NCBI GenBank assembly: GCA_035714745.1
Contig: DASTLR010000020.1
Coordinates: 1-41,873 of the forward strand
DNA: 41,873 nt
Reading direction: 5' to 3'
Origin: Minisyncoccota bacterium
GTDB lineage: Bacteria > Patescibacteriota > Minisyncoccia > Phycocordibacterales > UBA6065
Part shown: positions 1 through 41,873 of the stretch, piece by piece
How positions within the stretch are numbered: the stretch's first letter is position 1
Layout: every line of letters begins with the position of its first letter
Position numbers and translations under genes: made by a program
Notes under the pieces: model-generated
Database searches by the model: none
The model's input: only the letters and a program-made list of their open reading frames with translations
Told to the model about the DNA's origin: nothing

Positions 1-137
1 CGGGATTTTGGGACGGCACCCCTCCAACGGCGGAGAGGGGTGCGAGACGTGCTAAAATGAACTCCAACGCGCGGCTCGGCGGGTTTTCACGGCGACGAGT
101 GTCTTTGAAAGAAGGTTCGAGCCGCGTTAAAGACATG

Positions 138-219
138 CGCAGTAGTTAAACCAGTGTATCCACCAGACAGTAGCGACCACGGTTCGACGGCTTCCCCTCG
201 GGCTTTCCGGTCGGTCAGG
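138..219. repeat. Left arm of an 82-bp perfect inverted repeat (partner 1690..1771)
   Basis: Exact reverse complement of 1690..1771 (position i pairs with 1909-i). Identity stops at 137/1772 and 220/1689. Confidence 0.9.
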
Positions 220-254
220 TGGACGTGTGCGCAGAGCGCTTGACCTCACGTTCA

Positions 255-283
255 TTGCCGCCCCACGGCGGCTCGTGTATTAT
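255..283 (+). promoter_or_regulatory. Candidate sigma70-type promoter of the recombinase gene (leaderless arrangement)
   Basis: TTGCCG (255-260), 17-nt spacer, TATTAT (278-283), then 6 nt to the ATG at 290. Confidence 0.4.
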
Positions 284-289
284 CGCGCT

Positions 290-1957
290 ATGGGAAACGC
301 GACACGCTACTTCCTCTACGCGCGCAAATCATCAGAAGCGGAAGACCGACAGGTTCGCTCCATTGAGGCGCAACTCTCCGAGCTTCGGCAGATGGTCGAA
401 CGAGACCGCCTCATCGTCGTCCAAGAATTCAAAGAGGAGCAATCCGCGAAGACTCCGGGCCGTCCGATTTTCAACGAGATGCTCGCGCGAATCGAAGCCG
501 GCGAAGCCGACGGCATCTTGGCATGGCACGCTGACCGCCTTGCGAGGAACAGCCTCGACGGAGGCCGCGTCATCTTCCTTCTCGATACTGGCAAGCTCCG
601 CCGCCTCCAATTCTTCGGCGGCTACTGCGAGAACACACCGCAGGGAAAGATGATGCTCTCCGTCGAATTCGGCTTCTCGAAATACTACGTCGATTCGCTC
701 TCGGAGAACGTGAAGCGCGGCCACCGGAACAAAATCGCGCGCGGTGAATACCCAGGACTCGCACCGCTCGGCTACCAGAACGACCCGCGCCTGAAGCGCA
801 TCGTCGTTGACCGCGACCGCGCGCCAGTCGTCCGACGCGCTTTCGAGCTATACGCCACCGGGAGCGAAACCCTTGAGTCCATTGCGAAGCATTTCGCCGC
901 GCACTCAATCGTCACGCGGCGAACGAAAAAAGGCGAGGGCAAGCGGCCCCTTAACCGCAACAGCGTTTCAAAAATTCTCACGAACCCGCTCTACTACGGA
1001 CATTTTCGCTACAACGGGGAAATCCACGAGGGGAATCACGAGCCGCTCGTCACCAAGAAGCTGTTTGACGACGTGCACGCCGTTTTCGAGGAGCGGTTCC
1101 GCTATTCGATAGCGACCGTTGAGCGCCAGCCGAAGCCCCTCACGCGCCTTTTCCGCTGTGGCGAATGCGGCTGCTCCATCACCGCCGAAGTTCAGAAAGG
1201 CCACACCTACTATCGTTGCAGCAAAAAGCGCAAAGACCGCCATTGCTTCCAACCCTTTGTCCGCGAGGAAGCCCTCGACGTGCAACTCTCGGAGATGCTC
1301 GCGCAATACGCTCCCGGCAATCAGTGGGCGGACGAGATGCTTGCGATGCTTGAGACTGAGACCATCGGTGCGGCGAATGCCTCAGCGGTTCTCCTAGTCG
1401 AACACCGGGCAAGCGCCGAACGCCTCAATGCCCGCTTGCAGCGGCTCAAAGAGGGCTATCTCGACGCACTCATCGAAGGCGACGATTTCCGAAACGAGAA
1501 AGCTGCCATCCTGAGCGAACGGAAGACCCTCACTGAAAAAATCGACGCGCTCACCAACGACAACAACAGGTGGCTCGAACCATTCCGAGAATGGATTTCC
1601 GACGCTCAACGAGTGGGCGCAGTCGCCGAGCACGGTTCACCCGAAGAGAAACGAGCACTCGCCAAAAAAGTCTTCGGCTCGAACCTGTTCCTGACCGACC
1701 GGAAAGCCCGAGGGGAAGCCGTCGAACCGTGGTCGCTACTGTCTGGTGGATACACTGGTTTAACTACTGCGGAGAGGGGGAGATTCGAACTCCCGAGAAG
1801 CTTTCGCCCCTGCCAGTTTTCGAAACTGGTGCATTCGACCACTCTGCCACCTCTCCAGGGGTTGCCGGTCTATAGCGCTCCAATACTAGCACTTTTTGCA
1901 GAAATGGCAAAAACTAGGCGGCGCTGGCCGTCGATCCGGGTGCCCTTCTGTCGCTGA
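290..1957 (+). CDS. Large serine recombinase (resolvase N-domain, recombinase domain, zinc ribbon, coiled coil)
   Basis: N-terminal YFLYARKSSEAEDRQVRSIEAQ...ADGILAWHADRLARN resolvase-type catalytic region. Zinc ribbon CGECGCSITAE..YYRC. ATG 290 is preferred over the track start at 227. The 3' end is uncertain because the frame runs through the right repeat arm and antisense over tRNA-Ser. Confidence 0.85.
   Translation: MGNATRYFLYARKSSEAEDRQVRSIEAQLSELRQMVERDRLIVVQEFKEEQSAKTPGRPIFNEMLARIEAGEADGILAWHADRLARNSLDGGRVIFLLDTGKLRRLQFFGGYCENTPQGKMMLSVEFGFSKYYVDSLSENVKRGHRNKIARGEYPGLAPLGYQNDPRLKRIVVDRDRAPVVRRAFELYATGSETLESIAKHFAAHSIVTRRTKKGEGKRPLNRNSVSKILTNPLYYGHFRYNGEIHEGNHEPLVTKKLFDDVHAVFEERFRYSIATVERQPKPLTRLFRCGECGCSITAEVQKGHTYYRCSKKRKDRHCFQPFVREEALDVQLSEMLAQYAPGNQWADEMLAMLETETIGAANASAVLLVEHRASAERLNARLQRLKEGYLDALIEGDDFRNEKAAILSERKTLTEKIDALTNDNNRWLEPFREWISDAQRVGAVAEHGSPEEKRALAKKVFGSNLFLTDRKARGEAVEPWSLLSGGYTGLTTAERGRFELPRSFRPCQFSKLVHSTTLPPLQGLPVYSAPILALFAEMAKTRRRWPSIRVPFCR
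1690..1771. repeat. Right arm of the 82-bp perfect inverted repeat (partner 138..219)
   Basis: Reverse complement of 138..219. Lies inside the recombinase 3' coding region and overlaps the last 2 nt of tRNA-Ser. Confidence 0.9.
1770..1856 (-). tRNA. tRNA-Ser (anticodon CGA)
   Basis: Minus-strand cloverleaf. Acceptor GGAGAGG/CCTCTCC with discriminator G, anticodon loop TTCGAAA, long variable arm, T arm GGGAG-TTCGAAT-CTCCC. No encoded CCA. Confidence 0.9.
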
Positions 1958-2762
1958 CGAATAATGCGAGGATGAGGACGAAGGCGAGCAGGCTGATCCA
2001 CGAGCTGAAGCCCAGGAACATCTTGATCAGGCCGAGGAGGGCGACGATGGTGTAAGCGTAGAGCGAGAGAGCATAGAGCCGCGAGAACGGCAGCTGGTGG
2101 CCCTTGATGCGCGTGACCGCCAGAGCGACGAGCACGCCCAAAAGGGAGAGGAAGAGTGCTCCGACGTAGGAGAGGGCGCTGAGGATTATCCAGACGAAGA
2201 CGGTGAGGACGACCACTCCCAGGGCAGAGAAGCTATCGACGAAGCCGGCAAAACGGGCATAGTACGAGTCGACTTTTTCTTTGGTCAGGACGGTGTCGGG
2301 CAGGCTGCCGAACGTCTGGAGCTGTACGCCGCCGCGACCGTTTTTCGCCATATACCCTGCGCTACCGACGAGCACGTCCGTATCGTACGACTGGTATGTC
2401 TCGAGGCTGAGGCTCTTCTCCGTGTCGATGACCACGGCGTTCCTATGCGCGGGCTTGTTGTCGCCTTTCTTTGCCTCTGATGGCAGGATGAACGGGCTCG
2501 GCTTGTTCATGGAGAGGACGCCCTTTGAAAGGGTCAGGGTCAGGTCGGCGGGGAATTTCTGTATCGACTGCGCCGCCAGGTCTTTGAGCGCGCCGACCGC
2601 GGGCGCGAAGGCGATGCCAAAGGCCACGGCCTTCACGAGGGCGATGGCTGCTACAAGGATGGCGATATAGCCGAAGGCCCTGCCGAGGGAGTTATTCTCG
2701 GGGCTCTGGTAGAGCGGGCTCTTCGACAGGCTGCCTTTTAATTGAGCGAAAAATGATTTCAT
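1914..2762 (-). CDS. Polytopic membrane protein, DUF1189-like
   Basis: Start moved to the internal ATG (MKSFFAQLKGSLSKSPLY...). N-terminal TM helix, soluble middle region, four C-terminal TM helices. The layout resembles DUF1189 (from memory). Confidence 0.5.
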   Translation of the reverse strand: MKSFFAQLKGSLSKSPLYQSPENNSLGRAFGYIAILVAAIALVKAVAFGIAFAPAVGALKDLAAQSIQKFPADLTLTLSKGVLSMNKPSPFILPSEAKKGDNKPAHRNAVVIDTEKSLSLETYQSYDTDVLVGSAGYMAKNGRGGVQLQTFGSLPDTVLTKEKVDSYYARFAGFVDSFSALGVVVLTVFVWIILSALSYVGALFLSLLGVLVALAVTRIKGHQLPFSRLYALSLYAYTIVALLGLIKMFLGFSSWISLLAFVLILALFVSDRRAPGSTASAA

Positions 2763-2875
2763 GCGCGCGAGGTTAGGAGTAATGGCTTCACCATAGCACG
2801 GGCACGCTGCCGAATCTAGATTTATGGGGGAAAAGCTGGTATTATGCACACCGTCTTGGAGCGCATGCTCCCCTT

Positions 2876-2947
2876 GGCCCTATCGTCTAATGGTCAGGAC
2901 ACGGCCTTTTCAAGGCTGTAATCAGGGTTCGATTCCCTGTAGGGTCA
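2876..2947 (+). tRNA. tRNA-Glu (anticodon UUC)
   Basis: Acceptor GGCCCTA/TAGGGTC, D region TCGTCTAATGGTCAGGAC typical of tRNA-Glu, anticodon loop TTTTCAA, T arm CAGGG-TTCGATT-CCCTG. Confidence 0.9.
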
Positions 2948-2948
2948 C

Positions 2949-4025
2949 ATGAGGCAATGGATGCTCGTCATTATGGCGGCGGTCGCGCTTATGTTCACGG
3001 CTTTTTTCGCGCCGCGGCTGGTCGTGCGCGACGCTACGTTTCAGGGGCCCTTCGCGCAGGGCCAGCTGGCCGGCGTAGGCGCTGCCTCGCCCGCGGCTGA
3101 CGCGCAGGGGAACGCCCTGTATACGGGCACGATCCATCACATCTTCTTCCATAGCCTGATCGTATATCCCGAAAAGGCTTTTGACCCTGCGAATAAGAAG
3201 CGCGACCTCTACCGGGACTACATGATCACCCGCGACCAGTTCCAAAAGATATTGCCGCAGCTCTATGCCAAGGGCTACATGCTGGTCGACGTCCATGATA
3301 TCTATTCGGTCGGCGCCGACGGCCAGGTGAGCAGGAAGAATCTCTATCTGCCGCTCGGCAAGAAGCCATTGATCCTCTCGATCGACGATGTCTCGTATTA
3401 TCAGGACCAATACGGCGGCGGCCTGGCGCGCAGGCTCGTCTTGGAAAAGTCAGGCAAGGTCGCTACGGAGATCGCCGCGCCGGACGGCACGGTCTCGGTC
3501 ACTCGGGACGGCGACATCGTGCCTATCCTGGACGATTTCGTGCAGGGCCATCCGGATTTCTCCCTGAATGGCGCCAAGGGCATCCTTGCCCTGACCGGCT
3601 ACGACGGCATCCTGGGATATCGCGTCGGAGATACCGAATCGGCGAGGCCGGTGGTAGACAGGCTCAAGGCCGCTGGCTGGAGCTTTGCCAGCCACAGCTA
3701 TACGCATGGCCACGGCTTTCTCGATGGTACGATATCTCTGGCAGACCTCAAGGCCGATACGGAGCAGTGGAAGAGGGAAGTGATGCCGGTCCTCGGCGAT
3801 ACCGACGTCTTTGTCGGGCCTTTCGGCCAGATCTTCAGGCCGGGAGACCCGCGCCGCGCCTATCTGGTCTCGCAAGGCTTCAAGATGCTCTGCGGCGTCG
3901 GCATGGACGACTATCTGGCATATTTCAAAGGCTATGTCGTTCAGGACCGCGCGGATATCGACGGCTATCGCATCGCCCATGACCCGCAGATGCTGAGGCA
4001 ATACTTCGGCGCTGCCGCGCTTTAG
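2949..4025 (+). CDS. Polysaccharide deacetylase family protein (NodB-like), membrane anchored
   Basis: N-terminal TM helix. LILSIDDVSYY and SFASHSYTHGHG motifs resemble NodB-type deacetylases. The start is uncertain (ATG 2949 lies 1 nt after the tRNA; alternative ATG at 2961). Confidence 0.65.
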   Translation: MRQWMLVIMAAVALMFTAFFAPRLVVRDATFQGPFAQGQLAGVGAASPAADAQGNALYTGTIHHIFFHSLIVYPEKAFDPANKKRDLYRDYMITRDQFQKILPQLYAKGYMLVDVHDIYSVGADGQVSRKNLYLPLGKKPLILSIDDVSYYQDQYGGGLARRLVLEKSGKVATEIAAPDGTVSVTRDGDIVPILDDFVQGHPDFSLNGAKGILALTGYDGILGYRVGDTESARPVVDRLKAAGWSFASHSYTHGHGFLDGTISLADLKADTEQWKREVMPVLGDTDVFVGPFGQIFRPGDPRRAYLVSQGFKMLCGVGMDDYLAYFKGYVVQDRADIDGYRIAHDPQMLRQYFGAAAL

Positions 4026-4047
4026 CCGGGGGATAAAAAAGCCCTCC

Positions 4048-4494
4048 TTACGAGGGCAGCGCCGCGGCGGCGGGGATGAAGACGGCTCCCTTGAGCGCCG
4101 CGGTTTCGGAGAGGGCCCGGAGGTAGACCGGCTCGGAGGCGTCGAGCAGGACCTTCCTGACGCGCTCGGGCGAGAAGTGCGGCTCGATGACCACGACCTG
4201 GATCTTGACGCTGCGCCGACCCTGGGCCTGCTCGTCTCGAAAGGCATCGGCCTTTGCCGTGCAGCTCTTGATCTGGATCCAGACGGGGCACGCGTCGGTG
4301 TAGAGGATGACGTCGATGCCTCTGCGGTTGTCGGGGCCATTGGCGTCTGTATTCTGTATGCCCATGAACCAGGGCGGGATATCGGCGAACGGCCCGTCAA
4401 AGGCTGCTACGGCGCACAGCTCGTTGGCGGTGCCCTTATCGTGCTCTCTGCGGATCTGGGCGAAGGCCCTCAGGACATATCGGAACGGATTCAT
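4048..4494 (-). CDS. Hypothetical protein (possible PD-(D/E)xK-like core)
   Basis: Protein-like composition. GIDVILY...VWIQIKS resembles a D...(D/E)xK motif. No family recognised with confidence. Confidence 0.4.
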   Translation of the reverse strand: MNPFRYVLRAFAQIRREHDKGTANELCAVAAFDGPFADIPPWFMGIQNTDANGPDNRRGIDVILYTDACPVWIQIKSCTAKADAFRDEQAQGRRSVKIQVVVIEPHFSPERVRKVLLDASEPVYLRALSETAALKGAVFIPAAAALPS

Positions 4495-4552
4495 GGAAAG
4501 ATTCTGTCGCTAAGTATATCGTATTTCCCCTAGGACGGTAGGAGGGTATACT

Positions 4553-5410
4553 GTGCCCATGCGTGCCCTTCTTTCGGTCACAGTCTTTCTTTTCTTCGTC
4601 TCGTGTCTTTCCGCTCCTTCTCTCCTTTTGGCTTCTTCCATCTCCGTCCTGCCCGCGCATCCTATCCAGGGCGAGCCGATCATGGTAACCGTCGACGCGA
4701 CCTCTACGGTGAGCTCGATCTCCTTCGAATCAAAAAAGCTCGGCGTCTTTGCCTATCGCGGCAGATCTTCCGCGCTCTACGGCTTTGATCTGAACAAAAA
4801 GCCGGGAACGTATACGGTCTCTGCCCGGCTTGCCGACGGTTCGACGCTCTCGAAAAAGATCGAAGTAGGGGAGCGGGCCAAGGAACAGGTCGCCTTCACC
4901 ATCCCTGCCAAGCTCGGCGGCGATACCCCCGCTAGCCAGGCGACCTTGGCTACGACGCTCTCGGATGAGAATGCGGGACTCTTGGGCCTGCGGACAGGCA
5001 CGCACGCCTTTTGGAGCTCGGCCTTTATCTATCCCACGGCCAGGCCGTATGTCACCGACGCATACGGCTACTCGCGCGCCACGGGCGCTACCACGGTCAC
5101 GCACAAGGGCGCCGACCTCCGCGCGCCGTTAGGCACTCCGGTCATGGCCATCAACCGCGGCGTGGTCCGACTGGTCAGGGAGACCAGGAACTATGGCAAG
5201 ACCGTCGTCGTCGACCACGGCCTGGGCCTGATGTCTTTTTATATGCATCTTTCCAAGATATCGGTGAACGAGGGCGAGCTCGTGCAAAAGGGCCAGGCCA
5301 TCGCCCTCTCGGGCCAGACCGGCTATGCCGAGCAGCCCCACCTCCACCTGACCGTCCGCCTGAACGACGTTTCCATCGACCCGGTTGTGTTCCTGTCCCT
5401 CTTCCGCTAG
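4553..5410 (+). CDS. M23 family metallopeptidase (LytM-like), secreted
   Basis: Signal/TM segment. HKGADLRAPLGTPV, DHGLGLMSFYMHLS and QPHLHLTV motifs. AGGAGG lies 7 nt before GTG 4553. The alternative start ATG 4559 is preceded by TATACT. Confidence 0.85.
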   Translation: MPMRALLSVTVFLFFVSCLSAPSLLLASSISVLPAHPIQGEPIMVTVDATSTVSSISFESKKLGVFAYRGRSSALYGFDLNKKPGTYTVSARLADGSTLSKKIEVGERAKEQVAFTIPAKLGGDTPASQATLATTLSDENAGLLGLRTGTHAFWSSAFIYPTARPYVTDAYGYSRATGATTVTHKGADLRAPLGTPVMAINRGVVRLVRETRNYGKTVVVDHGLGLMSFYMHLSKISVNEGELVQKGQAIALSGQTGYAEQPHLHLTVRLNDVSIDPVVFLSLFR

Positions 5411-5421
5411 GATGGCGGGGA

Positions 5422-5958
5422 ATGCACCCCATACACTTCCGGCATTGGACCGCTGCCGACATGGCCGTATTGGCCCAGCTCGCGGGATCTCCGCATACGA
5501 CGTTCGAAGACCTCGGGGCGCTTGCCCTGGCCATCGTCAGACGGCACGGCGGGCCGCTTCACATGGTCTCGGGACCCATCACTACCGGAGGATTCGGCTC
5601 GATTCCCGATAATTTGAGAGTCTTCTGCGGTGTGATCGAGCACTTGGCCGACGAAGGCTTCGATATGTTCAGTCAACGGCCCTTCGAGATCGCCCTGCGG
5701 CGGCTCTTCGACGAATGGACGCTCAGGAATCCTCCGGACGAATACTGTCACGCCCTCCTGGAAGGCTTCTATCGGCCCATCTATGAGAGCGGCTGCATCG
5801 GCGCTATGCACTTCATGCATGGCTACGAGACTTCGAAAGGGGCGCTCTGGGAATTCGAAGGCTGTCCCGGTTGGCGTATCGAGCGGCGCGTGCTGTCGCA
5901 GGAAGTTTCCCTCGCAGTCCATGCCAGGCTCGGCGGCGTGGTGATGAGTGGGCGCTGA
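5422..5958 (+). CDS. Hypothetical protein, DUF4406 / nucleoside deoxyribosyltransferase-like
   Basis: Only the part of ORF 5011..5958 downstream of ATG 5422 avoids overlap with the M23 gene. VSGPITTGG....N..F pattern resembles DUF4406 (from memory). Confidence 0.4.
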   Translation: MHPIHFRHWTAADMAVLAQLAGSPHTTFEDLGALALAIVRRHGGPLHMVSGPITTGGFGSIPDNLRVFCGVIEHLADEGFDMFSQRPFEIALRRLFDEWTLRNPPDEYCHALLEGFYRPIYESGCIGAMHFMHGYETSKGALWEFEGCPGWRIERRVLSQEVSLAVHARLGGVVMSGR

Positions 5959-5990
5959 CGATGCCCTCCAGAGCCGTTAAATAGGTTTGC

Positions 5991-6027
5991 AGCGGCGTTT
6001 TTGACAAGTCAAAACGCCGCTTTTTTA
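5991..6027 (+). terminator. Rho-independent terminator
   Basis: AGCGGCGTTTT(T)GA / TCAAAACGCCGCT stem of about 13 bp followed by TTTTTT. Confidence 0.75.
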
Positions 6028-6123
6028 TTGCCGGCGAGCGGGACCGTTCTGCCGAAACACGCTGGTAAGCGAAAACGTACATGATATGCAGGTCGATTAT
6101 CAGCACTCCTAAGCATTACCGAT

Positions 6124-7047
6124 ATGAACACTGCACATAATAAAGCATCGAACGGCCTGGGGATACTCCTCGCGGCCATAGTAGTCATATTGGCGGCGAT
6201 CTCCTTTACGACCGACTCGCACGCCCAGACGGGATCTATTAACGGAACGGTGACGGGCACTACCACTGACCCTGAGTCCGGCATATCGGGCGTCACAGTT
6301 AGCGGCGGCGCTGACGGCACGGCTCACATCCAATGGAAAACAGAACATCCTTCGACTTCATGGGTATCGTACGGTATATTAGGCGCGCCGTATACGAGCG
6401 TAACGCCCGTCGACGTCACGCTGACTACGGATCACGCGGTCACAATCACTGGATTGACGACCGACACGGCGTATCACTACTCGGTATCGTCGAGAAGCGC
6501 CTCTGGAGACACCGTCTCATCCCTCGACCGAGCCTTTGTGATAGTCGCGGTAACGAATTCAGGAAACGCGACAAGTACGGATACGGGAACGAGTACGGCG
6601 AATAGCGACCAGGCTCTGACGGACAGGATCGCGAGCCTGGAAGCCGAGGTAAGCTCGCTTCGTAGCCAGCTCTCGAACCTATGGCTCCAATTCCAGGCCT
6701 TCATAGCCTCGGTAGGAGCAGGGGGATCGAATAGCGGCGGCAGCGGCTCGGGCAATAACGGCACGAGCACCGGCTCGACCTCCGCTTCGGGCGCATACGT
6801 GACGGCGAACAGCTCGTCCGTGCGCCTGGGGACATCGGTAGACTTCATGGGCCACGGCTTTTGGGCAGACGAGCCGGTGACGGTCATGAGCAACGGCTCG
6901 ACGGTAGCCACCGCGCACGCGGACAGCATGGGCAATTTCAGCACCGGTTCCATGCCTATCCAGTCGACGCAGGGCAGCCAGGCATTCTCCTTTAGGGGGT
7001 CCTGGAGCGGCCTGACCGCTACGGGCATGGTCAATGTCACGCAGTAG
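6124..7047 (+). CDS. Secreted surface protein (Fn3-like domain, coiled coil, Gly/Ser linker, C-terminal beta domain)
   Basis: N-terminal TM/signal. HIQWKTEHPSTSWVSYG...ITGLTTDTAYHYSV is Fn3/PAP-N-like. LEAEVSSLRSQLSNL forms a coiled coil. GGSNSGGSGSGNNG linker. Confidence 0.6.
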   Translation: MNTAHNKASNGLGILLAAIVVILAAISFTTDSHAQTGSINGTVTGTTTDPESGISGVTVSGGADGTAHIQWKTEHPSTSWVSYGILGAPYTSVTPVDVTLTTDHAVTITGLTTDTAYHYSVSSRSASGDTVSSLDRAFVIVAVTNSGNATSTDTGTSTANSDQALTDRIASLEAEVSSLRSQLSNLWLQFQAFIASVGAGGSNSGGSGSGNNGTSTGSTSASGAYVTANSSSVRLGTSVDFMGHGFWADEPVTVMSNGSTVATAHADSMGNFSTGSMPIQSTQGSQAFSFRGSWSGLTATGMVNVTQ

Positions 7048-7084
7048 CAGTCGGTCATGCTTGGATAGATACACTTGAATAGAC

Positions 7085-7116
7085 AAAAAAGCGGGAGCCC
7101 AAGCTGCCGCTTTTTT
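7085..7116. terminator. Bidirectional terminator between convergent genes
   Basis: AAAAAA-GCGGGAGC-CCAA-GCTGCCGC-TTTTTT. Confidence 0.6.
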
Positions 7117-7137
7117 GCTGCGCGCGCTACAGCCGCA

Positions 7138-7542
7138 CTATTCGAACCTTTCTCGCCGAGAGTCCGCGAACACCATGGCCGCCAGGGCGATGATGAGGAC
7201 GTTCTTGATGATGTACTGGCCCTCGAGGGTCGGCACCATGAAGCTCTTCCAGGTCATGCCGGCGAGGAGGACCAGCGGCAGGGTGGTCATGACCAGGTGG
7301 GGAATCAGGAGAGCGATGGCCAGCTTTTCCCGGCGGGGGAGGATGAAGAGCAGGCCGATGAGCGCCTCGTAGCCTCCCAGGATCAGGTTGAAGGTATGAA
7401 AGGTCGCCGACGGCAGGATCTGGGCCAGGAGCGCCGCCACCATCGGGTTGGCAGGGGAGTAGCCGCAAAGCTTGAGCGCCCCGAACCAGACAAAGAGGAT
7501 GAAGAGGGCGATGTGGGCGAATATGAATGCCTTGTTGCGCAT
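7138..7542 (-). CDS. Small polytopic membrane protein (DoxX/DUF417-like)
   Basis: Start moved to the internal ATG (MRNKAFIFAHIALFILFVWFGALK...). Four hydrophobic helices. The Pro/Ser/Thr-rich upstream extension in the track looks non-coding. Confidence 0.5.
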   Translation of the reverse strand: MRNKAFIFAHIALFILFVWFGALKLCGYSPANPMVAALLAQILPSATFHTFNLILGGYEALIGLLFILPRREKLAIALLIPHLVMTTLPLVLLAGMTWKSFMVPTLEGQYIIKNVLIIALAAMVFADSRRERFE

Positions 7543-7549
7543 AGGTGGG

Positions 7550-8470
7550 CTATTTGGCGTGCAGGTAGACGTAAATGTCCTCCAGGGCCTTGATGGCGTC
7601 GCCCGCGGCGATGTTGTTCTGGTGGTAGAGCCCGTCGGTGCAGTCGCCTTCGGCCCAGACGCCGGGGGTCGAGGTAGCCTGGGTCTTTGGGTCGACGACG
7701 ATGCGGCCAAAGGCGTCGACGGTCGCCACGTCCTTGGCAAAGGCCGTGGCCGGGATGGAGCCGATCTCGACGAAGATGCCGGTCACGCTCAGGTCTTTGA
7801 CCTCGCCGCTGTCTTTATCTTTGTATGAGAGGCTGCTCGCGAACTTGCCGCCTTTGACCTCGACAGGAACGGCGCCGAGGAGGGCGTGCATCTTTGGGTT
7901 CGAGAGGACTTTCTTGACCGTCACCGGGTCGGCCTTGAATTCGTCGCTGCGATTGAGAAGGGTGACTGATTTGCAGTAGGCCAAGAGCTGGGCGGCAGAC
8001 TCAAAGGCCGCGTTGCCTCCGCCGATGACCGCCACGTCCTGGCCGGCGAAGACCGGTCCGTCGCACGAGGCGCAGTAGGTGATGCCCTTGTGCTCGTACT
8101 GGGCCGCGCCGGGGATGTCGAGCTTGCGGCGCGAGCTGCCGGTGGCGATGAGAACAGTCTTGGCCTTGTATTCCGCGCCTTCGGTCTTGATAGAAAAGCC
8201 TCCTTCGACCTGCTTAACTGCCGTGCAGTATTCGCCGGTCTTGATGTCGACGACGTCGGCGGCATAGGCGCGCAGATGGGCCTCCAATGCCTTGGCGAAG
8301 TCGATGCCCGGGATCTTGACCGTGCCGATCCAGTTCTCGATGCCGTCCGAGACCGTCGATTGGCTGTTCCAGTCCTTGGTGATGAAGACGGTCTTGAGGC
8401 GCTTTCGCGAAGCGTACACTCCCGCCGCCACTCCCGCAGGTCCGCCGCCGATGATCGCAAGGTCGTACAT
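7550..8470 (-). CDS. trxB: Thioredoxin-disulfide reductase
   Basis: DLAIIGGGPAGVAAGVYA FAD motif, redox CASCDG, second GGGNAAFE NAD(P)H motif, length about 306 aa. Confidence 0.85.
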   Translation of the reverse strand: MYDLAIIGGGPAGVAAGVYASRKRLKTVFITKDWNSQSTVSDGIENWIGTVKIPGIDFAKALEAHLRAYAADVVDIKTGEYCTAVKQVEGGFSIKTEGAEYKAKTVLIATGSSRRKLDIPGAAQYEHKGITYCASCDGPVFAGQDVAVIGGGNAAFESAAQLLAYCKSVTLLNRSDEFKADPVTVKKVLSNPKMHALLGAVPVEVKGGKFASSLSYKDKDSGEVKDLSVTGIFVEIGSIPATAFAKDVATVDAFGRIVVDPKTQATSTPGVWAEGDCTDGLYHQNNIAAGDAIKALEDIYVYLHAK

Positions 8471-8477
8471 AGGAATT

Positions 8478-8500
8478 TAGAAGTTAGAATTTGGAATCTA
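8478..8500. repeat. 23-bp inverted-repeat arm (TAGAAGTTAGAATTTGGAATCTA), heptad-motif copy a
   Basis: Perfect reverse complement of 8796..8818. The extended AT-rich motif spans 8471..8505 and ends at the trxB ATG. Confidence 0.9.
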
Positions 8501-8815
8501 GAAAGGGGAGCGAGTAGTCTTTATGAGCCCGTTAAGCACTTTATGGGCTTCCGTTGCAGCTAAGTATAAGCGGTCGAAGTCGTTTTGTGAAATATATTCG
8601 AGGTCTCTGGCGAGCAATAAATGGTTTTTGACTTCGGTGATAGAGCCGTTTGCGTGAGTGTGGTAATTTGCCTTGTCCTTGTACGAAAGTCTGCCAAAGC
8701 CCTCGGCAATATTCGCACCGATCGAAGCCGCTGACCTCCTGATTTGTGAAGTAATACCAAAAAGTTCCTCTTTAGGGAACTTTTTGGTGACCTTATAGAT
8801 TCCAAATTCTAACTT
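8498..8815 (-). pseudogene. Four-helix-bundle protein (23S rRNA intervening-sequence protein family), 5'-truncated
   Basis: Minus-strand frame reads (KLEFG)IYKVTKKFPKEELFGITSQIRRSAASIGANIAEGFGRLSYKDKANYHTHANGSITEVKNHLLLARDLEYISQNDFDRLYLAATEAHKVLNGLIKTT*. It lacks the family's N-terminal helix. There is no ATG/GTG/TTG near the 5' end, and the frame opens inside the repeat arm. Confidence 0.7.
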
Positions 8816-8818
8816 CTA
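8796..8818. repeat. 23-bp inverted-repeat arm, heptad-motif copy b
   Basis: TAGATTCCAAATTCTAACTTCTA, the reverse complement of 8478..8500. The extended motif runs to 8829, next to the ftsZ stop. Confidence 0.9.
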
Positions 8819-8829
8819 GATTCTTTCCC

Positions 8830-10017
8830 TTACTTCTTCCTGCGGAGGAACGCCGGCACGGCGCCCCAATCGTCGTCGTCATGGTCGATGGTCGGGATGG
8901 CCTTGTCCTCCTTTGGAGGGGTGACGACGTTGTGGATCTGCTTCTTGTCTTCCTCTCTTCCTTTCTTGCTCTCTTCCTTTCTTGCTTCCTCTTTCTTGTC
9001 TTCCTTCGTCTCGGCAGGGCCGCTGAAGAGCGACTTGGCCTTGGTGGCTGGGTGGACCGGGCCGTCGCCGAAGCCGGTGGCGATGACGGTGACCTTGACC
9101 TCGCCCTTCTTGAGCTTCTCGTCGCGGACGGTTCCAAATATGACCTTGGCGTTAGGGTCGATAGACTCGGTGATGACCTTTGCGGCGTCCTGGATCTCGA
9201 ACATGGTCAGGTCGTCCCCGCCGGCGATAGAGAAGAGCACGCCCTTGGCGCCGGCGGTCGAGATGTCGAGGAGCGGCGAGGAGATGGCCATCTTTGCCGC
9301 GTCGGTGGCGCGGTTGTCGCCCTGGGCCATGCCGATGCCCATGAGGGCGGCTCCGGTGTTCTCCATGATCGAGCGGACGTCGGCGAAGTCGATGTTGATG
9401 ATGCCGGGGGTGGTGATGAGGTCGGAGATGCCCTCGACGGCCTGCTTCAATACCTCGTCGCACTGGGCAAAGGCGGCGCGGGCGGTGGTGTTCTTGTCGA
9501 TGGTGGCGAGCAGCCGGTCGTTCGGGATGACGATGATGGCGTCAACCTCCTTGCGCAGGTTCTCCAGGGCGATGTCGGCGACCTTCATGCGCTGGGTGCC
9601 CTCGAAGAAGAACGGCTTGGTGACGACGGCCACGGTCAGGGCGCCGAGCTCCTTGGCGGTCTTTGCCACGACGGGAGCGGCGCCGGATCCGGTGCCTCCG
9701 CCCATGCCGCAGGCCACGAAGACCATGTCCGAGCCCTTGAGAGCCTCCTGGAGCTCTTCTTTCGTTTCCTCCACGGCGCGTCGGCCCAGCTCAGGATTCA
9801 TGCCGGTGCCCAGGCCCTTGGTCAGGTTCTTGCCGATGTGGATCTTCTTTTTCGCCAGGGAGTGGTGGAGGTCCTGCGCATCGGTGTTGACCGCGATGAA
9901 ATCGACTCCCTTTACCTTGGAGTTGATCATGTGGTTGATGGCGTTCTTGCCGGAGCCGCCTACGCCGAGGACTTTGATGCGGGCGAACGTCTCGACTTCC
10001 GGTACGATGTTTGGCAT
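8830..10017 (-). CDS. ftsZ: Cell division protein FtsZ
   Basis: GVGGSGKNAINHM, GGGTGSGAAPVVA tubulin signature, charged C-terminal linker and conserved tail. Start set at MPNIVPEV. Confidence 0.97.
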   Translation of the reverse strand: MPNIVPEVETFARIKVLGVGGSGKNAINHMINSKVKGVDFIAVNTDAQDLHHSLAKKKIHIGKNLTKGLGTGMNPELGRRAVEETKEELQEALKGSDMVFVACGMGGGTGSGAAPVVAKTAKELGALTVAVVTKPFFFEGTQRMKVADIALENLRKEVDAIIVIPNDRLLATIDKNTTARAAFAQCDEVLKQAVEGISDLITTPGIINIDFADVRSIMENTGAALMGIGMAQGDNRATDAAKMAISSPLLDISTAGAKGVLFSIAGGDDLTMFEIQDAAKVITESIDPNAKVIFGTVRDEKLKKGEVKVTVIATGFGDGPVHPATKAKSLFSGPAETKEDKKEEARKEESKKGREEDKKQIHNVVTPPKEDKAIPTIDHDDDDWGAVPAFLRRKK

Positions 10018-10216
10018 GTGGTTTGGTGTTGGCAAATAAGGCTCCTTCGAGCAAATCCATGCAGTGCGCAAAGCCGCTGCCTTGGTTTTGGTGAGGTGCA
10101 CCAATCATAGCAAAGGGGGTCAGGAACGCAATAGAGCCATATTGTGTAACAAAGGAGACGGGAAACCAGGGCAAAAGCCATAAAAAAGCCCCGCTTTGCT
10201 GCGGGGTCGGTCGACG

Positions 10217-10480
10217 TTAAACCTTTTGCCGGGCGTTGAGATTTCCCATCTCTTCGACGATGATGAAAAGCTCGGAGTCGACTTCATATTGGTCATCGTT
10301 GATGACCGGCACGACCAATTGATCCCGATGGTCGTAGCACATCGCGCGGGGTTCGCCGATGGCGATTTCCTGACCAGCCTTGAAGTAGAGACCGGTTCGA
10401 GAGAGCAAGAGGCTGGGGCTGTTGTCGCCGTTGCTCCTCTGGAAAAGCCTGACATCTTTCGAGAGGACGATCGTGTTCAT
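10217..10480 (-). CDS. Hypothetical small protein between ftsA and ftsZ
   Basis: ATG 10480 is preceded by GGAGGAA at a 7-nt spacing. 87 aa, no family recognised. Confidence 0.5.
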   Translation of the reverse strand: MNTIVLSKDVRLFQRSNGDNSPSLLLSRTGLYFKAGQEIAIGEPRAMCYDHRDQLVVPVINDDQYEVDSELFIIVEEMGNLNARQKV

Positions 10481-10669
10481 GAGTGGTTCCTCCGACGATA
10501 CTATCCGTTGACGGTTTTTTGTCAATTTTCCCAGCTAGGGAAGTTTTCTTATCTCAATTCGGACGAGATGGAGACTTGTTTTAAAAATTAAGACGGGCGT
10601 CTTACTATATGAGACTATTGTCAGTCTTAAAAAATAAGACAAAAACAGAATCCTGGTTTTGGCCGCATC

Positions 10670-11851
10670 TTACGGCATGAACTGCTTGAACCAGCCGAAG
10701 AAAGCCTTGGCCATATGAGAACCGCCGCCGTGGCCGAACGAGCCGGTCTCGAGAGTGTCTTCGTTGCCGACGCCCAGGATGGTCAGGCCGTAGGCCACGG
10801 ACCAGGACGAGTCGCGGATGCCCTCCTTGCCGTTGACGCTCATATTGGCGATGCGCGAGGGGAGCTTGAGGGCTGCCTTGGCCAGGTCCTCGATGGTGGC
10901 GATGCCCGAGCCGCCGCCGGTGATGATGATGCCCGCGGGCAGGAGGCCGCTCCTGTCGATCTTCTTGAGGTGGGCCTCGATCAGGTCGAAGATGTCCCAG
11001 AGCCGGGCGGCCACGATCTCGTCGAGCTTCTTCTTTGACACCTGCGAGTTCGACAGCGAGCCGCGCTTGAGGCTCTCGGCGTCCTCGATCGGCAGCTTGA
11101 GCCCCAGGGCGATGTCGTTGGTGATGTCGGTCGAGCCGATGGGGAAGACCTCCAGGGATATCGGCAGGTTGTTCTCGTAGACGACGATGGAGACGGTCTC
11201 GGCGCCGATGTTGGCCAGCAGGCAGCCGGCGACCTTCTGGTTCTTCGTCAGGGTGACGAGCGAGCCTGCGATCGGCGAGGCCACGACGTCCAGGACCTCG
11301 ATGCCCGCGTCGGTGATGGAGTCGACCAGGTCGTCCAGGTGCTGGGACAGGCAGGTGACGAAGAGGACCCTGGCCTCGAGCTTGTTGCCCTTCATGCCGA
11401 GCGGCCTGCCGAAGACGGGCTTGCCGTCGATCTTGTACGAGAGCGGCACCGTGTGGATGATCTTGCGGTTGACCGTCTGGGAAGCGGGGATGTTGCGCTC
11501 GGCCGCCGAAGTGGCCTTGTCGACGTCCAGGGCCGAGACCTCGTCGTCAGCGCGCGAGATGACCGCCGAGCCGACGGCAGTGACGCTCTGCAGGCTGATG
11601 CCGCCGATCGAGATGAAGGCTTTCTTGACCTTTATCCCCGATGCCTTTTCCGCTTGAGCGACCGCCTGCGAGACCGAGCGGGTGACGTCGCGCGAATTGA
11701 CGATGTAGCCGTGGCGGAGGCCCTTCGACTCGGCGAAGCCTGTGCCGAGGATGCGCGGCATGACGCGTTCGCTCTCGGGATCCGATTCGGATACCACGAC
11801 CTTGACCTGATAGGTGCCTATGTCTATGCCGACGGCGATGTGTTTGCGCAT
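10670..11851 (-). CDS. ftsA: Cell division protein FtsA
   Basis: Actin-like ATPase with IAVGIDIGTYQVKVVV phosphate-1 motif and IIITGGGSGI. Located upstream of ftsZ. Confidence 0.9.
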   Translation of the reverse strand: MRKHIAVGIDIGTYQVKVVVSESDPESERVMPRILGTGFAESKGLRHGYIVNSRDVTRSVSQAVAQAEKASGIKVKKAFISIGGISLQSVTAVGSAVISRADDEVSALDVDKATSAAERNIPASQTVNRKIIHTVPLSYKIDGKPVFGRPLGMKGNKLEARVLFVTCLSQHLDDLVDSITDAGIEVLDVVASPIAGSLVTLTKNQKVAGCLLANIGAETVSIVVYENNLPISLEVFPIGSTDITNDIALGLKLPIEDAESLKRGSLSNSQVSKKKLDEIVAARLWDIFDLIEAHLKKIDRSGLLPAGIIITGGGSGIATIEDLAKAALKLPSRIANMSVNGKEGIRDSSWSVAYGLTILGVGNEDTLETGSFGHGGGSHMAKAFFGWFKQFMP

Positions 11852-11881
11852 GCGTGAAAAGAGGAGCGCCGCGCCGAGCCG

Positions 11882-12262
11882 TTAGATGCCGAATTCCTTG
11901 CGCAGCTTCGCTTCCGTTCTCTCCATTGTAACCCCATGGTCCATTCCTTTCAAATGGACAAGCGCGTGGATATAGAGAAAGGCGATCATGTTCGAGGGCG
12001 TCCTGCCGAACTCGTGCGCCTGGCGCCGGGCTTCCAAGGGATTGATGAAGACCTCGCCCGCATCGGGGCCGAGCTCGAAGGAGAGGACGTTGGGGACGTA
12101 GTCTTTGCCGCGGTGCCTGATGTTGAGCTCGCGGGATTCCTCATCGCCGACGAAGGCCAGCGACAGCTCGTAGTCAGGGCCGAGGGCCGCGTCTTTTATA
12201 GCGGCAAAAGCCACGCGCGGGAGCGTGGCTTTCGTTTTGTTGAGTATGGAGATATTCTTCAT
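11882..12262 (-). CDS. ybeY: rRNA maturation RNase YbeY
   Basis: HALVHLKGMDH zinc-binding motif, about 126 aa. Confidence 0.85.
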   Translation of the reverse strand: MKNISILNKTKATLPRVAFAAIKDAALGPDYELSLAFVGDEESRELNIRHRGKDYVPNVLSFELGPDAGEVFINPLEARRQAHEFGRTPSNMIAFLYIHALVHLKGMDHGVTMERTEAKLRKEFGI

Positions 12263-12279
12263 TCCTCGCTCTCCCGTCC

Positions 12280-12534
12280 TTAGCGCCTGCCGCGTCCTCG
12301 CGGGAGGTCAGGATTGATCTTGCCCTGCTTGATGAGCTCGGCCCGCTCCTCGCGGCGCTTGATGCCCTCCAGGGTCTTCATCTTGCGCTTGTAATCGGAA
12401 AGGGTGCGCTCGTGATAGCGGATGCCGCGCACGCGAGGGAGGATGCCCGCGCCCTGGACGCGCTTGGTGAAGCGCCTCAAGAGGCCTAATGGGTTCTCGG
12501 TGCCGTTTCGCGTTACTTCTACGTTCGTTGTCAT
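12280..12534 (-). CDS. rpsU: 30S ribosomal protein S21
   Basis: VEVTRNGTENPLGLLRRFTKRVQGAGIL..R...YHER pattern and basic C-terminus. Start set at MTTNVEV. Confidence 0.7.
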   Translation of the reverse strand: MTTNVEVTRNGTENPLGLLRRFTKRVQGAGILPRVRGIRYHERTLSDYKRKMKTLEGIKRREERAELIKQGKINPDLPRGRGRR

Positions 12535-12672
12535 GTGTGCCATGTAGACAAGCATCCTAGCACAGGGCTGGAAAAAGCTCAAGGCGAAGCCCTCCCCGGC
12601 CTCTTCCCAGGGGAGGACGGAGGGGACTAGGCAATGAACGCTATGCGGCTATGCTAAGCCGCGTGGCCACTA

Positions 12673-12701
12673 TTGACTAATACTTAATATAGGTGTATAA
12701 T
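12673..12701 (+). promoter_or_regulatory. Consensus sigma70 promoter
   Basis: TTGACT (12673-12678), 17-nt spacer, TATAAT (12696-12701), in an AT-rich intergenic region upstream of CDS 12786. Confidence 0.6.
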
Positions 12702-12785
12702 ATTAAACAGAATCTCGAAACAGCGCGCATGCGTCAGTCGACGCGTGGTGCGGCCTCACTGGCCGGTTTCGGGCTCTTTTCTGCC

Positions 12786-13289
12786 ATGAAAAAGCACCTC
12801 GTCAGCGTCCTCCTCGCGGCCTTCGTCGCCGCTTTTGTCAGCGTTCCCAGCGCCAATGCCCAGACCGCGGAACATGTCCCGCTCGTGCAGTTCGAAGTCC
12901 AGGGAAAGAAAGCCAGCATCACCGACTTCGAGCTCGCCGTTCCGGCCGCCTCGGACAAGATCCTCGAGGAGCTGGAGAAGCGCAATCTCGGCGGGGCCGA
13001 CTTCACCCTCATGAAGGTCACCTGGAGCCAATGGGTCCTTATGGAGCAGCGGGGCTTCAAGCTCGCGAGCCTCTATGAGGGCGACGTTCGCCGCGAGTGG
13101 CTGACTCTCAAATTCGGCAGCATCGGGGCCATCCTCACCGACAACGACGGGCGTCCCTGCTTCGTCGCGAAGGTGAAGAACGGCGGTCTCGAGTATATCG
13201 GTCTCGACCCGTCGGTGGTCGCGGAAGCCGCGAAGGTCTTCTGGGTCATGGTCGACAATCGCAAGACCATGATGGGCCGGGATTCCTGA
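12786..13289 (+). CDS. Secreted hypothetical protein
   Basis: MKKHLVSVLLAAFVAAFVSVPSANA signal peptide. No family recognised. Confidence 0.55.
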   Translation: MKKHLVSVLLAAFVAAFVSVPSANAQTAEHVPLVQFEVQGKKASITDFELAVPAASDKILEELEKRNLGGADFTLMKVTWSQWVLMEQRGFKLASLYEGDVRREWLTLKFGSIGAILTDNDGRPCFVAKVKNGGLEYIGLDPSVVAEAAKVFWVMVDNRKTMMGRDS

Positions 13290-13394
13290 CGGCGCCGTCG
13301 AACCAACATCAAAGCCAGTCCTCACGGACCGGCTTTTTCTTTTCCCTTTGGTGATCCCGTGCTCCCTGTGATCTTCGTGTTCTTCCGTGCCTTC

Positions 13395-14666
13395 TTATAC
13401 CTTATACTTCTTCAACCTCGCCGCTACCTCTGCCAGGGGAACGCTGTCCTGGGCGCGGGTGGCGGTCTCGCGGACGATCACGGAGTCCTCCATGGCCTCT
13501 TTCTTGCCCATGATGACGACGATCGGCGCCTGGGTCTTTTCGGCCAGCCCTACCTGTCCGGCCATCTTGTCTTTGGCCAGGGACTGGGCGACGGGGATGC
13601 GGGCCTGGCGGAGGGTCTCGATGAGGCACAGGCTCTTCTGCTTGGCCTCGCTGCCCAGCTGCATGAAGCAGACCTGGGGGTTCAATATCTTTGCGATGGC
13701 CGACTGCTTGAGGAGCGGGCTCTTTGCGGGCTTGCCTCCGGCGGCCCTTGGCAGGGCGATGGAGACGCCGACGGCCGGCAGGTCTTTCTTTGCCCCTAGT
13801 CGGCGAGCCAGGGTGTCGTAGCGGATGCCGATGGCCAGCGGGTGGGCTTTCGGGTCGTCGCGGCGGATCTCGAAGACGGTCTCGCTGCAGTAGTCTCGGT
13901 TCGCCACCAGGGCGTTGTTGATGACGTACGGGATCTCGAGGATCTCCAGGTATTCCAGGACCTCTTTGAAATGCTGGCGCGAGCGTTCGGAGAGGAAGTT
14001 GATCGATTTCGGGCAGTCGCGTGCCAGCCTGACACATGCCTCGTGGTCGCAGCCCAGGAGGCTGAAGACGTCCTTCTTGAGCGTCTCGCGGCATTTCAGG
14101 GGCAGGGAGGCGACGTTCTTGCGATAGAAAGCCGTGATCTCGCGGGTAAAGCGGGCCAGCGATTCCTTGTCGCCGATAGAATTGATCTCGACGTGGAGGC
14201 CGGTCTCGCCGGCGTCGCGGAGAATGGCGAGCGAGGCCTGGATGAGCATGGCCTCGGCGATCGATTTGTTGGTGCCGACGATCTCCAGGCCGTGGTGAGA
14301 TTCCTTTGGGTTCGGCTTGCGCCTGTCGCCGACGAAGGGCTTCCTGAAATAGAACATCACCGGCTGCGAGAGGGTCCACATGCGCTCCTTCTCGTAGAGC
14401 CTGAGAAGGGCGATCTTCTCCTCGAGGCGCAGGGTGGCGCCCTCCTGGTGGTCGTCATGGTCGACGACGATCTCGCCTTCGGAGATCTTCTTCGCCTCGG
14501 CGCTGTCCTCGGGATGGATATGGGGCAGGGCCAGCGGGGTGAAGCCGTAGTACAGGGCCGCTTCGCCGACGGAATCGAGGCCCTCGTACGAGACGTAGCG
14601 GGGATGCTCTATCTTTCGCGCGACCGCTTTCTTTGCTGGCGCTTGTACTGGTGCTGCTAGTGGCAT
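13395..14666 (-). CDS. hisS: Histidine--tRNA ligase-like class II aaRS (divergent)
   Basis: HisRS-like layout. LRLEEKIALLRLY resembles the lRpE.T motif, IGIRYDTLARRLG resembles GGRYD.L, and the C-terminal anticodon-binding domain has IVVIMGKKEAMEDSVIVRE. Motif 2 is degenerate. Confidence 0.55.
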   Translation of the reverse strand: MPLAAPVQAPAKKAVARKIEHPRYVSYEGLDSVGEAALYYGFTPLALPHIHPEDSAEAKKISEGEIVVDHDDHQEGATLRLEEKIALLRLYEKERMWTLSQPVMFYFRKPFVGDRRKPNPKESHHGLEIVGTNKSIAEAMLIQASLAILRDAGETGLHVEINSIGDKESLARFTREITAFYRKNVASLPLKCRETLKKDVFSLLGCDHEACVRLARDCPKSINFLSERSRQHFKEVLEYLEILEIPYVINNALVANRDYCSETVFEIRRDDPKAHPLAIGIRYDTLARRLGAKKDLPAVGVSIALPRAAGGKPAKSPLLKQSAIAKILNPQVCFMQLGSEAKQKSLCLIETLRQARIPVAQSLAKDKMAGQVGLAEKTQAPIVVIMGKKEAMEDSVIVRETATRAQDSVPLAEVAARLKKYKV

Positions 14667-14684
14667 AGGAGTTCTATTGATCTC

Positions 14685-15284
14685 TTATCTTTTTAAAATC
14701 GTGCTGCTGGCGACCTCTCCCGGCAGATATCCCATCCTGCCCAGGGGCAGGAGCCGGACGATCGGCCGGCCGATGATATCGCTCTTTGGCAGGACGCCCC
14801 AGACGCGCGAGTCGGACGAGACCATGCGATTGTCTCCCATGACGAAGTATTCGTCGGGCCCGAGCGTCGTGGCCAGGTTGCCGAAGGTGCGCGAATGGAT
14901 GTACGGCTCCTGCAGCCTGACGCCCTCGGGATGCTCCTTGTTGGCGATGGTGACCGAGTCGCTCTTTACCGTCACGGTGTCGCCGGGCAGGCCGATCAGG
15001 CGCTTGATGAAGAATTTGGATGTGTCCAGAGGGTAGCGGAATATGACCACGTCGCCGCGCTGGGGCTCGTTGAACTTGTAGGTCAGCTCGTCGACGACCA
15101 GATATTCGCTGTCCAGGAAGGTCGTGTCCATGGACGAGCCGCGGACGATGAAAGGCTGGGCCACCCACATGCGGATAGGGATGACGATCGCGGCCGCCAC
15201 GGCGGCGTAGACGAAGAACTCCCTCCAGAACGACGATCCTTTCGGCTGCTGTGCGACAGGTCGGGTCTCGTTCTCGGTGTCCAT
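14685..15284 (-). CDS. lepB: Signal peptidase I
   Basis: N-terminal TM helix, GSSMDTTF catalytic Ser box, IKRLIGLPGD, GDNRMVSSDSRVWG. Confidence 0.88.
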   Translation of the reverse strand: MDTENETRPVAQQPKGSSFWREFFVYAAVAAAIVIPIRMWVAQPFIVRGSSMDTTFLDSEYLVVDELTYKFNEPQRGDVVIFRYPLDTSKFFIKRLIGLPGDTVTVKSDSVTIANKEHPEGVRLQEPYIHSRTFGNLATTLGPDEYFVMGDNRMVSSDSRVWGVLPKSDIIGRPIVRLLPLGRMGYLPGEVASSTILKR

Positions 15285-15416
15285 GAAAAGGGCTGGGTGA
15301 AGCGATTAAAGTTGTAAGAAGTATAGTCCTGCTCATACCATTGACGCAATAGGTTACAGCATGTCGTAGCAAAAACGACGCCGCTCTCCGAAGGGCGGCT
15401 TCGTTTTTATCACCGC

Positions 15417-16079
15417 ATGCCGTATACTGGTACGGCTATGATAATCGTAGGACTCGGCAATCCCGGATCAGAATACGAAGGCACGCGGCATAACGCGGGC
15501 AGGGAGGCGGTGATGAAGTTCGCTTCGAAGATGAAGTTCGAAGATTTCGAAGCGGATACGAAGAACAAGGCTCTCGTCGCCGCGGGCAAGATAGGCAAGG
15601 CCGCTGTGACGCTGGTCCTGCCCGAGACCTTCATGAACAAGTCTGGCGACGCAGTCGGCAAGTTCGTCAAAGGCAAGGAAGGAGCGAAAAAGGTAAAGAA
15701 CTCTGAGGGCAAGGCCGTCAAAGCCGTGCCGACGCTCGTCGTCGTCCACGACGACCTGGACATCCCGCTCGGCAGGGCCAAGATGTCCTGGGACAAGAGC
15801 GCCGGCGGCCACAAGGGCGTCGCCTCGGTCATCAAGGCGGTCGGCACCCAGGCCTTCTTTCGCATCAGGATCGGCGTCACGCCGGCCTCTGCCTCGGGCA
15901 AGATGAAGAAGCTGGACCACGAGACCATCGTCGAAAATTTCATCGTGGCGGAATTCAAGGACAAGGAGAGCGACATACTGAAGGGCGTCATCAAGAAGGT
16001 CGTCGACTGCCTGGAGCTGGCGGCGGCAGATTCTCCGGAGCGCGCCATGAGCGAGTACAACGCAGAGTTCAATAAGTAG
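15417..16079 (+). CDS. pth: Peptidyl-tRNA hydrolase
   Basis: IVGLGNPGSEYEGTRHNAG motif. The true start may be ATG 15438, which is preceded by TATACT at 15423-15428. Confidence 0.9.
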   Translation: MPYTGTAMIIVGLGNPGSEYEGTRHNAGREAVMKFASKMKFEDFEADTKNKALVAAGKIGKAAVTLVLPETFMNKSGDAVGKFVKGKEGAKKVKNSEGKAVKAVPTLVVVHDDLDIPLGRAKMSWDKSAGGHKGVASVIKAVGTQAFFRIRIGVTPASASGKMKKLDHETIVENFIVAEFKDKESDILKGVIKKVVDCLELAAADSPERAMSEYNAEFNK

Positions 16080-16113
16080 CCCGGCGGATGGGGCATCCCT
16101 CTCTCATATTGCG

Positions 16114-16139
16114 AAAAGAACCGCCGAGGCGGTTCTTTT
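16114..16139. terminator. Bidirectional terminator between pth and rpsA
   Basis: AAAAGAACCGCC-GAG-GCGGTTCTTTT. Confidence 0.7.
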
Positions 16140-16140
16140 C

Positions 16141-16165
16141 TAGATTCCAGATTCTACTTCTTCTC
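16141..16165. repeat. Degenerate heptad-motif copy c
   Basis: TAGATTCCAGATTCTACTTCTTCTC matches the 8796..8818 motif at about 20 of 23 positions and overlaps the rpsA stop codon. Confidence 0.5.
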
Positions 16166-17317
16166 TCCCGCGAAGGCCAGGGTCATCTTCTGGTTGGCGG
16201 CGTCGAAGAGGGTGATCTTGAACGGATAGACCTTGCCCAGCTCCAGGTTCTGGCGGAGCTTCTCGTCCGAGCCGAACTCCGAGACGTGGACCAGGCCGGC
16301 GATGCCTTCCTCGATCGAGGCCAGGGCGCCGTGGCGGTTGAACTTGATGACCACGCCCTTGACCTGCATGTCCTTCTTGTACTTCTTGCCTGCCTCGGAC
16401 CATGGGTTCGGCTTGAGGGCCTTGATGGAGAGCGAGACCTTGCCGTCCTTGACCTCGATGACGCGGACGCGGACCTTGTCGCCGACCTTGAAGCGGGTCT
16501 TTGGGTCCTCTACGAGCGCCCAGTCGATCTCCGAGATATGGACGAGGCCCTCTAATCCTTCGTCGATCTTGACGAAGACGCCGAAGTCGACCATGCCGGT
16601 GACCTTGCCGTCGACGTCGTCGCCGACCTTGAACTTGGCCACCGCCGCGGTCTTATCCTTGCTCTCGACCGAGTTCTTCTCGGAGAAGATCAGCTTGCCC
16701 TCCTTGGGGAAGGCGCCGATGATGGAGACGGCCAGCTTCTGGCCGACGAGCTTCTTGAGCTCGACCAGGATCGAATCCTTGTCGCCGTCCTGTACGCGCG
16801 GATAGTGCTCGGGCTTGAGCTGGGAGGCAGGGAGGAAGCCCTGGATGCCTTGCCACTCGATGATCAGGCCGCCCTTGTTGGCCTCCTTGATAGGGAGCTC
16901 CAGGACGCGCTTCTCGACGATGGCCTGCTCGGCCTCGGTCCAGATCAGGGCCTGTCGGGCCTCCTTGAGGGAGAGCTCGACGTAGCCTTCCTTGTTCGAG
17001 GCGTCGACGACCTTGGCCGAGACCTTGTCGCCGATGTTGACCTTCTTGATGACGTCGCGGGCCAGGATGTATTCGCGGCCGTAGATGATGCCGGTGCCGA
17101 ACGGCGGCAGGTCGACGAAGACGCCCTTCTTGTCGATGGCGATGACGGCGCCCTCTACCAGGTCGCCGACGGCCGGCGGCACAGGGGACTGGGCGAGCAT
17201 CTTGCCCATAGGGGTCTCCGACCTCTTCTTTGACTCCGCCTCGGCGGCGAGCATCGCCTCGGTCTTCTTCTTGGCGACCTTCTCTTTCTTAGCTTTTACT
17301 TCTTTTTCGATTGTCAT
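16154..17317 (-). CDS. rpsA: 30S ribosomal protein S1 (four S1 domains)
   Basis: Repeated S1 OB-fold units (GDLVEGAVIAI.., GDKVSAKVV.., GDDVDGKVTGMVDFGVFV.., VKGVVIKFNRHGALASI). Confidence 0.85.
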   Translation of the reverse strand: MTIEKEVKAKKEKVAKKKTEAMLAAEAESKKRSETPMGKMLAQSPVPPAVGDLVEGAVIAIDKKGVFVDLPPFGTGIIYGREYILARDVIKKVNIGDKVSAKVVDASNKEGYVELSLKEARQALIWTEAEQAIVEKRVLELPIKEANKGGLIIEWQGIQGFLPASQLKPEHYPRVQDGDKDSILVELKKLVGQKLAVSIIGAFPKEGKLIFSEKNSVESKDKTAAVAKFKVGDDVDGKVTGMVDFGVFVKIDEGLEGLVHISEIDWALVEDPKTRFKVGDKVRVRVIEVKDGKVSLSIKALKPNPWSEAGKKYKKDMQVKGVVIKFNRHGALASIEEGIAGLVHVSEFGSDEKLRQNLELGKVYPFKITLFDAANQKMTLAFAGEKK

Positions 17318-17604
17318 AAATGATCCCCAGGGGATAATGAAAACATAGTCGCTACGCTCCTTGTTTTCAATAAAAAAGCCCGAAATTTCTCTCCGCGCAG
17401 TTTCTCGAAGCCGTGCTCCCTAGAGAGCGCCTGCGGAAAGGGTTAATTTCAAGGGTATTTCCTTGTAATGCCGGCAAAAACGTAGGTTTCGGCTAGCTAG
17501 GGCACTCTACCATATCCGGCGGAAAATGGAAGAGCCGTCCTTGAAGCAAAAGTTGTTAAATTTTCTTTAAGATTCCTTTATCTCTCGTTTGCTAGGTTCG
17601 AGAG

Positions 17605-18015
17605 ATGGATGCTCCTCGCAATCTTCGCGGCGCTATCAAAGAAATGTACCCTTTAGATAAAGGGGTTTTGATAGCGCGGCCGATAGATGACATACGGCTT
17701 GGACATCGGGTATCCATAAGCAGGAGGGCGTTGAAGCATATCATCGAAGAAAGGAAGGCGGACGGCTATTCTCTAGACAAAATATACAGGCTGCTCGTTC
17801 GTGTGCTTAGAGCAGTTCGCAGACCAGGATTGATCGCGAAAAATCTTAATAAAAAATATCCCAACAGCATCGTCTTTGGAAGGTCTTTTACGCTGACCAA
17901 AGAATACGCTGTCGTGATATGCGAGCCAGAGGGGGAATCGTTCCGCATTATCAATGCGTTCTACCGCTCAAAGTCAAAGTACGACAAGCTTAAAGCAAAA
18001 AGTGAACGTCGCTAA
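17605..18015 (+). CDS. Hypothetical protein in an AT-richer islet (possible BECR-fold RNase-like toxin)
   Basis: 136-aa basic protein. ISRRALKHIIEERKADGY is reminiscent of phage-associated BECR nuclease N-termini (weak, from memory). Confidence 0.4.
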   Translation: MDAPRNLRGAIKEMYPLDKGVLIARPIDDIRLGHRVSISRRALKHIIEERKADGYSLDKIYRLLVRVLRAVRRPGLIAKNLNKKYPNSIVFGRSFTLTKEYAVVICEPEGESFRIINAFYRSKSKYDKLKAKSERR

Positions 18016-18114
18016 TTTGCTACCCGAGGGGCGGAATGCCCTTTCAGGTCTATCCCTCATCTGTTCCCGGTCGTCCGGGCCCGACAGCCTCCTTTCTGTC
18101 CTTGGTAGCAAATT
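18014..18114 (+). other. Candidate structured RNA / palindromic element
   Basis: 11-bp closing stem AATTTGCTACC/GGTAGCAAATT encloses three hairpins at 18029-18041, 18066-18079 and 18083-18100. Confidence 0.25.
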
Positions 18115-18162
18115 ACCGCCGTTCACTCACCTATAAATTTTACTTTTTTAGGCATCAAAGTC

Positions 18163-18195
18163 AAGAAAAAAAGCCGCCTATCCTTTGGGCGGCTT
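18163..18195 (-). terminator. Rho-independent terminator (minus strand)
   Basis: AAGCCGCC / GGCGGCTT stem followed on the minus strand by a T-run. The stop codon of CDS 18178..18573 lies in the loop. Confidence 0.6.
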
Positions 18196-18573
18196 GTAGA
18201 CGGGTAGGGAATGATAGTCGAGGCGCTCTCCGCCCCGCAAGAATATGTGGAAAGGAGGGACTCGGTCCGTGTCGGCTAGTTCCTCGATGATCACTCCAAC
18301 CTTTTCCGGTTCTTTGACATAAAGGATCTTTTTCGACCTCTTTTCTCCCCTGATGGAAGGAACCTCATGGTCAGGGAGGATTTCCCATGACCCAGGATTG
18401 ATAGAGACAGCCATGCATTCGAACTCAATGACAAATGTGCCCGCGCGCACGAAGAGGGTTTTAATCTTGCCTCTGTAATCCGTGCCGTAACTCGAGAATC
18501 GGCATTCTGCTCCCATTAGGGCCAGGCTCATCTCGATGAGCCTCTCCCAGGAGATTTCTTCGGTGGTGTGCAT
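18178..18573 (-). CDS. Hypothetical protein
   Basis: Start placed at ATG 18573 because TTGACA-16-TAACCT-8-ATG lies upstream. The track start at 18627 is the alternative. No family recognised. Confidence 0.45.
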   Translation of the reverse strand: MHTTEEISWERLIEMSLALMGAECRFSSYGTDYRGKIKTLFVRAGTFVIEFECMAVSINPGSWEILPDHEVPSIRGEKRSKKILYVKEPEKVGVIIEELADTDRVPPFHIFLRGGERLDYHSLPVYKPPKG

Positions 18574-18648
18574 CTGGCTGCAGGTTACCCTCTGGGCGGC
18601 GCCTGTCAACCTAGAAACAATTCCCAAAATGCCCTATACTCTCCCCAT

Positions 18649-19281
18649 ATGGTAATCACCTATCAAGGCGGCGCGTTCGTAAAGGTCCAGTTCGGCGACA
18701 TCACCGTCGCCGTCAATCCGATATCAAAGGAGTCGAAGTCTCTCAAGCCTTCGCGCTTTGGCGCGGACATCGCCCTGGTCTCGCTCAATCACGCTGATTT
18801 CGCCGGCGTCGAGCAGGTCTCGTTCGGCGACAAGCAGGCCTTCGCCATCACAGGGCCGGGAGAATATGAGATCAAGGGCGTCTTCATCAAAGGCTTCAAG
18901 TCGGATTCCAAATACGGCGGGGAGGACAGGCTCAACGCCATCTACACGGTCAGCCTGGAGAACATGAACCTCTGCTTCCTGGGCGCGCACGCGGGCAAGG
19001 ACCTGCCGAGCGAGGTAGCCGAAGCGCTCGACGACGTCGATATCCTCTTCGTGCCGGTCGGCGCCGACGGCGTCATGTCCCCGGCCGACGCCTACAAGCT
19101 GGCGGTGAACATCGAGCCCAAGCTCATCGTGCCCCTCTATTTCGGCAACGCCGCCGCGCTGAAAGCCTTCCTCAAGGAAGCGGGAGAAGAAGCCCAGAAG
19201 CCCGTAGACAAGCTCACCCTCAAGAAGAAGGACCTGGAGGGCAAGGAGGCCGACGTGGTGGTGCTGGAGCCAGCGGCTTAA
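18649..19281 (+). CDS. MBL-fold metal-dependent hydrolase (UPF0173-like)
   Basis: MVITYQGGAFVKVQFGDITVAVNP...LVSLNHADFAG...ILFVPVG layout is typical of small beta-lactamase-fold hydrolases. Confidence 0.55.
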   Translation: MVITYQGGAFVKVQFGDITVAVNPISKESKSLKPSRFGADIALVSLNHADFAGVEQVSFGDKQAFAITGPGEYEIKGVFIKGFKSDSKYGGEDRLNAIYTVSLENMNLCFLGAHAGKDLPSEVAEALDDVDILFVPVGADGVMSPADAYKLAVNIEPKLIVPLYFGNAAALKAFLKEAGEEAQKPVDKLTLKKKDLEGKEADVVVLEPAA

Positions 19282-19282
19282 T

Positions 19283-19516
19283 ATGATCGGCTATATCGAA
19301 AACCTAAGGAAGAGGCCCGAGCCGGAGAGGCGGCGGGCGGTCTTGTGGATCTCGCTCTCGATCACCGGCGCCATCGCCCTGGTCTGGGGGATCGCTTTGG
19401 CTATGCGCATCAGCGCGGGCGAATTCCCGCCCAAGAGCGACTCGGCCTCCGATGCGCCGAGCGTCGGCGAGACTATCTCGACGTTCTTCGACCAGATAAA
19501 AAAGGCGGCCCAGTAG
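19283..19516 (+). CDS. Small membrane protein
   Basis: Starts 1 nt after the previous stop. One TM helix (VLWISLSITGAIALVWGIALA). Strong GC3 bias. Confidence 0.5.
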   Translation: MIGYIENLRKRPEPERRRAVLWISLSITGAIALVWGIALAMRISAGEFPPKSDSASDAPSVGETISTFFDQIKKAAQ

Positions 19517-19528
19517 GGCCGCCGGGCG

Positions 19529-19813
19529 CTAGAGCCAGCGAAGGCCGCTCATCACGGCGAGGGCGGCCGTTTTCCATGCCGCGAGGAGCGCCTTCTCGAA
19601 GGCGAGGGCGCAGAGCGGGGCCGCGACGCCGACGGCGACCCCGACGACCGCCGCGGCGGTCAGGAGCTGGCGGATGCCTGGCTCCTGACCTGCGCCCGCT
19701 TCCGTTCCCCAGGCGACGAGCTCGGGCCGCACGACGCAGACAAGGAACGAGAGGATCGATGCCGCGAGCCCGATGTAGAAATAGGCGAATATCCGGTTAT
19801 ATTTTGCGTTCAT
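19529..19813 (-). CDS. Small membrane protein
   Basis: Two to three hydrophobic helices and GC3 bias. The overlapping Arg/Pro-rich plus-strand ORF was rejected. Confidence 0.5.
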   Translation of the reverse strand: MNAKYNRIFAYFYIGLAASILSFLVCVVRPELVAWGTEAGAGQEPGIRQLLTAAAVVGVAVGVAAPLCALAFEKALLAAWKTAALAVMSGLRWL

Positions 19814-19926
19814 GAAGGGGCATTTCTGTCGATACTACGTTCATTGGGGCGCTTTGGATTCAGGGAATGACGGACAAGAAAAGCCCGCGACGCGCGTCGC
19901 GGGCTTGAGAGCTCGTTGGCTGGCAG

Positions 19927-20325
19927 TCAGCTCTTCGGCCGCCTGTGGAAGTGGACGAAGTAACCGGTGCAATCGATGGTGCCGCCGCCGGTGAAGCTCC
20001 TGCTTTCGAAGTGCGGGGTCGGCGTGGCGCTGTCGTATTCCTGGTGCTTGCCGAGGAAGGCCGACAGGGCGTTGCCGAATCTCGCGCCGGTGTGGCTGAA
20101 GTAGAAGACGTCGCTGCCGTAGGGGACGATGCCTTGGCCGACGAATTCAGGCTCCACTTCGCGCTTGCCCTCGAAGAAGTTCGAGTTCGCGCCGCTGTTC
20201 GGGCTATTGTCGGCGTAGAGCGAAGGACGGGCCGCCGACTCGGCGCGGGCCGGGGAAGTGCAGTCCAAATAGGTGAGCACGATGAGGCTGAGCGCGAAGC
20301 CCAGGATGAGCACGAACTTTTTCAT
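19927..20325 (-). CDS. Secreted hypothetical protein
   Basis: Start set at MKKFVLILGFALSLIVLTYLDC (signal peptide). Confidence 0.5.
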   Translation of the reverse strand: MKKFVLILGFALSLIVLTYLDCTSPARAESAARPSLYADNSPNSGANSNFFEGKREVEPEFVGQGIVPYGSDVFYFSHTGARFGNALSAFLGKHQEYDSATPTPHFESRSFTGGGTIDCTGYFVHFHRRPKS

Positions 20326-20496
20326 GGAGCAGTGGTTTCGATTGTTGTGGAAGCGGATGTATCGCACCTTCCGATTAAAACCCTATAATTTATGTTACAT
20401 TTTGTCAAGTACTTGGAAAGGCCGAAAAATGCTATGATTTAAGCACTAGAGACCCGCCCAGCGCGCCTTTATTTTTTCCCAAAAAAACACCCATTT

Positions 20497-22986
<2,490 letters not shown>

Positions 22987-23004
22987 GCCTCGCCGAATCT
23001 ATAC

Positions 23005-23040
23005 AAAAAAAAGACCCGCTCTTGATGGAGCGGGTGCTTT
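23005..23040. terminator. Terminator between gyrA and the convergent gene
   Basis: A-run, then ACCCGCTC-TTGATG-GAGCGGGT stem-loop. A strong T-run follows on the minus strand. Confidence 0.55.
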
Positions 23041-23081
23041 GTATCTGCCCGGCTGTCGTCGAGCTCTTGGCTTTGGCTGCG

Positions 23082-23522
23082 CTAGGCGGCCAGGGCCAAG
23101 GGGGCCGAGGTGTGACGCTGCTGGGCGGCGGCCACGCGGATCTTTTCGATCCGGAGCGCCGGGTTGTGGTGGCGGGGGCGGCGGAAGAGGATGTTCTCGC
23201 CGTCCTCGCCGGCCATCTTCCAGACGCGCAGGTCGCTGTGGGCCGTCGCGGCCAGCACCTTGCGGACGTTCGTCGGGTGCGGCAGGACCAGCAGGGCTTC
23301 GAGCGGCGGGGCCCGGAAGGCCTTGCGGCGGACCTTGATAGATGCCGCCGCGGCGGGAGTCACGATCTGCGCCTCGGCGGCCTGGCGACGGATGTCGGCC
23401 AGGAGCTGGCGGGCCAGCGGGACGGGCTCGGCCTGGCTCGCGGGGGACTGGGCAGGGGAAGCGGCCTTGCTCGAGACGAGCGAGGCCACGAAGCCGACGA
23501 TGGATTGGAACAATTTCTTCAC
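23082..23522 (-). CDS. Hypothetical protein
   Basis: Chosen among five overlapping ORFs because of pronounced GC3 bias in this frame and a plausible N-terminus (MKKLFQSIVGFVASLV). Confidence 0.5.
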   Translation of the reverse strand: MKKLFQSIVGFVASLVSSKAASPAQSPASQAEPVPLARQLLADIRRQAAEAQIVTPAAAASIKVRRKAFRAPPLEALLVLPHPTNVRKVLAATAHSDLRVWKMAGEDGENILFRRPRHHNPALRIEKIRVAAAQQRHTSAPLALAA

Positions 23523-23671
23523 GATAGAGGGAGCTGAGGGTTTGGTCGTGGCTGTCGCTTGCGCGCAGCCGTTTCCGGAGATTCATGTTCAATTATATCA
23601 TCTATCGTAAACATTGTCAATATGTTCAAAACTCCCATAAAATAAGGCTAAAAACAGGCTATACTGTATCC

Positions 23672-24229
23672 ATGTTCTCCCACCCTCAGCACAACATCGA
23701 GCAGCTCGGCATATCCGACGGCGCCGTCGTGGCCGATCTGGGCGCCGGCTCTGGCTTCTACGCCCTGGCCGCGGCCCGGGCCGTGGCGCCGACCGGCCGC
23801 GTCTATGCTATCGACGCCCAGCGCGACCTGATGGAGCGCCTGAAAAAAGAGGCTCAGCGGCTCCATCTGAGGAACATCGAGGTGCTCTCGGGCGACCTGG
23901 AGAGGCTCGGCGGCTCAAAGATCCGCGAATCGTCCTGCGACGTGGCCATTGCCTCGAACGTGCTCTTCATGGTCGAGGACAAGAAGTCGTTCCTCCTGGA
24001 GGCGCGCCGCATCCTGAAGCCGTCGGGCCGGCTGCTCCTGGTCGACTGGACGGCCTCGTTCTCGGGCATGGGGCCGCACGCCGACCACGTCGTCTACAAG
24101 GAGGACGCCATGAAGCTGGCCCTGGCGGCGGGCTTCGCCTTTGACCGCGAGATCCACGCCGGCGCGCACCATTATGGTATAATTTTCCGTAAGTCCCGAC
24201 CCCTCTTGCCACTAGATTCTAACTTCTAA
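23672..24229 (+). CDS. Class I SAM-dependent methyltransferase
   Basis: VADLGAGSGFYALAAA motif I, and ILKPSGRLLLVDW. Start at ATG 23672, preceded by TATACT. Confidence 0.8.
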   Translation: MFSHPQHNIEQLGISDGAVVADLGAGSGFYALAAARAVAPTGRVYAIDAQRDLMERLKKEAQRLHLRNIEVLSGDLERLGGSKIRESSCDVAIASNVLFMVEDKKSFLLEARRILKPSGRLLLVDWTASFSGMGPHADHVVYKEDAMKLALAAGFAFDREIHAGAHHYGIIFRKSRPLLPLDSNF

Positions 24230-24239
24230 ATCCTTCCCC
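24213..24239 (+). repeat. Heptad-motif copy d
   Basis: TAGATTCTAACTTCTAAATCCTTCCCC. Overlaps the methyltransferase stop and ends at the ATG of the SBP gene. Confidence 0.7.
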
Positions 24240-25529
24240 ATGTCCCGCTTCCAGCTTATCTTCACCGGCGTGCTCGTCGCCTTCGGCATCGGAGGGGCGA
24301 TCCTCTTCGCCGTCTCAAAGAACACCTCGAACCAGGGTGCCCCTGCCACCGTCATGTGGGGCACGCTCAAGGCGGGCGCCGTCTCAGCCTTGCTTTCGGA
24401 CGTCTCAGCCGACTATCGTTCGAGCCTGAACGTCACCTACGTGCAAAAGGACGCCGATTCCTTTGAATCCGACCTCATCGCCGCCCTGGCGCGCGGCGCC
24501 GGCCCGGACATGGTCCTCTTGCCGCAGGACCTCATCCTCAAGCAGCTGGACAAGTTCTACGTCGTGCCGTTCTCGAGCTATTCCGAGAGGTCGTTCAAGA
24601 GCTCGTTCATCCAGGAAGGCGAGCTCTATCTGACGCCCGAGGGCATCGTCGGCTTTCCGTTCTCGCTCGACCCGCTGGTCATGTATTGGAACAGGGATAT
24701 CTTCGCCGATGCGGGAGCGGCCCTGCCGCCAAAGACATGGGCGGAATTCTTTACCCTGGCTCCGCAGGCGACGAAGAAAGACGCTAACGGGAATATAACG
24801 CAGAGCCTGGCGGCCTTTGGCGAGGCGCGCAACGTTGCCCACTACAAAGACGTGCTCGCCCTCTTGGCCCTGCAGGCTGGCACGCCGATCGTGGGAGCGA
24901 ACGCCCAGGGCTATCTATCGAGCAGGCTCGCTGACCGCGGCTCGAGCCTGGTGCCGGGCGAAGAGGCGCTCTCGTTCTATACGGAATTCTCTAACCCTGC
25001 CAAAGCCTCGTACACCTGGAATCGCTCCCTGCCGCAGGACAGGAACGCCTTTGCCGCAGGGCGCCTCGGCCTCTATTTCGGCTATGCGAGCGAGCTCTCG
25101 TCTATCCGCGCGGCCAACCCGAACCTGAACTTCGACGTGGCGCCCCTGCCGCAGACCGGCCAAAAGAAAGTGACCTTTGGCTCGATGACGGCTATCGCCC
25201 TTTTGAAAGCGTCAAAGAACCTGAATGCGGCGTTCATGGCAGCGGCCACCCTGACGAGCGCGCCCGTCCAGCAGGCTTGGGTCGAGGCCTCGGGCTACGC
25301 CCCGGTGCGCCGCGACATGCTCGCCAGCCTGCCGGGCGATGCCTACAAGGCCGTCTTCTACCAGAGCGCCCTGACCTCGAACGCCTGGCTCGATCCGAAC
25401 AGGGAAGGCACCGACGACGTCTTTTGGCGCATGATCGAGAACGTCACCTCGGGCAAGCTGCGGGTCTCGGAATCCGTGCGCGCCGCCAGCCAGGAGATCG
25501 ACGGGCTCATCAGGTCAGCGAACCAATGA
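24240..25529 (+). CDS. Extracellular solute-binding protein (family 1 ABC-type SBP), N-terminally membrane anchored
   Basis: TM anchor, then GPDMVLLPQD.., MYWNRDIFADAG..PKTWAEF, typical of sugar-type SBPs. No permease or ATPase gene is adjacent. Confidence 0.75.
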   Translation: MSRFQLIFTGVLVAFGIGGAILFAVSKNTSNQGAPATVMWGTLKAGAVSALLSDVSADYRSSLNVTYVQKDADSFESDLIAALARGAGPDMVLLPQDLILKQLDKFYVVPFSSYSERSFKSSFIQEGELYLTPEGIVGFPFSLDPLVMYWNRDIFADAGAALPPKTWAEFFTLAPQATKKDANGNITQSLAAFGEARNVAHYKDVLALLALQAGTPIVGANAQGYLSSRLADRGSSLVPGEEALSFYTEFSNPAKASYTWNRSLPQDRNAFAAGRLGLYFGYASELSSIRAANPNLNFDVAPLPQTGQKKVTFGSMTAIALLKASKNLNAAFMAAATLTSAPVQQAWVEASGYAPVRRDMLASLPGDAYKAVFYQSALTSNAWLDPNREGTDDVFWRMIENVTSGKLRVSESVRAASQEIDGLIRSANQ

Positions 25530-25984
25530 AAAAAACCACTTTTCTTGCGGCTGTAGTCTTTGTTCTGGCAGTAGCATTGTCGCCTGTGAGGGTATCGGCC
25601 GTATCTGGCACTGACGGCGGCATCGGCTCTCAAGATCCGCGAGGCGCCACATTCCAGCTCATCCCCTGCGACGGGGTAACGGTAGAGTGCGACTTCGACG
25701 CCTTCGTCGTGGGCATAAATAGGCTCCTGAAATTCCTCCTCTATCTCTCCATACCTCTGGTCCTTGGCATGATCCTCTACACCGGCTGGCTCTATCTGAC
25801 GGCGAACGGCGAGTCCGGCCAGCTCGAAAAAGCCAAGAAGATGTTCATTCCAGTCCTCTTGGGCATCTTTTGGATCGCCGCGGCCTACATCGTCGTCTAC
25901 ACCATTTTGGACAAGTTCGTCTCGGAGAAGTTCCGCGAGTCGGCCAAGGACTCGATCAAGATACTCGATAATACGAAAAAATAA
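25526..25984 (+). CDS. TrbC/VirB2-like (T4SS-pilin-like) small membrane protein P1
   Basis: Signal peptide, then two TM helices separated by the loop NGESGQLEKAKK. The start overlaps the SBP stop (ATGA). Confidence 0.6.
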   Translation: MKKTTFLAAVVFVLAVALSPVRVSAVSGTDGGIGSQDPRGATFQLIPCDGVTVECDFDAFVVGINRLLKFLLYLSIPLVLGMILYTGWLYLTANGESGQLEKAKKMFIPVLLGIFWIAAAYIVVYTILDKFVSEKFRESAKDSIKILDNTKK

Positions 25985-25985
25985 T

Positions 25986-26423
25986 ATGAAAAAGACACTC
26001 ATAGCGATGGCGGTCCTGGCCCTGGCGGCGTTCGCCCCGGCGACGGTGGCCCTGGCGCAGGATACGACCGCAGCGGCGAAAGCGCCCGCAGGAGACACCA
26101 CAGGTGCCGCAAAGCCCGCTGCGACAGGTCCGACCGCCGTCGGCAAGGCCTCGCTCGAGAATCCCTTGGGCATGGGCGTCAACAGCATCTCTGACCTCTT
26201 CTACAAGATCGTCAACTTCGTCATCAGCCTGAGCTACGTGGTCATCGCCTTCTTCCTCATCCTCTCCGGCTTCAAATTCGTCATGGCCCAGGGGAGCGAG
26301 AGCGAGCTCGAGAAGGCCAAGCACACCTTCTACTACACCATCATCGGCGCGGCCGTGATCGTCGGCGCCCAGACCATCACCGCCATCGTCCAAAAGATCA
26401 TCGAGGGGTTGGGAAGCAAATAA
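25986..26423 (+). CDS. TrbC/VirB2-like small membrane protein P2
   Basis: Signal peptide, Ala/Thr/Pro-rich spacer, two TM helices with the loop QGSESELEKAKH. Starts 1 nt after the P1 stop. Confidence 0.6.
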   Translation: MKKTLIAMAVLALAAFAPATVALAQDTTAAAKAPAGDTTGAAKPAATGPTAVGKASLENPLGMGVNSISDLFYKIVNFVISLSYVVIAFFLILSGFKFVMAQGSESELEKAKHTFYYTIIGAAVIVGAQTITAIVQKIIEGLGSK

Positions 26424-26440
26424 ACAGGCTAAGAGAGCAT

Positions 26441-27217
26441 ATGACCTCGATCTCCCTCTATTGCTTGAACGTCATGCATGGGCGCGATACGAGGAGCGCT
26501 GTCTTTCCGCCATTCGTCTCGCGGCGCAGAGCAGAGAAGAACCTCATAAGGATCGCCGATTCTATCGCTGCGGCTGATCCGGATATCGTAGCGCTTCAGG
26601 AGATAGATGAAGCATCCATATGCAGCGGGAGCTTTGACCAGGTGGCCTTTCTAAACGCCCGGCTCGGCTACCCTTATACATATTTCGCCCCGAGCTGCTC
26701 TCTGAGAATGGGACAGAGCGGTCTTTTCGTCACAGGCAACGCTCTTTTCTCTAAATTTCCCCTGGAACGGTGCGAAGCATTTAGATTCGGTCTCTCTTTT
26801 CCTAACGACCGTATGGGCTTTGTCATCGCCGATGTGCGTTTGCCAGGAGGCAAAGCGATCGCGGTGACGTCGATCCATCTGGTGTGGGTCGATTGGACGA
26901 GGCTTGCTCCTCGGGCATCAGAGCTCGATATGGTCGCGAGCAAGGCAGGCGAACGCAAGCACCCTGTCGTCATGCTAGGGGATTTCAATTGCGATATGAC
27001 AGGCAGGGAAGATTCCCTGCGCGTTTTCTCCCGCCGTCTGGGCTTGCATACATGCCAGCCGCAGAGCGCCGAATTCCATACCTATCCTTCCTGGGCCCCT
27101 TCGCGACGGATCGATTGGATATTTGTCCCGTCGGCGATGTCGATATCGTCGTATCGAGTGCTTCCTGAACGTGTCTCTGACCATAGGGCAGTGGTCGCAG
27201 AGGTCTCGATCCCATAA
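26441..27217 (+). CDS. Endonuclease/exonuclease/phosphatase (EEP) family protein
   Basis: DIVALQEID, VMLGDFN and VSDHRAV catalytic motifs. Confidence 0.8.
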   Translation: MTSISLYCLNVMHGRDTRSAVFPPFVSRRRAEKNLIRIADSIAAADPDIVALQEIDEASICSGSFDQVAFLNARLGYPYTYFAPSCSLRMGQSGLFVTGNALFSKFPLERCEAFRFGLSFPNDRMGFVIADVRLPGGKAIAVTSIHLVWVDWTRLAPRASELDMVASKAGERKHPVVMLGDFNCDMTGREDSLRVFSRRLGLHTCQPQSAEFHTYPSWAPSRRIDWIFVPSAMSISSYRVLPERVSDHRAVVAEVSIP

Positions 27218-27264
27218 AAAAGCCGGACTGGGGAGAGTCCGGCGCGATCGCGCAGAGCGCGCGG

Positions 27265-28188
27265 TCACTTTTTCCACGAAACCCAGAACGGGTCGTCCGA
27301 CCAGAATATGACCTGGTCCGCGCCCTTGATGTCGAAACCGGCATCGGAAGGCACGTCGACCGTCCTGGTCCATGTCTTGAAGAGGCCGTTCTTGTAGACC
27401 AGAGTGGCATGGATGCCCTCGACTGGCGCAAGCTGGACATCCATGTTCTCGATGTCCCACTTGGAGAAGGTCTTTGACCGGCCCCCCGTAGGGAAGACCG
27501 CCGAATTCCTCTCCCGCGATCCTTTCGAGGAGTTCACGGCATTCGTCGCCAGCATGCCTGCGGAGGACGCGGGCGACGGGCTGGCCCTGGGCCTTTCGCG
27601 GGCCGGCCTCGTGGGGTCAGGTTCGTTTGCCCGGGCCTTTGCCTCGCTCTGGGCCCTCGTCTCGGCCCTGATCTGGTCCATGCGCTCGAGGGCCTCTTTT
27701 CTCATATCGGCCAGCGCCTGCTCGGAAGCAGAGAGGCGCGAAGCGATCTCTTTCGCATGGTCGTCGACGGCCCTGACCTCTTTCCTGGTCTCTTCGGCTT
27801 CGCGCTTCAGATTCTCGGAAAGGGTCACGGTGGCGTCGACCAGGGATTTGCTGGTCCGCTCGGGGAGGGCTTCGATGGCGGCTTTGACCGTCTTGAATTC
27901 CTCTCTGAGCTCGCCGACCGAGGCGCGGACGTCGTGGGCCGCCGATCGGGCTTCCTCGGCGGCTTTCTGGGCTATGGCCGCCGATTCTTTCGATTCTTTG
28001 GCCGCTGCGCCTGCGCCTGCCGACGAATCGCGCAGCACCGATAGCGTGCTCACGTATTTCCAGAACAAGAGGACGATGAGGAGGAGGATGAGGATCGACA
28101 CAGCGAGCCTCACGATATTGACGGTGAACGCCGTAAAGCGCCGCCGCTTTCGGACGGTAGTGACTGTTTTTGTCGTAGCGGTAGCCAT
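27265..28188 (-). CDS. Membrane-anchored coiled-coil protein with C-terminal beta-rich domain
   Basis: Start at MATATTK. One TM helix, long Ala/Glu/Arg-rich heptad region, low-complexity linker, about 100-aa C-terminal domain. Confidence 0.55.
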   Translation of the reverse strand: MATATTKTVTTVRKRRRFTAFTVNIVRLAVSILILLLIVLLFWKYVSTLSVLRDSSAGAGAAAKESKESAAIAQKAAEEARSAAHDVRASVGELREEFKTVKAAIEALPERTSKSLVDATVTLSENLKREAEETRKEVRAVDDHAKEIASRLSASEQALADMRKEALERMDQIRAETRAQSEAKARANEPDPTRPARERPRASPSPASSAGMLATNAVNSSKGSRERNSAVFPTGGRSKTFSKWDIENMDVQLAPVEGIHATLVYKNGLFKTWTRTVDVPSDAGFDIKGADQVIFWSDDPFWVSWKK

Positions 28189-28328
28189 AGGAGGAGGGGG
28201 AAACGGGTATTTCGGGGTGCTGGCTCTATGGCCTACTACGACCCTGTACAGGCCATTAGGTTCATGTGGGGATAATGTCCGCCATCCATGGCGATTTTGG
28301 GTGTACAATGAGTAAAACCTCAATAATC

Positions 28329-28739
28329 ATGAAGAAATTATTTGTAGCATCATTATTCGTCCTGGTCCTTGTGCCCGATCTTGCTTTTGGAGCGGCAAAG
28401 CTCGCTACCCAGCAAGGCAATCCCGTCACGAATAGCGGCAGCGGGGGAGCCTGCAGCACCCTGACCTCCGAGGGCCTGAACGGCATCGTCAACTGCCTCC
28501 TCGGCATCATGGACAAGGTCGTGGTGCTCCTCATGGCCGGCGCCGTCGTCTACGTCGTCTACGGAGCCTTCCTCATGGTCTCGAGCGAGGAGAAGCGCCA
28601 GGCGGGCAAGGATACCGTCATCTACGGCATCATCGGCCTCTTCGTCATGGTCTCGATCTGGGGCTTGGTCAATATCCTGACGAGCACCTTTAACCTCCAG
28701 GGCGGCTATATCGCGCCGGTGCAGCTTCACCAGCCGTAA
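28329..28739 (+). CDS. TrbC/VirB2-like small membrane protein P3
   Basis: Signal peptide. TM1-SSEEKRQAGKD-TM2 with VIYGIIGLFVMVSIWGLVNIL. Paralog of P4 and P5. Confidence 0.6.
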   Translation: MKKLFVASLFVLVLVPDLAFGAAKLATQQGNPVTNSGSGGACSTLTSEGLNGIVNCLLGIMDKVVVLLMAGAVVYVVYGAFLMVSSEEKRQAGKDTVIYGIIGLFVMVSIWGLVNILTSTFNLQGGYIAPVQLHQP

Positions 28740-28791
28740 GACGCGATGCGGGCGGATTATCCCCAGGCGCCCTGTCTAGGCCATGTTTTCC

Positions 28792-28800
28792 TGGTACAAT
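28792..28800 (+). promoter_or_regulatory. Extended -10 element (TGGTACAAT) upstream of P4
   Basis: TGnTACAAT lies 49 nt upstream of ATG 28849. No good -35 element. Confidence 0.3.
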
Positions 28801-28848
28801 AGATAGGCCAAGCTTTTTAGCAGCAGCATTATTGGTTTAACCATCACT

Positions 28849-29205
28849 ATGAAAAAATTCGGCATTATGGCGGCAGCGTCGGCGATGCTCCCGGTCTCGG
28901 CCTTTGCGGCTGACATCAGGAATCTCGATAGCATATTCCTCTTCATCAAGAACATCCTGAATACGGTTCTTCCGCTCATCATCGCGGCGGCGGTCGTCTA
29001 CTTCGTCTGGGGCATGTTCCAGCTCTTCCTGGCCGGAGACGAGGAGAAGCACGAGAAGGCCAAGACCACCGTCATCTATGGCGTCATCGCCATCTTCGTC
29101 ATGGTATCCGTTTGGGGTCTGGTCAATATTCTCGCGAACACCTTTAATCTCAACAATAGCTCGGTTCAGGGAGACACGCAGCCATTGCAGAAGCTAGGTC
29201 TCTAG
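28849..29205 (+). CDS. TrbC/VirB2-like small membrane protein P4
   Basis: Signal peptide. TM1-AGDEEKHEKAKT-TM2 with VIYGVIAIFVMVSVWGLVNIL. Confidence 0.6.
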   Translation: MKKFGIMAAASAMLPVSAFAADIRNLDSIFLFIKNILNTVLPLIIAAAVVYFVWGMFQLFLAGDEEKHEKAKTTVIYGVIAIFVMVSVWGLVNILANTFNLNNSSVQGDTQPLQKLGL

Positions 29206-29230
29206 GTCAGGAATCTAATCTCTCGAGCGC

Positions 29231-29482
29231 ATGAACGCCCTCGACCTGCCGGTCGTCAAGGATCTCTTTAGGCTGGTCATCGACCCGGTCGTCAGGCTCA
29301 TATTCGCGGGAGCGGTGCTGTACTTCGTCTGGGGCGTCTTCAAATATATCCGCACCTCGGACGATCCCGGCGAGAGGATATCGGGCGGCAAGCACATCCT
29401 CTACGGCACCATCGGCCTCTTCATCATGGTCTCGGTCTGGGGCATCATCGCGGTCCTGGAAAAGACCTGGAACGTCCGTTAG
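29231..29482 (+). CDS. TrbC/VirB2-like small membrane protein P5 (no signal peptide)
   Basis: TM1-TSDDPGERISGGKH-TM2 with ILYGTIGLFIMVSVWGII. Confidence 0.55.
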   Translation: MNALDLPVVKDLFRLVIDPVVRLIFAGAVLYFVWGVFKYIRTSDDPGERISGGKHILYGTIGLFIMVSVWGIIAVLEKTWNVR

Positions 29483-29565
29483 AGCGGCAGCGGCGGCTAA
29501 AAAGCATAGAAAAAAGAGCTGGGAGGCGTAGGCCTCTCAGCTCTTTGGTTGTGCTCTACCGAGCG

Positions 29566-30252
29566 TCAGGGCGATCTCTCGACCATGACGACCAGATAGA
29601 AGTCCTGGTCAGGGAACATGTAGCTCACTTTCTGCCCCGCGGCGTAATCGGGGAGCTCGCGATGGTTCCGGTTCGTCCCCGGCACCGGCACGGCTTTCAC
29701 TTCGACCGGCTCGCCTCCCGCTATCCGGACGTATGCGGATCCGTCCGAATGGCTGATCTCCCTGATCCGCTCCAGGATGAACGGCGCGGAGTAGGTCCCC
29801 TTGGCGTATTCGAACCGGCGGGGGACGAGCTCGACCGTCTTTTCAACTGCTGCGGCATCATGTTGCGACATGCCTTGTTTTGATGTGTGAGGGATAGCTA
29901 TCCATCCCACTATCGCTATGATTGCCACAGAGATCGCGCTCGGCTTTGCCCAGGGCGTCTTTACCTGACTGATGGCGATGGCGACGACCAGCATGGCTTG
30001 AGTGATGATGAACGCGAGAGGGAAATCCCATCGCGCTTGCCACCATCCAAAACCTACTATCCAGCAGACGACATCGACGGCGGCGAGGGCGATGGCGACG
30101 ACAAACAAGGCTTTCGAGGCCGCTGATGTCGCTTTCCATGCTTGGGCCGTATACTCTTTCGTCGTCTTGCGGGTTTCGTGCGAGACAAACATGAGCACGA
30201 TGGTCGCGAGAGCAGGTATCCCTAGGATGAGAGCTAAGGGGAGCGCTATCAT
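29566..30252 (-). CDS. Polytopic membrane protein with C-terminal soluble domain (possible NfeD-like partner)
   Basis: Five predicted TM helices, then a beta-rich domain of about 90 aa. The ATG overlaps the stop of the upstream SPFH-like gene (ATGA). Confidence 0.5.
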   Translation of the reverse strand: MIALPLALILGIPALATIVLMFVSHETRKTTKEYTAQAWKATSAASKALFVVAIALAAVDVVCWIVGFGWWQARWDFPLAFIITQAMLVVAIAISQVKTPWAKPSAISVAIIAIVGWIAIPHTSKQGMSQHDAAAVEKTVELVPRRFEYAKGTYSAPFILERIREISHSDGSAYVRIAGGEPVEVKAVPVPGTNRNHRELPDYAAGQKVSYMFPDQDFYLVVMVERSP

Positions 30253-31658
30253 GGGGTGCCTCCTTTTCCTACTGTAGCGAGAGCCTTGCCGCCCAGAACG
30301 AGCGACGCCCCTGGCTTGATCTTATCGGCGACGCCGATCAGCCCTTCGCTCAGAGCGCGCTGCCTGAGCACATCCATTCCGCCCTCGTAACTGGCGGCTG
30401 CCGCGAGGCTCTCCTGGATCTGCTTGATCTCGACGTTGACGAGCATCTCTTTTGCGTCAGCGTCCGCTTTTCCACGAACGCGCCTCTCCTCGGCTTGTGT
30501 ATTCGCCACGTTGAGGTCGTGTTTCGCTTTGGTCTCGCGTGCCAGGCCTTGCTTCTCCTCGATCTCCTGAGCGATGAGCGCTTCCATGACTGTGGCGGCG
30601 TTGCCGACCCAGTCGAAGCTCACGTAGGACGCCTCGGCGACTTCAAAGGCTTCATTGAGCAAGTGCTTTCCGACCGGCAAGAGCTCCTTGATTTTCGCCG
30701 CCTTATCCATTTTCCTGAAGTCCTCTGGATCGACGTCCCGTAGGGCGTTATCCAGAATGCCTGAGACTTCAGATATCAGCTGCGGCATGAACTTTCCTTT
30801 CAGGTTACCGATGAGATACAGCGGCTTCCTGACGGTGAGGATGACGCGGATGAGCAGATTAACCTTGAAGTTGCCCCCGATCTCGATCTCTGTAGTGCAG
30901 ACAGGGTAGGGATATTGATAGTAGAGCGAATTAACCGTGCTCTCCTTTTGGACGACGCTGTAACCGTCATTGATCTCTTTATCGCCTTCTTTGTGGGTCT
31001 TGGGCTCGAATTTGGTCCAATCGAACTCCCAGGTGTGTATCTTACCCATGGGGTAAAAGATGCTCACGTAGAAGATTCCTTGGTCCTTTCTGAAGCCTTT
31101 GACCCATTTGCCAAAGCTCTTCTCGAAGAGTCGAGCGAACCTGTTCTTCTTTTCTCCCGGCACGATGAGATCATTTTCCTTATCCCAGTATCGTCCAGGA
31201 ACGTTGACGATCGCTTCCACGATGGTCTCGCCCCACTTTTTGAACTTGATCTCGCCGGTAGGCACGAATGCGAGCTGCTTGTCATGTTTGGCTGACTGAT
31301 ACGCCGCCATGAACCAAATGGGAAGCGAAAGCAGTATGCCAAGAACGCTGGAGCCGAGGATTACGATCGTAGTCCTGCCCCAGCTGACGTGCCAGATGCC
31401 GTAGGTCACCGCCATTGCCAGGAGCGCCCAGGCGCTTATGTTAAGGGTGACCCGCAGGATCCTTTCCGTATTCATCTTGCGTAGGGTCCATTTCATTCTG
31501 GTGCCCAGACGCAAGCCTTTGCCCTTGCGTTTAGGCGAGGGGGGAGTCGAGGGAGCTGCGATCTTGCGACGCCAGAACCAATGGCCCAGCATTGCCAGCA
31601 CCGCTATCCCGATACCAAGCGCGACATATAATACGGTCGCTAACCATGATGTGATCAT
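30249..31658 (-). CDS. Membrane protein with SPFH/band-7-like domain and charged C-terminal coiled coil
   Basis: Three N-terminal TM helices. The core with FKVNLLIRVILTVRKP resembles SPFH. The Ala/Glu/Lys-rich C-terminal helix resembles flotillin/HflC (weak, from memory). Confidence 0.45.
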   Translation of the reverse strand: MITSWLATVLYVALGIGIAVLAMLGHWFWRRKIAAPSTPPSPKRKGKGLRLGTRMKWTLRKMNTERILRVTLNISAWALLAMAVTYGIWHVSWGRTTIVILGSSVLGILLSLPIWFMAAYQSAKHDKQLAFVPTGEIKFKKWGETIVEAIVNVPGRYWDKENDLIVPGEKKNRFARLFEKSFGKWVKGFRKDQGIFYVSIFYPMGKIHTWEFDWTKFEPKTHKEGDKEINDGYSVVQKESTVNSLYYQYPYPVCTTEIEIGGNFKVNLLIRVILTVRKPLYLIGNLKGKFMPQLISEVSGILDNALRDVDPEDFRKMDKAAKIKELLPVGKHLLNEAFEVAEASYVSFDWVGNAATVMEALIAQEIEEKQGLARETKAKHDLNVANTQAEERRVRGKADADAKEMLVNVEIKQIQESLAAAASYEGGMDVLRQRALSEGLIGVADKIKPGASLVLGGKALATVGKGGTP

Positions 31659-31731
31659 GTAGTGGTTTCCTTTCAGTTGAGGTTTAAAAGACCAAGAATC
31701 AGCGGTATTCGCGCACGCTGTTCCGAATGGG

Positions 31732-31760
31732 ATTTTACTCTATAGTAGACAAAAAGTCAA
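31732..31760 (-). promoter_or_regulatory. Near-consensus sigma70 promoter for the SPFH-like operon
   Basis: On the minus strand: TTGACT (31760-31755), 17-nt spacer, TAAAAT (31737-31732). Confidence 0.5.
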
Positions 31761-31793
31761 ATACAGTTTATGGCTCGATCTGAGCCTCATAGG

Positions 31794-31875
31794 TGGGCGG
31801 AGAGGGACTTGAACCCTCATGCCTTGCGGCGCGAGCTCCTAAGGCTCGTGTGTCTGCCAATTCCACCATCCGCCC
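31794..31875 (-). tRNA. tRNA-Leu (anticodon UAG)
   Basis: GGGCGGA acceptor, GTGGAATTGGCAGAC D arm, anticodon loop CTTAGGA, long variable arm, T arm GAGGGTTCAAGTCCCTC. Confidence 0.9.
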
Positions 31876-31977
31876 GGTAGGGACAGCTTAGCACAGACGC
31901 CCTGTACTTCGTACAGGCGCGGCTTCGCTCGGAAAAGCCGGAATGAGACAAAATCTCTTCCCGGCTTTTCGCTCACG

Positions 31978-31988
31978 TGTCCGCCCTG
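31978..31988. repeat. Direct repeat TGTCCGCCCTG (copy of the tRNA-Lys 3' end), left boundary of the PheRS-like islet
   Basis: Identical 11-mer at 33509..33519. Both copies are preceded by a hairpin and TTTTCGC. Base composition becomes AT-richer immediately to the right. Confidence 0.6.
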
Positions 31989-32235
31989 ATGTACGAAGTT
32001 AGAACCGCCCTTGTTGCCATTGCTGATATGCTAATTTAATGATATTGTATTAGCAATGAAAAGCATTAACGAAAAACTGGCCTCCCAGAACGCCCTCTCA
32101 AAGGGTCATGTTAATGCTGTCTCTACTTCTTCGTCTTTTGCCTTTGCCTTCTTTTTTGCTGCTTAAGCAGCAACTTAATCTATCAAATTCGATTTATCGG
32201 CAAATTAACCCTCCCTATGGGGAGCCTAAAAACGT

Positions 32236-33369
32236 ATGAAAATGTATATCAAACCCCTTGGCAAAAGGGAAATTAATGAATACTTAGCAATCACTGACCT
32301 TACCCAGTCACCAAAGCCCCACGCTGTCAAAATGGTGTACGAAAAGGTCAGGGATTACATGTATTCGACTCACAAAGAAAGCGATGTTCAGATATGCCGG
32401 AAGGACCCTGTCGTCACGGTGGCGGACAATTACGATAACCTACTGTTCTCGGCAGATAACATGGGTCGCTCTTCGACGTACACTCACTACATTGATCAGA
32501 CCCATATTCTCTGCACGCATACGACCGCCCATATTCCGGGAATCTTGAGAGATCTAGCAAAACGCAGCGACTGGCAGGACGTCCTCGTCTTGCTTCCAGG
32601 ACTGGCGTATCGAAGGGATGTTGCAGACAAAAAACATGTTGCCCAAGTGCATATGCTCGAGATGTGGCGCGTCGTCAACAATGCAGCGCGCAAAGTCATC
32701 ACGAAAGATGATTTGCTCGATGTGGTTAAGGGAGTTGCAAATACGGCGGCTCCCGGATGGAGACTGCGAATTGAGGATTCTCCGCACCCATATACCAAGG
32801 GCGGTATTGAGGTGAACGCGATGAAAGATGATCGGGATATCGAAATCCTCGAGTGCGGCCTTATCAAGGATGAGATACTTGCGAACGCCGGACTCGATCC
32901 TGAAAAGTATTCAGGATGGGCACTGGGTATGGGACTGGATCGACTCGTCATGACGCTCAAAGACATTCCAGATGTTCGCTACTTGCGATCCAGTAATCCA
33001 AAGATAGCAAAGCAGATGGAAAACCTTGAGACGTATCATGAGGTATCGAATCAGCCCGCTATCAAGCGAGATCTCTCGTACATCGTTCCGAAGGAATATG
33101 TGGAGGAGGATATCAGCGACGACATTCGCAAGGCGTTGGGCGACAAGGTGGATACTTTGGAAAGCGTTGAGATACTCAGCCAAACAGCATATGGGGAATT
33201 ACCCGAAAAAGCTCGGCAAAAGCTTGGCTGCGGTCCCGAACAAAAGAATGTGCTGGTGCAAATTACGCTTCGGCATCTTGAGCGAACTCTTACGGGCGAG
33301 GAAGCGAATCAGATATACGAGCAGACGTACAAACAGATAAATAAGGGCACTGGAGGTTACCTTAAGTAA
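32236..33369 (+). CDS. Monomeric (mitochondrial-type) phenylalanyl-tRNA synthetase-like protein: class IIc catalytic core fused to an FDX-ACB domain
   Basis: Collinear with remembered FARS2/PheS motifs. DPVVTVADNYDNLLFSADNMGR, ILCTHTTAH (LRTHTS box), AYRRDVADKKHVAQVHMLE (motif 2), GWALGMGLDRLVM (motif 3). The C-terminal part, NQPAIKRDLSYIV...ITLRHLERTLTGEEAN, is typical of FDX-ACB. Confidence 0.75.
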   Translation: MKMYIKPLGKREINEYLAITDLTQSPKPHAVKMVYEKVRDYMYSTHKESDVQICRKDPVVTVADNYDNLLFSADNMGRSSTYTHYIDQTHILCTHTTAHIPGILRDLAKRSDWQDVLVLLPGLAYRRDVADKKHVAQVHMLEMWRVVNNAARKVITKDDLLDVVKGVANTAAPGWRLRIEDSPHPYTKGGIEVNAMKDDRDIEILECGLIKDEILANAGLDPEKYSGWALGMGLDRLVMTLKDIPDVRYLRSSNPKIAKQMENLETYHEVSNQPAIKRDLSYIVPKEYVEEDISDDIRKALGDKVDTLESVEILSQTAYGELPEKARQKLGCGPEQKNVLVQITLRHLERTLTGEEANQIYEQTYKQINKGTGGYLK

Positions 33370-33467
33370 CCCTAATACTTGTCGTCACGGGTTTCCTCAC
33401 GCCGTCGCGCTCGCAACCCGCGACCCCGCCTCGCGGTCTCGCGAGGCGCTCGACATCGCTCCGGCTC

Positions 33468-33513
33468 GGACAAGCGAAATCCCTGCCACTGGCAGGGATT
33501 TTCGCGCTTGTCC
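33468..33513 (+). terminator. Long hairpin at the right end of the islet (possible terminator)
   Basis: GGACAAGCGAAATCCCTGCC-ACT-GGCAGGGATTT(T)CGC(G)CTTGTCC. A second 9-bp GC hairpin lies at 33427-33448. Confidence 0.4.
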
Positions 33514-33519
33514 GCCCTG
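33509..33519. repeat. Direct repeat TGTCCGCCCTG overlapping the 3' end of tRNA-Lys
   Basis: Identical to 31978..31988. Confidence 0.6.
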
Positions 33520-33583
33520 TAGGGATCGAACCTACGACCTTATCCTTAAGAGGGATCTGCTCTACCAACTGAGCTAAGGGCGG
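33511..33583 (-). tRNA. tRNA-Lys (anticodon CUU)
   Basis: TAGCTCAGTTGGTAGAGC D arm, anticodon loop CTCTTAA, T arm GTAGG-TTCGATC-CCTAC, acceptor CCGCCCT/AGGGCGG. Confidence 0.85.
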
Positions 33584-33676
33584 ATATACTGCTCTGTCTG
33601 TCGCTTGGAAAATCTAACAGAAAAAGCGCCGGTTGGCAATGCGCCGGAACTGCCGGACGCGCCGCGCTCTTCCGTG

Positions 33677-33758
33677 TGCCTGGGGTGGGCATCGAACCCA
33701 CATCTCTTGCGAGACACGATTTTAAGTCGTGCGCGTATACCAATTCCGCCACCCAGGC
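33677..33758 (-). tRNA. tRNA-Leu (anticodon UAA)
   Basis: GCCTGGG acceptor, anticodon arm CACGA-CTTAAAA-TCGTG, long variable arm, T arm GTGGGTTCGATGCCCAC. Confidence 0.9.
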
Positions 33759-33783
33759 GTATCGCCGCCGACCGTCCACCGAG

Positions 33784-33855
33784 AGGCCACGGCGGGAATC
33801 GAACCCGCGCATAGGAGTTTTGCAGACTCCCGAATTACCACTTTTCTACGTGGCC
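33784..33855 (-). tRNA. tRNA-Cys (anticodon GCA)
   Basis: GGCCACG acceptor, anticodon arm GGAGT-CTGCAAA-ACTCC, discriminator U73 as expected for tRNA-Cys. Confidence 0.9.
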
Positions 33856-33883
33856 AGAGCGCGGCAGCCGCCGCAGTACTATC

Positions 33884-34210
33884 TTAGGGCCGTATCGTGA
33901 TAGCGTCAATTTTCTGGCGGGCCTTCTCGCCCTTGTCGATCTCGAAGTCGAAGAAGGGGATGCGCATCAGGCGGGCGTGGCTTTTGACGTACTCCCGGAA
34001 ATCCGAGCGCTGGCGCTTGAGGAAATCGATGGCCGCGCCCTCCTGGCTGTCGGGATAGACGGTCAAAAAGACGGTGGCTAGGGCCCCGCGGTCCTTGGTC
34101 TCGACCCGGGTGACGGTGATCATCGACGTGCGGTTCGACTCCAGGGCGATGAAGCGCGCCGCCATGTCGCGGATGATCTCGTCGAAACGCTCGTCTTTTA
34201 TAGTATTCAT
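33884..34210 (-). CDS. rbfA: Ribosome-binding factor A
   Basis: About 108 aa. ITVTRVETKDRGALATVFLTV and MRIPFFDFEID patterns. Immediately downstream of infB. Confidence 0.85.
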   Translation of the reverse strand: MNTIKDERFDEIIRDMAARFIALESNRTSMITVTRVETKDRGALATVFLTVYPDSQEGAAIDFLKRQRSDFREYVKSHARLMRIPFFDFEIDKGEKARQKIDAITIRP

Positions 34211-35800
34211 CTATTTCTCTACGATTATGAAATCCTCGATGACGTCGCCCGGCGCCAATTCGATCTGCGCCTCGACCATGGCCCCGAACTCGAAGCCTTC
34301 CTGGACGCTCGAGGTCTTGACCTTGGCCTGCTGGAGCTCGCGGATCAGGCCCTCGCCGATCAGGGTCTCGCGGCGCAGGATCTTGACCCGGTGGCCCACC
34401 GAGATCTCTCGGTCGGTCACCTTGCCGCCGACGATCTGGCGGTCCTTGGCGCGGCTAAAGAATTTCAGGACCTTGGCCTTGCCGACGACTTCCTCGCTCT
34501 GGACCTTTGGCTCGCGCTCCTTGACCCGCTCCTCGAGCCATTCGCGCAGGTTGTAGATGATGTCGAAGGTGGCGTGGGCGATGCCCAGGCGCTCGATCAT
34601 GGCGGCGGCCTGGCTGTCGGTCTTCACATTGAAGCCGACGACCAGGACGTCCGAGCTGCCCGCAGCCACCTTGATATCAGACTCGGTGACGTCGCCGATG
34701 GAGGCCGAGACGGTCTTGAGGGCGACGCGCTCGTTATGGATCTTCTTGATCTCGTGCTCGATAGCCTCGACCGAGCCCTGAACGTCAGCCTTGATGATGA
34801 GAGGAATGACCTTCTTCGGCGTTTCTTCAGCGGCCTCTTCTCTGGTGTTCTTAGTGTCCCCCGTGCTCTTCGTGTTCTTTGTCCTCTCTTCCTCTTCCGC
34901 CATCTCCACGTATTCCTCCAGATCTTTCTTCGATTCGAAGGTTACGAAATGTCCGCCGACCTGCGGGGCCTTGTTCCAGCCGACCAGGCGCACGGGCGAA
35001 GAGAAAGCAGCTTCGGATATCTTCTTGCCCAGGTGGTTCTCGATGATGCGGGTAGGGGAGAAAGCCGAACCGCAGGCCACGAACATGCCGGGGCCCATGG
35101 AGCCGTCCTTGATGACCAAGGTGGCAGAAATGCCTTTCTTTGGATCGCGGTGGGCCTCGATGATGACGCCTTCGGCTGGTTTTGCAGCGTCGCCTTTCAG
35201 GTCTGCGACGTCGGCGGTCAGAATGATGAGGTCGAGCAGGTCGTCTACGCCCGCGCCAGTCTTTGCCGATATCGGCACATAAGACACATTGCCGCCGAAG
35301 CCTTCGACGTAGATGCCGGCTTCAGCCAGGGTCATCTTCACGCGCTCGACGTTGGCTGCTGGCTTGTCGATTTTATTGATAGCCACGATGAAAGGCACTT
35401 TGGCCTTCTCGATCTCTTTATACGCGTCGATGGTCTGTGGCTTGACCCCGTCCTCGGCCGAGACGACCAGGATGGCCACGTCCGCCGTGCCGGCGCCGCG
35501 CTCGCGCATGCCGGAAAAGGCCTCGTGGCCGGGAGTGTCGATGAAGGTGATCTTTTCAGGGGCGCTCGAGGCGCCGTTAGCGCCGTCCTTGGCTGGGCGC
35601 TCGACTTCGTAAGCCGAGATGCGCTGGGTAATGCCGCCGGCTTCGCCTTCGACTATATTAGTCTTCCGTATGTAGTCGAGGAGGGTCGATTTGCCGTGGT
35701 CGATGTGCCCGAGTATGGCTACGACGGGAGGGCGCTTGACCAGAGCGCCGGGATTTCGAGGCGAAGCGCCGCCCGCGGGTTGTGTTTGATGTTTGGCCAT
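34211..35800 (-). CDS. infB: Translation initiation factor IF-2 (short form)
   Basis: G domain with AILGHIDHGKSTLLD, DTPGHEAF and NKID motifs, followed by the C-terminal IF-2 domains. Confidence 0.95.
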   Translation of the reverse strand: MAKHQTQPAGGASPRNPGALVKRPPVVAILGHIDHGKSTLLDYIRKTNIVEGEAGGITQRISAYEVERPAKDGANGASSAPEKITFIDTPGHEAFSGMRERGAGTADVAILVVSAEDGVKPQTIDAYKEIEKAKVPFIVAINKIDKPAANVERVKMTLAEAGIYVEGFGGNVSYVPISAKTGAGVDDLLDLIILTADVADLKGDAAKPAEGVIIEAHRDPKKGISATLVIKDGSMGPGMFVACGSAFSPTRIIENHLGKKISEAAFSSPVRLVGWNKAPQVGGHFVTFESKKDLEEYVEMAEEEERTKNTKSTGDTKNTREEAAEETPKKVIPLIIKADVQGSVEAIEHEIKKIHNERVALKTVSASIGDVTESDIKVAAGSSDVLVVGFNVKTDSQAAAMIERLGIAHATFDIIYNLREWLEERVKEREPKVQSEEVVGKAKVLKFFSRAKDRQIVGGKVTDREISVGHRVKILRRETLIGEGLIRELQQAKVKTSSVQEGFEFGAMVEAQIELAPGDVIEDFIIVEK

Positions 35801-35863
35801 AGTGGATGGGGATAGCTTTCAGCTGTCAGCGAGACAGCTTTCAGGAAAGAGGGGAGAGGGAGG

Positions 35864-36352
35864 CTAGCGCGAAGAGAGCTTGGCCTTGGCGAGCGAGACG
35901 GCCCGCTTCTCCTCCTCGGAGAGGCTGACCTCGGCGGGGCCGAACTTGACGACCGGCTTGGAGAAGACCGAGACGCGCTCGCGGGTGTAGAGGGACGAGA
36001 GGACCGCGCCGGTGCCGTCCTCGTTGACGAAGGCCGTGGCGAAGCTCTGGCCGCCGCCCGTGGCGCCGGTGCCGTTCGTCCCGCCAAAGGCGTCGAAGCG
36101 CACCGTCTCGGCGCACTGGGTGGCGCGGCGCAGGCGCTTCTCGACGGTCTTGAGGTACTCCTCCATGTCCGACTGGAACTTCTCCAGGCCTTTGACGTCG
36201 GCGTCGAGCGTGGCGATCGACTCGCAGACGTCGCAGGCCTTCTCGCCCCGGAGCATCCTGCGGAGCTTGCGCCTGAGGAAGAAGACGTCCGCCACCAGGG
36301 CGAGCGTCACCACAGCCAAAGCCCCGATAAGGATGTTCTGGTCGAGAATCAT
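35864..36352 (-). CDS. DUF4446 family membrane-anchored protein
   Basis: N-terminal TM helix, then VRFDAFGG....GGGQSFATAFVNEDGTGAVLSSLYTRE. Start moved to ATG 36352. Confidence 0.65.
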   Translation of the reverse strand: MILDQNILIGALAVVTLALVADVFFLRRKLRRMLRGEKACDVCESIATLDADVKGLEKFQSDMEEYLKTVEKRLRRATQCAETVRFDAFGGTNGTGATGGGQSFATAFVNEDGTGAVLSSLYTRERVSVFSKPVVKFGPAEVSLSEEEKRAVSLAKAKLSSR

Positions 36353-36358
36353 GGCTCT

Positions 36359-36387
36359 ATAGTAGCCCAAAGGGCGGATTTGGGCAA
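36359..36387 (-). promoter_or_regulatory. Candidate promoter, leaderless arrangement
   Basis: On the minus strand: TTGCCC (36387-36382), 17-nt spacer, TACTAT (36364-36359), then 6 nt to ATG 36352. Confidence 0.4.
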
Positions 36388-36499
36388 TTTCCGGAATCTG
36401 CTATACTGGCGCCAACACAACCACTACCTTCCGTAATTTTTCCGATTTTTTATACGAAACGAAGCCGAGAGATCTTTACCAGCGATATACGTACCAAGA

Positions 36500-37507
36500 A
36501 TGAAGAAGAATGTGAAGGGCGCCGCGGGCGCCGGGCGGGGCATCGTCATTTACCAGGACGTGCACGGCAACGTCGAGCTCAAGGCCGATATCAAAAAAGA
36601 GACGATTTGGGCGACACAGGCTCAGATCGCGGAGCTTTTCGATATCGATCGAACGGTGGTCACAAGGCATATCAATAACCTTATCAAGAGCGAGGAGATC
36701 GACATAAAAAGCAATGTGCAAAAAATGCACATTGCTAATTCCGATAGGCCGGTAGCGTTATATTCGCTCGATATGATCCTGGCTGTCGGCTATCGCACCA
36801 GCTCGTTCAAAGCTATAGCTTTCAGAAAATGGGCCACAAAGGTCCTTCGAGACTATATCCTCAAAGGCATGGCTGTGAACGCCGATAGGATCGAGAAGCT
36901 TCACGAAGCCGGCATACGCGACCTGCGAGAAAAGCTCGCCTTCATCCAGCGCACGGTCAGGAACCGCGAGCTCGACAGGTCCGAGGTGGACAGCCTGCTT
37001 TCCGTCATCGGCGATTACGCGAATTCCTGGCTGCTCCTAAAGAGATAAGACGAGGGCACGCTATCCGCCGCCGCTTCGAAGCAGAAGGAGAAGCGCGAGA
37101 TCGACTATGATTTCGCCCTGCTCGCCATCAGCAAGCTCAAGGCAGACCTGGTCGGCAAAGGCGATGCGGGCGAGCTCTTTGGCCATCAGCGCGACGAGTC
37201 GTTCAGCGGCATCCTTCGCACGCTCTACCAGACCTATGGCGGCCGGGAACTGTATGGTACGCCCCAGCTCAAGGCCGCGCACCTTCTCTATTTCGTCATC
37301 AAGGACCATCCTTTCTCCGATGGCAACAAGCGCATCGGCTCCTTTCTCTTTATCGTCTTTCTGGAGAGGAACGGCATGTTGTTCGCCAAGGATGGCGAGA
37401 GAAAGATCGCGAGCAATACCCTTGTCGCCTTGGCCTTGCTCATCGCCGAGAGCGCACCGCGAGAGAAAGAGACGATGATTGCATTGGTCACGCATCTTAT
37501 TGCATGA
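36500..37507 (+). pseudogene. RhuM-family / Doc-type Fic fusion gene interrupted by an in-frame TAA (37046-37048)
   Basis: The N-terminal part is a typical RhuM (QAQIAELFDIDRTVVTRHINN, YSLDMILAVGYRTSS..FRKWAT). The same frame continues after the TAA as DEGTLSAAAS...KDHPFSDGNKRIGSFLF (Doc-type motif HxFxDGNKR) to TGA 37505-37507. The second part has no start codon of its own. Confidence 0.75.
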
Positions 37508-37514
37508 TAGGGGA

Positions 37515-38726
37515 ATGAGATTTTTTCCGAGGAATCTGTTCAAAAGGAAGAGGATCTACGCCGACTGGGCCGCCACGACGCCGCTTCATCCGCGGGTGGC
37601 GCGCGCTATGGCGCGTGCCAGGAAGCTGTGGGCGAACCCCAGCGCCATCCATGCCGAGGGCGTCCTGGCGCGACGGGCCCTCGAGGATGCGCGAACGAGG
37701 GTCGCTCGCCTCGTCGGCACGAAGCCCGAGGAAGTGTACTTTCTGTCAGGCGGCACCGAGGCCAACGCCACCATCATCCAGGGCGTCACGAGGACGAAGC
37801 TTGAAAAGGGCGTCCCGCCGGCCCAGGTCCACGTCGTCACCACGGCCATCGAGCATTCCTCCGTCATCGAGACCATCAGGCTCTTTGCCGCGCACGGCGT
37901 CTCCGTGACCTTTGTCAGGCCGGGACCGGACGGCGTCGTCCGCGCCGAGGACGTTCTCGCCGCCGTCACGCCGGCGACCGTTCTGGTCTCGGTCATGCTC
38001 GCCAATAACGAGATCGGCACCGTCCAGCCCGTCTCAAAGATCGGCGCCGGCCTGAGGAAGCTCGGCCTGGAGCGGCCGGTCTTTCATGTCGATGCCTCCC
38101 AGGCTCCGCTCTGGCTGTCGGTCGACATCGAAGGTCTGCGGGCAGACGCCATGACCCTGGACGCGCACAAGATGCAGGGCCCAAAGGGCGTCGGCGCCCT
38201 GGTCGTGCGCAGGCGCATCTCCTGGGAGCCGCTCATGGTCGGCGGGGGGCAGGAGCGCGGCAAGAGGCCGACCACAGAATCTATCGAGCTCGCAGCGGGA
38301 TTTGCGGCGGCGCTCGAGATAGCGCAGGGCGGCAGGGACGATCGATCGAGGCTGGCTGCCGGCGTTCAGAATTATTTCTTTGATCGGATCGAAAGCGAGC
38401 TTCCTGACGCCGTTATTAACGGTTCTCGCGACAAGCGCTTGCCGAATAACATTAATATTTCACTGCCCGGCATCAGCGATCCCGAGTTGGCCGTGCTCTT
38501 CTTGGATAAGAAAGGCATCGCTTGCTCGACGAAGAGCTCGTGCCTCAAAGGCGAGGAACAGTCGTACGTCGTCGCGGCGCTCGGAGGAGAGTCATGGCGC
38601 GCCCGCAATACCCTCCGATTATCGCTTGCACCAACCGCCACCCGCTCGGACGTAGATACTATTGTGGGAGCTCTTATAAAATTGGCCGCATCGCAAAAAT
38701 TGCCCTCGTCGGAAAATCTGCCATAA
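37515..38726 (+). CDS. Cysteine desulfurase (class V aminotransferase, NifS/IscS-like)
   Basis: SGGTEANATIIQG, HVDASQA, and LDAHKMQGPKGVGAL with the PLP lysine. Confidence 0.85.
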   Translation: MRFFPRNLFKRKRIYADWAATTPLHPRVARAMARARKLWANPSAIHAEGVLARRALEDARTRVARLVGTKPEEVYFLSGGTEANATIIQGVTRTKLEKGVPPAQVHVVTTAIEHSSVIETIRLFAAHGVSVTFVRPGPDGVVRAEDVLAAVTPATVLVSVMLANNEIGTVQPVSKIGAGLRKLGLERPVFHVDASQAPLWLSVDIEGLRADAMTLDAHKMQGPKGVGALVVRRRISWEPLMVGGGQERGKRPTTESIELAAGFAAALEIAQGGRDDRSRLAAGVQNYFFDRIESELPDAVINGSRDKRLPNNINISLPGISDPELAVLFLDKKGIACSTKSSCLKGEEQSYVVAALGGESWRARNTLRLSLAPTATRSDVDTIVGALIKLAASQKLPSSENLP

Positions 38727-38733
38727 TAGGCGC

Positions 38734-38880
38734 ATGGAGCATCTTACGAAGCAACAGGTCATATTGCTAGCCATATTCCTGAGCCTGTTCTCGGCCTTCC
38801 TCGGCTCCATCATCACGGTCGCCCTTATGGACCAGAACCCCGGACTAGTCATCCAGACCATTACCCGCGTCATCAAATAG
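38734..38880 (+). CDS. Possible 48-aa single-pass membrane protein (below the ORF-track length cutoff)
   Basis: MEHLTKQQVILLAIFLSLFSAFLGSIITVALMDQNPGLVIQTITRVIK. GC3-biased frame that fills the gap between the desulfurase gene and the clpB upstream motif. Confidence 0.35.
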   Translation: MEHLTKQQVILLAIFLSLFSAFLGSIITVALMDQNPGLVIQTITRVIK

Positions 38881-38885
38881 CTCTC

Positions 38886-38914
38886 TAGCTTCTAAATTCT
38901 AACTTCTAAATTCC
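38886..38914 (+). repeat. Heptad-motif copy e
   Basis: TAGCTTCTAAATTCTAACTTCTAAATTCC, ending 6 nt before the clpB ATG. Confidence 0.7.
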
Positions 38915-38920
38915 ACGTCT

Positions 38921-41629
<2,709 letters not shown>

Positions 41630-41684
41630 ATACTGCGCGGTTTTCTTTATGATTTCTTTATCCCTCATTTGTTAGGGTGGGGGA

Positions 41685-41873
41685 GTGGAAATCTATTTCT
41701 TCAATAGTCGAACGAGAAAATTCTACGATAAACTCGAGAGAAGTCTTTCCGTTAATGTCGAAAAAAGCCTCGAGCTCTTAAGGCAGAGATCTCATTCGCT
41801 GGATATGCCTTATTCAAGAGCCCTTGGAAGAGGGCTTTTCGAGCTGCGAGTGATTGATTCAGTGCATATTCGT
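41685..41873 (+). CDS. HigB/Gp49-like (RelE/ParE superfamily) toxin, partial at the window edge
   Basis: VEIYFFNSRTRKFYDKLERSL...LDMPYSRALGRGLFELRVIDSVHIR matches the Gp49/HigB pattern (..L..gLyELRi....iR). Candidate GTG start. The gene runs off the window. Confidence 0.6.
   Translation, partial: MEIYFFNSRTRKFYDKLERSLSVNVEKSLELLRQRSHSLDMPYSRALGRGLFELRVIDSVHIR

Follow-up and report, generated by a model that had tools for sequence, protein, structure and literature searches.

A phenylalanine-rich leader precedes srmL, a gene for a PheS-related ligase beside tRNA-Lys in a Saccharibacteria chromosome

Why does a Saccharibacteria chromosome carry, at the 3' end of a tRNA-Lys gene, a reading frame built like the monomeric phenylalanyl-tRNA synthetase (PheRS) of mitochondria, and what would its product do there? 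We considered this question for the window, by which we mean the whole 41.9-kb stretch of DNA that was analysed. ORF calling placed the gene at 32236-33369 on the plus strand (377 aa), and all motifs quoted for it in the first-pass annotation were recovered in the translation: ILCTHTTAH at residues 91-99, AYRRDVADKKHVAQVHMLE at 124-142, GWALGMGLDRLVM at 227-239, NQPAIKRDLSYIV at 272-284 and ITLRHLERTLTGEEAN at 343-358. The proposed fusion of a class II core to an FDX-ACB domain was likewise borne out, with Pfam matches above the gathering score for tRNA-synt_2d (residues 27-260, E 6e-29) and for FDX-ACB (residues 271-373, E 2e-10). The protein also matched the NCBIfam model NF051887 over positions 2-349 of 349 with 414.5 bits (E 3e-124), where the curated equivalog cut-off is 300 bits. 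By its profile score the ORF is a clear member of this already named family, 'PheS-related mystery ligase SrmL', on which our literature search found no paper. Homologues that are 27-56% identical scored 219-481 bits with this model; of the ten tested, seven passed and the three most divergent fell just under the cut-off. Across Saccharibacteria, identities of 63-96% indicate strong purifying selection.

No curated PheRS model accepts the protein, as SrmL stayed below the cut-offs of both equivalog models (pheS_mito, TIGR00469, 164.5 bits versus 258; pheS, TIGR00468, 86 bits versus 237). Of the earlier description as a mitochondrial-type PheRS, the single-chain architecture therefore stands, on Pfam and Foldseek evidence, but a PheRS identity by curated models does not. 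The AF2 model of SrmL (pLDDT 85.7) had human mitochondrial PheRS (mtPheRS) as its best PDB matches over the full length (Foldseek, TM 0.73-0.78), with an E-value of 7e-26 and about 400 aligned columns for 5MGV and 3CMQ. Two arginines, R126 in motif 2 and R236 in motif 3, are invariant in 120 of 120 Saccharibacteria sequences and in 71-72 of 72 broader representatives. In class II aminoacyl-tRNA synthetases (aaRS) these arginines bind ATP, and their retention leads us to predict that SrmL should form an acyl-adenylate.

The first-pass annotation had suspected altered substrate-contacting residues, and in the alignment these changes proved to be not only present but conserved family-wide. H184-P185-Y186 is found in all 120 Saccharibacteria sequences and in most other members; H184 and Y186 align with F258 and F260 of the Thermus thermophilus enzyme, the pair that stacks on the Phe ring, so that FPF has become HPY, and V138 (Pro in most SrmL proteins outside Saccharibacteria) aligns with F216, the adenine-stacking Phe (residue roles from PMC8555319). 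What had been missed is that the residues that read the anticodon are lost as well. In the human enzyme G34 is read by Asp364, Phe366 and Ser375, and D364G alone abolishes activity (PMC7540514); the SrmL counterparts are S315, T317 and N338, a mapping that is approximate because the loop alignment is gapped. The anticodon-binding domain further contains an 11-residue insertion that includes R329-L330-G331; its conserved Arg is K at position 329 in the window. SrmL proteins are single chains of about 375 aa, and the window protein carries both family signatures, H-P-Y-T for F-P-F-T and the R-L-G-type insertion. H184-P185-Y186-T187 and R329-L330-G331 are kept throughout the 120 sequences from Saccharibacteria, and most of the other 49 representatives of the H184 type have them as well. 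Relatives that keep FPF retain Asp, an aromatic residue and Ser at the human D364, F366 and S375 positions, and the insertion is absent from them. The HPY, the lost adenine Phe and the lost G34 triad with its Arg insertion cleanly separate SrmL from true monomeric PheRS and show where specificity changed. The pocket is still lined with aromatic residues and retains the Ala equivalent to E. coli A294, and Saccharibacteria differ from most other members in having V138 and not Pro, M140 and not Gln, and E142 and not Asp. Judged from these residues, the loss of the Phe clamp, the adenine Phe and the G34 contacts argues against ordinary Phe-tRNAPhe synthesis by SrmL.

How the gene came to its position can be read from the surrounding features, which are as follows.

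31792-31875, minus strand: tRNA-Leu(tag), by ARAGORN and Rfam; left neighbour of the insertion site and last of the Cys-Leu-Lys-Leu cluster in relatives.
31932-31970, unstranded: hairpin GAAAAGCCGG...CCGGCTTTTC followed by TTTTCGC, read directly.
31978-31988, plus strand: distal 11-bp core TGTCCGCCCTG, an attR-like remnant, exact match.
32236-33369, plus strand: srmL, by NF051887, Pfam, AF2 model and Foldseek; class II core 27-260, FDX-ACB 271-373.
33384-33508, unstranded: GC-rich, hairpin-rich segment of 125 bp, of which about 73% can be aligned to the DNA that follows tRNA-Lys in the related locus L030.
33509-33519, plus strand: proximal 11-bp core TGTCCGCCCTG, attL-like, at the 3' end of tRNA-Lys, exact match.
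33510-33583, minus strand: tRNA-Lys(ctt), the insertion target, by ARAGORN and Rfam.
33676-33758, minus strand: tRNA-Leu(taa), conserved chromosomal frame.
33783-33855, minus strand: tRNA-Cys(gca), conserved chromosomal frame.
33884-34210, after tRNA-Cys: rbfA, conserved chromosomal frame.
34211-35800, after rbfA: infB, conserved chromosomal frame.

ARAGORN and Rfam thus agreed with the earlier reading of four flanking tRNA genes, and the AT-richer islet described between them is real: positions 31989-33508 have 48.9% GC versus 59.1% for the window, with the caveat that the last ~125 bp are GC-rich (66% GC for 33370-33508). The srmL ORF itself, at 48.7% GC, falls in the lowest 2% of windows of its size, and its GC3 of 0.55 compares with 0.79 +/- 0.11 for the 17 other ORFs of the window, among which nine recognisable housekeeping genes have values of 0.76-0.92. 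Also as described, the islet has no integrase; the ORF list shows a leader ORF and srmL alone within the insert, and a large serine recombinase gene lies elsewhere in the window, at 227-1957. Direct reading confirmed the 11-bp direct repeat with a hairpin and TTTTCGC before each copy. There is no third copy of TGTCCGCCCTG in the window, and the second copy is made up of 9 nt from the end of tRNA-Lys and 2 additional nt. Dinucleotide shuffling of the 1.6-kb spacer yielded the exact 11-mer in 7 of 20,000 shuffles (chance about 4e-4) and any 11-mer from the tRNA 3' region in 19 of 5,000 (chance about 4e-3), frequencies low enough for the repeat to be more than chance.

The hairpin at 31932-31970 is probably native spacer that once directly followed tRNA-Lys, as the order is the same as that of the terminator-like hairpin after tRNA-Lys at the empty site of L019; the sequence similarity between the distal flank and the L019 site is weak, however, as 89 of 2000 shuffles reached the same score. 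At the other end, a long terminator-like hairpin at about 33464-33514 extends into the 3' end of the tRNA and shows compensatory changes relative to L030, and the segment 33384-33508 could be either an arm of the element or a native terminator. Since L030 has this segment downstream of its own tRNA-Lys, the srmL-specific DNA is confined to about 31975 to 33383.

Comparison with relatives supports the earlier claim of an insertion at a tRNA site. Within the conserved infB-rbfA-tRNA cluster (Cys-Leu-Lys-Leu), the empty site that was sought between Lys and Leu(tag) was found in L019, L029 and L022 as spacers of 58, 29 and 16 bp, respectively. The same spacer is filled with unrelated cargo in L017, L020, L025 and L031, and in L021 a serine recombinase gene directly follows tRNA-Lys. 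Duplications of the tRNA-Lys end were found downstream in L017 (26 nt, perfect) and in L020 (11 nt), each with different cargo. Homology to the sister locus L013 starts at 31975, at the distal repeat, and L013 has a decayed 8/11 copy of the core at the matching place. The neighbourhood of srmL differs at every locus examined, and the gene has 39-49% GC across loci in hosts of 33-59% GC. The family extends over CPR bacteria, Proteobacteria, Actinobacteria plasmids and a huge phage, including homologues in a 3.7-Mb gammaproteobacterium, on plasmids and in a 635-kb phage.

These features would fit a self-contained cassette of about 1.4 kb, with its own promoter, leader ORF and srmL, that entered a high-GC Saccharibacteria chromosome downstream of the 3' end of tRNA-Lys(CUU), within the Cys-Leu-Lys-Leu cluster. 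We infer that a site-specific recombinase acting in trans probably inserted it and left the 11-bp duplication of the tRNA end; against this, no recombinase is linked to the srmL cassette. A coincidental repeat, with srmL having arrived by another route such as illegitimate or homologous recombination in a variable hot spot, seems unlikely to us. The repeat has only 11 bp, approximate repeats of at least 10 nt are numerous in any 2-kb stretch, the L013 copy matches at 8/11 positions, 125 bp of non-cassette DNA separate srmL from the tRNA end, and the distal flank resembles the empty site of L019 only weakly. Such a coincidence would nevertheless have to accommodate the low shuffle frequencies, the duplication of the same tRNA end around other cargo in L017 and L020, and a homology boundary with L013 that falls at the repeat.

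The first-pass annotation leaned towards a gene that had replaced PheS/PheT in a reduced genome, which would make SrmL the sole PheRS. There is indeed no pheS or pheT in the 41.9-kb window, in keeping with this idea, and neither the window nor some 340 kb of DNA from related loci yielded a pheT or a second PheS-like ORF; the strong purifying selection on SrmL could be read in the same way. However, in the cultured Saccharibacterium Southlakia epibionticum pheS and pheT are both present and essential; SrmL is absent there, as is any further protein with PF01409 or PF03147 (PMC10633639). In relatives with this locus the site does not contain srmL, the base composition of the gene is foreign, members of the family turn up in large genomes as well as on mobile elements such as plasmids and a phage, and the specificity residues of PheRS are lost. 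The replacement idea is thus already largely refuted, and we regard it as very improbable. Because pheS and pheT are essential in a Saccharibacterium without SrmL, and homologues are found in a 3.7-Mb genome, on plasmids and in a phage, SrmL is taken to be accessory.

The best available clue to SrmL function lies upstream of the gene. We noticed that srmL is accompanied by a putative promoter of its own and by a conserved, Phe-rich leader ORF, a new observation that the first-pass annotation had overlooked.

32020-32048, plus strand: putative promoter with -35 TTGCTG, a 17-nt spacer and an extended -10 TG-A-TATTGT.
32056-32166, plus strand: predicted leader ORF of 36 codons, MKSINEKLASQNALSKGHVNAVSTSSSFAFAFFFAA and stop, with homologous small ORFs upstream of srmL in relatives.
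32156-32173, plus strand: hairpin UUGCUGC-UUAA-GCAGCAA, whose loop contains the stop codon of the leader; 98.6% of cells paired over 10 loci.
32211-32224, plus strand: hairpin CUCCC-UAUG-GGGAG, in which the Shine-Dalgarno sequence of srmL is sequestered, in the RNAalifold consensus and in MFE folds.

The putative -10 ends 7 nt before the leader ATG, and with this promoter the mRNA would be leaderless. All 16 leader-bearing loci that were read have a TGnTAnnnT box 6-7 nt ahead of the leader ATG, and a generic promoter scan chose a neighbouring, weaker register. The window leader ends in ...SFAFAFFFAA, and five of its final nine codons specify Phe. A homologous small ORF ending 65-89 nt before srmL was present in 12 of the first 14 Saccharibacteria loci and also in L033-L035; in L040 it lies about 280 nt upstream. 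The Phe run was seen in 16/16 leader-bearing loci read, and small ORFs with at least 4 Phe in the last 10 residues make up 1.1% of those in srmL loci, leaders included. U-rich RNA yields Phe codons in any frame, so part of the Phe richness of the leaders could be structural. No Phe leader was seen at the SrmL genes outside Saccharibacteria/CPR (L016, L037, L041 and L044).

The leader RNAs come in two designs. In the window's type A design, the stop-codon hairpin has two compensatory pairs in L040 and the Shine-Dalgarno hairpin shows covariation at four pairs (RNAalifold). Type B leaders, found in relatives, have a 1:2 hairpin and a terminator with a U-run, with compensatory GGAGG/CCTCC changes in L006. 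When a ribosome was modelled on the Phe run with region 4 untranscribed, region 2 paired with region 3 in five of five type B loci; by structure and covariation, the type B leader is a textbook terminator/antiterminator switch. No canonical terminator was found in the type A leader of the window, and in thermodynamic modelling a ribosome parked on its Phe codons did not open the srmL ribosome-binding site (RBS). Modelled stall-dependent opening of the RBS was restricted to L015, L004 and L033-L035.

Altogether, we favour the view, with a probability of roughly one half, that SrmL is an accessory ligase that is carried on a mobile cassette and is induced when Phe codons stall ribosomes. The protein, which in its model folds like monomeric mitochondrial PheRS with several functional sites rebuilt family-wide, appears to be linked to Phe codons by regulatory association, with its expression presumably set by the leader peptide. 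When Phe-tRNAPhe is scarce, ribosomes would stall in the leader, the downstream RNA would refold and srmL would be expressed; for the type A leader of the window we infer the refolding step. The most likely job of SrmL would then be that of a ligase, induced by starvation or by an inhibitor, that restores aminoacyl-tRNA for Phe codons alongside the essential PheS/PheT and recognises its substrates differently.

The rebuilt sites also allow a different and distinctly less probable view, in which SrmL is neo-functionalised: instead of Phe it would activate, for instance, a ring-substituted aromatic amino acid or another acid, and/or it would use an acceptor other than tRNAPhe, and the Phe leader would be regulatory input only, or feedback on a different product. 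The replacement of three specificity sites throughout the family (HPY, Val/Pro, and S/T/N with the Arg insertion) speaks for this, as do the failure at both PheRS equivalog cut-offs, the curators' choice of the name 'mystery ligase' at NCBI and the Phe leader not being seen outside the CPR clade. Leaders rich in codons for one amino acid classically mark genes that make up for a deficit of the corresponding aminoacyl-tRNA, however, and the Phe-codon leader of srmL is kept down to 56% protein identity in two RNA designs. The aromatic lining of the pocket and the retained Ala at the A294 position also fit poorly with neo-functionalisation, and an FDX-ACB domain that is intact and strongly conserved points to an RNA partner. 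Tentatively, SrmL might represent a new, mobile, single-chain aaRS-like specificity, with a non-canonical aromatic substrate and/or recognition of a tRNA or RNA by a rebuilt anticodon-binding surface, wired in Saccharibacteria to stalling at Phe codons. If so, it would be a horizontally spreading device that alters what is delivered to UUY codons under Phe limitation or, alternatively, puts a tRNA to use outside translation under that condition.

A special case of the accessory-ligase reading is that SrmL is a resistance or immunity PheRS, insensitive to an inhibitor and turned on by poisoning of the housekeeping enzyme, in analogy to the attenuator-controlled, indolmycin-resistant trpRS1 of Streptomyces. 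This would suit the mobility of the gene (plasmids, a huge phage, tRNA-linked cassettes), the altered adenine and amino-acid pockets, as expected if an aminoacyl-adenylate mimic is to be excluded, and induction through Phe-codon stalling. Saccharibacteria live on Actinobacteria (PMC10633639), and two actinobacterial plasmid copies lie in antibiotic-resistance regions, one next to cmx and one between erm(X) and tet. Those plasmid neighbourhoods are, however, IS-rich mosaics, one of the copies is truncated and the cmx-srmL pair was found in one plasmid only. To our knowledge no natural PheRS inhibitor fits this ecology, PADLOC returned no match, and the loss of the G34-reading residues is left unexplained. 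We hold this special case to be improbable.

The locus makes the function of a widespread family, so far known by its NCBI name, testable, and leaders in two RNA designs point to a shortage of Phe-tRNAPhe as the condition in which SrmL is needed. Should SrmL be an inducible or inhibitor-proof PheRS, this would matter for the physiology of epibiotic Saccharibacteria, with their dependence on host amino acids, and would bear on PheRS-directed antibiotics; should its substrate be new, it would add an unprecedented specificity to the natural aaRS and offer a candidate for an orthogonal pair. The gene appears to move as a one-gene cassette into tRNA clusters, with related copies on plasmids and in a huge phage.

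Among known systems, the closest in architecture is human FARS2 (3CMQ, 5MGV, 3TUP), in which, as in SrmL, one polypeptide joins a class IIc core to an FDX-ACB domain at its C terminus. Among PDB entries it gave the best match by sequence (E 1e-28) and by fold (TM 0.73-0.78, closed form), and the motif-2 and motif-3 arginines are shared. SrmL differs from it in failing TIGR00469, in having HPY for FPF and S/T/N for D364/F366/S375, in its extra 11-residue insertion and in being without a targeting peptide. Scored alone, the SrmL core gave 77 bits to mtPheRS versus 69 bits to E. coli PheS, and the FDX-ACB domain 22 versus 21 bits. With neither part closer to mtPheRS, the resemblance is architectural and not demonstrated common descent, and SrmL offers a bacterial counterpart for discussing the origin of the monomeric mitochondrial architecture.

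The regulatory region compares best with the E. coli attenuators pheM/pheST and pheL/pheA, in which a short ORF with a Phe run likewise stands ahead of a Phe-related gene; the pheL peptide, ...FFFAFFFTFP, resembles the ...FAFAFFFAA of the window leader. Type B srmL leaders share their four-segment 1:2 / 2:3 / 3:4 terminator logic, whereas the type A leader of the window has stop-codon and Shine-Dalgarno hairpins and not a canonical terminator. In contrast to pheM and pheL, with which it shares no sequence homology, the srmL leader belongs to an apparently leaderless mRNA and to the phylum Patescibacteria. The classical aaRS attenuator is that of pheST, and classical attenuators also lie upstream of trpS and leuS in Streptomyces (PMC1262725).

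As an insertion, the srmL locus shares with tRNA-targeted islands a direct repeat of a tRNA 3' end, an atypical composition, a site that is unoccupied in related genomes and a variety of cargo at one tRNA, but it is tiny (one gene, about 1.5 kb), has no integrase and has a core of just 11 bp. For the combination of a synthetase-like gene and an attenuator, the nearest parallel is Streptomyces coelicolor trpRS1, reportedly an auxiliary, indolmycin-resistant TrpRS under attenuator control. Although trpRS1 encodes a bona fide TrpRS with a known inhibitor and SrmL is just a putative ligase, both would be second, non-housekeeping synthetase genes that carry codons for their own amino acid in the leader and are induced when charging fails.

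We first considered what the window and the gene encode. The window is a segment of a Saccharibacteria chromosome carrying the genes for GyrA, ClpB, HisRS, ribosomal protein S1, FtsA, IF2 and RbfA, and the nearest homologues of the srmL product are labelled Saccharibacteria or Saccharimonadales. All motifs quoted in the first-pass annotation, which had proposed a mitochondrial-type PheRS gene inserted at tRNA-Lys, were found in the 377-aa translation, and the four tRNA genes around it were confirmed by ARAGORN and Rfam:

31792-31875, minus strand, tRNA-Leu(tag)
32236-33369, plus strand, srmL, 377-aa ORF
33510-33583, minus strand, tRNA-Lys(ctt)
33676-33758, minus strand, tRNA-Leu(taa)
33783-33855, minus strand, tRNA-Cys(gca)

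The AT-richer islet proposed earlier is also real: GC is 48.9% in 31989-33508 versus 59.1% in the whole window, and GC3 is 0.55 in srmL versus 0.76-0.92 in ClpB, GyrA, IF2, HisRS, S1, FtsA, TrxR, RbfA and NifS of the same window. A second patch as low in GC as the srmL region (0.45-0.50) lies at about 17200-18050; it holds an ORF at 17605-18015 (136 aa, GC3 0.50, no Pfam match) and could likewise be a small foreign insert. An ORF at 36500-37048 (+), flanked by a DUF4446 gene and the NifS-like gene, has RhuM-family 'virulence protein' and HTH domains; RhuM genes are frequently found on islands or prophages.

The predicted fusion of a synthetase core with an FDX-ACB domain was detected by Pfam, with tRNA-synt_2d at residues 27-260 (E 6e-29) and FDX-ACB at 271-373 (E 2e-10). 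The protein scored 414.5 bits against NCBIfam NF051887, 'PheS-related mystery ligase SrmL' (curated cut-off 300), and passed neither the mitochondrial PheRS equivalog model (164 versus 258 needed) nor that of PheS (86 versus 237 needed). An exhaustive search of cluster representatives returned 119 matches at E <= 1e-30, many of them full-length, with 27-56% identity. Seven of the ten representatives tested exceeded the SrmL cut-off and the other three fell slightly under it; among those tested was a protein of the gammaproteobacterium Saccharospirillum mangrovi (3.7-Mb genome), whose UniRef name is already SrmL. Literature searches for 'SrmL' and 'PheS-related' gave only unrelated acronyms and no SrmL paper, and in a 2026 Saccharibacteria preprint pheS appears only as a counter-selection marker. 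The AlphaFold model (pLDDT 85.7) best matched human mitochondrial PheRS (TM 0.73-0.78 over the full length), and bacterial PheS matched the core alone. When the domains were searched separately, mitochondrial PheRS and bacterial PheS/PheT scored about equally (77 versus 69 bits for the core, 22 versus 21 bits for FDX-ACB). The mitochondrial likeness is therefore architectural, and on these domain scores a specifically mitochondrial ancestry was not favoured. A role in a defence system was rejected, as PADLOC gave no match and the PHROG matches were weak and of the PheS/PheT type.

We next considered how the gene came to lie beside tRNA-Lys. The 11-bp direct repeat noted earlier is exact: TGTCCGCCCTG occurs twice in the window, at 31978-31988 (the distal repeat) and at 33509-33519, the latter being the final nine bases of tRNA-Lys plus two more (CAGGGCGGACA is the 11-bp core of the tRNA-Lys 3' end). 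The exact core arose in 7 of 20,000 dinucleotide shuffles of the spacer, and any 11-mer from the tRNA 3' region in 19 of 5,000. A metagenome scan with the neighbouring IF2 as query returned 16 related loci (IF2 46-75% and ClpB 68-85% identical to those of the window) that keep the gene order ClpB - NifS - infB - rbfA - tRNA-Cys - Leu(taa) - Lys(ctt) - Leu(tag). An empty tRNA-Lys site, sought in these relatives, was present in three of them, and the spacer varies from locus to locus:

Spacer between tRNA-Lys and tRNA-Leu(tag) in related loci
L019, 58 bp, empty
L029, 29 bp, empty
L022, 16 bp, empty
L017, 981 bp, unrelated cargo
L020, 1,224 bp, unrelated cargo including an HD-domain protein
L025 and L031, about 450 bp, unrelated cargo
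L021, end beyond the sequence, large serine recombinase gene directly after tRNA-Lys

Further cargo occupies other spacers of the tRNA cluster in L020, L022 and L026. The cargo of the cluster comprises an HD-domain protein, an SPFH protein with an O-methyltransferase, a tRNA-binding protein with GIY-YIG, and membrane peptides. Repeats of tRNA ends recur as well: a perfect 26-nt direct repeat of the tRNA-Lys 3' end in L017 (5869-5894 and 6265-6290, 396 bp apart), an 11-nt repeat of the same end in L020 (9405-9415 and about 10004, 590 bp downstream), and a 21-nt repeat (95%) of the tRNA-Cys 3' end in L022 (12008-12028 and 12123-12143). In these Saccharibacteria, the Cys-Leu-Lys-Leu tRNA cluster is a hot spot for insertion.

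One locus, L013, has srmL at the same site (protein 96% identical). Its alignment with the window starts at 31975, exactly at the distal repeat; beyond this point lies a different 1.5-kb module (NUDIX and small ORFs) followed by the same tRNA-Leu, and its copy of the 11-mer has decayed to 8 of 11 positions. Elsewhere, srmL often has a tRNA gene (for Pro, Leu or Met) within 300 bp, or an integrase, IS or relaxase gene next to it, and its GC stays at 39-49% across loci while host GC spans 33 to 59%. The variable spacers, tRNA-end repeats, L013 boundary, scattered contexts and steady GC together support the view that srmL is a mobile one-gene cassette (putative promoter, leader ORF and srmL) inserted at the 3' side of tRNA-Lys. 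No recombinase linked to the cassette was found. The distal flank resembles the empty L019 site weakly (89 of 2000 shuffles scored equally high), and we did not rely on this similarity. Among individual neighbourhoods, an rve integrase directly adjoins srmL in L014 (2049-2986), as do Replic_Relax and an IS1595 transposase in L035 (11164-14036). In the window itself, a large serine recombinase ORF of 576 aa (227-1957, +; Resolvase, Recombinase and Zn_ribbon_recom domains) terminates at tRNA-Ser(cga) (1769-1856, -) and in its called form overlaps that gene. The recombinase is 22% identical to the tRNA-Lys-adjoining one of L021, and the region may be a second tRNA-associated integrated element.

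Between srmL and tRNA-Lys lies a GC-rich, hairpin-rich segment, 33384-33508, which is shared with L030 (1104-1230, downstream of the tRNA-Lys there). Either it is a conserved arm of the element, or it lies outside the cassette, whose end would then be at about 33383. The outer arm of its long hairpin is the 3' end of tRNA-Lys itself (CGGACAAGCG...CGCTTGTCCG), and the same hairpin is found in L030 with compensatory changes (CGGACAAAAT...ATTTTGTCCG). Rfam gave no match on this segment, which may act as a terminator, as one arm of a recombination site or as a small RNA.

The first-pass annotation had also suggested that the gene might replace PheS/PheT. In Tn-seq tables of the cultured Saccharibacterium Southlakia epibionticum, pheS (SEML1_0572) and pheT (SEML1_0562) are both essential, and one PF01409 and one PF03147 protein are listed in all (PMC10633639 supplements); this strain is therefore without SrmL. 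In addition, SrmL homologues are carried by plasmids (39-43% identity for those of the actinobacterial plasmids, L041 and L043) and a phage:

L041, 7004-8122, Glutamicibacter plasmid pGnB68, downstream of cmx in an antibiotic-resistance mosaic
L042, 6848-7960, Azotobacter plasmid, amid IS elements and a VapC/Phd toxin-antitoxin pair
L043, 7001-7630, Corynebacterium diphtheriae plasmid FRC0402_p2, truncated copy in an antibiotic-resistance mosaic, flanked by erm(X) and a tet efflux gene
L044, 8010-9089, 635-kb uncultured phage LR745206

Essential pheS/pheT in a strain without SrmL, together with homologues on plasmids and phage, makes replacement very unlikely. Canonical pheS/pheT were not found in the window and ~340 kb of Saccharibacteria loci, a sample that is a fraction of any genome and hence uninformative. 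The cmx-srmL linkage was seen on one plasmid only and was taken as incidental. Of note, Actinobacteria are the hosts of cultured Saccharibacteria (PMC10633639). The neighbourhood of srmL differs at every locus, within and beyond Saccharibacteria, which leaves no conserved candidate for an operon partner. In L037, the dtd/abhydrolase neighbours are presumably ordinary Pseudomonas-type synteny.

About 200 bp 5' of srmL are conserved even across loci of unrelated context. Here lies a small ORF, the leader, whose end is 65-89 nt upstream of the srmL start; this holds for 12 of the first 14 Saccharibacteria loci and for L033-L035. The most divergent of the CPR loci, L040 (56% identity), has a homologous leader ORF ~280 nt upstream, the distance being stretched by a (TTATTACTTA)n microsatellite of about ten copies (500-596). 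In the window the leader (32056-32166) reads MKSINEKLASQNALSKGHVNAVSTSSSFAFAFFFAA and ends in a Phe run; other leaders of this kind (type A, lacking a canonical terminator) end in ...SFFFGFFAA or ...RFFFAFFFAV, and those of a second design (type B) read ...NFFMTSSLGGLAGFTK, with the variant ...SFFFFTAS... in L008. At least four Phe in the last ten residues were found in 17 of 1,585 sORFs of similar size in these loci, the leaders themselves counted. No such leader was visible before srmL in the proteobacterial, actinobacterial and phage loci. In all leader-bearing loci, the leader ATG follows an extended -10 box (TGnTAnnnT) at a distance of 6-7 nt (window 32040-32048 and L002 about 8796-8805, for example), and no Shine-Dalgarno sequence is visible before this ATG. 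This suggests a leaderless transcript starting at the leader ORF, with the 5' end predicted at about 32055-32056 in the window, and leaderless mRNA translation would therefore be expected. A T-box or other known RNA leader was rejected, since Rfam at gathering and permissive thresholds found tRNAs alone.

By structure and covariation, the type B leader is a textbook attenuator: downstream of the Phe codons come a 1:2 hairpin, then a GC-rich terminator hairpin with a U-run, and directly after it the srmL Shine-Dalgarno. In L006, each of the three interacting segments differs, with GGAGG/CCTCC/GGAGG in place of GGGGG/CCCCC/GGGGG. When the model placed a ribosome on the Phe run and left the terminator's last arm untranscribed, segment 2 paired with segment 3 in 5 of 5 loci; an equilibrium fold with region 1 masked still favoured the terminator, and the antiterminator appeared only in the co-transcriptional setting. 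Type A has a structured 5' domain, a nearly invariant hairpin, UUGCUGC/GCAGCAA, whose loop contains the stop codon (98.6% paired, with compensatory changes at two pairs in L040), and a hairpin over the srmL Shine-Dalgarno that shows covariation. In simple thermodynamic modelling of the window's type A leader, the srmL start site showed no opening on stalling.

Residue conservation was read from aligned sequences, 120 from Saccharibacteria and 72 broader representatives. The motif-2 and motif-3 arginines (R126 and R236) are invariant. In T. thermophilus PheRS, F258 and F260 stack on the ring of the substrate (PMC8555319); at these positions all 120 Saccharibacteria sequences, and most other members, have His184 and Tyr186. 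The adenine-stacking F216 is replaced by Val138 in Saccharibacteria and mostly by Pro outside them, and Q218 is Met in Saccharibacteria, with Gln retained elsewhere. Human mitochondrial PheRS reads G34 via Asp364, Phe366, Ser375 and Arg414, and its D364G mutant is inactive (PMC7540514). At the positions that align, approximately, with 364, 366 and 375 SrmL has Ser315, Thr317 and Asn338, the last inside an invariant Gln-Lys-Asn, and its anticodon-binding domain has an 11-residue insertion with a conserved Arg-Leu-Gly; the ten representatives with FPF retain Asp, an aromatic residue and Ser and are without the insertion. With the motif arginines invariant and the ring, adenine and G34 residues replaced, SrmL is predicted to be equipped for catalysis, with three specificity surfaces rebuilt in a conserved manner.

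A leader peptide rich in codons for a single amino acid typically marks a gene that relieves a lack of the corresponding aminoacyl-tRNA. Read most economically, SrmL would be an accessory ligase induced at Phe-codon stalling: ribosomes would stall at Phe codons, and SrmL would then be made as a second, differently built PheRS alongside the housekeeping enzyme, helping to restore decoding of Phe codons. It might be insensitive to some agent that blocks the housekeeping PheRS. We hold the probability of this reading to about 0.5, because the residues for Phe, adenine and G34 recognition are lost in a conserved manner. That conserved loss of residues which define recognition in real PheRS speaks for a new amino-acid or RNA specificity, which we keep as a substantial, though less probable, rival to the accessory ligase.

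Compared with known systems, SrmL resembles mitochondrial PheRS in architecture. The gene belongs to an already catalogued family, and tRNA-linked insertion and leader-peptide control are of known kinds, E. coli pheST being the classical synthetase example of the latter (PMC1262725). Apparently new are a conserved Phe leader that comes in two designs, an explicit signature of the specificity sites and the movement of srmL among Saccharibacteria in the manner of a cassette, and the 'mystery ligase' thereby becomes a testable case.
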